Positions 1-64,000 of a stretch of DNA of 64,000 nucleotides are shown here, one piece after another. The DNA lies in the sequence record MZ065353.1. One strand, given 5' to 3'. The notes beneath the pieces were generated by a model. It saw nothing but the letters and a program-made list of their open reading frames with translations. It was not told the origin of the DNA and did no database searches. The position numbers and the translations under genes are program-made. Positions within the stretch are counted from its first letter, which is position 1. Each line of letters opens with the position of its first letter. This DNA is from Escherichia virus KFS-EC3.

Positions 1-41
1 CGTGGTGAAACTGCTAAATCTGCTTATCTGGTGATTATGAA

Positions 42-623
42 ATGAAAGCGAGTACAGTACTTCAAATTGCATATTTAGTATCACAAGAATCAAAATGTTG
101 CTCCTGGAAGGTAGGAGCAGTAATTGAAAAGAATGGACGTATTATTTCTACCGGATATAATGGTTCACCTGCCGGGGGTGTGAACTGCTGCGATTATGCT
201 GCTGAGCAAGGTTGGTTGCTGAATAAGCCTAAACATACTATCATTCAAGGTCATAAGCCTGAATGTGTATCGTTTGGTTCAACTGATCGTTTTGTCTTGG
301 CGAAAGAACACCGTAGCGCTCACTCTGAATGGTCGTCTAAAAATGAAATTCATGCTGAACTAAATGCGATTTTGTTTGCTGCACGAAACGGTTCTTCAAT
401 TGAAGGTGCTACTATGTATGTAACACTTTCTCCTTGTCCGGATTGTGCAAAAGCCATAGCTCAATCTGGAATTAAAAAACTGGTTTATTGCGAAACATAC
501 GATAAGAATAAACCTGGCTGGGATGATATTCTGCGAAATGCAGGTATTGAAGTGTTTAATGTTCCTAAGAAAAACTTGAATAAGTTAAATTGGGAAAATA
601 TCAACGAATTCTGTGGTGAATAA
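42..623 (+). CDS. cd: dCMP deaminase
   Basis: 193 aa; zinc-deaminase motifs HAE (HAELNAI) and PCxxC (SPCPDCAKAI); same length as T4 Cd. Confidence 0.9.
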   Translation: MKASTVLQIAYLVSQESKCCSWKVGAVIEKNGRIISTGYNGSPAGGVNCCDYAAEQGWLLNKPKHTIIQGHKPECVSFGSTDRFVLAKEHRSAHSEWSSKNEIHAELNAILFAARNGSSIEGATMYVTLSPCPDCAKAIAQSGIKKLVYCETYDKNKPGWDDILRNAGIEVFNVPKKNLNKLNWENINEFCGE

Positions 624-859
624 TGAAATTTCGTTTGGTACAGCTCACAGCAATTAGTTCTTATTCTAACGAGAACATTTCATTTGCTGTAGAGTATAAG
701 AAGTATTTTTTCTCTAAATGGAAACAGTATTATAAGTCAGAATGGGTTTGTATTGATAGGCCGTATAGTTGGAAATCTGATTTAGAAAAATGCCAAAAGT
801 TGCTTTCCACTCTTAAAGAACGTGGAACAACCCATATTAAAACTGTAATAGGTAAATAA
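623..859 (+). CDS. hypothetical small protein (position of T4 31.2)
   Basis: 78 aa ORF, start overlaps cd stop (ATGA); synteny only. Confidence 0.45.
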   Translation: MKFRLVQLTAISSYSNENISFAVEYKKYFFSKWKQYYKSEWVCIDRPYSWKSDLEKCQKLLSTLKERGTTHIKTVIGK

Positions 860-1168
860 ATGAAATTGACAACTGAACAGAAAGTAGCAATTCGTGAAAT
901 TTTGAAAACTAAATTGTCCATGGGTATTTCAAACGTGGTTTTTGAAAAGTCTGATGGTACTATTCGTACCATGAAAGGCACTCGTGATGCAGACTTTATG
1001 CCAACCATGCAAACTGGTAAATTGACTGAATCTGCTCGGAAAGAATCTACTGATATGATTCCGGTATTTGATGTTGAACTCGGTGCATGGCGAGGTTTTT
1101 CTATTGACAAATTGATTTCCGTTAATGGCATGAAAGTTGAGCATTTGCTTCAATTTATTGGTAAATAA
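860..1168 (+). CDS. hypothetical protein (position of T4 31.1)
   Basis: 102 aa ORF immediately upstream of gene 31; synteny only. Confidence 0.5.
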   Translation: MKLTTEQKVAIREILKTKLSMGISNVVFEKSDGTIRTMKGTRDADFMPTMQTGKLTESARKESTDMIPVFDVELGAWRGFSIDKLISVNGMKVEHLLQFIGK

Positions 1169-1169
1169 A

Positions 1170-1194
1170 TGCTTTAAGAATTATTTGTTATTAT
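1170..1194 (+). promoter_or_regulatory. MotA-box middle promoter candidate upstream of gene 31
   Basis: TGCTTTA followed 12 nt later by TATTAT; same 29-bp sequence recurs at 62769-62797. Confidence 0.45.
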
Positions 1195-1224
1195 TAATTC
1201 ATCTGTTAACAAAAAGGAAAAACG

Positions 1225-1560
1225 ATGTCTGAAGTACAACAGCTACCAATTCGTGCTGTCGGTGAATATGTTATTTTAGTTTCTGAACCTGCGCAAGCCG
1301 GTGATGAAGAAGTTACAGAATCAGGACTTATTATTGGTAAACGTGTCCAAGGTGAAGTTCCTGAACTGTGTGTAGTTCACTCTGTTGGTCCTGATGTTCC
1401 TGAAGGTTTCTGCGAAGTTGGTGATTTGACTTCTCTTCCAGTTGGTCAAATTCGAAACGTTCCTCATCCTTTTGTAGCTCTGGGTCTTAAGCAGCCAAAA
1501 GAAATTAAGCAAAAATTCGTTACCTGTCACTATAAAGCTATTCCGTGTCTTTATAAGTGA
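1225..1560 (+). CDS. 31: co-chaperonin GroES-like gp31
   Basis: 111 aa, same length and position as T4 gp31; AGGAAA RBS upstream. Confidence 0.85.
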
Positions 1561-1707
1561 TATAAATAATAATATGAATTGGGTGTCGGAATAATAAGTT
1601 AACCGAACAATTCTACGTGGTAGTCTACAACTGAGAGATCTGTCGAAAGAAGATGAAATTCAGAAGAACGTGACTACCGAGTTTTAATCTCTAACGAGAA
1701 TTTTTAA

Positions 1708-1956
1708 ATGATTAAACAATTACAACACGCTCTTGAACTGCAACGAAACGCATGGAATAATGGTCACGAAAACTATGGCGCATCTATTGATGTTGAAGCC
1801 GAAGCTCTTGAAATCCTGCGTTATTTCAAACATCTGAATCCTGCTCAAACTGCATTAGCTGCTGAGCTTCAGGAAAAAGATGAACTTAAATATGCTAAGC
1901 CTCTGGCTTCTGCCGCACGAAAAGCAGTTCGTCACTTTGTGGTAACACTGAAGTAA
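1708..1956 (+). CDS. rIII: lysis inhibition accessory protein rIII
   Basis: 82 aa, same length and position as T4 rIII. Confidence 0.8.
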   Translation: MIKQLQHALELQRNAWNNGHENYGASIDVEAEALEILRYFKHLNPAQTALAAELQEKDELKYAKPLASAARKAVRHFVVTLK

Positions 1957-2150
1957 TTTATTGGAGAGTCACTGCCTTAGTGTGAAGTTAAAACGAGGAG
2001 CCGTCGAACTTTGTTTTACGGTGTACCTCTTGAATGTTGACGAGGTTTATGGTTATCCTGTCGGTAAATATTCAAAACCTAAGTACCCCTTGAGGGCTTT
2101 CGCAGGCAATGCCAATAAGTCCTGCATTTTCATTTAAAAGAGAATTTATA

Positions 2151-2327
2151 ATGGCAAAACAAGCTAAAGCAAAGAAAGCAGTTGAAAAGAAAGTTGGTGA
2201 TTCTAAACGCGCTGGTTACAAGCGTGGGTCGAACTCTCGTATCAATCAAACTGTTGAGAAGATCATGCGCCGAGCACGTGCGGTTCTTCGAGATGATGCT
2301 TCTCGTTTTGGTAAGCAGAAAGCATAA
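2151..2327 (+). CDS. small highly basic protein (position of T4 30.9)
   Basis: 58 aa from ATG at 2151 (MAKQAKAKKAVEKK...), Lys/Arg-rich; the track ORF from 2109 has a less plausible start. Confidence 0.5.
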   Translation: MAKQAKAKKAVEKKVGDSKRAGYKRGSNSRINQTVEKIMRRARAVLRDDASRFGKQKA

Positions 2328-2332
2328 GTTAA

Positions 2333-2358
2333 GGACTCCTTCGGGAGTCCTTTTTTAT
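2333..2358 (+). terminator. rho-independent terminator hairpin
   Basis: GGACTCC-TTCG-GGAGTCC stem-loop followed by T7 run. Confidence 0.6.
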
Positions 2359-2380
2359 TTTCCAAAGATTGCACAAAGTT

Positions 2381-2413
2381 GTTTACAGTATGGCTCCTTT
2401 GTGATAGTATTAT
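2381..2413 (+). promoter_or_regulatory. T4-type early promoter inside a stem-loop (PeSL-like cassette)
   Basis: GTTTAC, 17 nt, then ATAGTATTAT; inverted repeat CTCCTTTG/CAAAGGAG encloses the -10. Confidence 0.5.
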
Positions 2414-2437
2414 CTTACACAAACAAAGGAGAATAAA

Positions 2438-2806
2438 ATGAAAATCAATCTTAACTCATACATCAAAGGTAAAGATCACGACGGCTATAAAGCTATCGAA
2501 ACTAAAGAACTTCAGTGGCATTTATATAAAGAACAATTTGAATTCGTAGATTGTATGACTCCTGAAGGTCCTTCTGATGATTTCTCTTGGAAAATAATGT
2601 TAACTAACTTTTTTACTGGAGATACATACGAATTAAAAACTTTGATTCTTGGTAAAATTCGCTGTGAGACTTATGAAGATAAAGAAACTGGTTACTCTGA
2701 AGATGTTACGTGGTATCAAAATGGTCGTATTACCGCTGACCTCTTGATTGAAAAAATGAAAGCTAAAGGTGAATTAAATTTAGATAATTGGATTAAAGTT
2801 GCATAA
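2438..2806 (+). CDS. hypothetical early protein
   Basis: 122 aa ORF with GGAGAA RBS; no recognisable motif. Confidence 0.5.
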   Translation: MKINLNSYIKGKDHDGYKAIETKELQWHLYKEQFEFVDCMTPEGPSDDFSWKIMLTNFFTGDTYELKTLILGKIRCETYEDKETGYSEDVTWYQNGRITADLLIEKMKAKGELNLDNWIKVA

Positions 2807-2810
2807 AATA

Positions 2811-2850
2811 GTTTACTTTGGTACAGGATATGATATTATATACCTGTACC
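2811..2850 (+). promoter_or_regulatory. T4-type early promoter inside a stem-loop (PeSL-like cassette)
   Basis: GTTTAC, 17 nt, then TATTAT; inverted repeat GGTACAGG/CCTGTACC encloses the -10. Confidence 0.5.
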
Positions 2851-2876
2851 GCAATTAAACATCTCGGAGAATAAAA

Positions 2877-3242
2877 ATGAATTACATCAACTTTGAACGT
2901 AAATATGTTTCTAACGGTATTGCAGGTTCTATTGATACTATCTGCCTTTGGAAACATCAAAATGGATCAGTATGCGAAATTGAACAGTATATGACTCCTA
3001 ACTACGTTTATATGCGATTTGAAAATGGCATCACGGTTTCAATCACGAAAGAAGGTTCTTCTTTTAAAATCGCATTGGATGATGATTTTCGTCAACGCGA
3101 TTTAGGGACTCATCCTTGCTGGAATGGCGTTAATCGCAAGCTTCTGGTTAAAACTTGGATTCGTCATATTCTGAGTAACAGAGCTAAACCTGAGCATCTT
3201 GAAGCAATCTTTGATGTAGTTCTTAACGAATTTGATATTTAA
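2877..3242 (+). CDS. hypothetical early protein
   Basis: 121 aa ORF with GGAGAA RBS. Confidence 0.5.
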   Translation: MNYINFERKYVSNGIAGSIDTICLWKHQNGSVCEIEQYMTPNYVYMRFENGITVSITKEGSSFKIALDDDFRQRDLGTHPCWNGVNRKLLVKTWIRHILSNRAKPEHLEAIFDVVLNEFDI

Positions 3243-3251
3243 ATAAAATGA

Positions 3252-3265
3252 GGGGCTTCGGCCCC
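3252..3265 (+). terminator. GC-rich UUCG tetraloop hairpin
   Basis: GGGGC-TTCG-GCCCC directly after the ORF stop; weak T-run, so possibly an RNA-stability hairpin rather than a terminator. Confidence 0.4.
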
Positions 3266-3282
3266 TTACTGAGGAAAATACT

Positions 3283-3570
3283 ATGTTTATGACTACTTAT
3301 TTTGATACCCGCAAAAATTTCTGTGAAGTGGTTTTCTCTAAGGCACCTAAAGACCTTCCTGCTCATTTGCAGCCTACTAGTGAATCGATTAAAAACTATG
3401 TTAATGTAGTCTGCCCTTTAGAGTTCCGTACTGTAAATGGCCGCGATACTTTAGCTATCACTAAACTTAATCGTGAAATTGACATTGACCCTTCAATTGC
3501 GCGTGAAATTAATATTTCTGATATTGGCGGCGGTAATGTTAAATCACACGGTTTTCAGATGAGATTTTAA
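3283..3570 (+). CDS. hypothetical protein
   Basis: 95 aa ORF. Confidence 0.45.
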   Translation: MFMTTYFDTRKNFCEVVFSKAPKDLPAHLQPTSESIKNYVNVVCPLEFRTVNGRDTLAITKLNREIDIDPSIAREINISDIGGGNVKSHGFQMRF

Positions 3571-3574
3571 TAAA

Positions 3575-3790
3575 ATGTTTAAGAAATTAATCCAGAAATT
3601 ACTGGGCACGGAAATGGTCGAAGTTACTTATCGTGTGACTGATGTCTCTCCGCTCACTGAAGACCATTTAGAGCCATATATTATGACAATTAAAATGCTT
3701 AAACATGATGGCGGATTATCTATTGAAGACCGTTTACCAAGTTATGGTCATTGGGCTGATATTGAAATTATAAGTATTAAAGATGTCTGA
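3575..3790 (+). CDS. hypothetical protein
   Basis: 71 aa ORF, overlaps the next ORF start. Confidence 0.45.
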   Translation: MFKKLIQKLLGTEMVEVTYRVTDVSPLTEDHLEPYIMTIKMLKHDGGLSIEDRLPSYGHWADIEIISIKDV

Positions 3791-4241
3791 GTTAGAGATT
3801 AGAAGCAATTTTAGATGGCCATCATGTGCATTAAGTAATTTCGCCCAATGGCCTTTTGTTATGGACGGTATCCAATTTGGAGGTCTCGAAGGATTCCTCC
3901 AAGGATGCAAGGTGAAAAATGTTGAACAACAGCGTCGTATATTTGGGTTATCCGGGCTTGCCGCCCAACAAGCTGGACGAGCTTATGCTAGAGCTCAGGA
4001 CCGTGGCACGTTGTTCTGGCTTGGAACTCCGTTTTCAAGATATTCCGAAGCATGGAAAGAATTATACACAAATGCATATTTTGAAGCAGCGTTCCAAAAC
4101 AAGGGCTTTCGCGATGCATTACAAGCCTCGAAAGGAAAAGTTTTGAAGCACAGCATGGCTAGTGGTCTAACAAAAGATGATACAATACTAACCGAAGCTG
4201 AATTTATTGATGTGTTAAACCTATTAAGAGACTCTCTATGA
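3783..4241 (+). CDS. NADAR-like (YbiA/DUF1768-like) protein, candidate (position of T4 30.3)
   Basis: 152 aa; segment SNFAQWPFVMDGIQFGGLEGFLQGCK resembles the NADAR core; assignment from memory of the motif, not from a search. Confidence 0.45.
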   Translation: MSELEIRSNFRWPSCALSNFAQWPFVMDGIQFGGLEGFLQGCKVKNVEQQRRIFGLSGLAAQQAGRAYARAQDRGTLFWLGTPFSRYSEAWKELYTNAYFEAAFQNKGFRDALQASKGKVLKHSMASGLTKDDTILTEAEFIDVLNLLRDSL

Positions 4242-5077
4242 AGCCAACTATTTTGACTGATATTGATGGAGTATGTTTAAGCTGGCAATCAGGCCTTCCT
4301 TATTTTGCTCAGAAATATAATCTTCCGTTAGAACATATTTTAAAAATGATCCAAGATGAGAAATTTATTTCTCCAGGTAAACTCTTTAATTGTGATGAAG
4401 AACTTGGTGTCAAGTTAATTGAAAAATACAATCGTTCAGATTTTATTCGTTATTTGTCTCCGTATAAAGATGCCCTGTGTGTAATTAACAAATTAAAAGA
4501 AGATTATAATTTTGTAGCTGTTACAGCATTGGGTGATTCTATTGACGCTCTGTTGAATCGTCAATTTAATTTGAATGCTCTTTTTCCTGGTGCCTTCTCA
4601 GAAGTAATGATGTGTGGTCATGATTCTTCAAAAGAAGAGTTATTCAAAAAGGCAAAAGAGAAATATAACGTAATTTGTTATATTGACGATCTTGCTCACC
4701 ACTGCGATCATGCGAGTGAAATATTAAATGTTCCTGTTTATTGGATGGCTCGAGGAGAGCGTGATAATATTCCAAAAACTGCGCAGCGAGTTTATACATG
4801 GAATGATGTAGAAAATAAGCTTTTTTCGCCGAAGGAAAATAAAGAAAGTTTTGATAGTGAAAAAGCTATAAAAGATTTAATTGAGAAGATGGTTAAAAAC
4901 GATTCTTTTCCTTGGAACACTACCTGGAGAACGCCTGGATTTAATCCTTATAATCATCTATATCATCCATATCAGACACATCCGTTTCAGACATGGAACT
5001 ATATTAAACCTGGTGGCATAGAGTATTTGTATAATAGACCTACTTGTGGTGATAATATTTTCCAAGGAGCATTCTAA
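4238..5077 (+). CDS. HAD-superfamily phosphatase/nucleotidase-like protein (position of T4 30.2)
   Basis: 279 aa; N-terminal ILTDIDGV matches HAD motif I (DxDG). Confidence 0.5.
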   Translation: MKPTILTDIDGVCLSWQSGLPYFAQKYNLPLEHILKMIQDEKFISPGKLFNCDEELGVKLIEKYNRSDFIRYLSPYKDALCVINKLKEDYNFVAVTALGDSIDALLNRQFNLNALFPGAFSEVMMCGHDSSKEELFKKAKEKYNVICYIDDLAHHCDHASEILNVPVYWMARGERDNIPKTAQRVYTWNDVENKLFSPKENKESFDSEKAIKDLIEKMVKNDSFPWNTTWRTPGFNPYNHLYHPYQTHPFQTWNYIKPGGIEYLYNRPTCGDNIFQGAF

Positions 5078-5346
5078 TGTTTGTTGTTCACACTATTTAT
5101 GAAAATGAAGGTAATACTACACGTGATTACGGTCACGTAAATCAATTTTTTAGATGCAATCCAGAATTCCGAGCTCAAAAAGACGAACGAATTTTTAAAA
5201 AATGTGTAGAGCAAGGTTTCATTTATATCAAGCACTGGATGCAAGGAAATAAAGTTAGAACTACATATCATAGGTCTTTAACTGAGCTTAATGATGAATT
5301 GATTTATAATAGAGCTGTAAATCAAACTCTGAAGGATGAACAATGA
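5077..5346 (+). CDS. hypothetical protein (position of T4 30.1)
   Basis: 89 aa ORF, start overlaps previous stop. Confidence 0.45.
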   Translation: MFVVHTIYENEGNTTRDYGHVNQFFRCNPEFRAQKDERIFKKCVEQGFIYIKHWMQGNKVRTTYHRSLTELNDELIYNRAVNQTLKDEQ

Positions 5347-6806
5347 TTCTTAAAATTCTGAATGAAATAGCATCTATTGGATCAACTAAGCAGAAGCAAG
5401 CAATTCTTGAAAAGAATAAAGATAATGAATTGCTTAAACGAGTATATCGTCTAACTTATTCTCGTGGGTTACAGTATTATATCAAGAAATGGCCTAAACC
5501 TGGTATTGCTACCCAGAGTTTTGGAATGCTGACTATTACCGATATGCTTGACTTCATTGAATTCACGTTAGCTACTCGGAAATTGACCGGAAATGCTGCA
5601 ATTGAGGAATTGACTGGATATATCACCGATGGTAAAAAGGATGATGTTGAAGTTTTGCGTCGAGTTATGATGCGAGACCTTGAATGCGGTGCTTCAGTAT
5701 CTATTGCAAACAAAGTTTGGCCAGGTTTAATTCCTGAACAACCTCAAATGCTGGCAAGTTCTTATGATGAAAAAGGCATTAGTAAGAATATCAAGTTTCC
5801 AGCTTTTGCGCAGTTAAAAGCAGATGGAGCTCGGTGTTTTGCTGAAGTCCGAGGTGATGAATTAGATGATGTTCGTCTTTTATCACGAGCTGGTAATGAA
5901 TATCTAGGATTAGATCTTCTTAAGGAAGAATTAATCAAAATGACTGCTGAAGCCCGCCAGATTCATCCAGAAGGTGTGTTAATTGATGGCGAATTGGTAT
6001 ACCATGAGCAAGTTAAAAAGGAACCAGAAGGCCTAGATTTTCTTTTTGATGCTTATCCTGAAATTAGTAAAGCTAAAGAATTCGCCGAAGTAGCGGAATC
6101 TCGTACTACTTCTAATGGAATCGCCAATAAATCCTTAAAAGGAACCATTTCTGAAAAAGAAGCTCAATGCATGAAGTTTCAGGTCTGGGATTATGTCCCG
6201 TTGGTAGAAATATACGGTCTTCCGGCGTTTCGTTTAAAATATGATGTACGTTTTTCTAAACTAGAACAAATGACATCAGGATATGATAAAGTAATTTTAA
6301 TTGAAAACCAGGTAGTAAATAACCTAGATGAAGCTAAGGTAATTTATAAAAAGTATATTGACCAAGGTCTTGAAGGTATTATTCTCAAAAATACCGATGG
6401 ATTGTGGGAAAATGCTCGTTCAAAAAATCTCTATAAATTTAAAGAAGTAATTGATGTTGATTTAAAAATTGTAGGAATTTATCCTCACCGTAAAGACCCT
6501 ACTAAAGCAGGTGGATTTATTCTTGAATCAGAGTGTGGAAAAATTAAAGTAAATGCTGGTTCAGGCTTAAAAGATAAAGCCGGTGTAAAATCACATGAAC
6601 TTGACCGTACTCGCATTATGGAAAACCAAAATTATTATATTGGAAAAATTCTAGAGTGCGAATGCAACGGTTGGCTAAAATCTGATGGCCGCACTGATTA
6701 CGTTAAATTATTTCTTCCGATTGCGATTCGTTTACGTGAAGATAAAACTAAAGCTAATACATTCGAGGATGTATTTGGTGATTTTCATGAGGTAACTGGT
6801 CTATGA
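5343..6806 (+). CDS. 30: ATP-dependent DNA ligase
   Basis: 487 aa as T4 gp30; KxDG adenylation motif (LKADGAR). Confidence 0.9.
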   Translation: MILKILNEIASIGSTKQKQAILEKNKDNELLKRVYRLTYSRGLQYYIKKWPKPGIATQSFGMLTITDMLDFIEFTLATRKLTGNAAIEELTGYITDGKKDDVEVLRRVMMRDLECGASVSIANKVWPGLIPEQPQMLASSYDEKGISKNIKFPAFAQLKADGARCFAEVRGDELDDVRLLSRAGNEYLGLDLLKEELIKMTAEARQIHPEGVLIDGELVYHEQVKKEPEGLDFLFDAYPEISKAKEFAEVAESRTTSNGIANKSLKGTISEKEAQCMKFQVWDYVPLVEIYGLPAFRLKYDVRFSKLEQMTSGYDKVILIENQVVNNLDEAKVIYKKYIDQGLEGIILKNTDGLWENARSKNLYKFKEVIDVDLKIVGIYPHRKDPTKAGGFILESECGKIKVNAGSGLKDKAGVKSHELDRTRIMENQNYYIGKILECECNGWLKSDGRTDYVKLFLPIAIRLREDKTKANTFEDVFGDFHEVTGL

Positions 6807-6991
6807 AAGCTTACTTAGAAACAATTGTCGTTGCTCAAAAAGAAGGTGGAGATGTTTCTACTTCTGTATCACAAATCGTTCTCGAATTTGTAGATGCATA
6901 TGCTTATAATAAATTTACAGAAACATTTGATGCCTACGAAAAAGGTCCAAAGTTTGAAATATATCGTACTCTCTTACCACTAGATTATTAA
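6803..6991 (+). CDS. hypothetical small protein
   Basis: 62 aa ORF overlapping ligase stop (ATGA). Confidence 0.4.
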   Translation: MKAYLETIVVAQKEGGDVSTSVSQIVLEFVDAYAYNKFTETFDAYEKGPKFEIYRTLLPLDY

Positions 6992-7006
6992 AGGCCTTCG
7001 GGCCTT
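6991..7006 (+). terminator. UUCG tetraloop terminator hairpin
   Basis: AAGGCC-TTCG-GGCCTT then TAATTTT. Confidence 0.5.
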
Positions 7007-7012
7007 TAATTT

Positions 7013-7020
7013 TATAAATA
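7013..7020 (+). promoter_or_regulatory. T4 late promoter (TATAAATA) upstream of alt-like gene
   Basis: exact TATAAATA 21 bp upstream of the ATG; late expression fits a capsid-packaged protein. Confidence 0.5.
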
Positions 7021-7040
7021 GAATAAACACTAGAGAGGAT

Positions 7041-9137
7041 ATGATGGAACTCATTACAGAATTATTTGACGAAGATACTACTCTTCCGATTACAAACTTA
7101 AATCCAAAGAAGAAAATACCACAAATTTTTTCAGTTCATGTTGATGACGCAATTGAACAACCAGGCTTTCGTTTATGTACCTATACATCTGGAGGTGATA
7201 CTAATCGCGATTTAAAAATGGGCGATAAAATGATGCATATTGTTCCTTTTACATTAACTGCTAAAGGTTCAATTGCTAAATTAAAAGGTCTCGGTCCAAG
7301 CCCAATTAATTACATCAATTCAGTTTTTACTGTTGCGATGCAGACGATGCGTCAGTATAAAATTGATGCCTGTATGCTTCGTATTCTTAAGTCTAAAACT
7401 GCTGGTCAAGCTCGACAAATTCAAGTTATTGCTGATAGACTTATCCGCAGTCGTTCAGGTGGCAGATACGTCCTTCTTAAGAAACTCTGGGATTACGATA
7501 AAAAGTATGCATATATTCTTATACATCGCAAAAATGTATCACTAGAAGACATTCCAGGAGTTCCGGAAATTAGCACCGAGCTCTTTACTAAAGTTGAATC
7601 GAAGGTCGGTGATGTTTATATCAATAAAGATACTGGAGCTCAAGTAACTAAAAATGAGGCAATTGCTGCATCTATTGCGCAAGAAAATGATAAACGTTCT
7701 GACCAAGCTGTAATCGTTAAAGTTAAAATTTCCCGTAGAGCAATTGCACAAAGTCAGTCATTAGAATCTTCTAGATTTGAAAGCGAATTATTCCAGAAGT
7801 ATGAATCTACCGCAGCTAATTTCAATAAACCTGCTACCGCTCCTTTAATTCCCGAAGCAGAAGAAATGAAACTTGGAATTAATTCATTAGCTTCTAAAAC
7901 TAAGGCAGCAAAAATTATTGCCGAAGGAACCACAGATGAACTTCATTATGACTATAAATTCTTTTCAAAAAGTGAGGTTAATGAAGTTTCTGAAAAAATT
8001 AAAGACGTAATTTTTAACGCGATCAAAAATGAACCGACTACTTCAATAAAATGTTTAGAGAAGTATGCAGCAGCTATTAATAAATTCTTTGAAGAATATA
8101 AAGATAATTGGCTTGATAAACATAATAAAACCCGTAAAGGACAGCCAGATGAAGTCTGGGAAGAAATGACTAAAAATTCCTGGAACGCAGCAAAAACTAA
8201 ATTCCTCAAAAGAATGATTTATAGTTTTTCTGGAATTGGTGCAGGTCCAATGATTGATATTACTATTGCCCGTGATGGTTCTAAATATACTCCATCACAA
8301 AAGCGCGGCATTAGAGAGTATTGCGGTTCAGGATATACTGACATCAATAATCTTCTTTTAGGACGCTACAATCCAGAACGATATGATGTAATGAGTGAAA
8401 AAGAAATTGAATCTGCTATAAATAACTTAGATTCAGCTTTTGAAAATGGTGACCGTATACCAGAAGGCATTACAGTTTATCGTGCTCAAAGTATGACTGC
8501 TCCTATATACGAAGCACTAGTTAAAAATAAAGTGTTCTATTTCAGAAATTTTGTATCTACTTCTTTAACTCCTATCATTTTTGGACGTTTTGGAATTACA
8601 CATGCTGGTATTGGTCTTTTAGAACCAGAAGCTCGTAATGAACTGACAGTTGATAAAAATGAAGAAGGAATAACTATTAATCCAAACGAAATAAGAGCGT
8701 ATAAAGAAAATCCTGAATACGTTAAAGTTCAAATAGGATGGGCAATTGATGGAGCTCATAAAGTTAATGTTGTATATCCAGGAAGTCTCGGAATAGCAAC
8801 AGAAGCTGAAGTTATTCTACCACGCGGATTGATGGTCAAAGTTAATAAAATAACTGATGCTTCTAATAATGACGGAACAACATCTAATAATACAAAACTC
8901 ATTCAAGCTGAAGTTATGACTACGGAAGAACTCACCGAATCAGTAATTTATGACGGTGATCGTCTAATGGAAACTGGTGAAGTAGTTGCAATGACAGGTG
9001 ATATTGAAATAGAAGACAGAGTTGACTTTGCATCATTTGTTTCATCAAATGTTAAACAAAAAGTAGAATCATCTCTTGGAATTATTGCGTCTTGCATAGA
9101 TATTACAAACATGCCTTACAAGTTCGTTCAAGGATAA
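7041..9137 (+). CDS. Alt-like ADP-ribosyltransferase, paralog 1
   Basis: 698 aa; N-terminus MELITE; R-S-E type ART signatures YRAQ, FVSTSL, EAEVILPRG. Confidence 0.75.
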   Translation: MMELITELFDEDTTLPITNLNPKKKIPQIFSVHVDDAIEQPGFRLCTYTSGGDTNRDLKMGDKMMHIVPFTLTAKGSIAKLKGLGPSPINYINSVFTVAMQTMRQYKIDACMLRILKSKTAGQARQIQVIADRLIRSRSGGRYVLLKKLWDYDKKYAYILIHRKNVSLEDIPGVPEISTELFTKVESKVGDVYINKDTGAQVTKNEAIAASIAQENDKRSDQAVIVKVKISRRAIAQSQSLESSRFESELFQKYESTAANFNKPATAPLIPEAEEMKLGINSLASKTKAAKIIAEGTTDELHYDYKFFSKSEVNEVSEKIKDVIFNAIKNEPTTSIKCLEKYAAAINKFFEEYKDNWLDKHNKTRKGQPDEVWEEMTKNSWNAAKTKFLKRMIYSFSGIGAGPMIDITIARDGSKYTPSQKRGIREYCGSGYTDINNLLLGRYNPERYDVMSEKEIESAINNLDSAFENGDRIPEGITVYRAQSMTAPIYEALVKNKVFYFRNFVSTSLTPIIFGRFGITHAGIGLLEPEARNELTVDKNEEGITINPNEIRAYKENPEYVKVQIGWAIDGAHKVNVVYPGSLGIATEAEVILPRGLMVKVNKITDASNNDGTTSNNTKLIQAEVMTTEELTESVIYDGDRLMETGEVVAMTGDIEIEDRVDFASFVSSNVKQKVESSLGIIASCIDITNMPYKFVQG

Positions 9138-9140
9138 ATC

Positions 9141-11198
9141 ATGGAACTTATTACAGAATTATTTGACGGCGCTTCGGCGCCGGTTGTTAACTTAAATCCT
9201 AAGCATAAAATACCTCAAATTTTTGCTATTCAAGCCGGTGAAGAAAGCGTGCTTCCTGGATTTAGATTTTGTACATACACCTCTGGCGGTGATACAAATA
9301 AAAACGTTAAGCCAGGCGATAAAATGATGCATATCGTAATGATAGGTGTCAATGAGAAACTATCATTAGTTAAACTTAAAAACTTGGGTGGAAATCCAAT
9401 TGGTGTCATTAATGCGGTTTTTGATACTGCTCTTCAAACAATGAAACAGTATAAAATTGATGCATGCCTATTCCGCGTACTAAAAAGTAAAACAAATGGC
9501 GCAGCTCGTCAAATGCAAGTTATTGCTGACCGTTTAGTACGTACTAAAGGAGCAGGTCGATATGTTCTTTTAAAGGAAATCTGGGATTATGATAAAAAGT
9601 ATGCATATATTATGGTTTACCGTAAAAATGCCAATTTAAAAGACATTCCAGGTGTACCTCCTATTTCAACTGAGTTATTCACAAAAGTTGAATCAAAGGT
9701 TGGTGATGTTTATGTAGATGTTAAAACAGGTAATGCTGTTCCTAAAGCTGTTGCTGTTGCTGCTTCTATTGCTTTAGAAAATGATAAGCGCACGGATCAA
9801 GCTGTTATTCAGAAAACTAAAATTAGTCGTCGATTGGCAGCACAAGCTCAATATTCTACTGTCGATGCTTCGCTTCAGGGTGATAGCTTCGCTGCCAAGA
9901 AATATCAAGAGTTTGAATCTAAAGTTCCGGTATATAAAGCAGAAGGACCAATGAACTCTGGTGTTATTCAGATTGGTTCAAACTTCGGCAAAGGAGCTAT
10001 CGGTGGTATGAGAAGTGCTTCTCGTTTTAAATCTAACGATTATGAACTAGAAAGCTTCCGAAATCATATTGCATTGGCCCATGCACGTTTACGTGATCCG
10101 TCTATCAGACTGCAGAGCGATATAACACATCAAGGTTCTCAAGAATATTTAAAGAATAAAGAATTTTTTGATTATAAAACCGATAAAATTTTGAGCGATC
10201 TCGCTGACATTAATATTTCTAATAGCTTTGATGTTATTAAGAAAATTATCAATGATTTAGTTAAAGGTTCTAAAGCCACACCAGACGAAAAGGTAGCTAT
10301 TATTCAATTTGTCATGAATGGCATTTATAAATTGATTAATGAATCTGCTGCTCAGGCATATGAATACGCAAGCACCGAAGTAACTCCAAAAGGACTGACT
10401 CAGGCTGAGTCTGATGTAATTGAAGATTATTGTGCAGATTCATATGTTGAAATGAACTCGTTCCTCTTGGGTAAACCAGATTCTACCCGTGAAGAATATA
10501 TGGAACGAGCTATTAAACACATCGAGACGCTGGATTCTGCCTTTGCCAAAGGTTCAGTTCTTCCTCCAGGAACTACGCTTTATCGTGGACAAGAAGTTAC
10601 TTTTAAAACTTTACGCCATAATATTGAAAATAAAATGTTCTATTTCAAGAACTTCGTATCAACATCGCTTAAACCAAATATCTTCGGTGAGCATGGTAAA
10701 AACTATATGGCTCTAGATGATTCCGGCGCAGTATTTTCTGGTGAAGGAGAAGGTTCTGTTGATGCTGAAGATTTAATGCATATGGGCAGTCATTCTGCTT
10801 ATGCGAATGAAGATGCTGAAACTAGCGTAGGTATGGTAATAAAAGGAGCTGAGCGAATTAAAGTTATCGTTCCAGGTCATTTATCGGGATTTCCATCAGA
10901 AGCTGAAGTTATTCTACCGCGTGGAATTTTGTTGAAGATTAATAAAGTAAGCACGTACATGATGAAAGAAACTGCTTATAACAAGTATCTAATCGAAGGC
11001 ACAATCGTTCCTCCTTCTGAACAATTAGAAGAATCGGTATATGATGGCGATCATCTAATGGAAACTGGTGAAGTTCGTCCAATGGCTGGGTTTAATCAAT
11101 TCCTTGTAGAAGAATCAAAAGAAGAGGAAAACGAAGTTTCTCAAATCTTGGCTTCTTTGGTTAACATCAACGGAATGTCTAAAAAGTTCAAGATGTAG
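9141..11198 (+). CDS. alt: Alt-like ADP-ribosyltransferase, paralog 2
   Basis: 685 aa (T4 Alt is about 682); N-terminus MELITE; YRGQ, FVSTSL, EAEVILPRG. Confidence 0.8.
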   Translation: MELITELFDGASAPVVNLNPKHKIPQIFAIQAGEESVLPGFRFCTYTSGGDTNKNVKPGDKMMHIVMIGVNEKLSLVKLKNLGGNPIGVINAVFDTALQTMKQYKIDACLFRVLKSKTNGAARQMQVIADRLVRTKGAGRYVLLKEIWDYDKKYAYIMVYRKNANLKDIPGVPPISTELFTKVESKVGDVYVDVKTGNAVPKAVAVAASIALENDKRTDQAVIQKTKISRRLAAQAQYSTVDASLQGDSFAAKKYQEFESKVPVYKAEGPMNSGVIQIGSNFGKGAIGGMRSASRFKSNDYELESFRNHIALAHARLRDPSIRLQSDITHQGSQEYLKNKEFFDYKTDKILSDLADINISNSFDVIKKIINDLVKGSKATPDEKVAIIQFVMNGIYKLINESAAQAYEYASTEVTPKGLTQAESDVIEDYCADSYVEMNSFLLGKPDSTREEYMERAIKHIETLDSAFAKGSVLPPGTTLYRGQEVTFKTLRHNIENKMFYFKNFVSTSLKPNIFGEHGKNYMALDDSGAVFSGEGEGSVDAEDLMHMGSHSAYANEDAETSVGMVIKGAERIKVIVPGHLSGFPSEAEVILPRGILLKINKVSTYMMKETAYNKYLIEGTIVPPSEQLEESVYDGDHLMETGEVRPMAGFNQFLVEESKEEENEVSQILASLVNINGMSKKFKM

Positions 11199-11230
11199 TT
11201 TACAAGTCCCTCGTGTTGTGTTATAGTAAT
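11198..11230 (+). promoter_or_regulatory. T4-type early promoter inside a stem-loop (PeSL-like cassette)
   Basis: GTTTAC, 17 nt, then TTATAGTAAT; flanking inverted repeat CCTCGTGTT/AACATGAGG. Confidence 0.45.
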
Positions 11231-11258
11231 CTTACTGACATAACATGAGGAACACAAA

Positions 11259-11549
11259 ATGAAATCTTCTTTACGCTTTTTAGGTCAAGAACTTGTAGTT
11301 GAAGGCGTTATTCCTGCTGATAACGCTTTTAATGAAGCAGTTTATGATGAATTTATCAAAATTTTTGGAACAGATAAAAAGTTCGGAATTTTTCCTTCTG
11401 AAAATTTTTCAAAGCCAGAACAGACTGAAAGCATTTTCCAAGGTGTAGTAACAGGTAAATTTGAGTCAGAAGCTCCGGTAAAAATTGAAGTTTATATTGA
11501 AGACAGTTTAGTTGCTTCAGTTGCTGCTTTCATTTCATTCCGTAAATAA
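11259..11549 (+). CDS. hypothetical protein
   Basis: 96 aa ORF with GAGGAA RBS. Confidence 0.5.
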   Translation: MKSSLRFLGQELVVEGVIPADNAFNEAVYDEFIKIFGTDKKFGIFPSENFSKPEQTESIFQGVVTGKFESEAPVKIEVYIEDSLVASVAAFISFRK

Positions 11550-11554
11550 AAATA

Positions 11555-11574
11555 TGGGGACCTTTCGGTCCCCA
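11555..11574. terminator. bidirectional terminator hairpin
   Basis: TGGGGACC-TTTC-GGTCCCCA between convergent genes. Confidence 0.55.
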
Positions 11575-11577
11575 TTG

Positions 11578-12543
11578 TTATATTGCTCCTAATATTTTAC
11601 TTTGCGAATTGACAATTCCTGTCATAGTATTAATGTTTGAAATGCTTCCAGCAGTTCCCCCTAATCTACTAAGTCGTGAAAGCGAATTAGATAATCCAGT
11701 AACACCTCCACTATTTCCGAGAACGCTTTGAATGCCATTTATAGCAGCAGATTCAAGCCACTCAAGCGCAGCTTGTCTATCAACCGACCCGGCCTGCATG
11801 ACTCTATACGCAAAAGTAACATCAAATGTAGTTATTTGGTTATCTCCATCATATGATAACTCAGGAGCGCTCACTGACACTGGAATGCATCCGGTGAACA
11901 TCACCGCAGTATGAGGTAATCCATTACGAGCATGAAGATTAACCTGAATATCTGCCTCGACATCTTGCGGCAAAGCACGCAGTCCAGTTACTGGGTCTTG
12001 AACAGCGTTAACCCAGTCTTGCATTGCACGATAGTTACAAGCTTCTGAATCCATTCTAAATGAAATAACCAAAGGGTCTAATTCTCTCCCAGTTATACGA
12101 ATATTAGGAGAGTTATAATTCCAGTCAGTTTCATAGGATAATCTATTCTCTGGCATTTTTACAGAATATATCATCAATCCAGATGAGTTATATGCCATAT
12201 TAAAGAAGTCAATTAAATATGTACCAACTGTAAATGAGCCCAATAAACTTTGAACTGTACGTTGACTCATGGCACCAATAAGATATTTACTAACCCCTGA
12301 TTTTCTTATCAGTTTTTGTGTGCCAGCAGTAATTAGCGTGGTAATTCCCTGATTAATATCGCCTTGAGACAATCCTAACCAGTCTGAATTTAGACCCAAG
12401 TTATTATAAGAAAAGTTGCTAATTGAACTTATCAACGAAGAGCTTTTAGTTGATGGAGTTGTCGCAAAAACGCAGCTAAACATATTATTACGCTGGAAAT
12501 CTGCGTTTATTGCTTGATTATTAAATTCCTCTAAAGAATACAT
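11578..12543 (-). CDS. 54: baseplate tail-tube initiator gp54
   Basis: 321 aa; length and order as T4. Confidence 0.8.
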   Translation of the reverse strand: MYSLEEFNNQAINADFQRNNMFSCVFATTPSTKSSSLISSISNFSYNNLGLNSDWLGLSQGDINQGITTLITAGTQKLIRKSGVSKYLIGAMSQRTVQSLLGSFTVGTYLIDFFNMAYNSSGLMIYSVKMPENRLSYETDWNYNSPNIRITGRELDPLVISFRMDSEACNYRAMQDWVNAVQDPVTGLRALPQDVEADIQVNLHARNGLPHTAVMFTGCIPVSVSAPELSYDGDNQITTFDVTFAYRVMQAGSVDRQAALEWLESAAINGIQSVLGNSGGVTGLSNSLSRLSRLGGTAGSISNINTMTGIVNSQSKILGAI

Positions 12544-13637
12544 TAAAAAGTCCCCGCATATAAAGAAGCACGGTTTAACGTGATAATTTCTCTCATAGTA
12601 ATCTCAAGAGTAAATGTACTAGGGAGGTTTGGAGCAATAGCTAATCCGTTAAAGTTACCATTAGGTGTTTTATCAAATCTGATGCTCTGTATTTGACATG
12701 GGCCAAATATTTCCGTTTTTCCATCAAACTTAGATGTTGCACCAAAGTTTTTCACCATCCAAATTGTTGGGTTTGAAACTACTAGAACGTTAGTTAAACT
12801 CGATGTCATTTTCTCAAATAGTGTTTTATTTTTAGCTGCGTCTTCCGGAGATAAAGGTTCAATTAACGTAGAACGATACCAATCATCTAAATACCCCTTT
12901 ATTTCAGCAGCATATTGAGATTTGCCCGTTTCACCATAAGAAAAATAGTTAAAATATTGATAGATATTGATAATAGCCATCAAATCTTCTGTTGAACGTG
13001 GAGTCAAATCCCATGTAAACACTTTAGTTCTATTCTCAGCACCGCCATACATACTTCTGGCTGTCGTATAAATCTGTTCATTATTATCAGCCATTATACC
13101 TTGTGTTATACTTTCCAGTGCCCCAAATACTGCAGTTGAAGCAATATTACTTAACACACCAGTAGCAGTACCTCCGCCTCTGCTGATAAGACTTTCTTGA
13201 ACATCATTAAATCTATGTGATGATGTATCAACGTCAGATTTAGATCTCGGTAAAAGAATGTTTGCGACAGGAGCTTTACTTATTGTTCCTGAATTATTGT
13301 TTGATATTAATCCATTTGATAGTTTTGATACTGTACTACTAATAGTGTTTCTAGCTGTACTTAAAATACTCGAAGATGAAGAAGAGTAGTTAGATCTCAT
13401 CGATCTAAGACTTCCAGAATCCCTAGATGACATATTGTATGCAGTAAATAATAATCCATTCTTATATAGATCTGTTACCTGGAAGTCCCCTGTAGTGTCA
13501 TTACCACTAGCACGCCCAGTTGGAAACTGGGCAGTGTATGTTTTAGTTGCTACTTCTGATTTAGTACTCTGTCCGGCTGAAATTTTCTCACCGGACTTTT
13601 TAATTAAATCAGCAGTTATTTCTTTAACAATTGCCAT
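12543..13637 (-). CDS. 48: baseplate tail-tube cap gp48
   Basis: 364 aa as T4 gp48; synteny. Confidence 0.8.
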   Translation of the reverse strand: MAIVKEITADLIKKSGEKISAGQSTKSEVATKTYTAQFPTGRASGNDTTGDFQVTDLYKNGLLFTAYNMSSRDSGSLRSMRSNYSSSSSSILSTARNTISSTVSKLSNGLISNNNSGTISKAPVANILLPRSKSDVDTSSHRFNDVQESLISRGGGTATGVLSNIASTAVFGALESITQGIMADNNEQIYTTARSMYGGAENRTKVFTWDLTPRSTEDLMAIINIYQYFNYFSYGETGKSQYAAEIKGYLDDWYRSTLIEPLSPEDAAKNKTLFEKMTSSLTNVLVVSNPTIWMVKNFGATSKFDGKTEIFGPCQIQSIRFDKTPNGNFNGLAIAPNLPSTFTLEITMREIITLNRASLYAGTF

Positions 13638-13645
13638 ATTATTCC

Positions 13646-15418
13646 TTAATTAACTCCAGTCGCATCAAATACACCAGGAGCAGTCGTGCTCGTTACAGGT
13701 GTCATATTATGAACGACAGTATTTTTCTTAATAACATTATTAGTATTATTGATCGAAGGAGATGCTTGTTGAACAGGAGCTTGCTGTGCTTTGTTCTTTT
13801 CTATTACCTGGACTTGTTTTGCTTCTGGCGATTTAGCAGAAGTTTCAGGTTTGGCATTAGGCTGATTTTTCTTGAGCTCTTGATAAGTAGCATCAATTTT
13901 AGAAAATCTAGCAGCAAGTTCTTTTTTAACTGCCGGTGAATTATTTAAATCCGGGTCATCCATTCGTTTTTTAAGGTCTTCATAGGCAGCTTCAACTGAT
14001 TTAACCGTTGAGTCTTTACTCATATCAGCCGAATCAGCGTATTTTTCAAAACGAATCATCGCGGCACGAGCTTCATTAGCTTTCATTAAAGCATTTTTTC
14101 TTTCTTCAGGTGAAAGTTGCTTTAATTTTTCTTCTTCTGCTGCGCGTTCTTCATCGGTTGTCAATGCTTCTTTATTATCAACGCCACGAATCCAGTTAGA
14201 TGCACGGGTTTTCCAATTAGCAATTTTATCTAATCCTTTTGCTATTGGACCAAGATCGTCATTCATTCGTTTATCTTGATAATTTGCTACTTTTTCTTGG
14301 TCTTCTTTATTGAGAGATGCTCCAGTAGAATTTTGGAAATTTTCCAGCGCTCTTCCTTCTACTTCATCAGCGGTATCCTTCATACCAGGAATAACTCGAA
14401 GAATTGCTGCTGATAATTTAGCCATTCCAAGCTGAATAAGTTCTCCTAAATTATAAAGAACCTTTCCAAGCCCTTCTACAATAGCTACCGTCAAACCGCC
14501 CCAATCTCCCTCTTCCCAGAATTTTTTAATTTCATCAATAGAACTAAAGATGCTCTGTAATAAAGGACCCCATGTTCCGGTTTCGCTAGAGAATTTAGTA
14601 AAGTTTGAACTAAACAAATCCCAAGCCTGCGAAAATTTATCTGACCAATATTTAAAGTGAACCATCAGCAAATCTATTCCAACAACAACAGCCAATATCA
14701 TTGCAGTCATTTTAGCAGCTTCAATAGCAGCACTGACAGTATACTTAAATAGCATGCTTGATATTTTATCAGTAATTGAAATAGATTTCTTAAATCCGAA
14801 ATCAACAGTCTTTGTTAATTTATCTAAAGCTTGAGATAATTTTAAGTTAAATGCGTCTTTTTTCTGTTTTTCTTCTGGCGATTCTTGTTTGGGTTCAACT
14901 GGCTGAGGGGTAGGGAAAAAATCAGCATCAGGATCATTATTAACTGCTTCAGGAGCCGGTAATAAAGGACCCACGGATTCAGCTGTATCGTCCTCAACAA
15001 CTTTAACAGGAATAGCGCTTTCAACCGTAGCTAAACTAGTTCCTGTTTGTTGAATTCCGGCTGTCTGGATTTTTTGCTCTAGTAAACTCGTTAATTTATC
15101 TAATTTACTTCCGAGCGATTCGCCAATTTCTTTATTAATATTGTTGCCAATTTCGACAGTTTCAGCAATTAACTCAGAACCAGCAGTAGTATCACTCACT
15201 GCGTTTTCTACGTTGTCAATTGCTCCAATTATTTCATTCGATTTTTCTTCGACAGTTTGAGCAATTAATTCAGAAGCAGCTTGAGCATCATCCAATTTCG
15301 TAGATATATCGTTAAGTCCAGATAGAGTATTGGAAGCGGATTTAGCCGCTTCCTGTGTTGGTTTATTATCTGAAATAACTTTTCTACGCATCGTTTGCAT
15401 TTCTTGTGGCTTTTTCAT
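13646..15418 (-). CDS. 29: tail length tape-measure / baseplate hub protein gp29
   Basis: 590 aa as T4 gp29; coiled-coil-rich composition. Confidence 0.8.
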   Translation of the reverse strand: MKKPQEMQTMRRKVISDNKPTQEAAKSASNTLSGLNDISTKLDDAQAASELIAQTVEEKSNEIIGAIDNVENAVSDTTAGSELIAETVEIGNNINKEIGESLGSKLDKLTSLLEQKIQTAGIQQTGTSLATVESAIPVKVVEDDTAESVGPLLPAPEAVNNDPDADFFPTPQPVEPKQESPEEKQKKDAFNLKLSQALDKLTKTVDFGFKKSISITDKISSMLFKYTVSAAIEAAKMTAMILAVVVGIDLLMVHFKYWSDKFSQAWDLFSSNFTKFSSETGTWGPLLQSIFSSIDEIKKFWEEGDWGGLTVAIVEGLGKVLYNLGELIQLGMAKLSAAILRVIPGMKDTADEVEGRALENFQNSTGASLNKEDQEKVANYQDKRMNDDLGPIAKGLDKIANWKTRASNWIRGVDNKEALTTDEERAAEEEKLKQLSPEERKNALMKANEARAAMIRFEKYADSADMSKDSTVKSVEAAYEDLKKRMDDPDLNNSPAVKKELAARFSKIDATYQELKKNQPNAKPETSAKSPEAKQVQVIEKNKAQQAPVQQASPSINNTNNVIKKNTVVHNMTPVTSTTAPGVFDATGVN

Positions 15419-15948
15419 TCAAATAATCCAATAATATTGCCAATTCCGGTTATTGGACCATTAGGGCCAGGAATTGCTAAAGTTGTAAAAATATCATTTG
15501 CCCATTTTAAAACGAATGCTGGCATCTCAAGAAAATTAATTTCTTTAACTTCATCATTGACCTTAAGCAAGCATTTGGATAACATATCGCTCACCGTTAA
15601 AAATTGTTCAAATTTTCCAGGAGGTCTAAAATAAAATGTATTTCCTTGGTATTGAAATTCCAATCTTTGGCATACATAAACATCATTAATGTCATAAGTA
15701 TAACCATCTATTTCTTTACGAGATTTAATCTTTCCATTAAATTCCAATAGATGAATAGAAACGAAATCAACTTCTGCCGGTGATAAATTCGGACAAATAG
15801 AATCAATAAGAAGTTTTAAATTTTCATCAGGACCTTTAACATCTTTTAAAATGTTATAATGTTTAAGACCCATTTTAGGAATAGAAACTTCTTTATTGCT
15901 TATTGGAAGAACTACTTTCTTCAGTGGTAGTATCAGATTTAAATTCAT
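15415..15948 (-). CDS. 28: baseplate hub distal subunit gp28
   Basis: 177 aa as T4 gp28; the 5' end overlaps the gp27 3' end so the true start is uncertain. Confidence 0.7.
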
Positions 15949-17068
15949 TTTTAACCTTAACTGGGTCTATTGTTTCCAGTTTCGTTGCATTAGTGAACAT
16001 ATATAGATGAGTTACTGAATTATTATTGGATAATTCATGGATAACTTCATCAACGTAAAATTCTGTTTTAAATTGGTTTTTACTATCATTAAAAATAATT
16101 TTAACGCCAGGAGTCAAGTTAAAATTACCGACAGTAGAACATTTAGCATAACCATCGTATTGTGCCATAGTTTGAAGACGAATAGCTTCTTCATATCCAT
16201 TCCTATAAGTCATTTCAGAATAAGCACCTGACCTTGATACTACAATAGAGTTTTCTCCCTTTCCTGTAGTAATCATTGGCAATGAAGAATCCAAAAACGA
16301 ATGCGCATAGATAGTAGCGTTTTTCATTGGGTCACGTTTGTGAGGATTCGATTTAGTCAACCAAACGAAATCATATGCCAATGGATATTTTAATTCTTGG
16401 ATGAATTGACCTATTAAAGATGGCTCACCGACAATCATTGGATATGGTTCTTGATTTATCATCATATCATAGTCCATCATGTTAACTCCCATGATGTCTT
16501 GCCACACAAATACAAATTTGTCACTTCCTACAGCTAGAGCAACTTCTCTGACATATGACAAATAGTTTTCAAATGTACTAGTCCACGGAATATCAGGAAC
16601 ATAAGCATTTATTGCATTTATTGCTGGAGTTAATAACGTGCGATCCTGATAAATGACACCAAGCATTTCCTTTATAGATTCACCTGCATCAGAGAAAAAC
16701 GGTCTGCCAAATTTAAGATTTTCTATAGAATGAATAGTTCCCAATTCAATAGCAATGATGTTATCACCCTTTGAATCTACAGATACAGAAAAATGCTTAC
16801 ATCCATAAATTCGTGTTTTAACATTATTAATATCGTTTGCATTAGCTACAGAAATCTGAATTATTTCATTTCCATCCATTTTTGTATGGATATTTTTAGA
16901 ATCATAAAACTGCAGCATTCCTTCATTTCGGCCATAAAGAGAATCCCGCATAGTTAATGTGGTAATAGTAGCAGCTAATTCAACAAATCTATTATTACTC
17001 CAAGCGTCGTAGCTATCAAATAATTTAACGCTGAGATTTGGATATCCTGGGCGTTGCAACATACTCAT
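15893..17068 (-). CDS. 27: baseplate hub subunit gp27
   Basis: 391 aa as T4 gp27. Confidence 0.85.
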
Positions 17069-17817
17069 TATTGTTTATCCTTCTCAATCAGTTTTAATAC
17101 GAATCCGCGCTCGGCAGGAATCATTTTCATTATTGAATTTAAGCTATAATTACTTTTTACGAGTGTGTGATTAATTTGATAAAAAGTAAATATCTCATCT
17201 GGGTTAACTAATAGCTTAAACACATCTACTATATCAGTGTATTTTTTTACATACTTATTACAACATGACATATGCAATGTTAAATTAATAGGATTCATTG
17301 CATCGAGAATTTTTTCTAATGTTTCTATCTCGATGGCATCAACAAGTTCTATTTGACTTGATTCGCTAATTTCATTCCAATCATACCACATTTCATCTAC
17401 TTGAACGGAATGAATATTTTCAGTAATCATCTTTGCTTTATTTTCATAAAACTCAGAAGGAAACTTTAATTTAATTTTAACATTAGCTACATCAAAAACA
17501 GGTTCCTTTAATTCTTTTTGATATATTTCAAATGGAACTGTCTTTTCTTTTTTACATTTTGGACATACAAATGTGACCGGTACTTTAGTTTTACCTATTG
17601 ACCCTACAAATACCTGCAAAAATATAAATGGTTGCCAAGTCTTCGGATAGTCTCCAAAATAATCGGCAATTAAATCAGCAATTATTTCTTTTTGTTCTTG
17701 TGGTGACCGATGTTCTATATCGTTTCGAACTAACAAAAAATCTCGATAATCTTCTACCGTAAATGGTTTAAAACGATGAACACCATCTGGTAATTTACAA
17801 CGAATAATGTTTGCCAT
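17068..17817 (-). CDS. 51: baseplate hub assembly catalyst gp51
   Basis: 249 aa as T4 gp51. Confidence 0.8.
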
Positions 17818-17834
17818 AGATGCTCCTTTTATTC

Positions 17835-17846
17835 TATTTATAAATA
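17835..17846. promoter_or_regulatory. palindromic bidirectional late promoter
   Basis: TATTTATAAATA reads TATAAATA on both strands, between divergent genes 51 and 26. Confidence 0.55.
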
Positions 17847-17867
17847 TGATAAATAAAGGAGCTAAAT

Positions 17868-18494
17868 ATGTATGAATACAAATTTGATGTGAGAGTTGGT
17901 TCTAAAATAATCAACTGTCGCGCATTTACTCTTAAAGAATATCTAGAACTTATTACTGCTAAAAAGAACGGTTCAGTAGAAGAGATCGTTAAAAAGCTAA
18001 TTAAAGACTGCACAAATGCAAAAGATTTAAACCGCCAAGAATCAGAACTACTGTTGATTCATTTATGGGCGCATTCTCTTGGAGAAGTTAATCACGAAAA
18101 CTCCTGGAAGTGCACCTGTGGAACTGAAATACCAACCCATATAAATCTATTACATACACAAATAGATGCACCAGAAGACCTCTGGTATACACTGGGTGAC
18201 ATTAAAATTAAGTTCCATTACCCTAAAATTTTTGATGATAAAAATATAGCCCACATGATAGTATCATGTATAGAAACGATTCATGCTAACGGTGAAAGCA
18301 TTCCAATTGAAGACTTAAATGAAAAAGAGTTGGAAGATTTATATTCTATCATCACAGAGTCAGATATTGTAGCTATAAAAGATATGCTTTTAAAGCCTAC
18401 TGTTTATTTGGCTGTTCCAATTAAGTGTCCAGAGTGTGGAAAAACTCACGCTCATGTAATAAGAGGACTCAAAGAATTCTTTGAGCTATTGTAA
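17868..18494 (+). CDS. 26: baseplate hub subunit gp26
   Basis: 208 aa as T4 gp26. Confidence 0.8.
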
Positions 18495-18892
18495 TGGCAA
18501 ATATTAATAAGCTTTATTCTGACATTGACCCAGAAATGAAAATGGATTGGGACAAAGACGTTTCCAGATCTCTTGGATTAAGGTCAATTAAAAATAGCCT
18601 TTTAGGAATTATTACAACCAGGAAAGGGTCAAGGCCATTTGACCCAGAATTTGGATGCGATTTATCTGATCAGCTTTTTGAGAATATGACTCCTCTTACT
18701 GCTGATACTGTTGAGCGTAACATTGAAAGCGCAGTAAGAAACTACGAGCCACGTATTGATAAATTAGCAGTTAATGTAATACCGGTTTATGATGATTATA
18801 CTCTGATAGTAGAAATACGCTTTTCGGTCATCGATAATCCTGATGATATTGAGCAGATAAAACTACAACTGGCTTCCAGTAATAGAGTATAA
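18494..18892 (+). CDS. 25: baseplate wedge subunit gp25
   Basis: 132 aa as T4 gp25; start overlaps gp26 stop. Confidence 0.85.
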   Translation: MANINKLYSDIDPEMKMDWDKDVSRSLGLRSIKNSLLGIITTRKGSRPFDPEFGCDLSDQLFENMTPLTADTVERNIESAVRNYEPRIDKLAVNVIPVYDDYTLIVEIRFSVIDNPDDIEQIKLQLASSNRV

Positions 18893-18918
18893 TGCTTCAC
18901 GTATAAACGTGGTATAAT
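18893..18918 (+). promoter_or_regulatory. MotA-box middle promoter for uvsY
   Basis: TGCTTCA followed 13 nt later by extended -10 TGGTATAAT. Confidence 0.5.
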
Positions 18919-18958
18919 GAATCTAAGTCCATCCAATAACAATTGAATAGAGAACAAT

Positions 18959-19372
18959 ATGAAATTAGAAGATCTTCAAGAAGAATTGAAGAAAGATGTG
19001 TTTATAGATTCGACTAAATTACAGTATGAAGCAGCTAATAATGTGATGTTATATAGTAAATGGCTCAATAAGCATTCAAGTATTAAAAAGGAAATGCTTA
19101 GAATTGACGCACAGAAAAAAGTTGCTCTTAAAGCTAAATTAGACTACTACTCGGGACGAGGAGATGGTGATGAATTTAGTATGGACCGTTATGAGAAATC
19201 AGAAATGAAGACAGTTCTATCAGCTGATAAGGATGTTTTAAAAGTTGATACTTCATTACAGTATTGGGGAATTTTATTGGATTTCTGTAGCGGAGCTCTT
19301 GATGCTATTAAATCACGCGGATTTGCTATTAAGCATATTCAAGACATGCGAGCATTTGAGGCTGGAAAATAA
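18959..19372 (+). CDS. uvsY: recombination mediator UvsY
   Basis: 137 aa as T4 UvsY. Confidence 0.85.
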   Translation: MKLEDLQEELKKDVFIDSTKLQYEAANNVMLYSKWLNKHSSIKKEMLRIDAQKKVALKAKLDYYSGRGDGDEFSMDRYEKSEMKTVLSADKDVLKVDTSLQYWGILLDFCSGALDAIKSRGFAIKHIQDMRAFEAGK

Positions 19373-19593
19373 TGAAAAGCATTGATGATGCTTTTAATTA
19401 TGAAGAAGAATTTGAAACGGAAATTCAATTCTTAATGAAAAAGTATAATCTCAAGCGTCAGGATATTCGTATCCTGGCTGACCATCCATGCGGTGAAGAT
19501 GTACTTTATATTAAAGGAAAATTTGCCGGATATCTTGATGAATATTTTTATTCTAAAGATATGGGCATTGATATGCATATGAGAGTTATATAA
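19372..19593 (+). CDS. hypothetical protein (position of T4 uvsY.-1)
   Basis: 73 aa ORF overlapping uvsY stop. Confidence 0.55.
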   Translation: MKSIDDAFNYEEEFETEIQFLMKKYNLKRQDIRILADHPCGEDVLYIKGKFAGYLDEYFYSKDMGIDMHMRVI

Positions 19594-19621
19594 ATAGATA
19601 TATAATTTAGAGGAGACAATC

Positions 19622-19789
19622 ATGTCAGATAAGATTTGTGTTGTCTGTAAAACTCCAATCGATTCTGCATTGGTTGTTGAAACAGACAAAGGTCCTGTAC
19701 ATCCTGGGCCTTGTTATAATTACATTAAAGAACTACCAGTTTCAGAAAGTTCGGAAGAACAATTAAATGAAACACAACTTTTGCTATAG
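19622..19789 (+). CDS. small Cys-containing protein (position of T4 uvsY.-2)
   Basis: 55 aa ORF not in the supplied track (below 60 aa); GAGGAG RBS 6 nt upstream; CxxC plus a distal Cys. Confidence 0.5.
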   Translation: MSDKICVVCKTPIDSALVVETDKGPVHPGPCYNYIKELPVSESSEEQLNETQLLL

Positions 19790-19844
19790 TGTGACCTTTA
19801 GTCTATAGTTTTGGCCCTTCCTTTTTGGTTGGGCCTTTTTTAAT

Positions 19845-20087
19845 TTAAAAGCTTTCTTCTACTTCATCGTCTGAATCTTCTAATTCAGCTCTTTTTCCTG
19901 CCAAAGCATCTCTCACAGAGATGTCATCAGTATCTTTTAATTCAGTTTCTTTAACTCTTTTCTTATAATAAGCTTCAAGTTCTTCTAGACCTTCTAATGT
20001 TTGGCAAGAGGCAATTTTACCCATAAATTCATCAATAGAAGCTTCATAAAGAAATTGTTTAAATTCTAGTAACATCTTTTTCTCCAA
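19845..20087 (-). CDS. UvsW.1-like small acidic protein
   Basis: 80 aa ORF directly downstream of uvsW. Confidence 0.6.
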   Translation of the reverse strand: MEKKMLLEFKQFLYEASIDEFMGKIASCQTLEGLEELEAYYKKRVKETELKDTDDISVRDALAGKRAELEDSDDEVEESF

Positions 20088-20100
20088 AGGGCCGAAGCCC

Positions 20101-20793
20101 TTATAAATTAACTGTTTTTCTAAGTATTCTTAGTTTGTACATTGATAATCCAGTAGCTTTAGAAGCATCTTTCATACATTTATACTTAACACCATTTACT
20201 TCTATAGGTTTAGCAGCTGGGTTATTAGCTCCTGAATTATCTGGCATATTATCTTTAATTTTCTGAATAGATTTAGCGGAATGTTTCCTTCCATACATGC
20301 CATTATTTTTACCTGATTGATTGATAGAATGCAATCTTTTAGCTTCTTCAGTCCATTTTGTTGGGTTCATTCTTTTAGTTTTACTAATTTTACTTCCCCA
20401 TGTAATTGGACGATTTTTCATGAGTTTTGACATATATTGTTTATGTTCTTCCGTATGGTGTTTTCCGTAAAATGGATTACCTTCACCTGATTGAAGTTCT
20501 GCCATTTTACGACGTTCCCAGGCGTAAGATTTATTAACGTGTCTTTCATGAGTCTTTGAATTCATCCCCATACATATAACGGCTTTAATTATACCGTAAT
20601 GGTTTGGATGAATTTTAGCTAAAAGTTTATGAGCTATAAAATGCTCTTCAGCTGTTAGTTCTACCAAATTACACTTATCATCTGTACCGCCCATACATCT
20701 AGGAATTATATGATGAGTTTCAGTGTATCCATTAAGGCGAGCCCGATTCTGGGCTCTATTAATTAAATTATCGTATATTAATTTATAATTCAA
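20101..20793 (-). CDS. free-standing HNH homing endonuclease
   Basis: 230 aa; HHIIPRCMGG...NLVELTAEEHFIAHK; paralog of the ORF at 57928-58602. Confidence 0.75.
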   Translation of the reverse strand: MNYKLIYDNLINRAQNRARLNGYTETHHIIPRCMGGTDDKCNLVELTAEEHFIAHKLLAKIHPNHYGIIKAVICMGMNSKTHERHVNKSYAWERRKMAELQSGEGNPFYGKHHTEEHKQYMSKLMKNRPITWGSKISKTKRMNPTKWTEEAKRLHSINQSGKNNGMYGRKHSAKSIQKIKDNMPDNSGANNPAAKPIEVNGVKYKCMKDASKATGLSMYKLRILRKTVNL

Positions 20794-22298
20794 AGTTTAA
20801 CCTCTTTCATCACATAATTAAACTTCTCATCAGCATAACGCTGAATACGATCAAGTCCATGTTTTAAAAGATAGTTTAAATGCGAGTATTTTTTAGAAGA
20901 TGTTTTTGATTTAGAAACTACGCCCGCGTCATCTATGAGGTCCCAGACCGTTGCGATTGTTTTAGAACCATGCTTACGTAATACGCGACCTATTGTTTGC
21001 AATACAATAATTTTAGATTTAACACCGTGTGCTAAAACAACGTGATGCAGATTTTTAACTGAAATGCCAGTAGAAAATACACCATAACTAGCTACTATAA
21101 TTATTCCTTTACCGTTTTCAGCTAAGGTTTTCATTATATTGCGGGTTTCGGTATCAACTTCCCCTGATACGTAATAAACTTTATCGTATTCATTTTTAAT
21201 TAAATCGAAAATAGCTTTACCATGTGATACATGCTTAAACATGACAAAAGCGTTTTCATCTTTTTGCGCAAGCTTAATAGCTAATTTAGCGATCCATTTA
21301 TTTCTTTTACTGAGTCCAGTAATAATTTTTATTTCTTCTTGGTAAGTTTTTCCCTTTAATTTAGTAGTGAACTCATCGGGATAGCGAAGAAAAATACTAT
21401 TAATTTTTAACTCAGTTACTTGTCCATCTTCCATTAATTTAGAAGTCGTTACTGGCTTAAATATTTCACCGAACATTCCAACATACTGCATGATATTAGC
21501 TTTGCCATCACGTAATGAACCAGACAAACCGAATTTGAACATGCAGTTATTTAAACCTGATATGATAGATGAAATACTTTTTCCTGTGGCAAGATGGCAT
21601 TCATCATTCATCATCATTCCAAACTGTGAGAACCATTCTTTCGGTTGTTTTACTACAGTTTGCCATGTACCAACAACGACTGGTGCATCATTTTTATATT
21701 TATCATCTTTTGATGCTCCACCGCCGATTTTCTTTATCATTGCATGACTGAATAAACGATAGTCAACAAAGTCATCAGCCATCTGAGTTGTCAGAGCAGT
21801 TGTTGGAACAATGATAAGAATTTTACCTTCATAATTTTCCAAATAATAACGTGCAAGCAAAGCTTGAATTAAGGATTTACCTGCAGATGTTGGAAGATTA
21901 AGAATTCTACGACGATTAACTAATCCTTCGAACACTGCATCTTTTTGATACCAATGCGGTTCAATTCTTTTATTTCCTGAATAGATTTCTAATTTAGAAA
22001 GCCATTCATCAAAATCTTTTCTTGATAATTCTTCTTTTTCGTTAATCTGTGGGTCAATCCAGGCTTTATAGCCAAAGTTATCACAGAACTTTTTAATTTG
22101 CCCGACTAAGCCGAATGGAAGAAGACGATTATAATCTAAAAGACGGATTCGTCCATCCCAGTTGCCATATCTGAAGCGAGGATTAAACCTATATCCATCG
22201 GCCTCAAACGAAAAGAAATCTCTTAATTCGTGGAACGTGCTCTCTTCACAATCGATGCGTACATGACTGAAGTCGTGAAAATGTACTTTAATATCCAT
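20790..22298 (-). CDS. uvsW: DNA/RNA helicase UvsW
   Basis: 502 aa; Walker A (NLPTSAGKS) and DECH box. Confidence 0.85.
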   Translation of the reverse strand: MDIKVHFHDFSHVRIDCEESTFHELRDFFSFEADGYRFNPRFRYGNWDGRIRLLDYNRLLPFGLVGQIKKFCDNFGYKAWIDPQINEKEELSRKDFDEWLSKLEIYSGNKRIEPHWYQKDAVFEGLVNRRRILNLPTSAGKSLIQALLARYYLENYEGKILIIVPTTALTTQMADDFVDYRLFSHAMIKKIGGGASKDDKYKNDAPVVVGTWQTVVKQPKEWFSQFGMMMNDECHLATGKSISSIISGLNNCMFKFGLSGSLRDGKANIMQYVGMFGEIFKPVTTSKLMEDGQVTELKINSIFLRYPDEFTTKLKGKTYQEEIKIITGLSKRNKWIAKLAIKLAQKDENAFVMFKHVSHGKAIFDLIKNEYDKVYYVSGEVDTETRNIMKTLAENGKGIIIVASYGVFSTGISVKNLHHVVLAHGVKSKIIVLQTIGRVLRKHGSKTIATVWDLIDDAGVVSKSKTSSKKYSHLNYLLKHGLDRIQRYADEKFNYVMKEVKL

Positions 22299-22300
22299 AA

Positions 22301-22918
22301 TTATGCCTTACTAAATTTGCCTTTAGAATCTCTTTTCATGAGACGACCTTTAATAAATCCGTCGGGAATAATACCGTCTGGTTGTATTAATTTATTTATT
22401 GCGCCATTATTGACCCAAAAAGTTCCTGTTGTAGTCGGTTTGACTTTACATCCTTTTCTGGACTTTCTATTAGGATGAACCATCCCTTTTACAAATCCTT
22501 CTGGAACAAGTTCTCCAGGCTTAATAAAAATATTTTTAGTTCCATTAGTGTAACAAGTTGTACCTAATACCGTGCCCGGTGAGTTTTCAAATCTCTTAGC
22601 GGAAGATTCTTTCATCTTTGCTATAACCTCTGTAGTCATAACAATTCCACCAATTCCACCAGGTTTCATATTATAATAATTTTTGCTTTTTATCAGTTCA
22701 GGAGTTATAATTTCTTCTTCATACATGTACGCTTCTTCGGAAGTTTTAAACTCTTTTAGTATTTTTCTAGAGAAATTGTTTTCACCATATTTCTTTATAG
22801 CCTGCTGAATTGCCTTACCGGAACCAAGGTAGCCATCATTCAGGTCGTCAGTAGAGTGCTTTCCTATATACTTTTTACCATTTATTAGATTTGTTGTTTC
22901 GTATACAAAGTGGTACAT
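22301..22918 (-). CDS. GIY-YIG homing endonuclease (segD-like by position)
   Basis: 205 aa; N-terminal FVY...YIGKH GIY-YIG module. Confidence 0.75.
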   Translation of the reverse strand: MYHFVYETTNLINGKKYIGKHSTDDLNDGYLGSGKAIQQAIKKYGENNFSRKILKEFKTSEEAYMYEEEIITPELIKSKNYYNMKPGGIGGIVMTTEVIAKMKESSAKRFENSPGTVLGTTCYTNGTKNIFIKPGELVPEGFVKGMVHPNRKSRKGCKVKPTTTGTFWVNNGAINKLIQPDGIIPDGFIKGRLMKRDSKGKFSKA

Positions 22919-22967
22919 ACTATTTTCCGAGTAATAAATATATCTATATTTATACTGAGGAAATATT

Positions 22968-23648
22968 ATGATAGATAAAGATTATATTGCAGAGCTGAAG
23001 GCTCTTGATGATAATAAAGAAGCTAAAGCTAAATTAGCTGAATATGCTGAACAGTTTGGTATAAAGGTCAAAAAGAATAAATCTTTTGATAATATCGTTA
23101 ATGATATTGAAGAAGCCCTCCAGAAGCTCGCTAGTGAACCTATGCCAGAGACTGATGGGTTATCTATTAAAGACTTAATTGATGCTGCTGATGCTGCAGA
23201 CGGATTAAAATATGACGATGAAGAAGTCAATCCAGAGGCAGCACTTCTGATTGATTCTCCGGTTAAATCTGACATTAAAATTGAAGTAGTAGAAACGGAT
23301 AAAATTCCTGAAAATACCGATGTTTTGATTGAAGATACTCCTTTTGTTGAAGAAAAATTCGAGCAGGCTGTAGCTGAGATTATTGAATCTGAAAAGCCGT
23401 CTGTATTTACTCTTCCGGAAAACTTTAGTCCGAATCTTCAGCTGATTGGAAAAAATCCAGGATTCTGCACCGTTCCTTGGTGGATTTACCAGTGGATTGC
23501 TGAAACTCCGGATTGGAAATCTCACCCAACTAGTTTTGAACACGCGTCAGCACACCAAACTTTATTTAGCTTAATTTACTACATTAATCGTGACGGATCA
23601 GTTCTAATTCGTGAAACACGTAATTCTTCTTTCGTAACATTAAAATAA
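22968..23648 (+). CDS. acidic protein at the position of T4 inh (prohead protease inhibitor), candidate
   Basis: 226 aa ORF immediately upstream of hoc; synteny only. Confidence 0.45.
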   Translation: MIDKDYIAELKALDDNKEAKAKLAEYAEQFGIKVKKNKSFDNIVNDIEEALQKLASEPMPETDGLSIKDLIDAADAADGLKYDDEEVNPEAALLIDSPVKSDIKIEVVETDKIPENTDVLIEDTPFVEEKFEQAVAEIIESEKPSVFTLPENFSPNLQLIGKNPGFCTVPWWIYQWIAETPDWKSHPTSFEHASAHQTLFSLIYYINRDGSVLIRETRNSSFVTLK

Positions 23649-23657
23649 GGATAACTT

Positions 23658-25076
23658 ATGGCTTTTACAGTTGATATAACTCCTAAAACACCTACTGGAG
23701 TTATAGATCAGACTCAGCAGTTTACTGCTACACCCAGTGGTCAAACTGGAGATGGACCTATTACATATGCTTGGACTGTAGATGATGTTCCACAAGATGG
23801 AGCTGAAGCAACTTTTAGTTATGTACTAAAAGGACCTGCCGGTCAAAAGACTATTAAAGTAGTTGCAACAAACACAGTTCCAGATACTGATGCTGAAACG
23901 GCAGAAGCTACTACAACTATCACAGTTCAAAATAAGACACAGACAACTACCTTAGCTGTAACTCCTAATAGTCCTCCAGAAGGAGTAATCGGAACAGCTG
24001 TTGAATTTACTGCTGCCTTAGCTTCACAGCCATCGGGCGCATCTGCTACGTATCAATGGTACGTAGACGGTTCTCCTGTGGGCGAAGCAACTTCTGCTAC
24101 ATTCAATTACACTCCTTCCACAAGCGGAGTTAAAACAATTAAGTGTGTAGCTCAAGTAACCGCGACAGATTATGATGCAAAGGAAGTTACTTCTAATGAA
24201 GTGTCACTGACTGTTAATAAAAAGACGCAGACAACTACCTTGACAGTAACTCCTGATAGTCCTCCAGCAGGAGTTATTGGAACCCCAGTTCAATTTACTG
24301 CTACCTTGGCTTCTCAACCTGATGGAGCGTCTGCCACGTATCAGTGGTATGTAGATGATTCACAAGTTGGTGGAGAAACTAACTCTACATTTAACTATAC
24401 TCCAACTACAAGTGGAGTAAAAAGAATTAAATGCGTAGCTCAAGTAACAGCGACAGATTACGATACAAAAGAAGTTACTTCTAATGAAGTGTCATTGACA
24501 GTTAATAAGAAAACAATGAATCCACAGGTTACATTGACTCCTCCTTCTATTAATGTTCAGCAAGATGCTTCGGCTACATTTACTGCTAACGTTACGGATG
24601 CTCCGGAAGAAGCGCAAATTACTTATTCATGGAAGAAAGATTCTTCTCCTGTAGAAGGGTCAACTAATGTATACACTGTTGATACATCATCTATTGGAAG
24701 TCAAACTATTGAAGTTACTGCAACTATTACTGCAACTGATTACGATAGCAAAACTATTACAGCAGAAGGTCAAGTTCAGGTAACTGATAAAGTTGCTCCA
24801 GAACCAGAAGGTGAACTACCTTATGTTCATCCTCTTCCACATCGTACTTCAGCTTACATCTGGTGCGGATGGTGGGTTATGGATGAAATCCAAAAAATGA
24901 CTGAAGAAGGTAAAGATTGGAAAACTGAAGATCCAGATAGTAAATACTACCTGCATCGTTACACTCTTCAGAAGATGATGAAAGACTATCCAGAAGTTGA
25001 TGTTCAAGAATCGCGTAATGGATACATCATTCATAAAACTGCTTTAGAAACTGGTATTATCTATACCTATCCATAA
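23658..25076 (+). CDS. hoc: Hoc-like outer capsid decoration protein with tandem Ig-like domains
   Basis: 472 aa; repeated roughly 97-aa Ig-like modules. Confidence 0.8.
   Translation: MAFTVDITPKTPTGVIDQTQQFTATPSGQTGDGPITYAWTVDDVPQDGAEATFSYVLKGPAGQKTIKVVATNTVPDTDAETAEATTTITVQNKTQTTTLAVTPNSPPEGVIGTAVEFTAALASQPSGASATYQWYVDGSPVGEATSATFNYTPSTSGVKTIKCVAQVTATDYDAKEVTSNEVSLTVNKKTQTTTLTVTPDSPPAGVIGTPVQFTATLASQPDGASATYQWYVDDSQVGGETNSTFNYTPTTSGVKRIKCVAQVTATDYDTKEVTSNEVSLTVNKKTMNPQVTLTPPSINVQQDASATFTANVTDAPEEAQITYSWKKDSSPVEGSTNVYTVDTSSIGSQTIEVTATITATDYDSKTITAEGQVQVTDKVAPEPEGELPYVHPLPHRTSAYIWCGWWVMDEIQKMTEEGKDWKTEDPDSKYYLHRYTLQKMMKDYPEVDVQESRNGYIIHKTALETGIIYTYP
23931..24513 (+). repeat. in-frame tandem duplication of an Ig-domain coding unit within hoc
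   Basis: two consecutive units of about 290 bp, near-identical by eye. Confidence 0.75.
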
Positions 25077-25080
25077 TCAT

Positions 25081-25096
25081 AGGGGCTTCGGCCCCT
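25081..25096 (+). terminator. UUCG tetraloop terminator hairpin after hoc
   Basis: AGGGGC-TTCG-GCCCCT then T-rich. Confidence 0.55.
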
Positions 25097-25164
25097 TTCT
25101 TCATTTTGAAAGCACACAAAACACAATCGGAAAACGATGTATATAATGGCACCAACTCGATAAC

Positions 25165-25380
25165 ATGAGATTGATTATGAGAACTGAGGTTGTGGTGTTT
25201 ACACTCCATGAGTCTGGAAAGTCATTCATTGAAATTGCTCGTGAATTGAACTTACAGGCAAAGGAAGTGGCTGTATTATGGGCTCGAGCTATGACTGCTA
25301 AGAATAAATTTGAGACTCGAGAAAAAGTTGTCTATAGAAAAAGACATATTAATAAAAAGGTGAAAAATGGAACAGTATGA
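25165..25380 (+). CDS. hypothetical small protein, possible HTH
   Basis: 71 aa ORF. Confidence 0.4.
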   Translation: MRLIMRTEVVVFTLHESGKSFIEIARELNLQAKEVAVLWARAMTAKNKFETREKVVYRKRHINKKVKNGTV

Positions 25381-25645
25381 TCTTTATGAAAATGAATCTT
25401 TTGCTAATCGATTACGCGAAAAAGCACTTAAAAGTAAACAGTTTAAGCTAGAGTGTTTTATTAAAGATTTTTCGGAACTTGCTAATAAAGCAGCTGAACA
25501 AGGTAAAACATATTTTAGTTATTATTGTACTGCTCGCGATAAATTGATTACTGAAGAAATTGGTGATTGGCTGAGAAAAGAAGGATTTAGCTTTAAAGTC
25601 AATAGTGATCAGCGTGATGGTGATTGGTTAGAAATTACATTTTGA
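25367..25645 (+). CDS. hypothetical protein
   Basis: 92 aa ORF. Confidence 0.45.
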   Translation: MEQYDLYENESFANRLREKALKSKQFKLECFIKDFSELANKAAEQGKTYFSYYCTARDKLITEEIGDWLRKEGFSFKVNSDQRDGDWLEITF

Positions 25646-25654
25646 GGATTAATT

Positions 25655-26659
25655 ATGTTTAAAAAGTATAGCAGTCTTGAAAATCATTACAACTCTAAAT
25701 TTATTGAAAAACTTTACAGTTTAGGATTGACTGGCGGCGAATGGGTAGCTCGTGAAAAGATTCATGGCACAAATTTCTCACTGATTATTGAACGCGATAA
25801 AGCAACTTGTGCTAAACGTACTGGACCGATTCTTCCTGCTGAAGATTTCTTTGGGTATGAAATTATTCTAAAGAATTATGCTGATTCCATTAAAGCAGTA
25901 CAAGATATTATGGAAACTTCAGCGGTTGTATCTTATCAAGTCTTTGGCGAATTCGCTGGACCTGGCATTCAGAAGAATGTCGATTATGGCGATAAAGATT
26001 TTTATGTATTTGACATTATTGTTACTACCGAAAGTGGTGATGTGACTTATGTCGATGATTATATGATGGAATCATTCTGTAATACATTTAAATTTAAAAT
26101 GGCTCCACTTTTAGGTCGCGGTAAATTTGAAGAGCTTATTAAATTGCCAAACGATTTAGATTCTGTCGTTCAAGATTATAATTTTACAGTAGACCATGCT
26201 GGATTAGTTGATGCAAATAAATGCGTTTGGAATGCCGAAGCAAAAGGCGAAGTATTTACCGCTGAAGGTTATGTATTGAAACCTTGCTATCCTTCTTGGA
26301 TGCCTAATGGCAATCGCGTAGCGATTAAATGCAAGAACTCTAAATTTAGTGAAAAGAAAAAGTCTGATAAGCCTATTAAAGCTAAAGTTGAACTGTCAGA
26401 AGCTGATAACAAATTGGTGGGAATTTTAGCTTGTTACGTTACACTGAACCGAGTAAATAACGTTATTTCTAAAATTGGCGAAATTGGTCCGAAGGATTTT
26501 GGAAAGGTGATGGGACTAACTGTTCAAGATATTTTGGAAGAAACTTCTCGTGAAGGTATTACTCTAACTCAAGCGGATAATCCTTCTTTGATTAAAAAGG
26601 AATTAGTTAAAATGGTACAAGATGTACTTCGTCCAGCTTGGATTGAATTGGTAAGTTAA
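25655..26659 (+). CDS. rnlB: RNA ligase 2
   Basis: 334 aa as T4 Rnl2; nucleotidyltransferase motif I KIHGTN. Confidence 0.85.
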
Positions 26660-26664
26660 ATAAA

Positions 26665-26690
26665 AAGGGACCTTTCGGTCCCTTTGTTTT
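26665..26690. terminator. bidirectional terminator hairpin
   Basis: AAGGGACC-TTTC-GGTCCCTT between convergent rnlB and gene 24. Confidence 0.55.
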
Positions 26691-27972
26691 ATTCATCAAC
26701 GATAATTTTTGGTAGCTTAACGCCTAATAAAACAGACAAATCTGAACGACCCGCCATTTTATCCATGTCTCCACCATCAATTATTCTTGCTTCTTTTTCG
26801 TCTTTTGCTACAGTGTAAGGATTTGCAGATAAAGCATATCTAACCAATAAACCGATAGATGGCTGCAAACTTTCTGGATCAACTACAACTTTAAATGCAC
26901 CTACATGTTCAGGGTCATCTAAGTCAAGACCTTCTGTATACGGAGCATAGAAAATTGATCCGACAATTTCTTTTTCGCCAATATTTTCTACCACGCCAAC
27001 GATTACATAATCTAATGGGCTGTTAGTATCGCAATAAAGCGGTAAACCATTAGCTAAGAACCCATAGGCATTTTGTGAAAGATATTTATCATCTTCTGGT
27101 TTATGTTTTAACCAACCTGATGCAGCAAGAATCGCAGCGGCACGAGCTGAAGCAACACAGAACGTTGCTGTATAAGTTGATTCTTTTTGGATATGCGAAA
27201 CCATTTCACACACCATTCGGTATAATGAACGACCAGCTTCAGGTGCAGATGCATAACTCAAATCAATGAATCCAGTATCAGTAATTCCTGTAACTTTATA
27301 GCGTTTTGACACTGTAATCAAAGACTGTAGAATATCTTTATTGATTTCATCCGCCATTTCAGTTGCAAGCAAATCTTCCAAGAAATTAGGAGCATCGAAT
27401 CCATTTGCTTCTAAATCTTGTGCTAATTCAACTGTAATGCCAGTTTTAAGTTTACGAGATTTAACTGCGGTTTGCCATTTATTAATCTGGAATCTAGCAT
27501 CAGCAATTTCGCTATCAGAGCTTTCAAATTTGCTCGTTGACGCTGCGTCAGAAAATAGACGAACCTTTAAAAGAACAATTGCAATCTGAAGAGCTAGTTC
27601 TAAATCGCTTTCTTCAATGGTAGCAAATGGTGTATCTTCTAATACTTTATAAACGATATTATTATATTTGAATAAATCGCCTTTATTGAGAGTTAATTTA
27701 GACTCTTCTGTTAATTCTGTGATTTGTTCTCGGTCTACATACCCAGCTTCGCCAGCGTAAGTAGCACCAGTTTTAAATGTAAATTCATTATCTGGGTTAA
27801 GGTATTTGATACCATAAAAAGCAGCAACAGGTTGATTAGTTCTTTGCGTTGCTACAATGTCAGAATATATTAATTTAGTGGTAGCGCGAGTCAAAGCAAC
27901 GAGATTTGGGCGACCGATTGAGTTGCTATTCGTTGTGGTTGATTCGCGCAGAAGTTCGTTGATTTTAGCCAT
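26689..27972 (-). CDS. 24: capsid vertex protein gp24
   Basis: 427 aa as T4 gp24; fold-level paralog of gp23. Confidence 0.85.
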   Translation of the reverse strand: MAKINELLRESTTTNSNSIGRPNLVALTRATTKLIYSDIVATQRTNQPVAAFYGIKYLNPDNEFTFKTGATYAGEAGYVDREQITELTEESKLTLNKGDLFKYNNIVYKVLEDTPFATIEESDLELALQIAIVLLKVRLFSDAASTSKFESSDSEIADARFQINKWQTAVKSRKLKTGITVELAQDLEANGFDAPNFLEDLLATEMADEINKDILQSLITVSKRYKVTGITDTGFIDLSYASAPEAGRSLYRMVCEMVSHIQKESTYTATFCVASARAAAILAASGWLKHKPEDDKYLSQNAYGFLANGLPLYCDTNSPLDYVIVGVVENIGEKEIVGSIFYAPYTEGLDLDDPEHVGAFKVVVDPESLQPSIGLLVRYALSANPYTVAKDEKEARIIDGGDMDKMAGRSDLSVLLGVKLPKIIVDE

Positions 27973-27999
27973 TGCGCTTTCCTTTTGGTTTATATGATT

Positions 28000-28007
28000 T
28001 ATTTATA
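28000..28007 (-). promoter_or_regulatory. late promoter (TATAAATA on minus strand) for gene 24
   Basis: TATTTATA on + strand 28 bp upstream of the gp24 start. Confidence 0.5.
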
Positions 28008-28024
28008 CCATAAAAACAACTAAA

Positions 28025-28040
28025 GGGACCCGAAGGTCCC
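28025..28040 (-). terminator. terminator hairpin after gene 23
   Basis: GGGACC-CGAA-GGTCCC. Confidence 0.5.
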
Positions 28041-28055
28041 TTAAATCGTCAAAGA

Positions 28056-29621
28056 TTAGATACCTTTAACATATACACGGCGGAAGTAAGCGTTTTTACC
28101 AAGGCTATTCAGAATAGAAGGCATACCGCTCTGGATGCGAGAAGCCGGAGCCTGAGCAGCGGATTCTGCAAATGGGTTGATACCGATACCGTAACGAGTT
28201 TTGAATCCCATTACTGGTTGGAAGTTCTTCGGATCGGAACCACGCAGCGGAGTCAGAGCTACATATGGAGCATAGTAAATACCAGCATCCATTTCGTTCG
28301 GACCTTTATAACCTACAGTGAAATAATCCTGTTTAGCATACTGGTCGATATATACACGGTATTTACCACCCAGAACACCAGCAAATACTGACTTGGTAGT
28401 ATCAGTGTTAAAGCCGGTAGCCAGACCTTGTGCAGCATAAGAAATGCCAGTATCAACTGAAGCCAGAACGTTAACTACGTTACGGGAAGCGATAATGAAG
28501 TTACCTTCACCACGACCGGTCTGACGAGCAATTTCAACTGCTTCTTTGTCAATCTGGAACAACAGAGCTTTAAAGGATTCACCCGCCCAGCGAGCACCAC
28601 GAATATCAATCGGATCCTGGAAGTCAAATACACCAGCTTTAGAACCCGGAGTCAGGGTCATACCAGATTTACCAACCTGAGCTGAGTAGTTAATCCAATC
28701 AACAACTTCACGGTTGATTTCCAGCATGATTTCGGTAGCCAGAATACCAGACAGTTCAGCATCAGCATCCATACCGTGAACAGCGCGGAGGTCTTGTGCT
28801 AATTCGATAGAGTAAGCAGCTTTCAGCTGACGAGATTTAGCTTCGATAACTTGTTTATCGATACGGAAGCCCATTTCATTCCATGGGTTATCGGTAGAAC
28901 CGTTGAAACTTTCCTGAAGTTCAGCGATAGAAGTAGCCATACCTTCAGCGATTTCTACCAGTGCACCAGCTTCCATTTGTTTCTTAATTTCAGCATCTAA
29001 TTTAGCTGCATCAGTTGCGCCAGCATCGATTGTTACTACAGCAGAAGCCTGCAGATACACAGTACCAGTGTCCTGGAAGAAGTGAGTATAGATATCACCC
29101 ACAACGGTTTGTGTACTAGCAGCCAGAGCTGGGAATTTCTTAGCAGCACCCTGACCAGAGAACATTGCATCTGGACCATACATTGGGTGGAATGCTTCTT
29201 TAGCACCGGCAGCGATTGGGTCTTTACCATATACTGCGCGCAGTGCAAATACCTGACCAGTCGGGCTGTTCATCGGCTGAACACCACAAATATCGAAAGC
29301 AATCAGGTTAGGAATAGCACGACGTACCATACCCATAACAGCTGGGCCAATCTGAGTTACTGCGCCAGAAGTCTGACCAGCAGCGATGTTAGTAGCATTG
29401 TAACCGTGGTCACCGCCGATTTCAGCTTCTGTTAAGAAAGAACCAAATGCCTGAGCAATTTTTTCGTCTTTGTACTCTGGAGCTGTCTGGAAATCTTTTT
29501 CCTGGTTTTCAAAGATTTTAGCGATAATCGCTTGTTTGCTATTAGCAATTTCCGGTAAACCTTCACCTTCCAGTAATGGCTTCCATTTGTTCAAAAGTTC
29601 AGCTTTAGTTTTGATAGTCAT
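28056..29621 (-). CDS. 23: major capsid protein gp23
   Basis: 521 aa as T4 gp23. Confidence 0.9.
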   Translation of the reverse strand: MTIKTKAELLNKWKPLLEGEGLPEIANSKQAIIAKIFENQEKDFQTAPEYKDEKIAQAFGSFLTEAEIGGDHGYNATNIAAGQTSGAVTQIGPAVMGMVRRAIPNLIAFDICGVQPMNSPTGQVFALRAVYGKDPIAAGAKEAFHPMYGPDAMFSGQGAAKKFPALAASTQTVVGDIYTHFFQDTGTVYLQASAVVTIDAGATDAAKLDAEIKKQMEAGALVEIAEGMATSIAELQESFNGSTDNPWNEMGFRIDKQVIEAKSRQLKAAYSIELAQDLRAVHGMDADAELSGILATEIMLEINREVVDWINYSAQVGKSGMTLTPGSKAGVFDFQDPIDIRGARWAGESFKALLFQIDKEAVEIARQTGRGEGNFIIASRNVVNVLASVDTGISYAAQGLATGFNTDTTKSVFAGVLGGKYRVYIDQYAKQDYFTVGYKGPNEMDAGIYYAPYVALTPLRGSDPKNFQPVMGFKTRYGIGINPFAESAAQAPASRIQSGMPSILNSLGKNAYFRRVYVKGI

Positions 29622-29639
29622 TTGTGTTAACCTTTAAAA

Positions 29640-30449
29640 TTAGAAACGAGATGCGACTTTCGCATATACACTTACAATATCTTCTGCACCAGGTGCAGCT
29701 TTATCTTCTACAGCTTCAGTGACGAAATTCAGTCCGGCTGCTTCAGTATCAGGAGTATTTATACCCTCAGTAATAGTGCTTTCATCTTTATTAGACTTCT
29801 TCACCATTTCTACGATGGCACTCAATTTACTTGAGAATGCATCTGAATAATCCATACCTTCGACCAGAGCAGAGACTTTTTCTTTTTGAGACTCAGTCAG
29901 ATCTTTAGTACTTTCGCTCAATGCCACTTCACGCTGCACATAATTGATATATGCGTCGCGCATATTGAGTTCTTCGAACAGACGAGCTGATTCTTCTTTA
30001 TGTTCTTGCAGCTCTTCTTCCATTTCAGCTACAACATCAACTGATTCTTCTGGAACAACAACGTTGTGTTCAACAAAGAGCTCTTTTAATCCACCAAGCA
30101 TGGATTCAAACAGTTCGGCTTTGATGCCTTTATCAACTGCTAATTTATTTTCAGCGAGCCATTCTTTCGCAAGATGGTCGATGAATTTAGAAGCTTGCTC
30201 AGCGATTTTCTTCTCAGCTTTTTCTTCGGCTTCTTCTTTATTTTTTTCTACTTCTTCTTCTGCTTTTTCAGCAATTTTAGCGATATGAGATTCAGCTAAT
30301 TTAACGGCGTGCTGCTTGACGGTAGCTTCGAATACAGTGCCGAAAGTTTCTTTTGCTTCCGGAGAAATATTAACTGATTCGAAAATACTATCAAGAGCAA
30401 CGGAAGCATCAATTTTTTGCGCTTCAGCAATCAGTTGTTCTTTAAGCAT
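29640..30449 (-). CDS. 22: prohead core scaffold protein gp22
   Basis: 269 aa as T4 gp22; E/K-rich helical composition. Confidence 0.85.
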   Translation of the reverse strand: MLKEQLIAEAQKIDASVALDSIFESVNISPEAKETFGTVFEATVKQHAVKLAESHIAKIAEKAEEEVEKNKEEAEEKAEKKIAEQASKFIDHLAKEWLAENKLAVDKGIKAELFESMLGGLKELFVEHNVVVPEESVDVVAEMEEELQEHKEESARLFEELNMRDAYINYVQREVALSESTKDLTESQKEKVSALVEGMDYSDAFSSKLSAIVEMVKKSNKDESTITEGINTPDTEAAGLNFVTEAVEDKAAPGAEDIVSVYAKVASRF

Positions 30450-30479
30450 TTTGTAGTCCTGTTGTTTAGATAATAATAT

Positions 30480-31118
30480 TTATAACGCTTTTTTCATGGC
30501 CTCTGCGAGAGCCATATAGGCGTCATCGGCACTTGTATCGGCTTCCGCCGTCTGTGATTCGGTAATTTCCTTAGGAGTTACCCATGCATCTGGAGCACTT
30601 GGACCCCATACTGCATCAACACCTACAGTTAATTTGAATCCTTCGTTTACGATACGATAACCTTTATTTGTGTCAGTCAATGAACCTAATCCACGAGAAG
30701 AAACTCCTGGAATCCATCCGGCACGAATATTAGCTGCTAATTTATCTCCAGGACCATGGTCACCTTCAATAACACGAGCTCGTCCGTATACGTCATTTCC
30801 TTTCCACCACATATCTTCTATAATGATAGCGGCTTGCATCGGGTCAACATTAGCGCGTGGAGGATGATTTAATTCTCCGAGAGCTTGTTTAGTTAAAACT
30901 TGCTCATTGATATAGTCTTTTACCGCTTTTTCTAATATGCGTTTTGGATAAAGACGTTTATTTCTATTGACGACTTCCGCTTGCATGAATATTCCTTCGA
31001 TGTATAAACCGGGTTTTAAACCTAGGTCTTTTCCATCATGAGATTCAAGCATTGGCACGCCATCAATAATTTCGCCAGGTTGACCCCAAGTTTCAATTAG
31101 TAATTGGGGTTCATTCAT
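30480..31118 (-). CDS. 21: prohead core protease gp21
   Basis: 212 aa as T4 gp21. Confidence 0.85.
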   Translation of the reverse strand: MNEPQLLIETWGQPGEIIDGVPMLESHDGKDLGLKPGLYIEGIFMQAEVVNRNKRLYPKRILEKAVKDYINEQVLTKQALGELNHPPRANVDPMQAAIIIEDMWWKGNDVYGRARVIEGDHGPGDKLAANIRAGWIPGVSSRGLGSLTDTNKGYRIVNEGFKLTVGVDAVWGPSAPDAWVTPKEITESQTAEADTSADDAYMALAEAMKKAL

Positions 31119-31543
31119 TAGCTTAATCCTAATGCTTTACGGCGTTTAAGAGCTTTTTTACGCTTACGCTGAGCACGAGATTGACCTGCTGGATTGGCAA
31201 TCTTCGTTTTGGTAGCTTTGCGAGCAATTTGTCTACGTTTTGCTTTAGACAGCCCGGTGGTTTGAAATGCATTACGTTCACGCGTCTTGCGGTCTTTAGT
31301 ACGTGTAATTTCACCACGAGCAGAAACATGTTTAACGATGAATTCATTTAGCGGCATATCTTCATTAATAGAAGCTAATGCAATTGCTAAATCAGTTTCA
31401 TCATCAAGCATATTCTCGACAATTGTATTTATATCGTCTTTATTTAAAGCAGAAGACAATTCGTCAAAGCGACCCTGTGCTTCAGGAATAAGTGCTTCGA
31501 CATTCTCGAGAACTAATTCATGAGTTTCAGGGATCAGAAGCAT
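31118..31543 (-). CDS. 68: prohead core protein gp68
   Basis: 141 aa as T4 gp68. Confidence 0.7.
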
Positions 31544-31784
31544 TATTCATCATCCTCGTCTTCGTCAGAGTCTTTGTCTTTTTTGTCGTCTTTATCATCG
31601 CTATCTTCGTCATCATCCTCGTCTTCGTCATCATCAGGTTCTTCACCTTCGATTAAGAAATTACGAGCGATAGCGATTTTTTCTTCTTTAATTAAATCAA
31701 TCGTTCTTGCAGCCATGGCTTCAGCAAATAATTTACGAGCGGCTACGAGGTCGTTTGATTTAATAGCTTCAATTAAACCTTCCA

Positions 31785-31785
<1 letters not shown>
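31543..31785 (-). CDS. 67: prohead core protein gp67
   Basis: 80 aa with D/E-rich C-terminal tail. Confidence 0.7.
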
Positions 31786-33437
<1,652 letters not shown>

Positions 33438-33442
33438 TCATT

Positions 33443-33934
33443 TTATTCCCAATAATCGAGAGCAAGAGTTACTTCAAAGGTTTGGATTTCATTGTTTGAA
33501 TCCCAATCTAATTGAAGTTCACCCACGTTAGTAGGCCACAGGCCTTTAATTTCGACTTCTTTTGTTACAGTTTTAGCATCACGAGCATATTGGCGAACAA
33601 TAGCGCTCTTTTTATACTCTGCTGGTTTTCCACCAGTAATTTCATTCCCCTGCCCAGCAGCAATGCTTTGCCAATCAACAAACTTCTGGCGAGCATCATG
33701 TGCCTCATCGTTCATTACTGTAACAGTCCAGTCATCGAATGTACGATCGCCTGCTACGTTAATTTTACGGTTCATAAATCCGACTGGAATTTTTTCTACA
33801 ATACCAGCTGGTAAAGCAGTGGCTTTACATTGAAACGTAAAATTTTGTCCAAGATAAGAAATTTCTACTTGGAATAAGTTAGGTCGAGCAAAATCACCAG
33901 ATTCAAACGCTCGTGTTACATCATCTACAAACAT
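33443..33934 (-). CDS. 19: tail tube protein gp19
   Basis: 163 aa as T4 gp19. Confidence 0.85.
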   Translation of the reverse strand: MFVDDVTRAFESGDFARPNLFQVEISYLGQNFTFQCKATALPAGIVEKIPVGFMNRKINVAGDRTFDDWTVTVMNDEAHDARQKFVDWQSIAAGQGNEITGGKPAEYKKSAIVRQYARDAKTVTKEVEIKGLWPTNVGELQLDWDSNNEIQTFEVTLALDYWE

Positions 33935-33948
33935 ATTAGCCTCTGTAG

Positions 33949-33956
33949 TATTTATA
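33949..33956 (-). promoter_or_regulatory. late promoter for gene 19
   Basis: TATTTATA on + strand 15 bp upstream of the gp19 start; a second copy lies at 34008-34015. Confidence 0.45.
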
Positions 33957-34016
33957 TCCCTATGTTTAACCTAGGGCATATAGAATTAAAGAATTAAGGA
34001 TATAGTGTATTTATAT

Positions 34017-34034
34017 GGCCTGCCGAAACAGGCC
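34017..34034 (-). terminator. terminator hairpin after gene 18
   Basis: GGCCTG-CCGAAA-CAGGCC. Confidence 0.5.
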
Positions 34035-34050
34035 TTTAGAATGCACCGTA

Positions 34051-36030
34051 TTAACCTGCAAGACCAGTTAACTCATCGAAATCTGCACCAGTAGCAGTTG
34101 CTACGAAGTTTAAGGTAATGTAGTTAATGCTTCTAGCCGGTTGAATGTAGAATGTTGCAACAAACTCATTTCTATCAATTACTGACGGAGTGTTATTTGT
34201 TGTATCGCAAACTACACGATATTCATAAATTCCACCGAGAGCTTTAATTCCCTGCAAGTACTGGGAAGTTTCTGTGCGGAACGATGAACGAGTAAACGCG
34301 TTGTTTAATTCGAACAAACGATATTTTGAACTACGTCCGATATTCGTTTTTAACATATTAAACAGACGACGAACGTTAATACGATCAAATGGAGAAGGAA
34401 CAGAAGTAGCTGTTTTATCACCATATAATACGTAACCATCACCACCTGTACCAGTTACTGGGTTGATAGCTTCTTGGTATAAACGGTCGCGCTGCGCCTG
34501 GCGAGTTTCAATAGCAAGTTTAATAACGTTAAGAATCTGGCCACGATTATAACCAGCCGGAGACATCCAAGTCTGAGAAACGTTATCAGTTCTTGCGCAT
34601 AAACCAGCAATATCAGCTGCTAATGGAACCCAACGATTCACATCATTATATTTGTCATACTGATACTTGTAGTTACCATCGATTGCTGCATAGGTTGAAC
34701 TGATATTAAAGTTGTTATCAGTGTATGAACCTGCTGCAGTTCTCCAATTGACTAAGTTATCAACAGCACGAGTTACAGGAATTCCAACTACAGTTTCGCG
34801 CGGCGGTGAGCACAATACTAAGCAATCTTGGCGAGCATCACCAATTGAAACGACATGTTTTTGGACAGTAGATGCTGTTTCTAAAGATTCGCCGGCGCAA
34901 GAACCCGCAATAAACAACTGAACGTCAACAGATTCACGGTCAGCAAAGAAGTCCCAAGCTTCCATCAAATCTCCTGCTGTTACTTCAGCATTTGACGATA
35001 ATCCACCAGACAGAGTTAAAATTCCAGAGAAGCCTTCTGGCCAGTTTTGTGCAGTTGCAAAAATATATTCTGAACCACCTTTTGCGAAAAAGTCATCAAT
35101 ATAGATGTTACTATCGTAAATATCTTTTTCACCACGCTTCGTTGAAAGAACAACGCTTTGAACAATAGCATCATTGCGACGAACTATAATAGCGTATTGT
35201 GAATCAGTTTGTGGTCCGTATCCAAACACTGCTTTGGCAGTAGATGCGCGTGTGCCGCCGCCTGGATAAATTGGAAGTAATGCAGAAGCACCTTTTGCGT
35301 AGTCAGCTTTAGATACGATTTCAATTTCGATTTTATCGCCCAACTCGCCTGGATAAAGAGCTACTACTCCTGGAATTCCATATTTTTCGAGATTTGCTTG
35401 AAAGTCAACAGCTGTCATGGCAGCTTCAGCATTTTCAATTTCAGCTAATAAAATACCAGAATCAGTAATAATTTTTCCAAGAGTTATTACTGCAGCTAAA
35501 CCAGAGGAAGACGAAGAAATTTCCGCGGTCCAGTTAGAACCTAATGTTGGATATTCACCGACTTCTTTCGCTTTAGCGATAATTTTTGCGGTAGGAATAT
35601 TAATTTTCTTAATTTTTCCATCAGCATCTACTTCGGTAACTTTACATTCTGTTTCAATGTCTTCTGAAACATACTTAACCGTGATTTTATCTCCAACCGC
35701 GTAGTTACTACCTGGGGTAGAAATAGTGTATTCAATATTACCGGCAATTGGAGATGAGTTTTTAGCGGTATCTCTATCGACAGCACGCACAACTCGCAAA
35801 TCATTTCCGTATTGTAAGAAATTCATTGCAGACATAAAATAGTCAGCAGTTTCAGCTGTAGGTTGACCAAAAGTATTAACTAAATCTACTTCATTTGTAA
35901 CCTGTTTAATTTGAAAAGCAGGACCCCACTGGAATTTACCGGCCAAAGCTGCTGTACCAGTAGAGTTATTAACCACGGTGCTTTGAACCGTAGTTTCTTT
36001 GAGCTCAATGCCCGGAGATAATAAAGTCAT
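34051..36030 (-). CDS. 18: tail sheath protein gp18
   Basis: 659 aa as T4 gp18. Confidence 0.9.
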   Translation of the reverse strand: MTLLSPGIELKETTVQSTVVNNSTGTAALAGKFQWGPAFQIKQVTNEVDLVNTFGQPTAETADYFMSAMNFLQYGNDLRVVRAVDRDTAKNSSPIAGNIEYTISTPGSNYAVGDKITVKYVSEDIETECKVTEVDADGKIKKINIPTAKIIAKAKEVGEYPTLGSNWTAEISSSSSGLAAVITLGKIITDSGILLAEIENAEAAMTAVDFQANLEKYGIPGVVALYPGELGDKIEIEIVSKADYAKGASALLPIYPGGGTRASTAKAVFGYGPQTDSQYAIIVRRNDAIVQSVVLSTKRGEKDIYDSNIYIDDFFAKGGSEYIFATAQNWPEGFSGILTLSGGLSSNAEVTAGDLMEAWDFFADRESVDVQLFIAGSCAGESLETASTVQKHVVSIGDARQDCLVLCSPPRETVVGIPVTRAVDNLVNWRTAAGSYTDNNFNISSTYAAIDGNYKYQYDKYNDVNRWVPLAADIAGLCARTDNVSQTWMSPAGYNRGQILNVIKLAIETRQAQRDRLYQEAINPVTGTGGDGYVLYGDKTATSVPSPFDRINVRRLFNMLKTNIGRSSKYRLFELNNAFTRSSFRTETSQYLQGIKALGGIYEYRVVCDTTNNTPSVIDRNEFVATFYIQPARSINYITLNFVATATGADFDELTGLAG

Positions 36031-36058
36031 TTTTAATCCTCTTTAATATGCTTTAATA

Positions 36059-39199
<3,141 letters not shown>

Positions 39200-39240
39200 G
39201 ATTTCTCCTAATCTGGGCTTTAATTAGTTTATAATATTTA

Positions 39241-40942
<1,702 letters not shown>

Positions 40943-40953
40943 TTAAAAATCCT

Positions 40954-40969
40954 TTGGGGCCTTGCGGCC
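40954..40969 (-). terminator. terminator hairpin after wac
   Basis: GGGGCC-TTGC-GGCCCC. Confidence 0.5.
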
Positions 40970-40974
40970 CCATG

Positions 40975-42438
40975 TTATGCTGGTGATAAAAAGGTAGAAA
41001 GTAATACCCATTCGCCGTCTTTACGAACGTAAGCTTGACCATCTTTTGGAGCTTCAGGAATATAACCTGCTTCTTGTAGAGCTTGAACATCACCTTGCAG
41101 AGAAGATATACTACCTTTGGCTGTATTCACTTCTTGTGTAACTGATGCAATGTTGGTTTCGTTAGCTTTTATTGAATTGGTTAATCCACGTTCTTCGACA
41201 GTTGAACCGTTTGGATTAGTTCCATTTACTAAAGTATTTAACGCTACAACTTGCCCTTTAATTCCTGTGCTGTTATTACCAATCTCTACTTGTAGGTTCT
41301 GAACATCGTTATTCAAACCTGAAACAGAAGTTTCAATTGTAGAAACTCGGTTTAAAAGAGACCCAGGAGGAGAAGGTTGTCCACCGCTAGAATCAGTTCC
41401 AACAATTTGGTTTAACCACGAAACATTCGCTCTTAAACCAGATGAAGTGTTTTCACCGACGATTCCATTTAGAGCTTCGATTGAAGTTGTATTATCTTTG
41501 ATTTGACCTTTAATACTCGAAGGAATATCATCTGAACCAATAGAAGTTTCAATAACGGTTAAACGCTGTTTAATACCTCCACTTTGATTTAGCTCTAAAT
41601 TAATAGATGCAATATTATCAGTGTTTGTATTAACACTCGTAATAATCGAATTATTTCCTGGATATCCTATTGAGGTCTTAATAGCACTAATGTCAGATTC
41701 AACTGCTGTCTGTTTAGTGTCAATTTCATTTAAGCGACTGTAAACAGTTTGTGAAAACGATGGTGGTTTTGGTCCAAGCTCTTCACGGAGATTACCAACT
41801 TCAATAGTCAAAGAACCTACATCAGATTCAATAAATTTTGTTTCTAATTCGCTTAAACGTATTCCTTGTGAAGTAATGACATCAGTATTATTAATAATGC
41901 GATGCTTCATTCCTGTGCTAGGATTTCCTACAACAGGAAGACCATTAATATCTTGGCCTGTATATTGTCCAAGTTCACGCTTTATCCACAGTAAATCATT
42001 TCTGATCGTTCTGTATACAGAGTTGGCCTCGGAGTTAAATGGACCAATATCAGCAAGAATGCTGTCAACCGTACTATTAGTCCCATTTAATATTTCTGTA
42101 TGTTCACTGGTTAGCGTTTTAAGGTCAGAAATATCCTTTTTATTGATACTTATTTGGGCCAAAGCTTCAATATCACCAGATACATCTAAGATGCCCTGAA
42201 TTGTTTTAATATCACTATTCGCGGATTCTAAAGATGTTTTGAGTATTCCGATGTTTTTATCGAGAACTTCAACATTTCTTAGTACAGAAACTGTAGGTCT
42301 ATTCATTGAGCCTTCACTTCCATACTGTGTGTCAGCTCCTAATATTTCTTCGCCGTTTTTAATCCAGGAAATGCGGCTCTGGCCCTTTGCAGGAGGGCCG
42401 TCAACGAATGGTAAGTCATTCAGTACAATATCTGTCAT
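40975..42438 (-). CDS. wac: fibritin (whisker) Wac
   Basis: 487 aa as T4 fibritin. Confidence 0.85.
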
Positions 42439-44018
42439 TCTTTTACCTTAATTATGTAGTTTAAAGAAATGTTCCATGGACGTGTTTCATTTCCAATTAA
42501 TTCGGGACGATTTAATGTATATTTGGAATTTCGTTGTGATGCTGGGTCAATTTCATATCCGTCATTGGTGAAGTATGAACGGTTATCCCAGTCAAGTCCT
42601 TTACGTGTACCAACAAAATTTGATCTACGGGTATTACCGAATGCTCCAGAATCATCATGCTCACCAAATCCGCCAGCGTGTTTATGATAAGACATCTGCT
42701 GTTTTTGTACTTCGCCAACATATCCACCGGTACAACCTACACCTAATCTAGGCTTACCAAATTGGTCATTACCATTAACGTTTGGATTTGTTAAGTGAGA
42801 GCCACGACCAGAGCCACGAACAAAAAGACCACGCATATCAGGTAATCCAGGATTTGATGAGCTTCCGCCGTATCTTGTTCCAATTCTAGAAGCATATAAC
42901 GGACAATCTGATGCTGAAACAGTTCCACCATGACAGAAGCGCCAAGCATCACTAGGAAGACTATCTGCCGCCCACATCATAATAGCTCCGACAGGAATAG
43001 TTCTATCTATTTCATTCTGTGTTACAACACGCTTACCTTGAATATAACCACCAGTCATGTTAACTGTTCCGGTAATATTTGCTCCACCTGAAGCTATTGT
43101 AAGCGTATTATTAATGCGAAGTGTTCCATTAATCGTTTGACCACCTCTTTGGTGGATAACATCAGCATTCCAAGCTAGTGCTGATGAAGCATCACCTCCA
43201 CTCTGTGAGCCGGCGGTTGTAGTTAATTTAACTACGCCTCTCATTGACGTTGTAGAACCACGACCATTAAGAGTTGCGCCAGTAACTGCAACAGAAGCAT
43301 TATTCGAGTTAACTTCTGATTGTGTTCCTAATTTAATTACGCCTTTATATTCTTCAGTAGCAGTAGAATTCATTAACGTATAAGGAGAAATTGCATAACC
43401 TTCTCTTAATGTTCCTTGACGAACTTGAGCTACTGTCGCTAATTGAACAACACCTTGGTCCGATTCGGTAGCTGTGGTTTCAGAAGGAGCGATTTGCGCA
43501 ATTAATTTAATAGCTAACTGTTGTGTTTTTAATGGAGTCATCGCAGTAGTATCATCTGCGCCAGCTAATGCTTGTGGTAGAGATGAAATTTTAATAACTC
43601 CATTTGATGATTCAGTTGAAACTCGTGTTTCAAAGGCATTATTAAGGGCAACAGTAAATTTAGCGGGAGTTATAGAAGATTCATTATTAACTCCGGCAAT
43701 TGCTTCATCATTGGTTGAATATCTTGTTAATCCGTAAACAGTTTCAGTTGCGTTTGGATAAGATAATCTTGTTGCCAACGTTGCTGGTGTAACTGCTTTG
43801 GTATTATCAGTTCCGTCGATAACTTCCTGTTCAGTGGCAAGAAATAAAATTCCTTTTGTTGTTGATGATGCATCAGGAACTCCATTTACACCAGCAGGAG
43901 AAATGGCTGCTATAGCAGCCTGAACATCAGTAATCTCTGCCGGAAAATTTGTACCAGTTGGATCAAATTTTACATAGCGAGATTCATTAGAAACGTGTTG
44001 ATATGTATTATTACTCAT
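42435..44018 (-). CDS. 12: short tail fiber protein gp12
   Basis: 527 aa as T4 gp12. Confidence 0.85.
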
Positions 44019-44674
44019 GCTGTTCTCTCAAAATGATAAAGTACTATTGGAGTTTGCTGATTATCTAAAGTTACAGTTTGTGCACCAAGCAAATTCCATG
44101 TGCCATATCCAGGCTTAGATTCTGAAATAATTTCTTGGGAAATAGTTATTCCATATGTAGAATATGTGCTTAATACGTGTTTTTGATTATCTAAATAAGT
44201 AACTTCTAATTTACTACCATCGGTTGGATGGTCTTTATATGAATTGATAGCAGTAAATGACGCAATAGCTTCTTGTAGCGCAACGCGAACTTTGGCAACA
44301 AACTCGATAGCTGTCATTCCGGTTGTTGCTGAAACCGGAAGACCAAATACTAATACAGTAACAGGAGAACCAGGAGGAAGCGAATCATCTGTCACAGTTC
44401 CTGAAAATGCCCAATAATCAGTTTGAGAAACACCCTCAGGAGAAACGCCGGTTTTATTAGTAATAATTGTACCAACGTCTTTTATAGAAAAATTATGAAC
44501 ATCATTAATAGCTGATTCTACGTTTGGTTCATAAAATCCTTTCGCTAATTGAGAAATTGTCACTGACCCAACTGATTGACGATTCATTACATCGATGTCG
44601 CCAGTTTTAGGTCTAAAACCAAGAAAATCGGCTAAGCGGGAAATAACTCCCGCTTTATTATTAAGTAAACTCAT
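44015..44674 (-). CDS. 11: baseplate wedge / short-fiber attachment protein gp11
   Basis: 219 aa from the internal ATG (MSLLNNK...) abutting the gp10 stop, matching T4 gp11; track ORF is 6 codons longer. Confidence 0.8.
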
Positions 44675-46482
44675 TATGCAATCCTTATCCAACGATAAAC
44701 TGTAATATATGGTTGAATGTTAGTTATTGATGTTGGCGGAGTGTGAGTAGAGTTAGTAGATGCTTTAGCTTCACGGTATTTCGTGTAAACTGGACCAGAT
44801 TCATCTGGATCGTATTGACATCCACCAACAATGACTGATCCATTTTCATCAACTATTAGAACTTCTTCATCTGTCTCAGTTGCAGGAAGATTAGCATTTT
44901 CCAATGTAACAGAAGTAGAACCACCTGTTCCGCCTGCAGTATGTGAAGGATTTCCACCCGAATCTAAATCGTTGTTATTTAGAGCAAAGTTAGGGTCCGA
45001 AATATCTTCATTCCATCCAACTAAAACTTTTCCTTGCCCAAATAATTTCCATGAGCCGAATCCCATATATGTAACAGGGTTATTTGGATTAACAGCGTTT
45101 TCATATATAGTTCCAATAGGATAAATCGTATCAAAGATATTTGAAACAGCATTAAATTCACGTTGATAGGATTGAACTGCTTCTACATTTGGCCAACCAA
45201 TTTTATCGAAGTCTGTTAAATTTACATCACCGGAAATATCTACTCCTGGTCCTTGCGATACATAGAGATTATCAGTTTCATCAATAATCTCATCTTTTGT
45301 TAATAATGTACCTAAATCATTATTAAACCAGGTGATATTAATAATGTCGCCATGCTCAAATACTCTATCGAAGTGCAATGTTTCTGGTATGCCGTTTTCA
45401 TCAGTTTCAACTGAATAGTCAGTATGAGACTGTTCCCAAGTTCCACCTAAAACAGAGCATTCTACTTCATCGTCTGAATCGGCACCAACACAATGAAATA
45501 ATGGCATTCCAACTGTTCCAGCCAATTCTTGTAAAATTCCATTAAAACGGACCTCGAGAGAATTAGGATTAATAGGTTCACCTGGAATTAATCCAAAAGC
45601 TGAAAACGGAATTGATTTCATTGTTGATAAATCAGTAACGTAAATGCTTCCTTCTAAAGAAGTCTTTGACGTTAATTTTGAATCTAACAATCTAATTTGA
45701 CGTCTTGTATATGAACTTCTCCACTGTGATACGCCATCCATAAATGTTTCAATTTGAACAGTATCGCCAATATTACAAGGCTGTCTTAATCGAATATTAA
45801 ATCCATCAAGAGGAACTAATTCGCCTTCATTTTCGCCCGGAGAGCCAAAATCGCTGTTTTCACTAAATACATCGCCGTAATACAATTCGTTACCACGATG
45901 TTTTACTCTGATGTTATTTACATTATAACTAGTTCCACGGAAAACATCTAAAAAGTCTGTCTGTCCTTGGACTTCAACTAAAAATTCTTTACGAGCTACA
46001 TTACTAATGTCTGAACTGGTAATTTTGTCAATTTGCTTATTTTTGACATATTCCCAACGTCCTGGGGCGCAATACACTAATTCCAAATCGCTGAATTGAA
46101 CATTAATTTCAACTGGTACTGCAGACCCTTTAATCGTATCGCCGGAAGCAGCTACTAATGTAACTGGGTTGACGTTCCATGTAGCAAATACGTCTCTAGC
46201 TCTAATTACCTTGTTGTAATCATTGACAGTTCCTTTTGGAAGATTTATAGTTACTCTTCCAGAAGAGGTATTAATAGCGTATGATTTTCCCCACTCAGCT
46301 TTTAGTGTTTGGCCAGATGAAGCATCATAAGTTTTCCAGGCACCGGCTGAATATGGAACATCTCCATCACCAAGCTCATAATAAAGCTCATCAAAGTTTT
46401 CATTTATTTTTATACCACCTTTACGCAGGTAGTCACCGGTACCATCATCAACAACATTACCGATATTAATATTTTGTTTCAT
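44674..46482 (-). CDS. 10: baseplate wedge protein gp10
   Basis: 602 aa as T4 gp10. Confidence 0.85.
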
Positions 46483-47348
46483 TATTGAGCCACCCCGATT
46501 TTCTGCGTAGCGATAACTTTAACTGCTGCTCTCATACCGACAGTTGCAGAACTTATAGTCGCCGTTACATAATTTTCTTTAATACTAAATGCAATATTAG
46601 CGATTTCGTCTTCTTCGGTTTCATTCCCAACCCGCATGACAGCATATTCAGAAGAAATGACCTCTGAATTAACAGTATCCACAAGAATATTTATTTCTGC
46701 TGTTTTAATTTTTCTTCCATCTACTGATTGGCATGTAACTAGCAATTTAGCCATATTGTATTCAGTGCGATGAAATAGTGGAATATCAACTGATCCGGAT
46801 GTAGAAATATTCCATGTACCTTCAGCTGGTGATTCCTTTTGTCCAAACATGCTTTCAATAGAATAATTCCAAACCGATGTAGAATTATCAGATGAAATAC
46901 AGCGTAAAGTTACTTTACTATATGGGCTAGTCACTACTAAATTACCCGAAACACCTTTAATTGAATCAATCGCTTGAATCGTTAAAGGATTAGTAACTGA
47001 TATAGATCCATTTGAGTTAATAAATTCAACGCAGTCGCCAAGTTCGCCTCTTTCAATGATAACTTTAACACCTACAGTAGAGGTATCAATATCATGCCTA
47101 GTGCCAACTTTTACTGGAGTTGCGTACTCTGCAATAGAGTGTTTTTGATAATATCCAGTAGCATGGATAATTTGGCCATCTGCTCCAGTTCCATTTGCTA
47201 CTGCCATTTTACGTTGATCGCCAAACGCATTATAAATTGCGTTAAAATCACTATTAATTTTATTACCACCGTCGAATAAGATATCACCAGTAGAAGCGTT
47301 ACCAATTTCGCCGGTATCAATCAATTTCTTTGGTTCTTGAATGAACAT
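46482..47348 (-). CDS. 9: baseplate wedge / long-fiber socket protein gp9
   Basis: 288 aa as T4 gp9. Confidence 0.85.
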   Translation of the reverse strand: MFIQEPKKLIDTGEIGNASTGDILFDGGNKINSDFNAIYNAFGDQRKMAVANGTGADGQIIHATGYYQKHSIAEYATPVKVGTRHDIDTSTVGVKVIIERGELGDCVEFINSNGSISVTNPLTIQAIDSIKGVSGNLVVTSPYSKVTLRCISSDNSTSVWNYSIESMFGQKESPAEGTWNISTSGSVDIPLFHRTEYNMAKLLVTCQSVDGRKIKTAEINILVDTVNSEVISSEYAVMRVGNETEEDEIANIAFSIKENYVTATISSATVGMRAAVKVIATQKIGVAQ

Positions 47349-47372
47349 AGCGGTTTCCTTATGAGTTTATAG

Positions 47373-47380
47373 TATTTATA
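47373..47380 (-). promoter_or_regulatory. late promoter for gene 9
   Basis: TATTTATA on + strand 25 bp upstream of the gp9 start. Confidence 0.5.
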
Positions 47381-47387
47381 AAGAAAA

Positions 47388-47405
47388 AGGGAGCCCATGG
47401 GCTCC
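47388..47405 (-). terminator. terminator hairpin after gene 8
   Basis: GGGAGCCC-ATGGGCTCCC palindrome. Confidence 0.5.
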
Positions 47406-47411
47406 CTTAAG

Positions 47412-48416
47412 TTAAAATGTAAACAGAATATTGATTTCTTCTGTTTGATCCATTGCCATGATAATAGGTGGCCTATTTTCCATATAAATCATTTCGCCCG
47501 AATGCCTCATTAAATCTTCCGGATCATAATAATCCTTTTCAGCTTTAACGTTTGGGTCATTTGGATGAGCTTTAGCTTCAAGAGGATTCGTGATTATTGA
47601 TATTTGTCTAAATCCTTTATTTCCCGGCAATGCAGCCTCAGGAAAATAAACTGAATCTAAATATGCTTTAAAACGGATAGTATTTGCCTTAACACGGTAA
47701 ATTAATCCAAAATCATCTTGTTGCCAAGTGAGATTATCTTCATACCCCCATCTAGCCGGGTCTTCTTTTAATTCCTCAGGCCAAGGAACCACGATATATT
47801 CATTCGTGCATCTATTTATAGATACATCAGGCGGAATCTCAAAAAGATATTCCCAAACATATCCGTCTCCAGGCTCGATTGTTCCTTCCGCATCTCCTCG
47901 ACCTTCAGGAGGAGTCATTGACCTAGCGGAAGGAGTCCATTTTCCACCTAACTTAAGGCATTCATCTTTATCAGTTAAAGACTCAATTGAGCACATTCCA
48001 GTATCAGGAACATCTAAACAGCGATATACTAACCAGCCTGCGCCTGATTCGGTAGCATTGTAAGGAGCTGAGTTACATACTACAATATCGTTAATTCTAA
48101 ATGTGTATGGATCCGGATATCTAGTATCTCCCCAATCTCGACGAGGAATAACTGCATCAAGCATAGATGGAAGAACCTTTACAGTTCCCATCATATGAGT
48201 CCACATGTCAGTTACACCTAATACAGAATCGGTGGGATAAGGTGGGGCAAATCCCACCTCATTTTCATTTGATGACCATGGTTCTGATCTTCCAAATGTG
48301 ATAAAGATAGTGTTTTTATCCGGACCACTTCCAATTGAATTATAAAAATTCAACATTTTTTCTGTTCTAAATTTTGAAGTAACTATCGCACGATAGATAA
48401 CACTTGAATCATTCAT
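47412..48416 (-). CDS. 8: baseplate wedge protein gp8
   Basis: 334 aa as T4 gp8. Confidence 0.85.
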   Translation of the reverse strand: MNDSSVIYRAIVTSKFRTEKMLNFYNSIGSGPDKNTIFITFGRSEPWSSNENEVGFAPPYPTDSVLGVTDMWTHMMGTVKVLPSMLDAVIPRRDWGDTRYPDPYTFRINDIVVCNSAPYNATESGAGWLVYRCLDVPDTGMCSIESLTDKDECLKLGGKWTPSARSMTPPEGRGDAEGTIEPGDGYVWEYLFEIPPDVSINRCTNEYIVVPWPEELKEDPARWGYEDNLTWQQDDFGLIYRVKANTIRFKAYLDSVYFPEAALPGNKGFRQISIITNPLEAKAHPNDPNVKAEKDYYDPEDLMRHSGEMIYMENRPPIIMAMDQTEEINILFTF

Positions 48417-51400
48417 CTATTTTAACCTGTGTTGGATTTTCAGGGTCTCTTGGATTTCCTATATTATCTTTTAGACGTTTATTAACTAAATCTCTAAATT
48501 GTGCAAATGTTGTTCCAGATGCATCGAATAAAGGACTCATTAATTTACGTCGTTCAGATGGCAATTGACCTTGAAATATTGAATTATTATTTTCAGCATT
48601 ATAGTCATCAGGAAGAGGATATTTTACACCAGCCATTGGGCCAGGTTCATAAATTGCTTCGCCTGTTACCGAATCATGCTCAATTTCACCGGTTGGAGTC
48701 AATTTAGCTACTCTATCAGCATATTCAGTAGGCAATCCAGAATCCCATTTATAGTTTTTGTATTTATTAATTATAGTCTCTGTATGTTTAAGAGTTAAAC
48801 CAACATTAATAAACATTGTTAAAAGGGTAATTGCTATAAATCCAAATCCTACTGGATGAACAAAACGAATAACGTCAGATTTCCAGCGGGAAGAAGGCAA
48901 ATTGGATTTAATTTTCATTACATAATATGACCGACTTCTATTAATATAGTCTATATTATTTTGAAGCAAATCCTTCCCTTTAACTCCACGAATAATTTCG
49001 CCTTCAAAACTAGGAAGTCTTTCTGCTTTAACTTCTTGACCGGCAATTAATCTTCCCAAAAGATTATGAATAGTTACGGTCCATTGTAATTTACCGTTAG
49101 AATAGCTTCTTTCTATATAAGTAACATTACATCTTCCTGTGGCTGTATAAATCGTTTGTCCTACTAAATCTTCAGTCAAAGAATCGGATTGAACGATTAT
49201 ATCATATTCAGTACCAGCTCCAGATTCAATTTCAATTTCAACCTCTTCATTATAAAGAACTTTAAAAAGAAATTTGTATGATGCTTCAATTCCTTTAGTA
49301 GAATAAAAATCATAGCTACGTGATTCGAAAAATCTTGCAACAGCATCACGTTTGTCAGCATTTAAATAAATGTTTCTTTTATATATCTCTGACCACAAAT
49401 ATTCCCATGCATGCTCTTCTCGTGGATATTTGTTACGAATTAAATTTCGTAAATTGTTATACTGAGTTCCATATCCATCAGAAAGATACTGAATATATGC
49501 TTCGCAAAATGCCTCAAAATTCGAATCCTGCAACAAATAAGAATCAGGCATCATTGTGCCAATCAATGGTCTTAAATCAGGGTCAGCTAATCCACGCTCT
49601 TCTTCAGGCGACCAGGGGGTTTCATGTTCTTGGTTTTGTAAAAATGCTTTTAAAAATACTTCAGTTGGCTTCCAAATAATTTCGACAGTGTCTCTAACAC
49701 GATAGTTAAAATCATAGTAAGAAATTATTTCACCAGAGGCTTTATAGAAAAGCATCCCAGATGCATATTTTTTAAATCCAGTGAATTTAACATTTGGCAT
49801 TACTATAGTGCAATCGCCATCATCCCAGTATTCATGAACTAATCTATCTGGTGATGTTTCCGGAATATTTTCTATAACTTTAGTGTATTTTAAATCAGCA
49901 TAAACTACTACAACCCTATCGGAGTTGTTTATCCAACAACGTGTGTTAGATTTTTTAGACCAGTTAAAGAACGGTTCTGCGTAGTATTTCATCGGCTGAG
50001 GAGTAAAAGTTTCCCAATCAGACTTTTCATCTGCTATAAATGCCATCATATGATAATGCTTATCAGCTAACCATTCGCGAGGAAATTCATATTTAACAGC
50101 ACCGATTAACTGATATTTTGCTGCAGTTTCAGGGTCATTAACAACATTATCACTTAAAAATTTAAAATTACTCGATGATAGAGAAACTAATTTACCATCA
50201 GTTGACATATTCGCGTACCCTGGTTGAATACGTCTTCTTTCTTCTTCAGTGTTGCCAAAAACTCTTTTCCACGTTTTTGTGTCGTGATTTAAAACATATA
50301 TTCCTTTATCAGCAGAATCAATTATTTTTGATGTTCTAGGATTAGCATTTAATGTTTCAACTTCACCAATAATAAGAGCAAAAACTTTATCACCGATAGA
50401 ATCCATTTTATAGCATACTGCTTTAGGATTTCCGGTTATAGTCATTGTATCAGGTTCAAAAAGCCTTTCCGAATATGTTGGAGATAATGGATCAGAATCT
50501 ATAGGTGCATTGCTCGTTTTTATGTATCTAACTTTGTCTCTGGCGACAACGTAAATGTAATCATCGGTACAAGTAATAGCTTCTGCAATGCGATATACAT
50601 TCGCTGGTAAAGTCGCGTAAGTGGCAAAAATTTCTACATCAAATCCTAAATGTAATTGGTCGCCAAGTTTAGCAAATGTTATATCCTGAGAACTAAATCT
50701 GACATCATCAGCTGACCATCTAACATCAGTCGATTTGCGGCCATAGAAAATCTTGTCGTATCCTAGAACGTATGTTGTGTTCGCAGATTGGTAATATACT
50801 GTCTTAGATAAAGGATATCCTACGCGGTCATTGAAGAGCTTTACAGCTTTCCAAGTTTGTCCTTTATCATTGGATACTTTAACTACAGGTTGATAACGCT
50901 CAAAAAGGTATAAAATCCCTTCTGATTCCATCAAATAAACTCGGTTAATATCCTTACATACTTGCTGAATAGAACCTTGTATTTCATGATACTCATTTTC
51001 ACCAATAATAAAATTGCTTATTGATGAAACATCAACATATGATGGACTGAATTGAAAAGATTCATTCATCAATGCAGCCATTATAGTGTCATTATTAAAA
51101 TTAACATAATCAGAATTATTAAGAGTAAATTTTTCCTGAATGAATTTATTGGCTAATTGCATTTCAATCATGTTTTGAAATGTATAAGCATTTGTAGCAA
51201 AAGTTTCAAATTCTTCGGTATAAATCCAATCAGACTGCTCAAAATCTTGTGCAGCTGTAGCTACTCTAATAACGTATGATGTCAATGGGTCAGCATCATC
51301 AAAAAAGAAGCTGTTATTTGCAGTATATCCTAAGTTAATCCATCTGTATTGATTACTCGGAAGATTTTCCCCCGAGTTTGTTTTTGTCTCAGCGATTTCT

Positions 51401-51507
51401 ACAAAATAGTAGAAATTAGCACCAACGTCATCCCAGCGTACTTGCACCTGATTTGCGGATAACTTGGAAATTCTGAGACTAGTGACTGAAGGTGCTTTTA
51501 CTGTCAT
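48409..51507 (-). CDS. 7: baseplate wedge protein gp7
   Basis: 1032 aa as T4 gp7. Confidence 0.9.
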   Translation of the reverse strand: MTVKAPSVTSLRISKLSANQVQVRWDDVGANFYYFVEIAETKTNSGENLPSNQYRWINLGYTANNSFFFDDADPLTSYVIRVATAAQDFEQSDWIYTEEFETFATNAYTFQNMIEMQLANKFIQEKFTLNNSDYVNFNNDTIMAALMNESFQFSPSYVDVSSISNFIIGENEYHEIQGSIQQVCKDINRVYLMESEGILYLFERYQPVVKVSNDKGQTWKAVKLFNDRVGYPLSKTVYYQSANTTYVLGYDKIFYGRKSTDVRWSADDVRFSSQDITFAKLGDQLHLGFDVEIFATYATLPANVYRIAEAITCTDDYIYVVARDKVRYIKTSNAPIDSDPLSPTYSERLFEPDTMTITGNPKAVCYKMDSIGDKVFALIIGEVETLNANPRTSKIIDSADKGIYVLNHDTKTWKRVFGNTEEERRRIQPGYANMSTDGKLVSLSSSNFKFLSDNVVNDPETAAKYQLIGAVKYEFPREWLADKHYHMMAFIADEKSDWETFTPQPMKYYAEPFFNWSKKSNTRCWINNSDRVVVVYADLKYTKVIENIPETSPDRLVHEYWDDGDCTIVMPNVKFTGFKKYASGMLFYKASGEIISYYDFNYRVRDTVEIIWKPTEVFLKAFLQNQEHETPWSPEEERGLADPDLRPLIGTMMPDSYLLQDSNFEAFCEAYIQYLSDGYGTQYNNLRNLIRNKYPREEHAWEYLWSEIYKRNIYLNADKRDAVARFFESRSYDFYSTKGIEASYKFLFKVLYNEEVEIEIESGAGTEYDIIVQSDSLTEDLVGQTIYTATGRCNVTYIERSYSNGKLQWTVTIHNLLGRLIAGQEVKAERLPSFEGEIIRGVKGKDLLQNNIDYINRSRSYYVMKIKSNLPSSRWKSDVIRFVHPVGFGFIAITLLTMFINVGLTLKHTETIINKYKNYKWDSGLPTEYADRVAKLTPTGEIEHDSVTGEAIYEPGPMAGVKYPLPDDYNAENNNSIFQGQLPSERRKLMSPLFDASGTTFAQFRDLVNKRLKDNIGNPRDPENPTQVKIDE

Positions 51508-53486
51508 TGTGATATAGGCTCCAAATCGATAGTTAAGTATTGTGGACGTAAGTCATTTTCAAATACAATCAGTGAACCGTCGCGAGTAAAAATAACATCA
51601 TCGGTTGGGTCAGAATATAATTCGATGGTCTGAACTTCAAATTTTTCAGATGTTAAATTAATTTTAGCGATATTCCAATAAATCACATCAGCTGGATAAT
51701 TTATTTCACCGATAACATAGTATTTGTCGCGTCCATCAGAATTTGCTAATTTGTTAAAATCGTTGCCTGTATATGGCTGAATGTTTTCATTTTCTGTAAC
51801 ATCGCCAGAAGCAAATGGACCAATAATAACTTTACCAATTCCTTTAGAATCTCGGTCTGTTGATACTATGCGAACGTCATATAATACATCTTCTTCTAAA
51901 CCAGTATCAGGATTTACAACCTTTCGTCCAGAATTAAATGAAAACGTATTAGATTCCATAGAACGATCTTTTATTTGATTATTGTATTTAATACCTGCTT
52001 CAGGCGTTTTATAGAAGTTTTGTACTTCACGAACAATTTGAATTGTCGCTGATGAACCAATGATAGAATGATCTGCATCATCTACATATGTCAACATCTT
52101 AGATTTAGCGAAAGATGAGTTAAAAATTTCTACATCTTCGGTATAATAACGATCAATTTTATCAATTATTTGACCTTCGAGCCACTGTTCGGATTCTTGC
52201 AGCTTATTTAAAGCATATGTGACTTTTAAATTAGTCTTAATAAAAAGATAATTAGGAGAAATAATTGATGGCGTAATAGGAGCTAAATTATAGTCTTTGA
52301 GATAATTTTTAATATCTTCGCGCTGTACGGTAGTTAAATACAGACCTGATTTAGGTTTAGCAGCAATAAATGCATAACCAGGTTTAGTAGAATCAGTGAA
52401 CGTCTGAACTGCTTGAATAATAGAACCAAATCTCTCTGAAACGAATGTATCATAGTCAGTCGCAGTTACGCAGCGTTGCTGGGTTTCGCGTTTAATAGTA
52501 CCCAATTCGCGAATACGTTCAATATCTTCTGGATCGCCGCCGCCATCTGCCCCAACAAAATCTGGGTCATCGTTTGGATTTTCATTAATGTTGATGACAG
52601 TTATATTTGTTAATGTATCTGCATATGAAAATCCGACTGCACCATTCGCATCTGCACCGTTAGTACTGATGTACTCAATAACAATCGTAGAGTTCTGGGT
52701 AGGCTTAAGACCTCCAATATAATTAGCAGTCAATGCTCCTTCTGCCGCATTAACAGAAATCTCGCCTTCACCAAAATAAAACTCAGTATTTCCATCAATA
52801 GTTTCACGCATGTAGTAAATTGTCGATGTAGAACCAGCATGAACCATTGACTTTCTTGTCCAGTTAATCCATTCTGCTCCATCAACATATAGTTTAACTT
52901 GGTTTCTATCTATATTTTTGTCATAAATGATAATAGGTGTTAATTTATCATAAATGATTTCAGTTCTTACTATACGTCCCTGGGCCAATTTTAAACGTGG
53001 AAAATATTGGTTATTTTTATCGCGAATAGCAATAACATCTTCGGTAGATACAAAGTTGTAAGGATTAACGGAAGTATCCTTTGCATATGCTAAAAAGCGA
53101 GTACCACGAGGAATAGTAATGTAATTTCTATTCAATGCGTCTGTACAAGTTAGCATAATTTCAGTTTGAGCAGCTGATTTTGAAGTAGGTAAATATCCAT
53201 TATCTTGTGCAGCTTGAACTACTGAACTACGCAAATTAGCAGTACGCATAAAGCTTTCATACAAGGCAGCATTACCAAACTGCTGAATGTATAATGTATT
53301 ATAAGCCAAAAGGTCGCACAGAACGTTTAATCTTGAGCCTTCAAAATCATAATCCAAAAATTCATTTTGGCCATTAAGCCATTCAATGAGGTTTTGTTTT
53401 ATTTCAGCAAATGTACCCCCGACGAATATCTCGGGAATAGCATTTGCTGTTCTTGTTAATTGATAATTTACAGGGGTATTTGCCAT
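51504..53486 (-). CDS. 6: baseplate wedge protein gp6
   Basis: 660 aa as T4 gp6. Confidence 0.9.
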   Translation of the reverse strand: MANTPVNYQLTRTANAIPEIFVGGTFAEIKQNLIEWLNGQNEFLDYDFEGSRLNVLCDLLAYNTLYIQQFGNAALYESFMRTANLRSSVVQAAQDNGYLPTSKSAAQTEIMLTCTDALNRNYITIPRGTRFLAYAKDTSVNPYNFVSTEDVIAIRDKNNQYFPRLKLAQGRIVRTEIIYDKLTPIIIYDKNIDRNQVKLYVDGAEWINWTRKSMVHAGSTSTIYYMRETIDGNTEFYFGEGEISVNAAEGALTANYIGGLKPTQNSTIVIEYISTNGADANGAVGFSYADTLTNITVININENPNDDPDFVGADGGGDPEDIERIRELGTIKRETQQRCVTATDYDTFVSERFGSIIQAVQTFTDSTKPGYAFIAAKPKSGLYLTTVQREDIKNYLKDYNLAPITPSIISPNYLFIKTNLKVTYALNKLQESEQWLEGQIIDKIDRYYTEDVEIFNSSFAKSKMLTYVDDADHSIIGSSATIQIVREVQNFYKTPEAGIKYNNQIKDRSMESNTFSFNSGRKVVNPDTGLEEDVLYDVRIVSTDRDSKGIGKVIIGPFASGDVTENENIQPYTGNDFNKLANSDGRDKYYVIGEINYPADVIYWNIAKINLTSEKFEVQTIELYSDPTDDVIFTRDGSLIVFENDLRPQYLTIDLEPISQ

Positions 53487-53494
53487 TTTAAATC

Positions 53495-53788
53495 CTATTT
53501 AATGAATACTTTAGATGATGCCTGAGCCACTGTATCACCGCATGATATTGGATCAGCCATTTGAACAGCTTTCTTTCCAGTGACATATACCTTAGAAGTT
53601 CTAGGTTGTGTCACTCCGCCATGTGTTTCATATGGCTTTTTAATTTCTGTATGTTCTGTAATTGGATCACCTGCTACGAGAACAGCAATTCCTCCAGTGA
53701 ATACTTTACTTTGCGTAGCATTCACAACTGTTGGAGGCCATGCTTCATGGCCGGCAGTAACACACTTATCATAACTTAATCCTGACAT
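53495..53788 (-). CDS. 5.4: PAAR-repeat spike tip protein gp5.4
   Basis: 97 aa as T4 gp5.4. Confidence 0.8.
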
Positions 53789-54346
53789 TTATGGCCTCTC
53801 ATACACGTAGCTTCTCAATTTATTAGCCCAACGGCTCCAATTTCCAACTATAGTTTTTGTATAATTTTTAACAAGAGTTTTTCTTATTGGAGCTGGAGGA
53901 TCAGTTGGTTCAGTAGTATCAGAAGATGACCTAGAATTACTGCCAGAACCTCCAGATTCACCTTGTTCTTGGTAGTCATATATTAATGTTACTTCGTAAG
54001 TGAATGTCTTCTGGAGGTTTTGAGGAGCTTTCCATAAATATAACTGAGTATTAGAATCAGTTGGAAGGTCTTCCCATGAAGCAGCAGTTTTAAATTCATT
54101 ATCTAAACGATATTTCAACGCATCATTTCCAAATCCAAATACAGATTCATACGTTCCATATAAACGATTTTCTTCTACTAAAACCCCAGGAGTTTCTTCG
54201 TAACTAGTTATATTTATAGATACTAACGTTTCACCTGTTTCTAATTGAGCGGTAAAGGTGACGTCGATAGAAGAACCTTCCATGGATTCTCCTAAATCAG
54301 CGCTCATTGGAAGTATATTAGCCAATGTCAATCCTCGATCCATCAA
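53789..54346 (-). CDS. hypothetical protein (position of T4 5.1)
   Basis: 185 aa ORF between gene 5 and 5.4; overlaps the gp5 3' end so the start is uncertain. Confidence 0.55.
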
Positions 54347-56045
54347 TTGTGTATTGACCAGATGAAATAGAACTCATAGATGCCATTTTTTCTGTCCAAT
54401 CACCACCAACGTCCCAATCAACTGTCCCAGCAACTTTCCAAGAAAGATTTCCATTTACTGTATTAGTCTGATTTCCTTCAACTAAAGTGGTAGCATCTCC
54501 TTTAACTGTAATGTCAGCATTACCTTCAACTACAATAGTAACATTACCTTTGACTAGGATAGTTCCATTACCTTCAACCGTCTTAGTTTCATCGCCACGC
54601 ACAAATATTGTATTGCTTCCATCTATTTGGTGGAGACGATTATCCATGTTGTAATAAATTTCTGACCCACCGACGTTAGTCTTTTTATCGCCAGCTACCA
54701 AAAAATTACCATCAGCATTTGTTATATCATACAAATTATCAACAGTTTTTCTTGTTCTTCTTCCTGACGGTGATACTTCCTCATATGTTCCAGTCGGATG
54801 AACTAATCTGTATCGTTCTTGCCCAGGGGTATCATCAAATTCCTGAATATGACCGCTTTCAGTTTCCATTGTGTGAACATACGGATATTCGCCTTTATAT
54901 GAAGAAACAGGTTCTTTAAATAAAATTCTCGAATCATTCGGAATAGGAGGGTCAGCTGGATCAGAAGACTTTGCTACAGCAGCAGCCATTGCTGACAAAG
55001 ACCTAGCCGGTGTTTTCACTTCAATACCGTATGATTCCAAATTACCCGTAAGAATAATCATGGTAACACGGGATGCACGGCCTTTTGTTTGTTGATACCA
55101 CAATGAATCACGACCAGCTTTATATGCTTTTTCCCAATCTCCGGCTAACATAGCAGTTAACATTGTGTTAAATTTAGCTACACCGCCAACACCCATCTGA
55201 AATGCCATATTTTCTAATGCCATTTGACGAGAACGATTAACTGCCTGCCAAACTGGGCCAACTTTAGAATGTGATTTAATGTCACGTTGCATATCAGCCA
55301 AATCACGTTCAAATAAAGTTACCGCTTCTTCCATTGTAATAGAACCTGGATTTCCGGTAATTTCACGACCAACTTGTTTTGATAAAACTTTATTAATTTG
55401 AGTCATATCACGAACTGGCTGCTTCATGATAAGATGACCAATACCAATTGTCGGATATCCTTCAGTATCCCAATAAACTTTTAGTCTTAATCCTTCATCA
55501 CGGCGAAGCATTTCAGCCATTGACATATTTGGATTATCATCAGTTGGAATTTCTGACAGCGGTCTATCATCAGGATTTATCGCAGTGTCTAGATTACTGT
55601 CTTGGATAATATTAGAAGACGAATCATATCCTACTTCTCCGCCTTGGTTTAATACGTTAGTATCATTTCCTAGACGTCTAGGATACTGTCCAGTCGGGTC
55701 AGAAAATCCTTCAAGTCTATTAGGCTTTTCGCGAACTATTCCACCATACGTGCCAAGGACAATTCCGTTAGTTTTCCATTTGTCTAAAAAATGACCATAA
55801 ACTCTAGTTCCTTCTACTGGACCAGTAACGGAGCCTCCAATTCCAGACATTGCTGCAGAAGTTATAGGTTGAATAACTGACATCCATGGTAATTTATCAG
55901 TTGGAATACCCATTACGTCGCCTTGTGCTCTTTGAGGTGGATGCAGACCAACTACACGAACACGAACACGACCTAATTTTAATGGGTCCATTCTATCTTC
56001 AACAACACCAACAAACCAATTAAGGTTATTACTTATCATTTCCAT
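54318..56045 (-). CDS. 5: baseplate central spike with lysozyme domain gp5
   Basis: 575 aa as T4 gp5; lysozyme signature GYPTIGIGHL. Confidence 0.9.
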   Translation of the reverse strand: MEMISNNLNWFVGVVEDRMDPLKLGRVRVRVVGLHPPQRAQGDVMGIPTDKLPWMSVIQPITSAAMSGIGGSVTGPVEGTRVYGHFLDKWKTNGIVLGTYGGIVREKPNRLEGFSDPTGQYPRRLGNDTNVLNQGGEVGYDSSSNIIQDSNLDTAINPDDRPLSEIPTDDNPNMSMAEMLRRDEGLRLKVYWDTEGYPTIGIGHLIMKQPVRDMTQINKVLSKQVGREITGNPGSITMEEAVTLFERDLADMQRDIKSHSKVGPVWQAVNRSRQMALENMAFQMGVGGVAKFNTMLTAMLAGDWEKAYKAGRDSLWYQQTKGRASRVTMIILTGNLESYGIEVKTPARSLSAMAAAVAKSSDPADPPIPNDSRILFKEPVSSYKGEYPYVHTMETESGHIQEFDDTPGQERYRLVHPTGTYEEVSPSGRRTRKTVDNLYDITNADGNFLVAGDKKTNVGGSEIYYNMDNRLHQIDGSNTIFVRGDETKTVEGNGTILVKGNVTIVVEGNADITVKGDATTLVEGNQTNTVNGNLSWKVAGTVDWDVGGDWTEKMASMSSISSGQYTIDGSRIDIG

Positions 56046-56619
56046 AAGATTTCTCCATTATACGTATAAGGTCGTTCATAAATGAATTGATGTCTGATTT
56101 TGCTATTATTTTTATTTGACGAAGTTTTTCATTTTCAAGAACAGCAGCTTCATACGTATCGACCGCAGCAAGTGCTCCTTCATATTGAGGATATTTTCTA
56201 GCTTTATCGCCTTTGTCATACCAAACATATGGATTATCATCGTATGATATTAAATTATAAAATTTTTCACCGTTCTCATTCACATGATATACTATTTGGT
56301 CTCCACCTACATTTTTGTATTTTTGTATAGATGCTTGATAAGCAGCTTCTTGCGAAGTAATCCATCCATAATACGGATCATAATTATCATTACACATCAA
56401 TAAAACCCAATACAACTGCGGATTTCCATATATAGCATTTGCTAATTCTTCCGGGCGTGGTGAACCTTTGATATAGTAAGTGCGTAAGCGATATCCCGCA
56501 AGAGCGCGTTTGAAATAGTCTTTATAGTTTCTAAAAATATCTGTCATAGGAATAGTCGGCGCGTTTTTATTCACCGTTTTGGCCGCATATTCAATCGGAT
56601 CAAAAAATGTAAAGAGCAT
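56029..56619 (-). CDS. 53: baseplate wedge protein gp53
   Basis: 196 aa as T4 gp53. Confidence 0.8.
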   Translation of the reverse strand: MLFTFFDPIEYAAKTVNKNAPTIPMTDIFRNYKDYFKRALAGYRLRTYYIKGSPRPEELANAIYGNPQLYWVLLMCNDNYDPYYGWITSQEAAYQASIQKYKNVGGDQIVYHVNENGEKFYNLISYDDNPYVWYDKGDKARKYPQYEGALAAVDTYEAAVLENEKLRQIKIIAKSDINSFMNDLIRIMEKSYGNDK

Positions 56620-56632
56620 GGGCCCTCCTGTT

Positions 56633-56655
56633 TATAAATATATTATCTATTTATA
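56633..56655. promoter_or_regulatory. divergent late promoters between genes 53 and 4
   Basis: TATAAATA at 56633-56640 on + (toward gene 4) and at 56648-56655 on the minus strand (toward gene 53). Confidence 0.5.
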
Positions 56656-56666
56656 AGGAGAATCCA

Positions 56667-57119
56667 ATGGCATATTCTGGAAAATGGGTTCCTAAAAATA
56701 TATCAAAATATAGAGGTGACCCTAAAAAAATTACGTATAGATCAAATTGGGAAAAATTCTTTTTTGAATGGTTAGATAAAAATCCAGAAATTATTGCATG
56801 GGGTAGTGAAACAGCAGTAATTCCTTATTTTTGTAATGCAGAAGGGAAAAAACGTAGATACTTCATGGATATTTGGATGAAAGATTCTTCTGGTCAAGAA
56901 TTTTTTATTGAAATAAAACCTAAAAAAGAAACACAACCACCAGTTAAACCAGCACATCTAACAACTGCAGCGAAGAAAAGATTTATGAATGAAATTTATA
57001 CATATTCCGTTAATACTGATAAATGGAAAGCAGCGCAAGCTTTAGCTGAAAAGCGCGGAATAAAATTTAGAATTCTAACAGAAGATGGATTACGAGCTCT
57101 TGGCTTTAAGGGGGCATAA
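56667..57119 (+). CDS. 4: head completion protein gp4
   Basis: 150 aa as T4 gp4; AGGAGAA RBS. Confidence 0.8.
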
Positions 57120-57946
57120 TGGCTATTTTTCAAATAATTAATGAAAGCACTCCCCAAGTTCCAAAGGTTAAGCAATCATTAAACGAAAAGAAATGGATTC
57201 AGATAGGTCTTGAATACAAAAAGGCCAAAGCAAAAGGAATGACAGGAAAGCAATTTGCTGAAGAAAGAGGAATCAAATACTCTACGTTTACTTCAGCAAT
57301 GTCAAAATATGCTTCAGGAATTAAAACAGCTGAAAAGATTCAAAAGCTTGAATCAAAACCAATGAATAAACTCAATAAGCAAGAAAGACAACTGCTTATG
57401 ATAAATTCATTCAGGCAAACGTTGCGTGATAAAATTCGTAATGAAGGTGCAGCAATTAATAATAAAACCAGAAAGTGGTTTGCTGAAACTATTAAGCAGG
57501 TAAAAGGACATAAAGTTGTTCGCCCGCAGCCGGGACGAATATATGCTTTTGCTTATGATGCTAAACACAAGGAAACTCTTCCTTATTGGGATAAATTTCC
57601 TTTGATAATTTACCTCGGTTTAGGTAAACACAATTTAATGTACGGATTGAACTTGCACTATATTCCACCTAAAGCTCGTCAGCAATTTCTAGAAGAGCTT
57701 TTAAAGCAATATTCAAATACACCTACTATTACTAATAAAACGAAATTAAAAATTGATTGGAGTCAAGTGAAAGGATTTAGGGGTGCAGACCAAATGATTA
57801 AGGCATATATACCTGGTAATATTATGGGTAGCCCTGTTGAAATCGCCCCGAAAGACTGGGCGAACGTTGTGTTAATGCCACTCCAAAGCTTCTACTCCAA
57901 AGGAAAACGTTTCTCTGCAAACAAAGTTTGGAGCAATGTACGATGA
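57119..57946 (+). CDS. 2: DNA end protector protein gp2
   Basis: 275 aa (T4 gp2 is about 274). Confidence 0.8.
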
Positions 57947-58602
57947 ATTATGAAAAAATTTATAATTCACTAATTGATAGGGCTCGCAATAGAGCCCTTA
58001 CTGGATATAAAGAAAGACATCATATTATTCCGAAATGTTTAGGCGGTAGTAATGATGCTTCTAACTTGGTTGATTTAACTCCAGAAGAGCATTATGTTGC
58101 ACATCAGCTATTAGTAAAAATACACCCAAATTCTTTAAAATTATCTTATGCAGCCATAAAAATGACGGTTTCAACTAAATATGTTAGGAGAAATAATAAA
58201 GTTTATGGTTGGTTAAAAAGAAAACATGCAAATAATATTTCAAATACACAAACTGGACGAAAATATTATAATAATGGTAAAAGATGTATAAAATTACATG
58301 ATGGAGATATAATTCCTGGGGGATTTATTTTAGGAAGAGGATGGAGTCCGACACAAGGAACAACTCATTCTAGAAAAAATGACACGTTTAAAAACAAAAA
58401 GCTTCAATCTGCTTTAGCTAATAAACGGTGGGAAAAAGAAAAGAAAATAATGTTAGATAACTTTGGAGTTAACACTATTGATGAAGCAAAGAAAATTGTT
58501 CTTGATTTTAAATCAACTTGTCATCCAAGATATTGGCGAAAGCCAACTTTAGAAAAATTTCCATTTATGACTTCTGCTCGTTTAAGAAGTCTAATAAATT
58601 AA
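57928..58602 (+). CDS. free-standing HNH homing endonuclease inserted between genes 2 and 3
   Basis: 224 aa; [10 protein letters not shown]...[15 protein letters not shown]; N-terminal half closely parallels the ORF at 20101-20793; overlaps the gp2 3' end by 19 nt. Confidence 0.75.
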
Positions 58603-58708
58603 TTCTATTATCTTCCATTCTTTTCTATTGTTTGTTCTAATTGGAATTGAATGGAAGGGACTTAGACCCATTATACCACCAACATTTATAAAGCATTATG
58701 AGGAATAT

Positions 58709-59239
58709 ATGTCGCAAGCACTACAACAAATTTTTAACCAAGCAAATACAACTAACTTTGTAGTATCAATACCACATAGTAATACTACATCTGCTTTTAC
58801 TTTAAATGCTCAGTCAGTTCCTATTCCGGGAATTAGGATACCTGTTACTGATACCGTGACTGGGCCGTTTGGACTAGGCCGAGCACAGCGTCCAGGAGTT
58901 ACATTTGAGTATGATCCACTCATCGTGAGATTTATAGTTGATGAAGAGCTTAAGTCGTGGATAGGAATGTATGAATGGATGCTAGGAACTAGTAACTATC
59001 TTACAGGCGAAAATACTGCCCAAAAAACAGGTCCTGAATACATTACGCTTTACATTTTAGATAACAGTAAAACTGAAATCGTGATGTCAATAAATTTTTA
59101 TAAGCCTTGGGTTTCTGACCTGTCTGAAGTAGAATTTAGCTACACGGAAGATTCAGACCCGGCTTTAGTATGTACAGCAACGATTCCTTATACGTATTTT
59201 CAAGTAGAAAAAGATGGCAAAATTATAGCAGAAGTTTAA
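58709..59239 (+). CDS. 3: tail completion / sheath stabiliser protein gp3
   Basis: 176 aa from the ATG at 58709 with GAGGAA RBS, matching T4 gp3; track ORF starts 27 codons upstream. Confidence 0.75.
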   Translation: MSQALQQIFNQANTTNFVVSIPHSNTTSAFTLNAQSVPIPGIRIPVTDTVTGPFGLGRAQRPGVTFEYDPLIVRFIVDEELKSWIGMYEWMLGTSNYLTGENTAQKTGPEYITLYILDNSKTEIVMSINFYKPWVSDLSEVEFSYTEDSDPALVCTATIPYTYFQVEKDGKIIAEV

Positions 59240-59263
59240 TGCTTCAGTTTCATGTGTTATAAT
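59240..59263 (+). promoter_or_regulatory. MotA-box middle promoter for gene 1
   Basis: TGCTTCA followed 11 nt later by TATAAT. Confidence 0.45.
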
Positions 59264-59288
59264 CTTAACTAAATTTGAGGAGAAACAT

Positions 59289-60001
59289 ATGAAACTAATC
59301 TTTTTAAGTGGTGTAAAGCGTAGTGGAAAAGATACTACTGCAGATTTTATTATGAATAATTATTCTGCAGTTAAATATCAACTTGCTGGTCCTATTAAAG
59401 ATGCATTGGCTTATGCATGGGGTGTATTTGCAGCAAACACTGACTATCCTTGTTTAACTCGTAAAGAGTTTGAAGGAATTGACTATGATCGTGAAACTAA
59501 TTTAAATCTGACTAAATTAGAAGTAATTACGATTATGGAACAAGCATTTTGCTATCTTAATAGTAAAAGCCCAATTAAAGGTGTGTTTGTTTTTGATGAC
59601 GCAGTTAATTTCGTAGCATTTAACAAGATTGCTGACGTTATAAATAATATTGAAGATCAATGGTCAGTCCGTCGTCTGATGCAAGCCCTAGGTACGGATT
59701 TGATTGTTAATAACTTCGACCGCATGTATTGGGTAAAATTATTTGCTTTAGATTATCTTGATAAATTTAACTCAGGTTATGATTATTATATCGTTCCTGA
59801 TACTCGTCAAGATCATGAAATGGATGCGGCTAGGGCGATGGGTGCTACAGTAATTCATGTAGTTCGTCCTGGTCAAAAATCCAATGATACACATATTACA
59901 GAAGCTGGATTGCCAATTCGTGATGGCGATTTAGTAATTACAAACGATGGTTCTCTTGAAGAACTTTTTTCTAAAATTAAAAATACACTAAAGGTACTAT
60001 A

Positions 60002-60002
<1 letters not shown>
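59289..60002 (+). CDS. 1: deoxynucleoside monophosphate kinase gp1
   Basis: 237 aa; P-loop GVKRSGKDT. Confidence 0.85.
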
Positions 60003-60699
<697 letters not shown>

Positions 60700-60712
60700 T
60701 TTCACAAAGTTG

Positions 60713-60744
60713 TTTACATGCTGATGAGGTAGTGATACTATTAT
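60713..60744 (+). promoter_or_regulatory. T4-type early promoter inside a stem-loop (PeSL-like cassette)
   Basis: GTTTAC, 17 nt, then ATACTATTAT; inverted repeat TGATGAG/CTCATCA. Confidence 0.5.
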
Positions 60745-60771
60745 CTCATCAAAATTAATTAGGAAAATAAA

Positions 60772-61029
60772 ATGAAAACTTTCAAAGAGTTTGCTACAAA
60801 AACCACTATCACTGAATCTTCTCACGGTATGGAAGTAAAGCTTGGAATGGCTTTAGCTGAAGCTGAGCGTCTTTTCTCTCGTATTAAAGAACTTGCTGCT
60901 GCAGTCGATCCTTCATCTTTTAAAGGAGACCAAACTAAAGTTAAAGCACTTTTAGCGTTATGCTCCGATGCAGGAGAAATTGCTAAAAATGGTTCTAAGA
61001 TGAAGAAACGATTAGAAGATTTAAAATAA
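60772..61029 (+). CDS. internal-protein-like protein with capsid targeting sequence
   Basis: 85 aa; N-terminus MKTFKEFATKTTITE resembles T4 internal protein leaders (MKTYQEFIAE) with an I-x-E protease site. Confidence 0.6.
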   Translation: MKTFKEFATKTTITESSHGMEVKLGMALAEAERLFSRIKELAAAVDPSSFKGDQTKVKALLALCSDAGEIAKNGSKMKKRLEDLK

Positions 61030-61042
61030 TTTCACAAAGTTG

Positions 61043-61073
61043 TTTACACAGGGTTTTAGTAGTGATACTATTA
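61043..61073 (+). promoter_or_regulatory. T4-type early promoter inside a stem-loop (PeSL-like cassette)
   Basis: GTTTAC, 17 nt, then ATACTATTA; preceded by the same 31-bp junction as the 60713 copy. Confidence 0.5.
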
Positions 61074-61106
61074 CCCTATCAAAACAAAATCAAATGGAAA
61101 TCAAAA

Positions 61107-61339
61107 TGAAAACTTTCAAAGAGTTTATCGCTGAATCTTCTGATGTAAAAGTTGAGTTTATTTACACTGGCAAGAAAGATAAAATGGGTGAAATGCCTTA
61201 TGGAGTTCTTCGTGATGCATTAGATAATTTCGGTCAACTCGCCGCAGAAGATTACGGTGATAAAATTGTTGTTACTGGTCCTGCTGCAGTTATTGAAAAA
61301 TGGGCAGCAGAAAATAAATCAATTTTTCGTAAAAAATAA
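61107..61339 (+). CDS. internal-protein-like protein with capsid targeting sequence
   Basis: 77 aa from the ATG at 61107 (MKTFKEFIAESSD...); track ORF starts upstream inside the promoter. Confidence 0.6.
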
Positions 61340-61371
61340 GTTTACTTTTAGATGGGGTAGTGATACTATTA
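61340..61371 (+). promoter_or_regulatory. T4-type early promoter inside a stem-loop (PeSL-like cassette)
   Basis: GTTTAC, 17 nt, then ATACTATTAT, then GAGGAGAA RBS. Confidence 0.5.
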
Positions 61372-61397
61372 TCTCATCAACTACTGAGGAGAATAAA

Positions 61398-61583
61398 ATG
61401 AAACGTTGTGAATTAATTCGAAATGTTGCTATTGCAATTTCTGCTTCTGCTTTTAGTTTTTCAATGTTTGTTGGATTTATATGCGGATTATTGACTACAG
61501 CAGAAAATGTTTTTTCACTTGTAGTAGCATTTTTAATTGGTTTAATTGCTATCGTTATGGATAAAATTTCTAAAGGTGAATAG
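61398..61583 (+). CDS. small predicted two-helix membrane protein
   Basis: 61 aa from the ATG at 61398 with two hydrophobic stretches; track ORF start at 61257 lies inside gene/promoter sequence. Confidence 0.5.
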   Translation: MKRCELIRNVAIAISASAFSFSMFVGFICGLLTTAENVFSLVVAFLIGLIAIVMDKISKGE

Positions 61584-61584
61584 A

Positions 61585-61965
61585 ATGTACAAAGTGTATG
61601 CGGATTATCAGGCTAATCCATCTGAAAAGCCAGGTTGTCAAATTGGATGGGCTCATGATACTTTGCTTGAAGCAGTAGATGCTGCTCAAAAATTGGGATA
61701 TAAATATGTAGAGATTGTTCAACCGTCAGGAAAAGTTATTACTCTTGAAGAGTTCAATAACATTAAACCAAACTTTTTACTTTTTGCAGGTGATAATTAT
61801 TATCCTCGTGGTGGATATGCTGATTTAATAGCGAAAGCCACCACTGAAGATGAACTCCGTGACATTATCAAAGAAAATGAAAACAAACCAGATTATGGTT
61901 CTAATCGCTTTGATTGGTGGCAAATTGTAAATGCCAATACGCATACTATTGTTGATGAAGGTTGA
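61585..61965 (+). CDS. hypothetical protein
   Basis: 126 aa from the ATG at 61585 with AAGGTG RBS. Confidence 0.5.
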   Translation: MYKVYADYQANPSEKPGCQIGWAHDTLLEAVDAAQKLGYKYVEIVQPSGKVITLEEFNNIKPNFLLFAGDNYYPRGGYADLIAKATTEDELRDIIKENENKPDYGSNRFDWWQIVNANTHTIVDEG

Positions 61966-62258
61966 TAATGATTCTTTATGCGAAAGTATCATCCATTGAA
62001 AATGGATATAAATATGATCAAGACGCGGCTAAAGCCTTGATTGATGATTATGGCATTTTAACATATTTTGAAGTTGAAAAGGTTTACATTGACCGTTCAT
62101 CTTCACAAGTTAAATTAGTGAAGGAAGACCGTAAATTTAATACAGTAAATTTTGATTTCTTTATCGAAACAGAAAAAGGTCCTCTTGAATATGATATTTT
62201 CAAGAATCCTTTGGGTCTTGAATGTATTAAATATACTTACATTAATGCAGCGTGGTGA
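61962..62258 (+). CDS. hypothetical protein
   Basis: 98 aa ORF overlapping previous stop. Confidence 0.45.
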   Translation: MIMILYAKVSSIENGYKYDQDAAKALIDDYGILTYFEVEKVYIDRSSSQVKLVKEDRKFNTVNFDFFIETEKGPLEYDIFKNPLGLECIKYTYINAAW

Positions 62259-62776
62259 AAATGAATATTTGTTTAGGTACTACAATTCCGCAGGGCTACG
62301 TAATTGATGTCACTACCTGGGAAAATGATGGTGACAACTATAAAACCAAAACATTGTTTGGCGTAGAAGAGCATGAAATCTTACAATTTCAGTATCTTTT
62401 AAAGAAGTTTAAAAGCAGATATTCTAGTACTAAAATTGAGCGCTATTGTGGTAATGGTTTGTTCAGCGAGCAATCTCTTTTTATTTATGAATACTTGGTT
62501 GAAGGACTGTTCTCAGATCAGCTTTATCCAGAATTCATTAAAAAGGTCTTTCGCATAGAAGTTGATCTTGGTAATAAATCTGAAGAAGATGAAGAACGTG
62601 TATTTGACTTATTCTTTGTGAATGGTAATAAAGTGCTTGAAGGACTTATTAATATTTTAGGTAATGCTTCTGAGTATTATGATTATGATTTTTTGCGTGT
62701 AGTTGAGAGTGTTAAATACTCTTATATAGAAGAAGAAATTGTTTTGCCGACCGTTAAAATGTTTAATTTGCTTTAA
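62252..62776 (+). CDS. hypothetical protein
   Basis: 174 aa ORF overlapping previous stop. Confidence 0.45.
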   Translation: MVKMNICLGTTIPQGYVIDVTTWENDGDNYKTKTLFGVEEHEILQFQYLLKKFKSRYSSTKIERYCGNGLFSEQSLFIYEYLVEGLFSDQLYPEFIKKVFRIEVDLGNKSEEDEERVFDLFFVNGNKVLEGLINILGNASEYYDYDFLRVVESVKYSYIEEEIVLPTVKMFNLL

Positions 62777-62793
62777 GAATTATTTGTTATTAT
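62769..62793 (+). promoter_or_regulatory. MotA-box middle promoter upstream of the tRNA cluster
   Basis: TGCTTTA followed 12 nt later by TATTAT; 29 bp identical to 1170-1197. Confidence 0.45.
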
Positions 62794-62862
62794 TAACTCA
62801 TACCGCACTGATTAATACCCTCTATCATCAAGGGTTCTTGCTTGAGAGCCTTTGTTAATAAT

Positions 62863-62935
62863 TGGGAATTAGCCAAGTTGGTAAGGCACTGGATTTTGAT
62901 TCCAGGATGCAAAGGTTCGAGTCCTTTATTCCCAG
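62863..62935 (+). tRNA. tRNA-Gln (anticodon UUG)
   Basis: hand-folded cloverleaf: acceptor TGGGAAT/ATTCCCA, anticodon loop TTTTGAT, T-arm AAAGG-TTCGAGT-CCTTT. Confidence 0.75.
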
Positions 62936-62936
62936 C

Positions 62937-63023
62937 GCGAGAATGGTCAAATTGGTAAAGGCACAGCACTTAAAATGCTGCGGAATGATTTCCTTGTGGG
63001 TTCGAGTCCCACTTCTCGTACCA
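62937..63023 (+). tRNA. tRNA-Leu (anticodon UAA)
   Basis: acceptor GCGAGAA/TTCTCGT, anticodon loop CTTAAAA, long variable arm, encoded CCA. Confidence 0.75.
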
Positions 63024-63029
63024 AAGTTT

Positions 63030-63101
<72 letters not shown>

Positions 63102-63113
63102 AAATTTAATTTA

Positions 63114-63187
63114 CTCCGTGTAGCTCAGTTTGGTAGAGCGTCTGCTTTGGGAGCAGAATGTCGTAGGTTCAAATCCTGCCGCGGAGA
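63114..63187 (+). tRNA. tRNA-Pro (anticodon UGG)
   Basis: acceptor CTCCGTG/CGCGGAG, anticodon stem TCTGC/GCAGA, loop TTTGGGA. Confidence 0.75.
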
Positions 63188-63189
63188 CT

Positions 63190-63276
63190 GGAGGCGTGGC
63201 AGAGTGGTTTAATGCACCGGTCTTGAAAACCGGCAGTCGCTCCGGCGACTCATAGGTTCAAATCCTATCGCCTCCG
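63190..63276 (+). tRNA. tRNA-Ser (anticodon UGA)
   Basis: acceptor GGAGGCG/CGCCTCC, anticodon loop CTTGAAA, long variable arm. Confidence 0.75.
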
Positions 63277-63283
63277 TAATTTC

Positions 63284-63356
63284 GCTGATTTAGCTCAGTA
63301 GGTAGAGCACCTCACTTGTAATGAGGACGTCGGCGGTTCGATTCCGTCAATCAGCA
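63284..63356 (+). tRNA. tRNA-Thr (anticodon UGU)
   Basis: acceptor GCTGATT/AATCAGC, anticodon stem CCTCA/TGAGG, loop CTTGTAA. Confidence 0.75.
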
Positions 63357-63362
63357 TATCAA

Positions 63363-63434
63363 GGCCCTGTAGCTGGAAGGTTCAAGCAAGCGACTCATAA
63401 TCGCCAGATGGTGGTTCAATTCCACCCAGGGCCA
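63363..63434 (+). tRNA. tRNA with CAU anticodon (Ile-type by T4 analogy, or Met)
   Basis: acceptor GGCCCTG/CAGGGCC, anticodon loop CTCATAA, T-arm GGTGG-TTCAATT-CCACC. Confidence 0.7.
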
Positions 63435-63475
63435 TATTTTGAGAACATAAATACTCTTAGAAATAGGAGATATTT

Positions 63476-64000
63476 ATGTTCCATTACATTTATAAAATAA
63501 CAAATAAAATTAATAATAAAATCTATATAGGCGCTCATTCTACCGAAAATTTAGATGATGGATATATGGGTTCTGGCAAATTATTAAAAAGAGCCCAAGA
63601 CAAGTATGGTATAGAAAATTTCTCTAAAGAAATATTAGAGTTCTTTGACGATAAAACCTCTATGTTTGAGTCAGAAAAGAATATTGTGACTGAAGAGTTT
63701 TTAAAGCGCCCTGATGTTTATAATTTGAAATTAGGTGGTGAAGGTGGTTGGGACCATTTAAACACTAAAGAATATTTGGATAAAAAGAAAGAAGCTTCCT
63801 TAAAAGGAGCTGCCGCTTTTAAAACCAGATTTGAGAACGACCCAGACCTTAAAGAAAAATATCGTAAAATGGGTTCAGAAAGGTTTAAACAGCTTTGGGA
63901 TAATCCTAAGTATAGAGAGAAATTTTTAAATACTAAATCTTTCTTGGGTAAGACCCATACTCCTGAAACTATTAATAAAATGAAAGAATCTCACGCCAGA
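63476..64000 (+). CDS. GIY-YIG homing endonuclease (segB-like by position), truncated by window end
   Basis: not in the supplied track (no stop within window); ATG at 63476 with AGGAG RBS; N-terminal YIY...YIGAH GIY-YIG module. Confidence 0.7.
   Translation, partial: MFHYIYKITNKINNKIYIGAHSTENLDDGYMGSGKLLKRAQDKYGIENFSKEILEFFDDKTSMFESEKNIVTEEFLKRPDVYNLKLGGEGGWDHLNTKEYLDKKKEASLKGAAAFKTRFENDPDLKEKYRKMGSERFKQLWDNPKYREKFLNTKSFLGKTHTPETINKMKESHAR

Follow-up and report, generated by a model that had tools for sequence, protein, structure and literature searches.

The open reading frame at 3783..4241 (+) of the window, the 64,000-nucleotide stretch of the Escherichia virus KFS-EC3 genome analyzed here, is an intact ortholog of T4 gene 30.3, now renamed adfN for anti-DarT factor NADAR (PMC11825919), and belongs to the PF08010/AdfN family by every measure that could be tested. 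The best explanation overall, which we hold with high confidence, is that it is a functional adfN ortholog encoding a guanine de-ADP-ribosylase that acts against DarTG1. For KFS-EC3 itself, the analysis established what the gene is, that it is orthologous and intact, how its product folds, and that the key residues are conserved; the enzymatic activity and the anti-DarTG1 phenotype are carried over from the T4 protein. The function of adfN was already established by published work on T4 (2024 to 2025), and the identification of the KFS-EC3 gene is correct and not new.

The first-pass annotation had described a 152-amino-acid ORF at 3783-4241, and the ORF listing bears this out, with an ATG start on the + strand and 152 codons followed by a stop. 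The protein matches PF08010 (Phage_30_3) over the whole profile (positions 1-138 of 138; E = 1.5e-68, 229.4 bits, with the gathering score set at 36) and phrog_652 in the PHROG profile search (E = 2.8e-51). It has the same length as T4 gp30.3 (152 aa), with which it shares 147 of 152 residues in a gapless alignment, and the product of Shigella phage SH-1 is 100% identical to it. Homologs of gene 30.3 were found by tblastn in 1,510 phage records, with hosts including Escherichia, Klebsiella, Shigella, Aeromonas, Acinetobacter, and Vibrio.

The gene is therefore a near-identical copy of a characterized counter-defense factor carried by about 1,500 sequenced phages, and it gives the window little new importance. 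An intact adfN does predict that KFS-EC3, unlike RB69, is resistant to DarTG1-type defense, which is useful in annotation for host range and phage therapy. As to function, the adfN homologs in public records mostly remain unlabeled or carry a wrong label. The T6 homolog (601-1059 of its record) is annotated as "prohead core protein" and that of Rhizobium phage P10VF (2504-2965) as "putative homing endonuclease"; in the phage Killian record, the features spanned by the 3-kb match include one named "putative baseplate hub", which may be the adfN homolog. Most of the remaining gp30.3/AdfN homologs are "hypothetical protein".

NADAR motif, catalytic residues, and fold

It had been proposed from the motif that the product is a NADAR-like protein. 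The NADAR core motif (S18-K43, abbreviated SNF..F..DG..F...EGFLQGCK; 3834..3911, +) is present as S18-N19-F20-AQWP-F25-VM-D28-G29-IQ-F32-GGL-E36-GF-L39-Q40-G41-C42-K43; the motif as first quoted differs in its first gap, which has four residues (SNF....F) and not three. It is made up of invariant or near-invariant columns in an alignment of 44 homologs reaching down to 35% identity, and it is also covered by the alignment of the family profile with YbiA. Among the 44 homologs, E36 and H123 are invariant, K43 is conserved in at least 90%, and S18-N19-F20 and D28-G29 are also conserved. The catalytic glutamate E36 (codon GAA, 3888..3890, +) pairs with YbiA E48, and K43 (codon AAG, 3909..3911, +), the catalytic or ADP-ribose-contacting lysine, pairs with YbiA K55. 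H123 (codon CAC, 4149..4151, +) lies at the end of the predicted strand at residues 120-123. This last-strand catalytic position is occupied by Glu in the YbiA family, by Asp in the BC4488/DarG1 family, and by His in phage NADARs (PMC11125620, PMC11543638), and H123 marks the phage (gp30.3) subgroup.

A search against the PF08719/NADAR profile, which the first-pass annotation had suggested as a check, gave a divided answer. The single KFS-EC3 sequence had no match to PF08719 at E<=10 in Pfam, no NADAR link in NCBIfam, no PDB sequence match with phmmer, and no match to DarG in PADLOC at E<=1. At the family level, the gp30.3 profile matched E. coli YbiA (PDB 2b3w) with E = 0.0035, aligning the motif stretch with YbiA residues 29-83, and 16 of the 44 family members matched PF08719 individually (best E = 1.5e-7). 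One homolog (P0078) bears both Pfam assignments, PF08010 and PF08719, and several metagenomic homologs have been named "YbiA (DUF1768 family)" by JGI. The second suggested check, a structure prediction compared with known NADARs, confirmed the NADAR fold for the KFS-EC3 protein; in this comparison its sequence identity to YbiA (2b3w) and to the P. nicotianae NADAR (PDB 8bau) was about 19-20%. Since direct matches to PF08719, PDB sequences, and PADLOC are absent, the link to NADAR rests on the fold and on the family profile. The family assignment thus holds, and KFS-EC3 gp30.3 is a member of the NADAR superfamily through its fold, its catalytic residues, and the family-level profile, not through a direct PF08719 match. 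The gp30.3 proteins were also placed in this superfamily by Schuller et al. in 2023 (PMC11543638) and by a 2024 paper in Toxins (PMC11125620).

Function carried over from T4 AdfN and alternative readings

Using RB69 x T2/T4 chimeras, Johannesman, Awasthi, Carlson, and LeRoux (Nat Commun 2025; PMC11825919) traced the ability of T-even phages to withstand DarTG1 to gene 30.3. T4 and T2 deleted for adfN fail to plaque on DarTG1 cells, and ectopic adfN-T4 restores plaquing of RB69; adfN-T4 has no effect against DarTG2. The purified T4 protein strips ADP-ribose from DNA, and the E36A variant does not (PMC11825919). The hydrolysis by T4 gp30.3 in vitro is guanine specific (PMC11125620, PMC11543638); the methods of PMC11125620 give the T4 NADAR (gp30.3) construct as residues 1-208, whereas T4 gp30.3 has 152 residues. 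The suggestion in the first-pass annotation of a guanine de-ADP-ribosylase with an anti-DarT role is supported by these studies of T4 AdfN, which is 97% identical to the KFS-EC3 protein, with its target narrowed: DarT1, which modifies guanine, stands, and DarT2, which modifies thymine, does not.

In the mechanism that we propose, adfN would be expressed along with the rest of the rIII-to-ligase cluster, and its product, an orphan antitoxin-like NADAR, would hydrolyze the N-glycosidic bond joining ADP-ribose to guanine on phage DNA modified by the host DarT1. Removal of the ADP-ribose would let phage replication proceed in hosts carrying DarTG1. Catalysis in the NADAR cleft would rely on E36, K43, and H123, the C-terminal helix would be needed for full activity, and thymine ADP-ribosylation by DarT2 would not be reversed. 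By analogy with T4, the protein would act fully only during T-even infection.

The T4 E36A and K43A variants are impaired, but rescue is reduced only partially (PMC11825919), and T4 gp30.3 does not neutralize DarT1 in uninfected cells according to both experimental papers (PMC11825919, PMC11125620), so that the mechanism in vivo is not fully explained. The residual rescue would fit a protein whose action against DarT1 is mainly noncatalytic, with the toxin bound or sequestered or the DNA shielded. Such behavior is reported for another phage NADAR-type factor, and the discussion in PMC11825919 refers to a phage NADAR protein for which enzymatic activity is dispensable. [quoted passage not shown] We regard such a mode of action as very unlikely. 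It is less likely still that the protein is a YbiA-like metabolic N-glycosidase whose role is to remove reactive intermediates of the riboflavin pathway, or other N-ribosides among small molecules, and which has no part in DNA repair or anti-defense. The subfamily-diagnostic residue is His123 and not the Glu of the YbiA family, the T4 protein has a clear DarTG1 phenotype as well as DNA de-ADP-ribosylation activity (PMC11825919), and YbiA too hydrolyzes guanine-linked ADP-ribose in vitro (PMC11125620).

In RB69, a frameshift drops the last 15 residues and inactivates gp30.3, and a T4 truncation mimicking RB69 is likewise impaired (PMC11825919). The RB69-type frameshift is absent from KFS-EC3, and the C-terminal helix (residues 138-151; 4194..4235, +), predicted with high confidence, is identical to that of T4, T6, and PST. 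The five substitutions relative to T4 gp30.3, S67A, V82T, P89E, I103F, and I125M (KFS-EC3 residue last), all lie outside the invariant columns of the 44-sequence alignment, and we infer that they leave the function unchanged. It is hardly credible, then, that the gene is a decayed, inactive allele kept only through synteny; the frameshifted RB69 copy and the truncated or fused gp30.3 fragments in databases (P0004-P0008, P0013-P0017, P0055) are precedents for such decay, but the KFS-EC3 copy is full length, aligns with T4 without gaps, and has every catalytic residue.

A widespread C-terminal truncation among relatives, considered because tblastn covered only residues 1-144, was rejected; T6 and PST are full length with identical C-termini, and the shortened coverage is caused by low-complexity masking. 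Several truncated gp30.3 forms of 89-126 aa are present in databases, and in four entries (P0014, P0016, P0017, P0055) gp30.3 fragments are joined to gp30.4-like (PF11097), gp30.7 (PF06919), or gp30.8 (PF06019) domains. Either the island undergoes recurrent deletions or frameshifts in part of the T4-like phages, as these forms suggest, or the sequences were cut where contigs end.

The rIII-to-ligase island and its neighbors

The window is a Tequatrovirus (T4-like) genome. At positions 3000-6000 it shares 97.6% identity with Shigella phage SH-2, and this stretch has matches in 727 phage records. The setting between rIII and DNA ligase, as first described, was confirmed, with rIII at 1708-1956 and the ligase at 5343-6806; each is 99-100% identical to its T4 counterpart. 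By tblastn, the T4 counterparts around adfN are cd, 31.2, 31.1, 31, rIII, 30.9-30.6, 30.4-30.1, ligase, alt.1, and alt, in the reverse of the T4 map. The T4 annotation together with tblastn places adfN in the orthologous position, between 30.4 and 30.2 and upstream of the ligase gene. The stop of 30.4 overlaps the start of 30.3 (ATGTCTGA; 3783..3790, +) in an arrangement read from the sequence and the same as in T4, and the stop of 30.3 overlaps the start of 30.2 in an ATGA (4238..4241, +) indicative of translational coupling; the latter 4-nt overlap is also found in T4, T6, PST, and VR5. Compared with T4, gene 30.5 is absent, and gp30.4, gp30.8, and Alt are 48.5%, 38.8%, and 69.5% identical, respectively. 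Divergence from T4 is mosaic, at 2438-3790 and 7041-9137, within a region that is otherwise 97-100% identical.

Promoter-like sites in 1500-7100 occur at chance level (18 found versus 19.8 expected) and are uninformative on expression. A strong terminator-like hairpin (2331-2352, +), with a 9-bp stem that includes five G-C pairs and is followed by a T-run, lies directly after gene 30.9, and promoter-like sites follow it at 2382 and 2812. Together, the hairpin and these sites may separate the 30.8-30.1 block from the transcription unit that precedes it.

A second frame is open inside 30.3: a 75-aa ORF at 3919-4146 (+), in the +1 frame and preceded by an AAGGTG Shine-Dalgarno-like sequence, corresponds to the annotated T4 gene 30.3' ("internal translation in a different reading frame"). 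Compared with gp30.3, the protein encoded in this frame diverges much faster. We found no sign of dual-coding constraint on 30.3': nucleotide differences from T4 are more frequent within the overlap (19/228) than beyond it (8/231), and RB16 and distant homologs lack the open frame.

The genome also encodes Alt paralogs, as noted at first: two Alt-type ADP-ribosyltransferase genes, both with PF03496, are located at 7041-9137 and 9141-11198. The hint that adfN might be tied to these writers of the phage itself found no support. The second paralog (9141-11198, +) is an intact gene of 685 aa (PF03496, E = 3e-20). In tblastn, its N-terminus (9141-9488) and its extreme C-terminus (11179-11223) are hit by the short T4 genes alt.-1 and alt.-2. 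Because they match the two ends of the gene, alt.-1 and alt.-2 appear to be an internally deleted remnant in T4 of a gene that is full length in KFS-EC3.

The gene directly downstream of adfN deserves consideration. AdfN-T4 rescues non-T-even phages only weakly, and it has been suggested that an additional T-even protein is needed (PMC11825919). Since AdfN-T4 works fully only in T-even infection, there may be a phage-encoded partner. Gene 30.2 (4238-5077, +; 279 aa) is translationally coupled to adfN and has an N-terminal HAD-like DIDGV motif; its product matches phrog_420, which is of unknown function, and weakly a polynucleotide-kinase phrog, and it had no match in Pfam, NCBIfam, PDB sequences, or PADLOC. 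Several Straboviridae keep the order 30.3-30.2-ligase, Acinetobacter phage Konradin and RB16 among them and probably Klebsiella phage Roth27. It is absent around the gp30.3 homologs of Aeromonas phage avDM5, Rhizobium phage P10VF, and two metagenomic phage lineages, and tblastn found neither gp30.2 nor other island genes beside the distant gp30.3 homologs (loci L002-L007). This mixed synteny fits inheritance as well as functional linkage; we therefore do not claim a linkage and consider it improbable that gp30.2 is the T-even partner of AdfN. If it were, 30.3 and 30.2 would form a two-gene anti-DarTG1 module. The dependence of the T4-type AdfN on T-even infection is a matter of the published system and not of the KFS-EC3 locus.

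The distant homologs have neighbors of another kind. In large metagenomic phage contigs (L002-L004, about 9115-11294), genes for a NUDIX hydrolase and a Thg1-like protein are located a few kb away from the gp30.3 homolog, and in another lineage (L005, 1-22) a PRPP-synthetase gene is close to it, at the edge of the locus. These neighbors have a flavor of nucleotide or ADP-ribose metabolism.

Comparison with known NADAR proteins

The closest relative of the KFS-EC3 protein with a known function is T4 AdfN, with which it shares the genomic slot, the overlaps with 30.4 and 30.2, E36, K43, H123, and the C-terminal helix. The two proteins differ by five conservative to moderate substitutions (A67, T82, E89, F103, and M125 in KFS-EC3), and the loci differ in their neighbors, with KFS-EC3 lacking 30.5 and having the divergent gp30.4 described above.

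DarG1 of the BC4488 type, such as the G. lovleyi NADAR (PDB 8bat), is longer (219 aa versus 152 aa) and has Asp at the last-strand position, where KFS-EC3 gp30.3 has His123. In addition, the T4 ortholog cannot stand in for DarG1 in uninfected cells (PMC11825919, PMC11125620). No DarT1 gene lies beside adfN in KFS-EC3; its flanking genes are 30.4 and 30.2, neither of which has an ART domain in Pfam or PHROG. KFS-EC3 gp30.3 is therefore not strictly a DarG1 antitoxin, being an orphan with His in place of Asp and with no PADLOC match, although by analogy it may work like one in the context of infection.

E. coli YbiA (PDB 2b3w) and the P. nicotianae NADAR (PDB 8bau) have Glu at the last-strand position, in contrast to His123 in KFS-EC3, and YbiA has a metabolic role in the cleavage of riboflavin intermediates. 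The AdfN proteins of Bas32 and Bas60 (T5-like and Vequintavirinae) are phage borne like that of KFS-EC3 and, as predicted for it too, directed against DarTG1 and specific for guanine-linked ADP-ribose; they were acquired independently from other branches of NADAR (PMC11825919). AdfN-Bas32 and AdfN-Bas60 do not need phage infection to neutralize DarT1, and they also rescue phages that are unrelated; the T4-type AdfN, to which the KFS-EC3 protein belongs, is by contrast context dependent (PMC11825919).

Follow-up and report, generated by a model that had tools for sequence, protein, structure and literature searches.

Organization of the alt locus

The sequence of Escherichia virus KFS-EC3 (MZ065353.1) was analysed in a window of 64,000 nt, i.e. 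the whole stretch of DNA under study, and all coordinates below refer to this window. It contains two tandem genes for Alt-type ADP-ribosyltransferases (ARTs), here termed copy 1 and copy 2 (Table 1), which are flanked by gene 30 (DNA ligase)/alt.1 and by alt.-3/gene 54, and run on the opposite strand from the baseplate genes. An earlier note on this DNA reported ORFs of 698 and 685 aa, which we found at 7041-9137 and 9141-11198. The former has two possible start codons: ATG 7041 (698 aa, beginning with MMELITE) and ATG 7044 (697 aa), which is the annotated start in RefSeq relatives and is favoured over 7041 by the spacing from the ribosome-binding site GAGAGGA (7033-7039). The upstream neighbour, a homolog of alt.1, overlaps the end of gene 30 and lies outside the ART pair. 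A terminator-like hairpin near its end probably terminates early or middle transcripts arriving from gene 30; it was absent from the output of the consensus terminator scan. The Rfam search of the region 6500-11800 found no RNA family, and the GC content across the alt locus is uniform (0.34-0.38), so there is no sign of a recent foreign insertion.

A T4-type late promoter core, TATAAATA, is located 20 nt before ATG 7041 and 23 nt before ATG 7044; this motif occurs in 23 copies in the window, compared to 8.9 expected by chance. Thus, the late promoter that the earlier note placed upstream of copy 1 is present, and it is consistent with a packaged enzyme as proposed there, although the distance of 21 bp should be replaced by the measured 20 or 23 nt. 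Given that only 3 nt separate the two ORFs and that we found no late promoter motif between them, copies 1 and 2 are probably co-transcribed from this element.

Table 1. Features of the alt locus of KFS-EC3 (window coordinates)
Feature	Position	Strand	Remarks
alt.1 homolog, 62-aa ORF	6803..6991	+	Pfam Phage_blade
Terminator-like hairpin AAAGGCC-TTCG-GGCCTTT, then AATTTTAT	6990..7007	+	read directly from sequence
T4-type late promoter core TATAAATA	7013..7020	+	
alt copy 1, 697 aa	7044..9137	+	
Copy 1 N-terminal alpha/beta domain, aa 1-235	7044..7748	+	starts MELITE/LFD
Copy 1 central all-helical region, aa 240-410	7761..8273	+	
Copy 1 ART domain, aa 411-625	8274..8918	+	
Shine-Dalgarno AAGGA for copy 2	9130..9134	+	within final codons of copy 1
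alt copy 2, 685 aa	9141..11198	+	
A5 run in copy 2	9300..9304	+	A4 in T4
Left 9-bp direct repeat CTAAAAAGT	9480..9488	+	one end of T4-type deletion
Copy 2 ART domain, about aa 411-625	10371..11015	+	
Right 9-bp direct repeat CTAAAAAGT	11179..11187	+	other end of T4-type deletion
alt.-3 homolog, 96-aa ORF	11259..11549	+	DUF5498; downstream neighbour
Bidirectional terminator-like hairpin, interval between alt.-3 homolog and convergent gene 54	11554..11575	.	terminator scan

Family assignment, catalytic motifs and predicted fold

Both proteins belong to the Alt family, as indicated by full-length colinear matches to phrog_802 (Alt-like): residues 1-696 of copy 1 with 905 bits and residues 1-685 of copy 2 with 850 bits. 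Both also match PF03496 (ADPrib_exo_Tox) well above its gathering cut-off of 23.4 bits (copy 1: E-value 1.8e-37, 129 bits; copy 2: E-value 3.1e-20, 72.8 bits), while neither protein is covered by an NCBIfam model. PF26846 is listed as a precomputed domain for family members. The assignment of both ORFs to the Alt-type ARTs in the earlier note is borne out by intact catalytic residues that align in each copy: R480 (8481-8483), S505-T-S507 (8556-8564) and E587-A-E589 (8802-8810) in copy 1, and R482 (10584-10586), S507-T-S509 (10659-10667) and E587-A-E589 (10899-10907) in copy 2. The R, S-T-S and E-x-E motifs are invariant in an alignment of 21 sequences, and in alignment with the solved enzyme CdtA they coincide with its catalytic YR and ExE (EYE). 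The E-x-E motif is typical of arginine-specific ARTs (C2/iota-type toxins), from which we infer that both copies are likely to modify arginine.

In AlphaFold models (pLDDT 74-76), both copies are predicted to comprise an N-terminal domain of ~235 residues, a helical centre of ~175 residues and a C-terminal R-S-ExE ART domain, but the like architecture of the two models is not independent evidence, as both were built from one mixed alignment. Foldseek searches of the models against the PDB identified the toxins Vis, C3, CDTa, iota and VIP2 (E-values 1e-7 to 9e-9, target-normalised TM-scores of up to 0.67), in agreement with a predicted C3/CDTa-like ART fold in both copies; the matches were confined to the ART domain, with none in the N-terminal domain or the centre. 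C3, Vis, iota Ia, CDTa and VIP2 share with the Alt copies the fold and the R/S-T-S/E-x-E active site at 15-22% identity, but they have nothing in common with the Alt N-terminal domain and, unlike the Alt proteins, are bacterial exotoxins with eukaryotic targets.

Comparison of the two copies

Copies 1 and 2 exhibit 41% identity over the full length (BLASTP E-value 5e-156), which is distributed very unevenly along the sequence: 55-78% in residues 1-235, 7-20% in 240-410, 40-50% in 430-530, 10-15% in an insert between the S-T-S and E-x-E motifs (511-566) and 25-50% in the tail. The N-terminal domains are 67% identical, with pS of 0.63 (JC-corrected dS of about 1.4), and the MELITELFD leader noted earlier is indeed present in both. 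Recent gene conversion was considered as a source of the N-terminal similarity and is ruled out by this pS value. In the leader, MELITE/LFD, the residues I-T-E fit the gp21 prohead protease motif (L/I)-x-E, which suggests a gp21 cleavage site at this position, and the N-terminal domain of copy 1 is presumed to be a head-incorporation module.

The earlier observation that the central parts read as different sequences was confirmed: BLASTP comparison of the centres alone yielded E = 1, i.e. no detectable similarity, and profile-profile comparison of type-specific alignments with hhalign gave E = 0.07 and a probability of 0.8%. Both centres match the corresponding columns of phrog_802, a match that we do not count as homology since this profile was built from both types. 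The centres are of similar length (173 and 176 aa) and have similar predicted helix patterns.

Relation to T4 Alt and the remnant of copy 2 in T4

T4 gpAlt (NP_049811, 682 aa) is encoded between gene 30/alt.1 and gene 54, as are the genes described here, and it shares with them the three-part architecture, the MELITELFD N-terminus, the R/S-T-S/E-x-E residues and the YDGDxLMETGE motif in the tail. Copy 1 is the positional ortholog of T4 alt, yet its allele is mosaic: identity to T4 Alt reaches 88-100% over residues 1-240 and 600-end (~99% for the N-terminal 240 residues) but is only 12-30% in the centre and 55-68% in the ART core, and the DNA match to T4 is interrupted at 7850-8280. This allele is common to ~317 records, while a form 60-80% identical to copy 1 is found in 214 records, T4's own Alt falling within that range. 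Over its whole length, copy 2 shares 41% identity with T4 Alt.

The earlier note took T4 to carry a single alt gene. Our analysis revealed that T4 alt.-1 and alt.-2 (NP_049810, NP_049809) are near-identical to codons 1-117 of copy 2, and the PHROG families of these two proteins reach 138 and 131 bits against copy 2, compared to 78 and 70 against copy 1. Copy 2 is the full-length version of a gene that persists in T4 only as alt.-1/alt.-2. A 1-nt frameshift at the A5 run splits the T4 remnant into its two parts, and T4 lacks the 1,699 bp between the two CTAAAAAGT repeats, a deletion junction common to 91 records; in T4, most of copy 2 has thus been lost through the frameshift together with the deletion between these 9-bp repeats. 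The second gene is dead in T4 and intact in KFS-EC3. In the T4 GenBank record, alt.-1/alt.-2 are described as a duplicate of the initial portion of alt; contrary to this reading, the sequence comparison identifies them as a truncated full-length paralog.

Phylogenetic distribution and selection

The tandem alt pair is real but already known, and it is ordinary as a sequence feature. In 356 phage records the whole 4.8-kb locus is present with a nucleotide identity of 95-99%, and ~401 records carry copy 2 at an amino-acid identity of at least 90%. The second gene is present in about four-fifths of the sequenced Tequatrovirus records. The two-gene state is the majority among sequenced Tequatrovirus genomes, and many records annotate "Alt-like ... 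(x2)". Tandem Alt pairs also occur in Dhakavirus and Gaprivervirus, and in Biquartavirus (Aeromonas phages). Two adjacent Alt-family genes lie between ligase and gene 54 in SP18 (alta/altb, the former being shorter, 624 aa) and in Dhakavirus (dhaeg_62/63), and ORF187c/188c of phage 44RR are a tandem alt pair in the same interval, where the duplication was noted by Nolan et al. 2006 (PMC1524935); the N-terminal domains of these pairs are only 37-46% identical to those of KFS-EC3. The comparison with other T4-like genomes, proposed in the earlier note, thus found both copies to be common and argues against the novelty implied there. Phage SCS4 possesses a chimeric single alt gene.

Both genes are under strong purifying selection, with dN/dS of 0.034 for copy 1 and 0.02-0.03 for copy 2, and no nonsynonymous changes were found in the ART domain of either copy.

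Functional predictions and alternative explanations

We propose, with a probability of about 0.8, that this locus is the standard Tequatrovirus two-gene alt cassette, coding for injected ADP-ribosyltransferases with probably different targets, of which copy 2 was lost in T4. The cassette between the DNA ligase gene and the baseplate gene 54 would be expressed as two late genes from the shared promoter. T4 gpAlt is present in about 40 copies per head, undergoes N-terminal trimming by gp21 (PMC9958956) and ADP-ribosylates RNA polymerase (PMC9958956, PMC5512222). In analogy to gpAlt, the N-terminal domain presumably mediates incorporation into the prohead core and is trimmed by the gp21 protease, the phage head would carry both proteins, which would be injected along with the DNA, and both, including copy 2, would carry out NAD+-dependent mono-ADP-ribosylation of arginines in host proteins as soon as infection begins. 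The central helices, together with the insert between S-T-S and E-x-E, which is located beside the substrate-recognition loop, are the likely determinants of specificity. Because the centres and the insert differ completely between the copies, each enzyme is likely to have host targets distinct from those of the other, although the central regions might play no role in specificity.

The differences between copies and alleles could have arisen mainly because phage genera horizontally exchanged centre and ART modules, the swapped modules being joined to a conserved phage-specific N-terminal packaging domain, as opposed to divergence in place. The N-terminal domains cluster by genome (67% identity within the KFS-EC3 pair, 65% in dhaeg, 57% in Aeromonas phages; only 46% between copy 1 and dhaeg copy 1), whereas the centre and ART domain cluster by gene position (64% and 83% between copy 1 and dhaeg copy 1, 45% and 58% between the second copies). 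Moreover, the copy 1 ART domain, so close to that of dhaeg copy 1, shows only 65% identity to T4 Alt, similarity to T4 DNA is interrupted inside the gene, and phage SCS4 demonstrates recombination inside the N-terminal domain. Nonetheless, older within-genome gene conversion of the N-terminal domains could give the same pattern, and the GC content is uniform across the locus. We regard module exchange as the main source of these differences as possible but on the doubtful side; it complements the two-gene cassette explanation rather than displacing it.

It is unlikely that both enzymes modify the same targets, with copy 2 providing an extra dose or robustness of the modification of the RNA polymerase alpha-subunit. 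The copies do have the catalytic motifs, the arginine-type E-x-E and the fold in common, but identity is low between their centres (7-20%) and between their inserts (10-15%), with strong purifying selection within each ortholog group, a combination that fits distinct conserved specificities. Far less probable still is that copy 2 lacks a function of its own, being a duplicate that is redundant or in decay: it has been lost from T4 and about 90 other records, which are viable, alt itself is non-essential (PMC9958956) and is reported to have been deleted in a T4 lineage (PMC9391042, citing Wu et al. 1991), but the copy 2 ORF is intact in ~400 records with invariant catalytic residues, very low dN/dS and an ART domain without nonsynonymous change. 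A recent lineage-specific duplication in KFS-EC3 followed by rapid divergence, implicit in the earlier note and suggested by the tandem arrangement, the common MELITELFD and the 67% identical N-terminal domains, is refuted by the pS of 0.63, by the 95-99.9% conservation of copy 2 among ~400 genomes, by its remnant in T4 and by the presence of a counterpart of each copy in Dhakavirus. Judging from this synonymous divergence and from the Dhakavirus counterparts, the duplication is ancient and the pair ancestral.

More tentatively, and at a little under even odds, the two-gene cassette may be viewed as a two-slot system for injected effectors, with a phage-specific N-terminal packaging domain, exchangeable centre and ART domain, and a target of its own for copy 2. 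If so, this target could be e.g. a defence or translation factor, which would have been missed because most work on Alt biology was done in T4. As for the second putative packaged ART, T4 is its natural knockout; we found no functional study of the copy 2 paralog in the literature searched, and, owing to its absence from T4, a protein presumably injected alongside Alt by most wild relatives appears never to have been characterized. The conserved packaging domain, the hypervariable centre, the deletion between 9-bp repeats and the SCS4 chimera make this locus an example of how injected effectors may diversify.

Adjacent paralogous arginine ARTs are also encoded in the T-even genome by ModA and ModB. 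The Mod proteins are ~200 aa long, early and unpackaged, and they lack the N-terminal and central regions. ModA and ModB have been placed in one clade with Alt (Alt/VIP2 R-S-E; PMC5512222). A functional analogy, but no more, exists to the T-even internal proteins Ip1, Ip2 and Ip3, which are non-essential, head-packaged and injected, and possess an N-terminal targeting/cleavage signal; through diversification, each of these paralogs has come to deal with its own host factor (PMC12373910), but they are small inhibitors without enzymatic activity, and their sequences are unrelated to Alt.

Two paralogous Alt-type genes in tandem

The two ORFs, which the earlier note described as paralogous Alt-type ADP-ribosyltransferase (ART) genes, are indeed such: the products of copy 1 and copy 2 are 41% identical end to end (BLASTP E 5e-156). 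Both match the Pfam family ADPrib_exo_Tox in profile searches, and the Alt-like family phrog_802 covers both at full length. The identity profile along their alignment revealed that the similarity is strongly regional, with 55–78% identity in the N-terminal domain (residues 1–235), 7–20% in the centre (240–410), 40–50% in the ART core (430–530), 10–15% in an insert (511–566), and 25–50% over the end of the ART domain and the C-terminal tail (586–685). The isolated centres gave a BLASTP E-value of 1 and an hhalign probability of 0.8%, and the earlier reading of them as different sequence is thus correct.

The catalytic triad comprises R480, S505-T-S507 and E587-A-E589 in copy 1, and R482, S507-T-S509 and E587-A-E589 in copy 2. 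Across 21 aligned family members the triad does not vary, and it aligns with the YR and E-Y-E motifs of CdtA, an enzyme of known structure; the earlier suggestion that both ORFs carry the catalytic ART signatures is correct. Every sequence feature of T4 gpAlt is retained in both copies. AlphaFold models (mean pLDDT 76 and 74) share the same layout, i.e. an alpha/beta N-terminal domain, an all-helical centre, the ART domain and a disordered tail, and were matched by Foldseek to Vis, C3, CDTa, iota and VIP2; the likeness of the two models is not independent evidence, because one mixed alignment underlies both.

Organization of the locus

The source genome is T4-like (Tequatrovirus), and the layout of the locus is given in the table below.

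Features of the alt locus (window coordinates)
Feature	Position	Strand
DNA ligase gp30	5343–6806	+
T4 alt.1 homolog, 62 aa	6803–6991	+
Hairpin AAAGGCC-TTCG-GGCCTTT	6990–7007	+
Late-promoter core TATAAATA	7013–7020	+
Copy 1 ORF, 697/698 aa	7044 or 7041 to 9137	+
Second exact TATAAATA	8417–8424	+
Y-D-G-D-x-L-M-E-T-G-E, copy 1 aa 636–646	8949–8981	
Copy 2 ORF, 685 aa	9141–11198	+
A5 run	9300–9304	
9-bp direct repeats CTAAAAAGT	9480–9488 and 11179–11187	
Y-D-G-D-x-L-M-E-T-G-E, copy 2 aa 634–644	11040–11072	
Promoter TTTACA-17 nt-TATAGT, extended TG	11199–11227	
T4 alt.-3 homolog, 96 aa	11259–11549	+
Genes 54, 48, 29 (convergent)	beyond alt.-3 homolog	−

RefSeq relatives start copy 1 at the second ATG (MELITE...). 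The two ORFs are separated by 3 nt, the Shine-Dalgarno sequence of copy 2 (AAGGA) lies within the final codons of copy 1, and a motif scan of the window found no additional TATAAATA between them. A single late transcript would carry both genes. Searches of the locus against Rfam and for anomalous composition returned no RNA family and no anomaly, respectively.

The second exact TATAAATA lies within copy 1, about 720 nt 5' of copy 2, and could be either a chance occurrence or an internal late promoter. Directly 3' of the copy 2 stop codon and 5' of the alt.-3 homolog there is a sigma-70/T4-early-like promoter, identical in sequence in T4.

The single alt gene of T4 and the distribution of the pair

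The single alt gene of T4 is a derived state. The view that T4 has only one alt holds as far as full genes are concerned, but a remnant of copy 2 survives there as the small ORFs alt.-1 and alt.-2, which follow alt in the equivalent interval and which the T4 GenBank note already describes as duplicating the initial part of alt. Our alignment shows them to be near-identical to codons 1 to ~117 of copy 2, with two lesions: one nucleotide is missing from the A5 run, which causes a frameshift, and 1,699 bp are gone, exactly between the direct repeats CTAAAAAGT. The T4-type junction lies at ~5105–5113 of the fetched stretch L001, and in RPN226 it occurs together with the copy 1 allele of the window. 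A probe for the junction is contiguous in 91 records, non-T4 isolates among them; hence the intact pair is found in about four-fifths of the records with this locus, and the deletion in roughly the remaining fifth, to which T4 belongs.

The tandem pair is not new: it is the usual arrangement in Tequatrovirus and has been annotated before. Megablast with window 6800–11600 matched 542 phage records, in 356 of which the match spans 80% or more of the query, generally at 95–99% identity, and many matched records already annotate two Alt-like ADP-ribosyltransferases; the novelty that the earlier note implied by comparison with T4 therefore fails. According to tblastn, copy 2 is present at ≥90% amino-acid identity in ~401 records and the copy 1 allele of the window in ~317, while a form of copy 1 at 60–80%, the range that includes T4's own Alt, is found in 214. 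The 90%-identity protein clusters have 772 members for copy 2 and 641 for copy 1. Alt paralogs in T4, RB49 and 44RR were already listed by Nolan et al. 2006 (PMC1524935).

In Aeromonas phage avDM10-HWA (L007, a fetched stretch, 3131–7920) four places are matched by copy 2 in tblastn; this stretch contains two full-length Alt-like genes (639 and 640 aa) and a 294-aa ORF immediately 5' of them.

Age, mosaicism and selection

Tandem pairs occupy the same position in Dhakavirus (dhaeg, 686 and 707 aa), Gaprivervirus (SP18 alta/altb) and an Aeromonas Biquartavirus.

Domain-wise amino-acid identity (%)
Comparison	N-terminal	Centre	ART
Window copy 1 vs window copy 2	67	15	36
dhaeg copy 1 vs dhaeg copy 2	65	12	36
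Aeromonas copy 1 vs copy 2	57	14	33
Window copy 1 vs dhaeg copy 1	46	64	83
Window copy 2 vs dhaeg copy 2	44	45	58
Window copy 1 vs T4 Alt	99	30	65

The signal is split: the N-terminal domains group by genome, and the centres and ART domains by gene position. Judged from these identities, the pattern is consistent with an ancient duplication accompanied either by co-evolution or earlier conversion of the N-terminal domains, or by an exchange of effector modules between genera. Recent gene conversion is ruled out by the pS of 0.63 (dS about 1.4) between the N-terminal domains of the two copies.

Recombination between the alt copies does occur. Escherichia phage vB_EcoM_SCS4 (ON506924; fetched stretch L003, 3501–5561) has a single chimeric alt, with the first ~450 nt from copy 1 and the remainder from copy 2. 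The switch is located at the longest stretch in which the paralogs are identical (21 nt, GATAAAAAGTATGCATATATT, encoding DKKYAYI), and the chimera looks like the product of unequal recombination between tandem copies. Compared with T4 alt, copy 1 too has a mosaic structure, with DNA identity of 94% up to 7850, undetectable similarity over 7850–8280 and ~80% beyond, and its ART domain is closer to that of Dhakavirus copy 1 than to that of T4 Alt. Both copies are under strong purifying selection, with dN/dS of 0.034 for copy 1 and 0.02–0.03 for copy 2, and this comparison found zero nonsynonymous changes in either ART domain.

Predicted function

Each T4 head contains ~40 copies of gpAlt, a core component that is not essential; its N-terminus is trimmed by the prohead protease gp21, and once in the host, which it enters along with the DNA, it ADP-ribosylates RNA polymerase among other host proteins (PMC9958956, PMC5512222). 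We predict that both copies are packaged, trimmed after MELITE and injected, and act as putative arginine-specific mono-ADP-ribosyltransferases, whose unrelated centres and divergent insert beside the ExE loop could direct them to different targets. The three T4 internal proteins each block a different GmrSD variant (PMC12373910), which shows that proteins packaged by these phages do diversify to match individual targets. Our literature search found no paper addressing copy 2. As T4 lacks the second enzyme, it seems to have gone uncharacterised; herein lies the remaining value of the locus.

In precomputed protein annotations, every full-length Alt relative also carries a further Pfam family, PF26846, which may correspond to the Alt N-terminal domain. 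Both tails contain the motif Y-D-G-D-x-L-M-E-T-G-E, with the Y, D-G-D, E and G-E residues invariant in the 21-sequence alignment. Its L-M-E matches the gp21 cleavage motif (L/I)-x-E, so it could be a candidate C-terminal processing site. Model confidence falls below 50 just ahead of the motif in copy 2 and shortly past it in copy 1.

Follow-up and report, generated by a model that had tools for sequence, protein, structure and literature searches.

The uvsW Locus and the Inserted Gene

The window, by which the whole analysed stretch of 64,000 nucleotides from Escherichia virus KFS-EC3 (MZ065353.1) is meant, is a T4-like (Tequatrovirus) segment running in the reverse of the T4 map orientation, with Shigella phage SH-1 as its closest match over 24 kb (97.9%). 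On its minus strand the helicase gene uvsW and the small gene uvsW.1 are separated by an open reading frame (ORF) that is oriented like both neighbours. The earlier note had placed the ORF there and taken T4 to have no gene at this position; the Pfam assignments of both flanks and the comparison with T4, which has no gene between uvsW and uvsW.1, bear this out. The features of the locus are as follows.

20790..22298, minus strand: uvsW helicase, the host gene with the invaded 3' end (Pfam UvsW_N 8e-44, ResIII, Helicase_C)
19845..20075, minus strand: uvsW.1, the downstream neighbour, 76 aa (Pfam UvsW-1 1.7e-30; 100% identical to T4)
20101..20793, minus strand: HNH homing-endonuclease ORF at the uvsW site, 230 aa (ORF call; PHROG 655)
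approximately 20500-20793, minus strand: HNH catalytic domain of this ORF, about residues 1-98
residues 99-230 of this ORF: DNA-binding half with two NUMOD3 motifs and a C-terminal I-TevI-like helix-turn-helix
20116..20804, minus strand: inserted cassette, 689 bp, delimited by alignment with the empty sites of T4, L006, L007 and L010
20790..20807, minus strand: substitute uvsW tail AAA GAG GTT AAA CTT TGA (KEVKL-stop), supplied by the cassette; the T4 tail is KTVNL-stop
20801-20804, minus strand: Shine-Dalgarno sequence GAGG of the HNH gene, inside the substitute tail
20790-20793, minus strand: TTGA, the HNH start overlapping the new uvsW stop
20101..20118, minus strand: native uvsW tail and stop AAA ACA GTT AAT TTA TAA, now forming the final five codons and the stop of the HNH ORF
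20739..20756, minus strand: hairpin inside the HNH ORF, GAGCCC-AGAAUC-GGGCUC, ORF nt 38-55
20089..20100, minus strand: hairpin GGGCUUCGGCCC between the HNH stop and the ribosome-binding site of uvsW.1, native host sequence outside the insert
20805..20930, minus strand: HNH-linked divergent block at the uvsW 3' end, differing from T4 by 36 substitutions over about 125 bp
20805-20880, minus strand: proximal ~75 bp of the block, with 11 changes (10 synonymous)

The cassette interrupts uvsW five codons ahead of its stop, after ATG AAA, and its boundary can slide by the shared AAA. The helicase gene is closed by the substitute tail at one end of the insert, while the displaced native tail at the other end serves as the end of the HNH ORF. 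Among the empty sites, L006 and L007 have exactly this native tail and L010 has one base different; the T4 record differs at the native uvsW stop, which is a known sequencing error. The hairpin at 20089..20100 is likewise identical at the L006 and L007 empty sites and, apart from the same error, in the T4 record. The cassette leaves this hairpin and the ribosome-binding site of uvsW.1 intact, and uvsW.1 itself is unchanged relative to genomes without the HNH gene.

In phage Aeh1, mobE leaves nrdA in pieces. At the present locus, an origin of the uvsW/uvsW.1 split from the HNH gene was considered and rejected, as the split is present in every examined locus that lacks the gene. The two genes are split in T4 and in five relatives without the uvsW-site HNH (PMC1524935), and the single fused uvsW of 587 aa in the T4 RefSeq record results from a sequencing error in the GC hairpin between uvsW and uvsW.1 (PMC6486255; PMC1524935).

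The Protein and Its Conservation

The sole possible start of the ORF is the TTG at 20793-20791, since the frame is closed by a TAA only two codons further upstream, and beginning at M34, the first ATG in the frame, would cost the protein its conserved N-terminus. A good ribosome-binding site, GAGG, stands 7 nt before the TTG, and TTG is the start in the window, T6, ZN18, G8 and PSD2002 alike.

The whole protein matches the 'homing endonuclease' family PHROG 655 with an E-value of 1.6e-61; a second HNH protein of the window, encoded between genes 2 and 3, matches the same family with 6.5e-59. The catalytic domain scores 16.8 bits against Pfam HNH as a single sequence, under the cut-off of 21.4. 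A profile of 51 homologous sequences matches the HNH domain of McrA (E=0.0019), and also matches a group II maturase and Cas8-HNH. Among these 51 homologues H27/H28, N42, H51 and H55 are invariant or nearly so, and H28, N42, H51 and H55 can be read, from their conservation, as the His...Asn...His catalytic and metal-binding residues of the HNH superfamily. An AF2 model (mean pLDDT 87) places a strand-strand-helix core at residues 25-61. Whole-chain structure searches give weak matches, including GVE2 HNH, I-HmuI and Cas8-HNH.

The second half of the protein carries known DNA-binding modules. NUMOD3 is found in two stretches (7.7e-14, 51.8 bits against a cut-off of 20.4), and residues ~148-225 match the DNA-binding domain of I-TevI (1I3J) with E=0.006 as a single sequence and 9e-7 as a profile; the same domain is the top Foldseek match (probability 0.99). 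The Pfam I-TevI_DNA-bd model scores 14.7 bits, under its cut-off of 27. I-TevI shares only this module, a NUMOD3-type motif with a helix-turn-helix, since its catalytic domain is of the GIY-YIG and not the HNH type, and unlike I-TevI the present gene has no intron. I-HmuI and I-TevIII also differ from it in lying inside group I introns, and no direct PDB sequence match to either was found, the similarity being too weak. A scan of the window at Rfam gathering thresholds returned seven tRNAs only and no group I intron; since the ORF also abuts two protein-coding genes, it is free-standing and not intron-encoded.

Between the window and T6 copies there are 18 synonymous and 5 non-synonymous differences (dN/dS 0.06), with similar values in both halves of the protein, which points to strong purifying selection. 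That the gene is a decaying, inactive relic whose frame merely happens to be open might be suspected from the non-ATG start, the internal hairpin and the sub-threshold Pfam HNH score. This is scarcely credible when the catalytic residues are all intact and invariant among the homologues, the low dN/dS extends over both halves, the TTG is conserved together with its GAGG and the ORF is of full length in the carrier copies examined. Possibly decayed copies are seen in UFV-AREG1, with an entry of 146 aa, and BF15, with a match in two pieces.

The Internal Hairpin and Expression

Upstream of the ORF on its own strand, the first exact match to the late-promoter consensus comes only at 22947-22954, ahead of segE. 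Within the ORF, the hairpin at nt 38-55 also occurs in the gene 2/3 ORF of the window with its arms swapped (GAGCCC/GGGCUC at uvsW, GGGCUC/GAGCCC at gene 2/3). Roth16, PSD2002, Rgz1 and RB6 mobE have a hairpin of different sequence at the same place, and the relative in AbTZA1 has none there. Measured against synonymous shuffles, the hairpin at uvsW is weak (z=-1.4) and those of its relatives are stronger, with z from -2.3 to -4.8 in five of seven members from T4-like phages. The hairpin as a feature of the whole family was rejected: 71 distinct metagenomic relatives give a mean z of -0.39 for nt 22-84 (p=0.098), a region that in these sequences is less structured than the regions downstream. 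It is confined to members from T4-like phages. T4 mobE has a mapped internal terminator at the same place (PMC2790892). The TTG start and the hairpin together imply low expression of the uvsW-site gene.

A Sister Element at Gene 2/3 and the Relationship to MobE

The second HNH gene of the window stands on the other strand, at the junction of genes 2 and 3.

57943..58602, plus strand: gene 2/3 HNH homing endonuclease, 219 aa
57943-57946, plus strand: ATGA, overlap of the HNH start with the gene 2 stop
57980-57997, plus strand: hairpin inside the gene 2/3 HNH ORF
57874..57946, plus strand: recoded, divergent 3' end of gene 2 (alignment with T4)

The earlier note had given this ORF as 57928-58602, in keeping with the ORF list, which begins it at a TTG; the start supported by homology is the ATG at 57943. 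The note's observation that the two ORFs share an N-terminal half and differ in their C-terminal halves survives proper alignment: BLASTP finds 54 identities in 98 residues (55%, E=4e-34) with the alignment ending at residue 98, past which no significant similarity between the two proteins was found. A tblastn search of the whole window with either protein revealed no HNH copies beyond these two. The C-terminal half at gene 2/3 lacks NUMOD3 and has one copy of the motif 'NNG..IIPxGFxxG', of which SegE has two (E=1e-4) and which also occurs in RB6 MobE.

The two elements have the same design. Relative to T4 the gene 2/3 insert is ~660 bp long, and its ORF ends at the position of the T4 gene 2 stop, just as the uvsW-site ORF ends at the native stop of its host gene. 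In both, a recoded host-gene tail makes the ribosome-binding site of the HNH gene; at gene 2 the tail WSNI-stop becomes WSNVR-stop and a change of TCA to AGC creates GGAG. Both have a 4-nt start/stop overlap, a hairpin at nt 38-55 and a divergent block in the upstream gene only. The gene 2/3 copy differs in its unrelated C-terminal half, its ATG start and its independent assortment, and by these comparisons it would be a sister element with a different DNA-binding half.

T4 MobE, encoded between nrdA and nrdB, is promoterless, overlaps the nrdA stop and has an internal hairpin terminator (PMC2790892); it makes a strand-specific nick in the allele without mobE (PMC2790892; PMC2988022). The uvsW-site gene resembles it in the homologous N-terminal HNH domain, in being free-standing and in the orientation of its neighbours, in having no promoter of its own on the available evidence, in the overlap of its start with the upstream stop, in the GC-rich hairpin ~30-55 nt into the ORF and in its patchy occurrence among T-even phages. 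The two differ in their site (nrdA/nrdB and the uvsW tail), in their unrelated C-terminal halves and in their start codons (ATG in mobE, TTG here). The linked polymorphism lies in the upstream gene at uvsW, whereas the target of MobE is in the downstream gene nrdB, and the uvsW-site hairpin, unlike that of mobE, has no clear U-tract.

Over the N-terminal 100 residues the two window proteins are 56% identical to each other and 52-54% identical to MobE; the uvsW-site protein and RB6 MobE share 54% over 98 aa, or 47.8% over 124 aa by tblastn. The three can thus be regarded as roughly equidistant members of a T-even 'Mob-like' family, in which the uvsW-site protein would be an ordinary relative of T4 MobE and a single catalytic head looks to be combined with interchangeable DNA-binding modules. 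The idea that one copy recently duplicated or moved inside this genome is rejected: either copy is about as near to MobE as to the other, and other phage lineages hold relatives of both, each at its own site. The active spread with target-site diversification that the earlier note read from the two copies therefore holds as an old family history, probably driven by exchange of the C-terminal DNA-binding module, and not as recent spread within the genome.

Distribution and Linked Polymorphism

The insert at uvsW is found in 48 of 742 matching phage records, including T6, ACG-C40, HY03, PST and W143, and 48 records have a protein at least 95% identical to the uvsW-site HNH. About 500 of the 742 are at 90% identity or more, and about 10% of these close relatives carry the insert. 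Clean empty sites are present in T4, L006, L007, L010, LH2 and OES_C-2. The gene 2/3 insert occurs in 36 of 511 matching records, so that neither site is occupied in all relatives. The locus at uvsW can be described as a presence/absence polymorphism at a fixed position with a clean empty site, a character of Mob-type genes. T6 and ZN18 have the uvsW copy without the gene 2/3 copy, and both copies occur together in four records (KMB39, ESh30 and two of HY03) among the 30 gene 2/3 carriers listed; the two copies assort independently.

Carriage at uvsW is accompanied by a difference in the flanking coding sequence. All carriers examined (the window, T6, ZN18 and G8) share the block of 36 substitutions at 20805..20930 relative to T4, L006 and L007, whereas on the downstream side, in uvsW.1, carriers show essentially no difference from the same three genomes. 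Megablast with the block retrieves 48 records at 95% identity or more, which match the carriers among the names listed. Four further records match at ~91.5% and have no uvsW-site HNH (LH2, OES_C-1, OES_C-2 and OES_C-3); the two that were inspected are recombinants with a carrier-type distal half and T4-type sequence in the proximal ~75 bp. The proximal part of the block is thus perfectly linked to the HNH gene in this sample. At the 11 proximal positions, carriers from other lineages lean 17:6 toward the carrier-type state and non-carriers from other lineages do not (13:22), which is suggestive only. A requirement of the distal non-synonymous stretch (VVSKSKTSS) for carriage is rejected, both because carriers from other lineages are T4-like there and because the four Tequatrovirus records without the HNH have it. 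At gene 2 the 3' block also falls into two allele classes, with 52 records at 95% identity or more and 448 at 83-87%, and ~16 records have the variant block without the HNH gene.

On these alignments the block at 20805..20930 is a candidate for a co-conversion tract and target-immunity region. It could also be simply foreign DNA that was carried along with the cassette, which need not give immunity.

The strong purifying selection on the protein might suggest that the nuclease has been domesticated and is kept for a benefit to the phage, for example the partial exclusion of T-even competitors with a sensitive uvsW, with mobility a secondary matter. T4 homing endonucleases do add to the partial exclusion of T2 (reviews; PMC2993671). 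Such a role does not conflict with homing, as one and the same cleavage shows itself at the population level in the exclusion of flanking markers, and the retention of the gene by only ~10% of close relatives (48 of ~500 at 90% identity or more) argues against a large general benefit. We regard domestication as quite improbable.

segE at the 5' End of uvsW

The opposite end of uvsW is bordered by a second homing endonuclease gene.

22301..22918, minus strand: segE, GIY-YIG homing endonuclease (Pfam SegE_GIY-YIG)

The target gene of SegE is uvsW (PMC2988022, Table 1). segE is present in the window, T4 and T6 and absent in ZN18, G8, L006 and L007, and the first ~150 bp of uvsW are dimorphic in step with it, the last four genomes having an alternative 5' block. 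T4 SegE and the uvsW-site HNH are alike in being free-standing, associated with uvsW and linked to a divergent block inside it; SegE differs in its catalytic family, in lying at the opposite end of uvsW and in having been characterised experimentally. Within 2.2 kb all four combinations of the two genes occur, with both in the window and T6, segE only in T4, the HNH without segE in ZN18 and G8, and neither in L006 and L007, implying recombination within this distance.

Relatives in Other Phage Lineages

The identical position at the end of uvsW holds a full-length orthologue, with a 4-nt overlap, in Klebsiella phage Roth16 (69% identity), Escherichia phage PSD2002 (59%) and Morganella phage Rgz1 (56%), and Acinetobacter phage AbTZA1 has an N-terminal relative after uvsW. 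Relatives at the gene 2/3 site are found in Serratia phages X20 and SP1 and in Acinetobacter phage AC4. Each of the two window copies thus belongs to an old lineage of its own that keeps to one site and has members in further phage genera. The uvsW of PSD2002 is much more divergent, and this phage has the same kind of substitute tail (MKEVQI-stop) and TTG start, while its ORF ends in the native tail of its own lineage, MKQVDL-stop, as at the L011 empty site. A cassette-type tail at one end and the recipient's own tail at the other are as predicted if one site was invaded in differing backgrounds.

A patchy distribution would by itself also fit an ancient gene that has been lost repeatedly. The gene could be an old resident that is inherited vertically and no longer spreading, its distribution being the result of deletions. 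The same-site orthologues diverge about as UvsW does (56-69% for the HNH, ~77% for UvsW in Roth16), and some copies appear truncated, which fits this view. Against it, the empty sites have a clean native tail and a T4-type proximal block and show no scar of a deletion in carrier-type sequence. The combination of substitute and own native tail in PSD2002 is expected for the invasion of a different background, and the four segE/HNH combinations within 2.2 kb and the dN/dS of 0.06 also speak against a resident that is merely being lost. Vertical inheritance with loss is, on balance, an unlikely explanation.

Proposed Mechanism of Homing

The evidence favours, with a probability of roughly 0.8, a Mob-type HNH homing endonuclease that is free-standing and rides on a cassette of ~0.7 kb in the 3' end of uvsW. 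The characters of the Mob type are found together here, as far as alignments can tell: an N-terminus homologous to MobE, a free-standing gene, expression signals in the upstream gene and a linked flank polymorphism. In T6 and in dozens of further GenBank records the gene already bears the annotation 'homing endonuclease', and a review of 2010 puts the number of mob-like HNH genes in T6 at three but does not describe them (PMC2993671). A literature search found no paper on the uvsW-site element or its target, and no cleavage, nicking or inheritance experiment.

For this homing endonuclease the following course of events may be proposed. The gene would probably share the uvsW transcript and be translated only weakly, coupled to the termination of uvsW translation. 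When a carrier and a phage without the gene infect the same cell, the protein would bind DNA through the NUMOD3 motifs and the I-TevI-like module of its C-terminal half and nick or cut the sensitive uvsW allele upstream of the insertion point, no more than ~125 bp from it. The cut is predicted upstream of the insert and not in uvsW.1 because the linked block lies upstream only. Recombination-dependent repair would then copy into the recipient both the cassette and the variant uvsW sequence next to it. The 3' block that marks all examined carriers would be the resulting co-conversion tract, and it probably makes the carriers' own site uncuttable. Any spread today would take place by site-specific homing when phages co-infect a cell, as inferred from the combination of presence/absence and linked flank polymorphism.

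A wider generalization is tentative, and we put it at somewhat short of even odds. It holds that a 'tail-swap' cassette design is common to the Mob-like genes of T4-like phages and allows a single element to home to one and the same gene end in different genera. Such a cassette would enter a few codons before a conserved host-gene stop, bring its own recoded codons in which a ribosome-binding site and an overlapping start are embedded, and read out through the native tail and stop of the recipient. A GC-rich hairpin at ORF nt ~32-55, the positional homologue of the mobE terminator, would act as a brake on expression. If this is true, the uvsW-tail lineage is one element in at least four Tevenvirinae-type backgrounds, namely those of Tequatrovirus, Klebsiella, Morganella and PSD2002-type phages.

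Conclusions

The uvsW-site and gene 2/3 genes do not overturn the current understanding of phage homing endonucleases. They add two clean examples to the small set in which the design of the insertion can be read base by base, and they give a testable prediction, that the target lies within ~125 bp of the uvsW 3' end in T4 and T2. The helicase gene is bracketed by SegE at its 5' end and the HNH at its 3' end, each linked to its own variant coding block. The uvsW locus may thus be a convenient natural system for the study of mosaic boundaries made by such elements inside essential or conserved phage genes.

Endonucleases flanking uvsW

The 5' end of uvsW is dimorphic over its first ~150 bp and adjoins a second homing-endonuclease gene, segE.

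22149-22298, dimorphic 5' stretch of uvsW
22301-22918, minus strand, segE

The two uvsW 5' alleles differ at 12-16 positions per 50 bp and track segE, with one allele and segE present in the window, T4 and T6, and the other allele, with segE absent, in ZN18, G8 and two relatives without the HNH endonuclease gene at the uvsW 3' end, the uvsW copy (L006 and L007). uvsW thus lies between two homing-endonuclease genes, segE and the uvsW copy, and a separate variant block is linked to each of them.

In the T4 RefSeq record (NC_000866.4; locus L001, 1178-2941), uvsW and uvsW.1 are still annotated as a single CDS of 587 aa. At a place where relatives have TTTATAAGGGCTTCGGCCC, this record has TTTA-ATAAGCTTCGGCCC; the discrepancy is a previously published sequencing error in a GC hairpin (PMC1524935, PMC6486255).

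A different HNH gene directly follows uvsW in Acinetobacter phage AbTZA1, where no uvsW.1 was annotated or detected beyond it.

AbTZA1 locus (L004) 2501-3292, HNH gene, 263 aa, directly 3' of uvsW

It overlaps uvsW by 4 nt, and its protein is related to that of the uvsW copy at the N-terminus and unrelated to it in the C-terminal half.

The gene 2/3 site and a common motif

The 3' end of gene 2 also has a variant block, upstream of the paralogous HNH gene, the gene 2/3 copy.

57874-57946, variant block at the gene-2 3' end
57943-58602, aa 92-132 of the gene 2/3 HNH protein, motif region
62863-63434, plus strand, seven-gene cluster of the T4-type tRNA region

At the 3' end of gene 2 there are two classes of allele: identity to the window is at least 95% in 52 records and 83-87% in 448. 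As the gene 2/3 endonuclease is present in only 36 records, about 16 phages have the variant block but lack the gene, either because their alleles are immune or because they derive from carriers by loss. OP870145 (F26) is an example of the phage records concerned.

A short motif, NNG..(I/L)IPxGFxxG, is common to the gene 2/3 HNH protein, SegE, which has two copies, and the 243-aa long form of RB6 MobE, which has it at the C-terminus. This common motif points to a putative DNA-binding module swapped between GIY-YIG and HNH endonucleases.

A hairpin within the endonuclease genes

Mob-like endonuclease genes of T4-like phages contain a GC-rich hairpin inside the ORF at nt ~32-55, the position at which an internal terminator has been mapped in T4 mobE.

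20739-20756, minus strand, hairpin in the uvsW copy
57980-57997, plus strand, hairpin in the gene 2/3 copy
L003, L022, L024 and L106 (RB6 mobE), hairpin in other phages

The arm sequences vary from gene to gene and are swapped between the uvsW and gene 2/3 copies. Synonymous shuffling gave z = -2.3 to -4.8 in five copies and -1.4 in the uvsW copy. The AbTZA1 gene is without the hairpin, which is no general trait among 71 metagenomic relatives.

Recombinants at the uvsW 3' end

Phages LH2 and OES_C-2 are recombinants at the uvsW 3' end without the endonuclease gene. The distal half of their uvsW block is of the carrier type, the proximal half is of the T4 type and the empty site is clean. To map the recognition site, these naturally occurring alleles would be useful substrates.

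Follow-up and report, generated by a model that had tools for sequence, protein, structure and literature searches.

The hoc gene of Escherichia virus KFS-EC3 encodes a 472 amino acid (aa) long Hoc (highly immunogenic outer capsid protein) with five domains. It most probably represents an ordinary, widespread allele, which goes back to an ancient domain duplication whose copies were reshuffled among co-infecting T-even phages. The gene is located at 23658..25076 on the plus strand of the 64,000 nucleotide (nt) stretch analysed here (sequence record MZ065353.1; "the window"), to which all positions refer. According to this explanation, the central Ig/PKD-like domain, corresponding to T4 Hoc domain 2, would have been duplicated at an ancient stage that precedes the split of the hoc alleles sampled from Tequatrovirus and Mosigvirus, and would have given rise to three or more paralogous types of unit (A, B and C). 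The hoc genes of today would contain between 0 and 4 such units of 96 aa, and their order would invariably be A, B, C. Copy number and unit combination would be altered by unequal, in-register homologous recombination between the hoc alleles of co-infecting phages, presumably at the conserved ends of the units and at the TV(N/Q/K)(N/K)K linker found at each domain boundary. As to polarity, a multi-unit ancestor with subsequent losses and a single-unit ancestor with subsequent gains are both possible.

Identity and domain anatomy of the five-domain Hoc

The product of 23658-25076 is identified as Hoc by its PHROG families, its match to T4 Hoc and its gene position. The open reading frame comprises 472 codons plus stop, and its translation matches the PHROG 'Hoc-like head decoration' (E 4.6e-141) and T4 Hoc (PDB chain 5vf3_Z, 376 aa; E 9e-219) in an alignment that extends to the final residue. 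The best phmmer stretch pairs residues 189-472 of the product with residues 93-376 of T4 Hoc, and the C-terminal Hoc-like family phrog_21694 is detected over aa 408-472 (E 1.3e-41). As in the T4 annotation, hoc is placed between inh and homologues of 24.3, 24.2 and rnlB. The upstream neighbour inh (22968-23648) encodes 226 aa, which is the length of T4 inh, and the two downstream reading frames at 25165-25380 and 25367-25645 show the layout of T4 24.3 and 24.2. They are followed by a frame of 334 aa (25655-26659) at the rnlB position, and the matching frame in the relative L018 contains RNA_ligase Pfam domains. A GC-rich hairpin followed by a T run at 25081..25096 on the plus strand, 5 nt past the hoc stop codon, is likely an intrinsic terminator, and a terminator is annotated at the equivalent place after hoc in the SA20RB record. 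The window as a whole is a Tequatrovirus segment, for which the best 20-kb match is phage SH-1 (97.8%).

Five domains can be delineated on the plus strand. Ig-like domain 1 (D1; 23658..23921, aa 1-88) is predicted to be all-beta with a pLDDT of 83-93 and shares 38-44% aa identity with both repeat units. It is followed by repeat unit 1, a type A Ig/PKD-like domain (23922..24209, aa 89-184), and by repeat unit 2, a type B Ig/PKD-like domain (24210..24497, aa 185-280) that contains the best Pfam PKD stretch (195-253). Ig-like domain 3 in T4 numbering (D3; 24498..24785, aa 281-376) matches Pfam Ig_3/I-set at 289-373 and is 43-45% identical to the units at the aa level, and the capsid-binding domain at the C-terminus (D4; 24786..25073, aa 377-472) corresponds to phrog_21694. 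[quoted passage not shown] The Pfam PKD family scores 38.5 bits for the entire protein, compared with a cut-off of 23.5 bits; PKD_3 and BiPBP_C also exceed their cut-offs, while Ig_2, Ig_3 and I-set stay slightly below. The AF2 model (mean pLDDT 84.5) contains four all-beta (beta-sandwich) domains with values of mostly at least 90 per 10-residue block and a C-terminal domain of low confidence (pLDDT 39-67). The best PDB matches found by Foldseek for this model are strings of four Ig domains, as in Dscam, Sidekick and ICAM-5.

T4 Hoc is present as one copy at the centre of each gp23* hexamer, corresponding to 155 copies per capsid; it is dispensable for infection and binds mucin glycans (PMC10385173, PMC11853027). 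The residues by which T4 Hoc contacts gp23 are Y293, H295, H299, R300, Y304, W306, W309, W310, D313 and ESRNG355-359 (PMC10385173). All of them are found at +96 in the 472-aa Hoc, and with the exception of Y400 and W402 they are invariant or nearly so in Hoc alignment A1; across 15 relatives, dN of D4 is approximately 0. The 472-aa Hoc should hence bind the gp23 hexamers of the capsid through its conserved C-terminal domain, like T4 Hoc, and should project four Ig-like domains instead of three. By inference from the 180 Å of the T4 Hoc fibre, the fibre would be about one Ig domain longer, i.e. roughly +40 Å. For PhiPNJ-9, an S-L-T motif in domain 2 (S183-L184-T185) was reported as a MUC2 contact (PMC11853027). 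This motif occurs twice in the 472-aa Hoc, at 183-185 and at 279-281, and judged by its sequence the protein has the surface of domain 2, S-L-T motif included, in duplicate.

Similarity and age of the two central units

Two repeat finders agree on a tandem repeat with a period of 288 nt at 23922-24515, comprising 2.1 copies without indels (TRF score 773). Both units are 288 nt long, keep the frame and encode a single Ig/PKD-like module of 96 aa each. They are identical at 230 of 288 nt (79.9%) and at 78 of 96 aa (81%). A nucleotide match of this extent has a binomial P of about 1e-81 against chance, and the identity of both units to D1 and D3 is 38-45% at the aa level. Because the identity between the units is far above chance and far above that to D1 and D3, units 1 and 2 are a true duplicate pair.

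These data agree in several respects with the preliminary description of this DNA, which had recognised the gene as hoc with one Ig-like domain more than T4 Hoc and its two central modules as tandem paralogues. It had placed the duplicate at 23931-24513, which is the same interval within the arbitrary phase of the repeat, and its motif strings, the product length of 472 aa and the 376 aa given for T4 Hoc are correct; the difference between the two proteins is exactly one 96-aa unit. The self-comparison that it had named as a possible refutation leaves the claim of a duplication standing, with the units being 81% identical to each other at the aa level versus 38-45% to D1 and D3. What does not hold is the wording 'near-identical', considering 79.9% nt identity and 58 nt differences. 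The longest exact in-register stretch is only 24 nt long, GAAGTTACTTCTAATGAAGTGTCA, at 24183..24206 on the plus strand, with its second copy at 24471-24494.

Third codon positions account for 38 of the 58 differences. Nei-Gojobori estimates for unit 1 versus unit 2 are dS 0.82 and dN 0.108 (dN/dS 0.13), and both units are under purifying selection, from which it follows that both would be expressed, folded domains. The dS is not evenly distributed along the unit, but amounts to 1.58 in codons 28-77 versus 0.45 in the pooled ends (Fisher p 0.01); the lower value fits with occasional homogenisation or exchange at the unit ends.

As a reference for the time scale, the hoc domains were compared with those of 15 relatives, among them T4, SA20RB, UGKSEcP1, HP3 and slur14. 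Orthologous D1, D3 and D4 differ by a dS of 0.05-0.44, and the divergence between units 1 and 2 is two to ten times that between hoc alleles. Each unit has closer counterparts in other phages: unit 1 shares 97% nt identity with the first unit of SA20RB and 100% aa identity with the sole unit of P0076, a 376-aa Hoc, and unit 2 shares 93% nt identity with unit 2 of SA20RB and 90% with T4 domain 2. In a neighbour-joining tree built with 28 DNA units of 15 genomes, unit 1 falls into clade A (100% bootstrap) together with all first-position units and the single unit of ST0. Clade C (100% bootstrap) comprises the units at the last position, from genes with three or four units and from some with two. 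Type B, in which unit 2 groups with T4 D2 and second-position units, is a poorly supported grade (46% bootstrap). Units 1 and 2 are thereby separated by a split with 100% bootstrap, and units group according to type and position and in no case according to genome. Other phages contain several units that are A/B mosaics, and these blur the tree. At 25 sites diagnostic for A versus B, unit 1 and unit 2 each have the state of their own type at 24; therefore, neither of them is a mosaic. Among 40 multi-unit Hocs, units within one protein are never more than 83% identical at the aa level, and no recent duplication is visible in this sample. By these comparisons, the unit pair is old and not recent.

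The proposal of a recent event made in the preliminary description, which would place the tandem duplication in situ in this phage or among its direct forebears, was considered in this light. In favour of such an event, the copies follow each other perfectly in tandem, the frame is kept, indels are absent, and the units are each other's closest paralogues within the gene. This reading is nevertheless contradicted by the 80% nt identity and the dS of 0.82, when positional counterparts elsewhere are 93-97% identical and orthologous domains differ by a dS of 0.05-0.44, and by the placement of the units in different clades (100% bootstrap). It is also contradicted by the occurrence of the architecture in about 38% of the sampled records and by the lack of any multi-unit Hoc with units above 83% aa identity. 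A recent origin is thus highly improbable and was rejected on the basis of dS, unit tree and distribution.

The second unit could also be a mis-assembled repeat copy, since assemblers can be confused by repeats, and an unverified record, KNP5, has a run of N across the same part of hoc. However, 58 of 288 positions differ between the units, so reads map unambiguously, and the frame is intact. In addition, more than 20 independent GenBank assemblies in a 60-record sample share the 1419-nt architecture, as does the IMG/VR contig L019. With units that are 20% diverged and an architecture common to many assemblies, an assembly artefact was likewise rejected, and its probability is next to nil.

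Unit number, unit order and probable recombination between hoc genes

The five-domain gene is widely distributed. A megablast search with hoc matched 654 phage records, and in an evenly spaced sample of 60 of these, the gene is 1419 nt long in 23 (about 38%) and 1131 nt long in 29; a few are shorter or partly matched. The architecture was counted from the span per record and not from BLAST coverage, in which overlapping pieces of a four-domain match merge to 100%. The 120 best protein clusters comprise Hocs of 376 aa (79), 472 aa (29) and 567-570 aa (9), and one each of 361, 372 and 468 aa; some of the 472-aa clusters (90% identity) hold 58-167 members. Both the 60 records and the 120 clusters were picked by similarity to the 472-aa Hoc, and the frequencies are rough. 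The exact hoc allele of the window was not found, the best DNA match among the 654 records being 96.5% and the best protein cluster being 96% identical. A scan of IMG/VR yielded 21 loci, which are too few for frequencies; they include contig L019 with the same five-domain architecture.

The retrieved hoc genes differ in steps of exactly 288 nt. Hoc of phage F2 (280 aa) lacks D2-type units altogether and has D1 joined directly to D3, T4 Hoc (376 aa) contains one unit of type B, the Hoc of the window (472 aa) contains two, A-B, that of UGKSEcP1 and T4_ev151 (568 aa) three, A-B-C, and that of slur14 (664 aa) four, A-B-B'-C. In ST0 and HP3, the unit compositions are A and A-C, respectively, and AV111 has a 282-aa Hoc with a D2/D3 fusion. 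The comparison of Hoc domain number in relatives that the preliminary description had suggested thus yields a series of 280, 376, 472, 568 and 664 aa. Its proposal that the repeat takes part in unequal recombination is supported by the existence of relatives with 0, 1, 2, 3 or 4 units, which would result from such events. Typing of the units in the 120 best clusters gave single A in 67, single B in 14, A-B in 25, A-C in 3, B-C in 1, A-B-C in 5 and A-B-B in 3, and no array out of the order A, B, C was found among them.

The sites at which units are exchanged can be narrowed down by sequence comparison. The linker TV(N/Q/K)(N/K)K is present at all three boundaries, after the best conserved part of the unit. 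Its coding motif ACNGTTNAAAANAAGAC (TV-Q/N-N/K-K-T) is located at 23922..23939 on the plus strand, at the boundary between D1 and unit 1, and again at 24210-24227 and 24498-24515. In F2, the deletion from D1 to D3 lies precisely at this linker motif, which is likely a recombination joint. A second short homology is provided by a 24-mer encoding TATDYD, which is located on the plus strand at 24159..24182 in unit 1, 24447-24470 in unit 2 and 24729-24752 in D3. In the AV111 Hoc (282 aa), the switch from D2 to D3 occurs exactly at TATDYD, and this homology appears to have been used for the D2/D3 fusion in the 282-aa Hoc variants.

Comparison with the closest relatives reveals mosaic exchanges. SH-1 is the closest genome to the window over 20 kb and yet encodes a 376-aa Hoc, the single unit of which is an A/B mosaic with 89% identity to unit 1 and 84% to unit 2. 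In L018 (P0076), D1 and unit 1 are 97-98% identical to the window, but D3 only 92%. A clean gain or loss of one unit relative to these two was not found, and mosaic exchanges were seen instead. Hoc architecture hence appears uncoupled from the flanking sequence. The linker and TATDYD joints, the homogenised unit ends, the A/B mosaics and this uncoupling all point to unequal and allelic homologous recombination between the hoc genes of co-infecting T-even phages. The recombination machinery of T4 is very active.

The same exchange could in principle account for the origin of the tandem itself. A and B may have begun as diverged alleles of a single domain 2 in different T-even lineages, and two four-domain hoc genes would then have recombined once in a mixed infection, by an unequal crossover at the linker, to make the tandem; the divergence between A and B would in this case date the lineages and not the tandem arrangement. 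Four-domain Hocs with A only (67 clusters) and with B only (14 clusters) exist, the linker joint has demonstrably been used in the F2 deletion, hoc alleles move between genome backgrounds, and Tequatrovirus-like hoc is present in genomes labelled Mosigvirus. Against such an origin, the flanking domains D1, D3 and D4 lack a correspondingly deep divide between A-only and B-only genes (dS 0.05-0.44), even if such a divide may have been lost by recombination, and extra events are needed for type C and for the ordered A-B-C and A-B-B'-C arrays. Even if it applied, the A-B arrangement would be old, because it is found in hundreds of genomes and because the A-B(-C) arrays of different phages differ by dS values of up to about 0.4-0.5 (maximum 0.48 for A, 0.42 for B). 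We consider an allelic origin unlikely and favour the ancient duplication with subsequent reshuffling. The claim of a 'recent' event can in any case not be maintained: the dS of 0.82 exceeds that of orthologous domains (0.05-0.44), closer orthologues of both units exist in other phages, the units are separated by a split with 100% bootstrap, and roughly 40% of the matching GenBank phage records contain the five-domain gene.

On a more tentative note, the centre of hoc might constitute a combinatorial domain-cassette locus, in which A, B and C are gained, lost and recombined in a fixed order, and in which morphs with 0-4 units are kept by selection because adhesion to different mucosal glycans or the evasion of anti-Hoc antibodies would depend on fibre length and unit type. 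We regard this as possible but doubtful; if it were true, the A-B array would be a functional morph and not a neutral length variant.

Relation to known Hoc proteins and significance

Variation in the number of Ig-like domains of Hoc has already been published, and hundreds of GenBank genomes have an annotated five-domain gene. Among 650 Hoc homologues, Fokine et al. (2023) described strings of between 1 and 10 Ig-like domains and a 'great variability' that extends to close relatives of T4 (PMC10385173), with one domain in PG7 and ten in the Hoc of Serratia phage Muldoon. These homologues resemble the Hoc of the window in combining a conserved C-terminal anchor with a variable number of Ig domains; the survey spans distant phages and does not contain the ordered A/B/C series. 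A three-domain Hoc variant has been characterised experimentally (Fu et al. 2024, PMC11853027), and a further study compares two 376-aa Hocs only and has no bearing on domain number (PMC13390416). A literature search on five-domain Tequatrovirus Hoc and hoc domain duplication retrieved only the general statements on Ig number (PMC10385173) and the three-domain variant (PMC11853027), and no paper on an ordered A/B/C series within Tequatrovirus was found in this search. The ordered series therefore adds a minor descriptive element and does not amount to a system of a new kind.

Among the closest known proteins are the 472-aa Hocs of other Tequatroviruses, for example vB_EcoM_SA20RB, Pu-Krd-SF5/6/7, VEc74 and IME340. 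Their architecture and A-B order are identical to those in the window, and their genes are 92-96.5% identical at the nt level, with point differences only; five-domain relatives are annotated as 'Hoc-like head decoration' or 'PKD domain protein'. The genes of F2 (280 aa), AV111 and PhiPNJ-9 (282-283 aa, three domains), UGKSEcP1/T4_ev151 and slur14 represent the same gene with the same 96-aa unit, but differ from the A-B state of the window in unit number or combination. Tandem duplication of a Hoc domain is also seen in a sister Hoc lineage, represented by the IMG/VR contig L024. Its Hoc (471 aa, about 48% identical to that of the window) contains four Ig domains as a result of a tandem duplication with copies that are 79% identical at the aa level. 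In this case, a D3-type and not a D2-type domain was duplicated, which indicates a separate, independent event.

The extra domain of the Hoc studied here is an inherited, common allele, and neither a fresh mutation nor a sign of stock instability. Hoc serves as a display scaffold in the engineering of T4 vaccines and vectors, and the 'bacteriophage adherence to mucus' model rests on it. Variation in domain number has to be taken into account when adhesion residues are mapped by T4 numbering, as in the case of S183-L184-T185 of PhiPNJ-9. That natural T4-like phages vary by whole Ig domains also matters for comparing the mucosal retention of therapeutic phages.

Genomic surroundings and possible exchange of hoc

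The region upstream of hoc in the window contains a 205-aa GIY-YIG homing-endonuclease open reading frame (22301-22918, minus strand) between uvsW and inh, which has the same position and the same length as segE of T4. Its homologue in the related genome L018 is assigned to the Pfam family SegE_GIY-YIG. With such a mobile element located 740 bp upstream of hoc, the activity of the endonuclease could favour gene conversion in this region. Downstream of hoc, the gene 24.3 homologue (DUF2774; 25165-25380) is called as a 71-aa protein in the window, in contrast to 56 aa in the T4 annotation and 67 aa in both L018 and the five-domain relative SA20RB; these length differences probably reflect only the choice of start codon.

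The hoc genes of four genomes labelled as Mosigvirus (L010, L013, L016 and L004, i.e., FL18, mar005P1, ST0 and AV111) are about 90% identical at the nucleotide level to Tequatrovirus hoc, and other T-even contigs encode a separate Hoc type starting with MAYTV, with approx. 50% amino acid identity. The presence of such similar genes alongside a distinct Hoc type suggests either inter-genus exchange of hoc or unreliable genus labels.

Short deletions and interrupted hoc records

Domain 3 of the window Hoc contains a 12-nt tandem repeat of 2.3 copies (24715-24743), which encodes the motif VTAT-ITAT. Exactly four amino acids are missing at this site in the Hoc protein clusters P0109 (372 aa) and P0030 (468 aa), and a 15-aa deletion in P0069 (361 aa) has its end point at the same motif. 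These deletions look like products of slippage or of short-homology deletion.

Four GenBank records, MZ501066 (FriedrichMiescher), PQ511148 (NHEP10), PP418986 (UPWr_E2) and MZ234025 (172859UKE1), display either a two-CDS hoc annotation, labelled "Hoc part 1 / part 2" or "x2", or a match that covers 1418 nt rather than 1419 nt. These records represent either frameshifted hoc pseudogenes in some isolates or sequencing errors; a loss of hoc would be plausible, because Hoc is dispensable. In the unverified record of Shigella phage KNP5 (L006, KX452698), a run of N replaces the entire central part of hoc, and the assembly was evidently broken by the repeat array.

Longer Hoc proteins and gain of Ig-like domains

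Phage T4_ev151 (L011, LR597660) is named as a T4 derivative and encodes a 568-aa Hoc with the D2-type Ig units A-B-C, whereas T4 Hoc contains only the B unit. With this composition, simple duplication from T4 cannot yield the T4_ev151 hoc, and T4_ev151 is therefore a different or recombinant phage. An open reading frame of 1107 aa in L032 (IMG/VR 2706796453_000001) contains the Hoc match, and its C-terminal end carries the conserved Hoc capsid-binding motifs. This suggests a putative decoration protein of much greater length, similar to the example of Serratia phage Muldoon (PMC10385173).

The 471-aa Hoc of L024 (IMG/VR 2974546015_000001), a member of a sister lineage, contains a tandemly duplicated D3-type domain with copies that are 79% identical in amino acid sequence, and a similar domain pair (57%) is present in L023. 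The D3-type duplication is thus the sister lineage's own, and the gain of Ig-like domains in hoc is therefore a recurrent process.

Follow-up and report, generated by a model that had tools for sequence, protein, structure and literature searches.

Genes and features between 57B and trna.4

The window, meaning the whole stretch of 64,000 nucleotides that was analysed, derives from a T6-like Tequatrovirus. On its + strand we find, in order, an HNH-like ORF, gene 3, gene 1, 57A, 57B, ip5, ip6, trna.4, trna.3, trna.2, an extra ORF and a tRNA cluster. The T4 layout is the same, except that T4 has ipI where the window has ip5 and ip6. The original prediction had placed two small genes at a polymorphic locus after 57B, in the slot of T4 ipI, and this position is borne out: ip5 and ip6 lie between 57B and trna.4, with flanks as in T4 and PST. 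The features of the locus are listed below.

60244..60699, + strand: gene 57B (Acb1 anti-CBASS phosphodiesterase), full-length, the conserved left border (Pfam Acb1, E=2.6e-60; position as in T4 and PST)
60684..60754, + strand: cassette copy 1, comprising the last 57B codons, an early promoter and an inverted repeat (repeat family D1, promoter scan)
60772..61029, + strand: ip5 (ORF1), from ATG 60772 to the stop at 61029, encoding an 85-aa precursor
61014..61084, + strand: cassette copy 2, comprising the last ip5 codons (...EDLK and stop), an early promoter and an inverted repeat (repeat family D1, promoter scan)
61106..61339, + strand: ip6 (ORF2), from ATG 61106 to the stop at 61339, encoding a 77-aa precursor
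61312..61382, + strand: cassette copy 3, which precedes trna.4 and forms the right border of the IP locus (repeat family D1, alignment)
61398..61583, + strand: trna.4, a 61-aa predicted membrane protein, the conserved right flank (PHROG 1692, E=6e-35; position as in T4, PST, RB32 and Bas37)

The start of ORF2 was set at ATG 61106, which has its own GGAAA Shine-Dalgarno-like box and agrees with all homologues. A mechanical ORF list gave TTG 61040 instead, a candidate that is outweighed by this box and by the homologue starts.

Leaders and predicted mature proteins

The N-terminus of ip5 reads MKTFKEFATKTTITE up to the predicted cut and SSHG... beyond it, with an I-x-E site at ITE15 and a leader encoded at 60772-60816. 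That of ip6 reads MKTFKEFIAE followed by SSDV..., with the site at IAE10 and the leader at 61106-61135. The earlier description of both ORFs as starting with MKTFKEF ahead of an I-x-E site is thus accurate, coordinates included. When the 64 kb window is translated in all six frames, the pattern M[KQ][TM][FYH][KQ][ET]F has just two matches, which are the starts of ip5 and ip6; 5.5e-5 occurrences of MKTFKEF are expected by composition.

Alignment shows MKTFKEF of both ORFs to be the first seven residues of T4 IPI. The Ip5-type leader resembles the T4 IPI leader MKTFKEFTSTTTPVSTITE, and the Ip6-type leader resembles the T4 IPII/IPIII leader MKTYQEFIAE; leaders identical or near-identical to those of the T4 internal proteins agree with the claim that both ORFs carry a capsid-targeting leader of the T4 type. 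When the ip5 and ip6 products were aligned with T4 IPI, IPII and IPIII, nothing aligned past the leader. A profile search gave leader-only matches to five other PHROG families, indicating that the leader is common to otherwise unrelated proteins. The mature parts had been described as unrelated to each other, and a BLASTP comparison of mature Ip5 with mature Ip6 indeed gives no alignment at E<=100.

The Glu of the predicted cut site (E15 in Ip5, E10 in Ip6) is invariant across the aligned homologues while neighbouring leader residues vary, and one Ip5 relative with a shortened leader, MQTYQTF-----ITE, keeps it. Cleavage at these sites is predicted to leave a mature Ip5 of 70 aa (7.5 kDa, pI 9.2, 13 K/R residues) and a mature Ip6 of 67 aa (7.4 kDa, pI 6.2). 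Ip5 has extra [LI]-x-E motifs at LAE30 (residues 28-30) and IKE40 (38-40), inside its first predicted helix, and the final product could therefore be much smaller than 70 aa if gp21 used them.

Identity and spread of Ip5 and Ip6

Across its 85 aa, ORF1 is 100% identical to the ip5 product of RB15 (EMBL Z35082), from an entry titled 'Bacteriophage RB15 DNA for Ip5, Ip9, Ip7, Ip8' that was deposited with Repoila et al. 1994 and whose note places RB15 ip5 between 57B and tRNA.4. It is also 100% identical to the UniRef cluster 'Ip5 ... Q38630_BPT6', its exact sequence occurring on 205 contigs, and matches PHROG 3499 (E=1.2e-49). The RB32 annotation reads 'similar to RB15 T6 T2 RB70 Ip5 ... replaces ipI'. 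ORF1 and the Ip5 of RB15, T6, T2, RB70 and RB32 are the same gene with no difference, being 100% alike in sequence and occupying the same slot, the first after 57B.

ORF2 belongs to PHROG 8111, 'internal virion protein' (E=6e-51), and is 74-77% identical to proteins named Ip6 in VR20, VR26, JK1 and VR7. The family is called ipVI in PST and GiZh and ip6 in VR7, VR20, VR26 and JK1; the name Ip6 is thus taken from later annotations, the original ip6 entry not being its source. In all of these phages, and in bas37_0260 of phage Bas37, the gene is like ORF2 in its PHROG, in its equal length and in being the second gene after 57B.

The tblastn searches gave 496 phage records with Ip5 and 245 with Ip6. 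The commonest variant in the Ip6 cluster occurs on 158 contigs. The exact Ip6 sequence of the window is rare, with 4 contigs in the cluster look-up and 2 phage records that match at 99% or above. For the 801-nt stretch around both genes, the identities are 99.8% with Shigella phage ESh26, 99.3% with Yersinia phage PST and 97.4% with T6; among the 730 phage records that match this stretch, 156, T6 included, do so with at least 80% coverage. The original prediction had called both genes novel, which does not hold, since both are named and widespread and each has its own PHROG. By their sequences, ip5 and ip6 are already named T-even internal-protein genes that are present in hundreds of sequenced phages, and as they have been named since 1994, finding them here adds little in itself.

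Remote homology and predicted folds

No significant Pfam family was found for Ip5 or Ip6. A sequence search of the PDB gave a best E=0.76 for Ip5 and no match at E<=10 for Ip6. AF2 models, made from shallow alignments of 8 and 4 sequences, predict a small beta-alpha-beta-beta-alpha-beta fold for Ip6 (best pLDDT 81, confident in 1/5 models) and a two-helix hairpin for Ip5 (pLDDT 72). Foldseek against the PDB returned nothing significant, the best matches being generic ferredoxin-like folds (E=0.076) and generic helical hairpins (E=0.88). In BFVD, we see only Ip6 relatives, with 'Ip6 putative internal head protein' of VR7 as the top match. Among 5.8 billion proteins, Ip6 has 11 clusters of homologues and Ip5 has 5, too few for a deeper profile to be built. 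The predicted models and their fold matches give no hint of mechanism.

Repeat cassettes and gene exchange at the locus

A 71-nt direct repeat is present in three copies, one ahead of each of ip5, ip6 and trna.4, with identities to copy 1 of 83% for copy 2 and 69% for copy 3. The promoter scan gave a match of the form TTTACA-17-TACTAT with TG at 60713-60741 in copy 1 and at 61043-61071 in copy 2. Around the -10 box lies an inverted repeat, GATGAG...CTCATC in copy 1 and AGGGT...ACCCT in copy 2, so the sequence of the stem arms changes between these copies while their complementarity is kept. Copy 1, ahead of ip5, differs very little from the sequence that precedes T4 ipI. No late promoter TATAAATA was found directly upstream of ip5 or ip6, and T4 ipI likewise has none in this position. 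Exactly such repeat/promoter cassettes were reportedly described for IP loci by Repoila et al. in 1994. Related composite motifs of promoter and stem-loop (PeSLs) have been described for PST in comparison with T4 (PMC4122927).

The cassette reaches into the 3' end of the preceding gene, and for this reason 57B ends in ...DDLK and stop, much as ip5 ends in ...EDLK and stop. The two genes have their last codons and the following 20 nt in common (60684-60699 and 61014-61029). The repeat joint at these 3' ends is probably a recombination joint.

Polymorphic IP loci are two in number, one from 57B to trna.4, which holds ip5 and ip6, and one from e to denV. At the former, T2 has Ip5-Ip7, RB32 has Ip5-Ip9-Ip7 and RB15 has Ip5-Ip9-Ip7-Ip8; the Ip5-Ip6 pair is found in T6, PST, Bas37 and the window, and the first slot is most often taken by Ip5. 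At the e to denV locus, relatives of Ip5 (~48% identity) are seen in 228 phage records, for example at 1501-1782 in HMD-9, and it follows that the Ip5 fold has spread to both IP loci. In Bas37, denV adjoins e with no annotated gene between them, whereas T4 has ipII and ipIII in the same interval; Bas37 may thus have no small internal proteins beyond the two encoded at the 57B locus. Homology between the cassettes, and between the segments that encode the leaders, would let related phages swap IP genes.

The Bas37 locus (MZ501089, phage KarlGJung) is collinear with the window. Its bas37_0261 is 100% identical to ORF1, and bas37_0260 is 94% identical to ORF2 (72/77), differing at F4Y and K5Q in the leader and at S11T, S12A and Y32H in the mature part; the window thus has the leader MKTFKEFIAESS and Y32 where bas37_0260 has MKTYQEFIAETA and H32. 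At the nucleotide level, ip6 of the window and of Bas37 differ at 7 positions, six of which fall within the first 40 nt (61106-61145). All six match the ip5 leader of the same phage (60772-60825), as TTC AAA GAG ... ATC ... TCT TCT. From this pattern, the start of ip6 looks like a short gene-conversion patch copied from the ip5 leader, and such a patch fits with shuffling mediated by leader homology.

Predicted processing, packaging and injection

The window also encodes the prohead protease and the scaffolding core protein, both nearly identical to their T4 counterparts, along with gp67, gp68 and gp20.

30483..31118, - strand: gene 21, prohead protease (tblastn with T4 gp21, 99.5% identity over 212/212 aa)
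29643..30449, - strand: gene 22, scaffolding core protein (tblastn with T4 gp22, 98.9% identity over 269/269 aa)

In T4, the leader is enough to target foreign proteins into the head, and IPI is both packaged and injected (PMC3012670). By analogy with T4 IPI-III, the capsid-targeting leader would carry each precursor into the prohead scaffolding core, where gp21 would cut after ITE15 in Ip5 or IAE10 in Ip6. The mature proteins, of ~7.5 kDa, would remain with the DNA inside the head and accompany it into the cell, which would allow them to act ahead of all phage gene expression. From this likeness, we strongly infer packaging and leader cleavage for Ip5 and Ip6, and we infer their injection with the DNA. 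The searchable literature yielded no proteomic study of virions and no N-terminal sequence determination that covers Ip5 or Ip6.

Ip6 and McrBC

A 2025 preprint on HIDEN-SEQ describes Bas37 as having two genes at the ipI locus, of which bas37_0260 bears an IP leader, and reports that deletion of bas37_0260 makes the phage specifically sensitive to McrBC (10.1101/2025.11.20.689424). Insertions in this gene were recovered at a mean of 8.4 reads per site on K-12 BW25113, compared to 227-340 on five clinical isolates (10.1101/2025.11.20.689424). As reported in the preprint, the McrBC phenotype is a genetic requirement rather than direct binding, and it belongs to a variant with 3 mature residues that differ from those in the window. 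T6 and T2 retain about 25% naked 5hmC, and McrBC cleaves 5hmC DNA (PMC13160076); Bas37 has a-gt and ba-gt enzymes of the T2/T6 type (10.1101/2025.11.20.689424). We propose that McrBC would attack the non-glucosylated hydroxymethylcytosine kept by T2/T6-type phages, and that Ip6 would block McrBC. To judge from its similarity to bas37_0260, blocking McrBC is the most likely role of Ip6. The original prediction had called the specificity of both proteins unknown. For Ip5, which is still without a target, that stands, but Ip6 now has a probable one, since its near-identical homologue is needed against McrBC.

T2 has naked 5hmC, yet carries Ip5 and Ip7 and no Ip6, so Ip6 is not the sole way to cope with McrBC. 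A one-to-one link between Ip6 and incomplete glucosylation was rejected for the same reason, as T2 carries Ip7 instead. T4 Arn is an early-expressed McrBC inhibitor that is made after infection and is not known to be a leader-bearing internal protein; its target enzyme is the same as that reported for the Ip6 homologue. Arn is not among the 50 fold matches listed for the Ip6 model, from a library that may not include it.

GmrSD enzymes and a CFT073-specific signal for Ip5

Each of T4 Ip1, Ip2 and Ip3 acts as inhibitor of a single GmrSD type IV enzyme, a different one in each case (PMC12373910). For ip4-10 of related phages, no reproducible inhibition was seen of the GmrSD variants tested (PMC12373910), where the ip5 and ip6 of Silas et al. 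2025 are assumed, by shared nomenclature, to equate to the genes in the window. T6 has both Ip5 and Ip6, yet remains subject to restriction by GmrSD-CT596, -ECOR17 and -ECOR21 and by the UTI89 enzyme (PMC12373910, PMC4437046). In comparison with T4 IPI, whose processed form IPI* inhibits GmrSD-CT596, we see that ip5 and ip6 have the same locus, promoter cassette and first seven residues. IPI and Ip5 also have the ITE cleavage site in common, whereas Ip6 has IAE. The packaged and injected mode of IPI would extend to Ip5 and Ip6 by analogy. The mature domain of IPI*, however, is unrelated to either protein, with the leader alone aligning, and the GmrSD-CT596 that IPI inhibits does restrict T6 despite its Ip5 and Ip6.

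Transposon data for bas37_0261, the gene identical to ip5, are available from Extended Data Table 7 of the HIDEN-SEQ preprint (10.1101/2025.11.20.689424), and are given below as insertions relative to K-12 BW25113.

CFT073: log2FC -2.09 (four-fold drop), mean 263.4 to 61.0, adjusted p printed as 0.00000
CFE299: log2FC -0.01, not significant
CFE303: log2FC -0.01, not significant
CFE331: log2FC -0.13, not significant
CFE336: log2FC +0.26, not significant

The gene goes unmentioned in the text of the preprint, and SanaTA is the sole CFT073 entry on its list of selected defence systems (10.1101/2025.11.20.689424). We see that the immigration control region of CFT073 contains a GmrSD-domain gene beside a DUF262 pseudogene, a type I system and a second DUF262 gene of 550 aa, and that mcrBC is absent from this region. 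One CFT073 gene, c5421, has been described as a GmrSD homologue (PMC4437046). Given a depletion confined to CFT073 and the GmrSD and DUF262 genes present there, Ip5 might block one such enzyme. As 57B insertions are depleted on CFT073 too (log2FC -1.56), polarity or a neighbour effect could also account for the bas37_0261 signal. A further caution for this lead is the restriction of T6, an Ip5 carrier, by the four other GmrSD enzymes named above. It is a tentative suggestion, and on balance a doubtful one, that Ip5 is an injected inhibitor of a CFT073 defence absent from K-12 and the four other clinical isolates, with targets of the GmrSD/DUF262 type the most plausible. In more general terms, a modification-dependent nuclease other than McrBC is the most likely target of Ip5. 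On the existing transposon evidence, the target of Ip5 would best be sought in E. coli CFT073.

Overall interpretation

The best reading of the ip5 and ip6 products is as anti-restriction proteins that are packaged and injected. In the field, genes of the IP loci are generally taken to encode such injected factors (PMC3012670, PMC12373910). We put at roughly 80% the probability of the full reading, namely that ip5 and ip6 are members of the T-even internal proteins that are packaged, cleaved by gp21 and injected, with Ip6 acting against McrBC and Ip5 against another nuclease. A different function could be proposed for the packaged proteins, with both serving in the main to fill the head, as structural or charge-balancing material that aids DNA condensation or ejection, and with anti-defence activity being secondary. 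T4 heads contain about 1000 internal protein molecules, whose lysines contact DNA phosphates (PMC3012670), and the basic character of mature Ip5 suits such a role, but mature Ip6, at pI 6.2, is not basic. Transposon insertions in Bas37 hit 15/15 and 18/18 TA sites of the two genes, which are thus non-essential there, and gene content at the locus varies among close relatives, which is unexpected for a structural need. The host-genotype-specific phenotype of the ip6 homologue, tied to McrBC (10.1101/2025.11.20.689424), also speaks against a function in head filling, which we consider very unlikely.

It could also be that both proteins are expressed early and act as inhibitors in the cytoplasm alone, the leader being an inherited handle for recombination and packaging not occurring in useful amounts. 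Only early-type promoters lie directly upstream, and the knockout phenotype fits an injected or a newly made protein alike. The same upstream arrangement, however, precedes T4 ipI, the gene of a packaged and injected protein; the cut-site Glu is kept in all homologues while residues around it in the leader drift; and the protease and scaffold match those of T4 almost completely. Moreover, we would expect an enzyme that cuts incoming DNA to be best countered by a protein present at entry. A purely cytoplasmic role is thus improbable, if a little less so than head filling. The ORFs are short and lie among repeats, as chance reading frames in an intergenic repeat region might, but this explanation has a negligible probability and is already refuted by conservation: the exact proteins recur on up to 205 contigs for Ip5 and 158 for the commonest Ip6-cluster variant, tblastn finds them in 496 and 245 records, the reading frame is kept in divergent homologues, and there is experimental evidence for one of the two genes (10.1101/2025.11.20.689424).

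Neighbouring features in the window

As 57B encodes Acb1, its position beside ip5 and ip6 makes a run of three consecutive genes with a known or suspected role in counter-defence, and the phage can be annotated with ip6 as a probable McrBC counter-defence gene beside the anti-CBASS gene 57B/acb1. Just upstream of gene 3, an ORF of ~220 aa (57928-58602) has weak matches to HNH endonucleases (E about 0.003, below the Pfam cut-off); a mobB-like homing endonuclease is annotated in this slot in RB32, and none in T4 or PST. Between trna.2 and tRNA-Gln lies an extra ORF of ~171 aa (62252-62776) with no Pfam match, in a slot that is empty in T4 and PST and that holds ORFs of the same size in RB32 (RB32ORF135c) and T2; this is another variable slot. 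Seven tRNA genes follow at 62863-63434, for Gln, Leu, Gly, Pro, Ser, Thr and Met (anticodon CAT), and the CAT tRNA occupies the position of the tRNA annotated as tRNA-Ile in T4.
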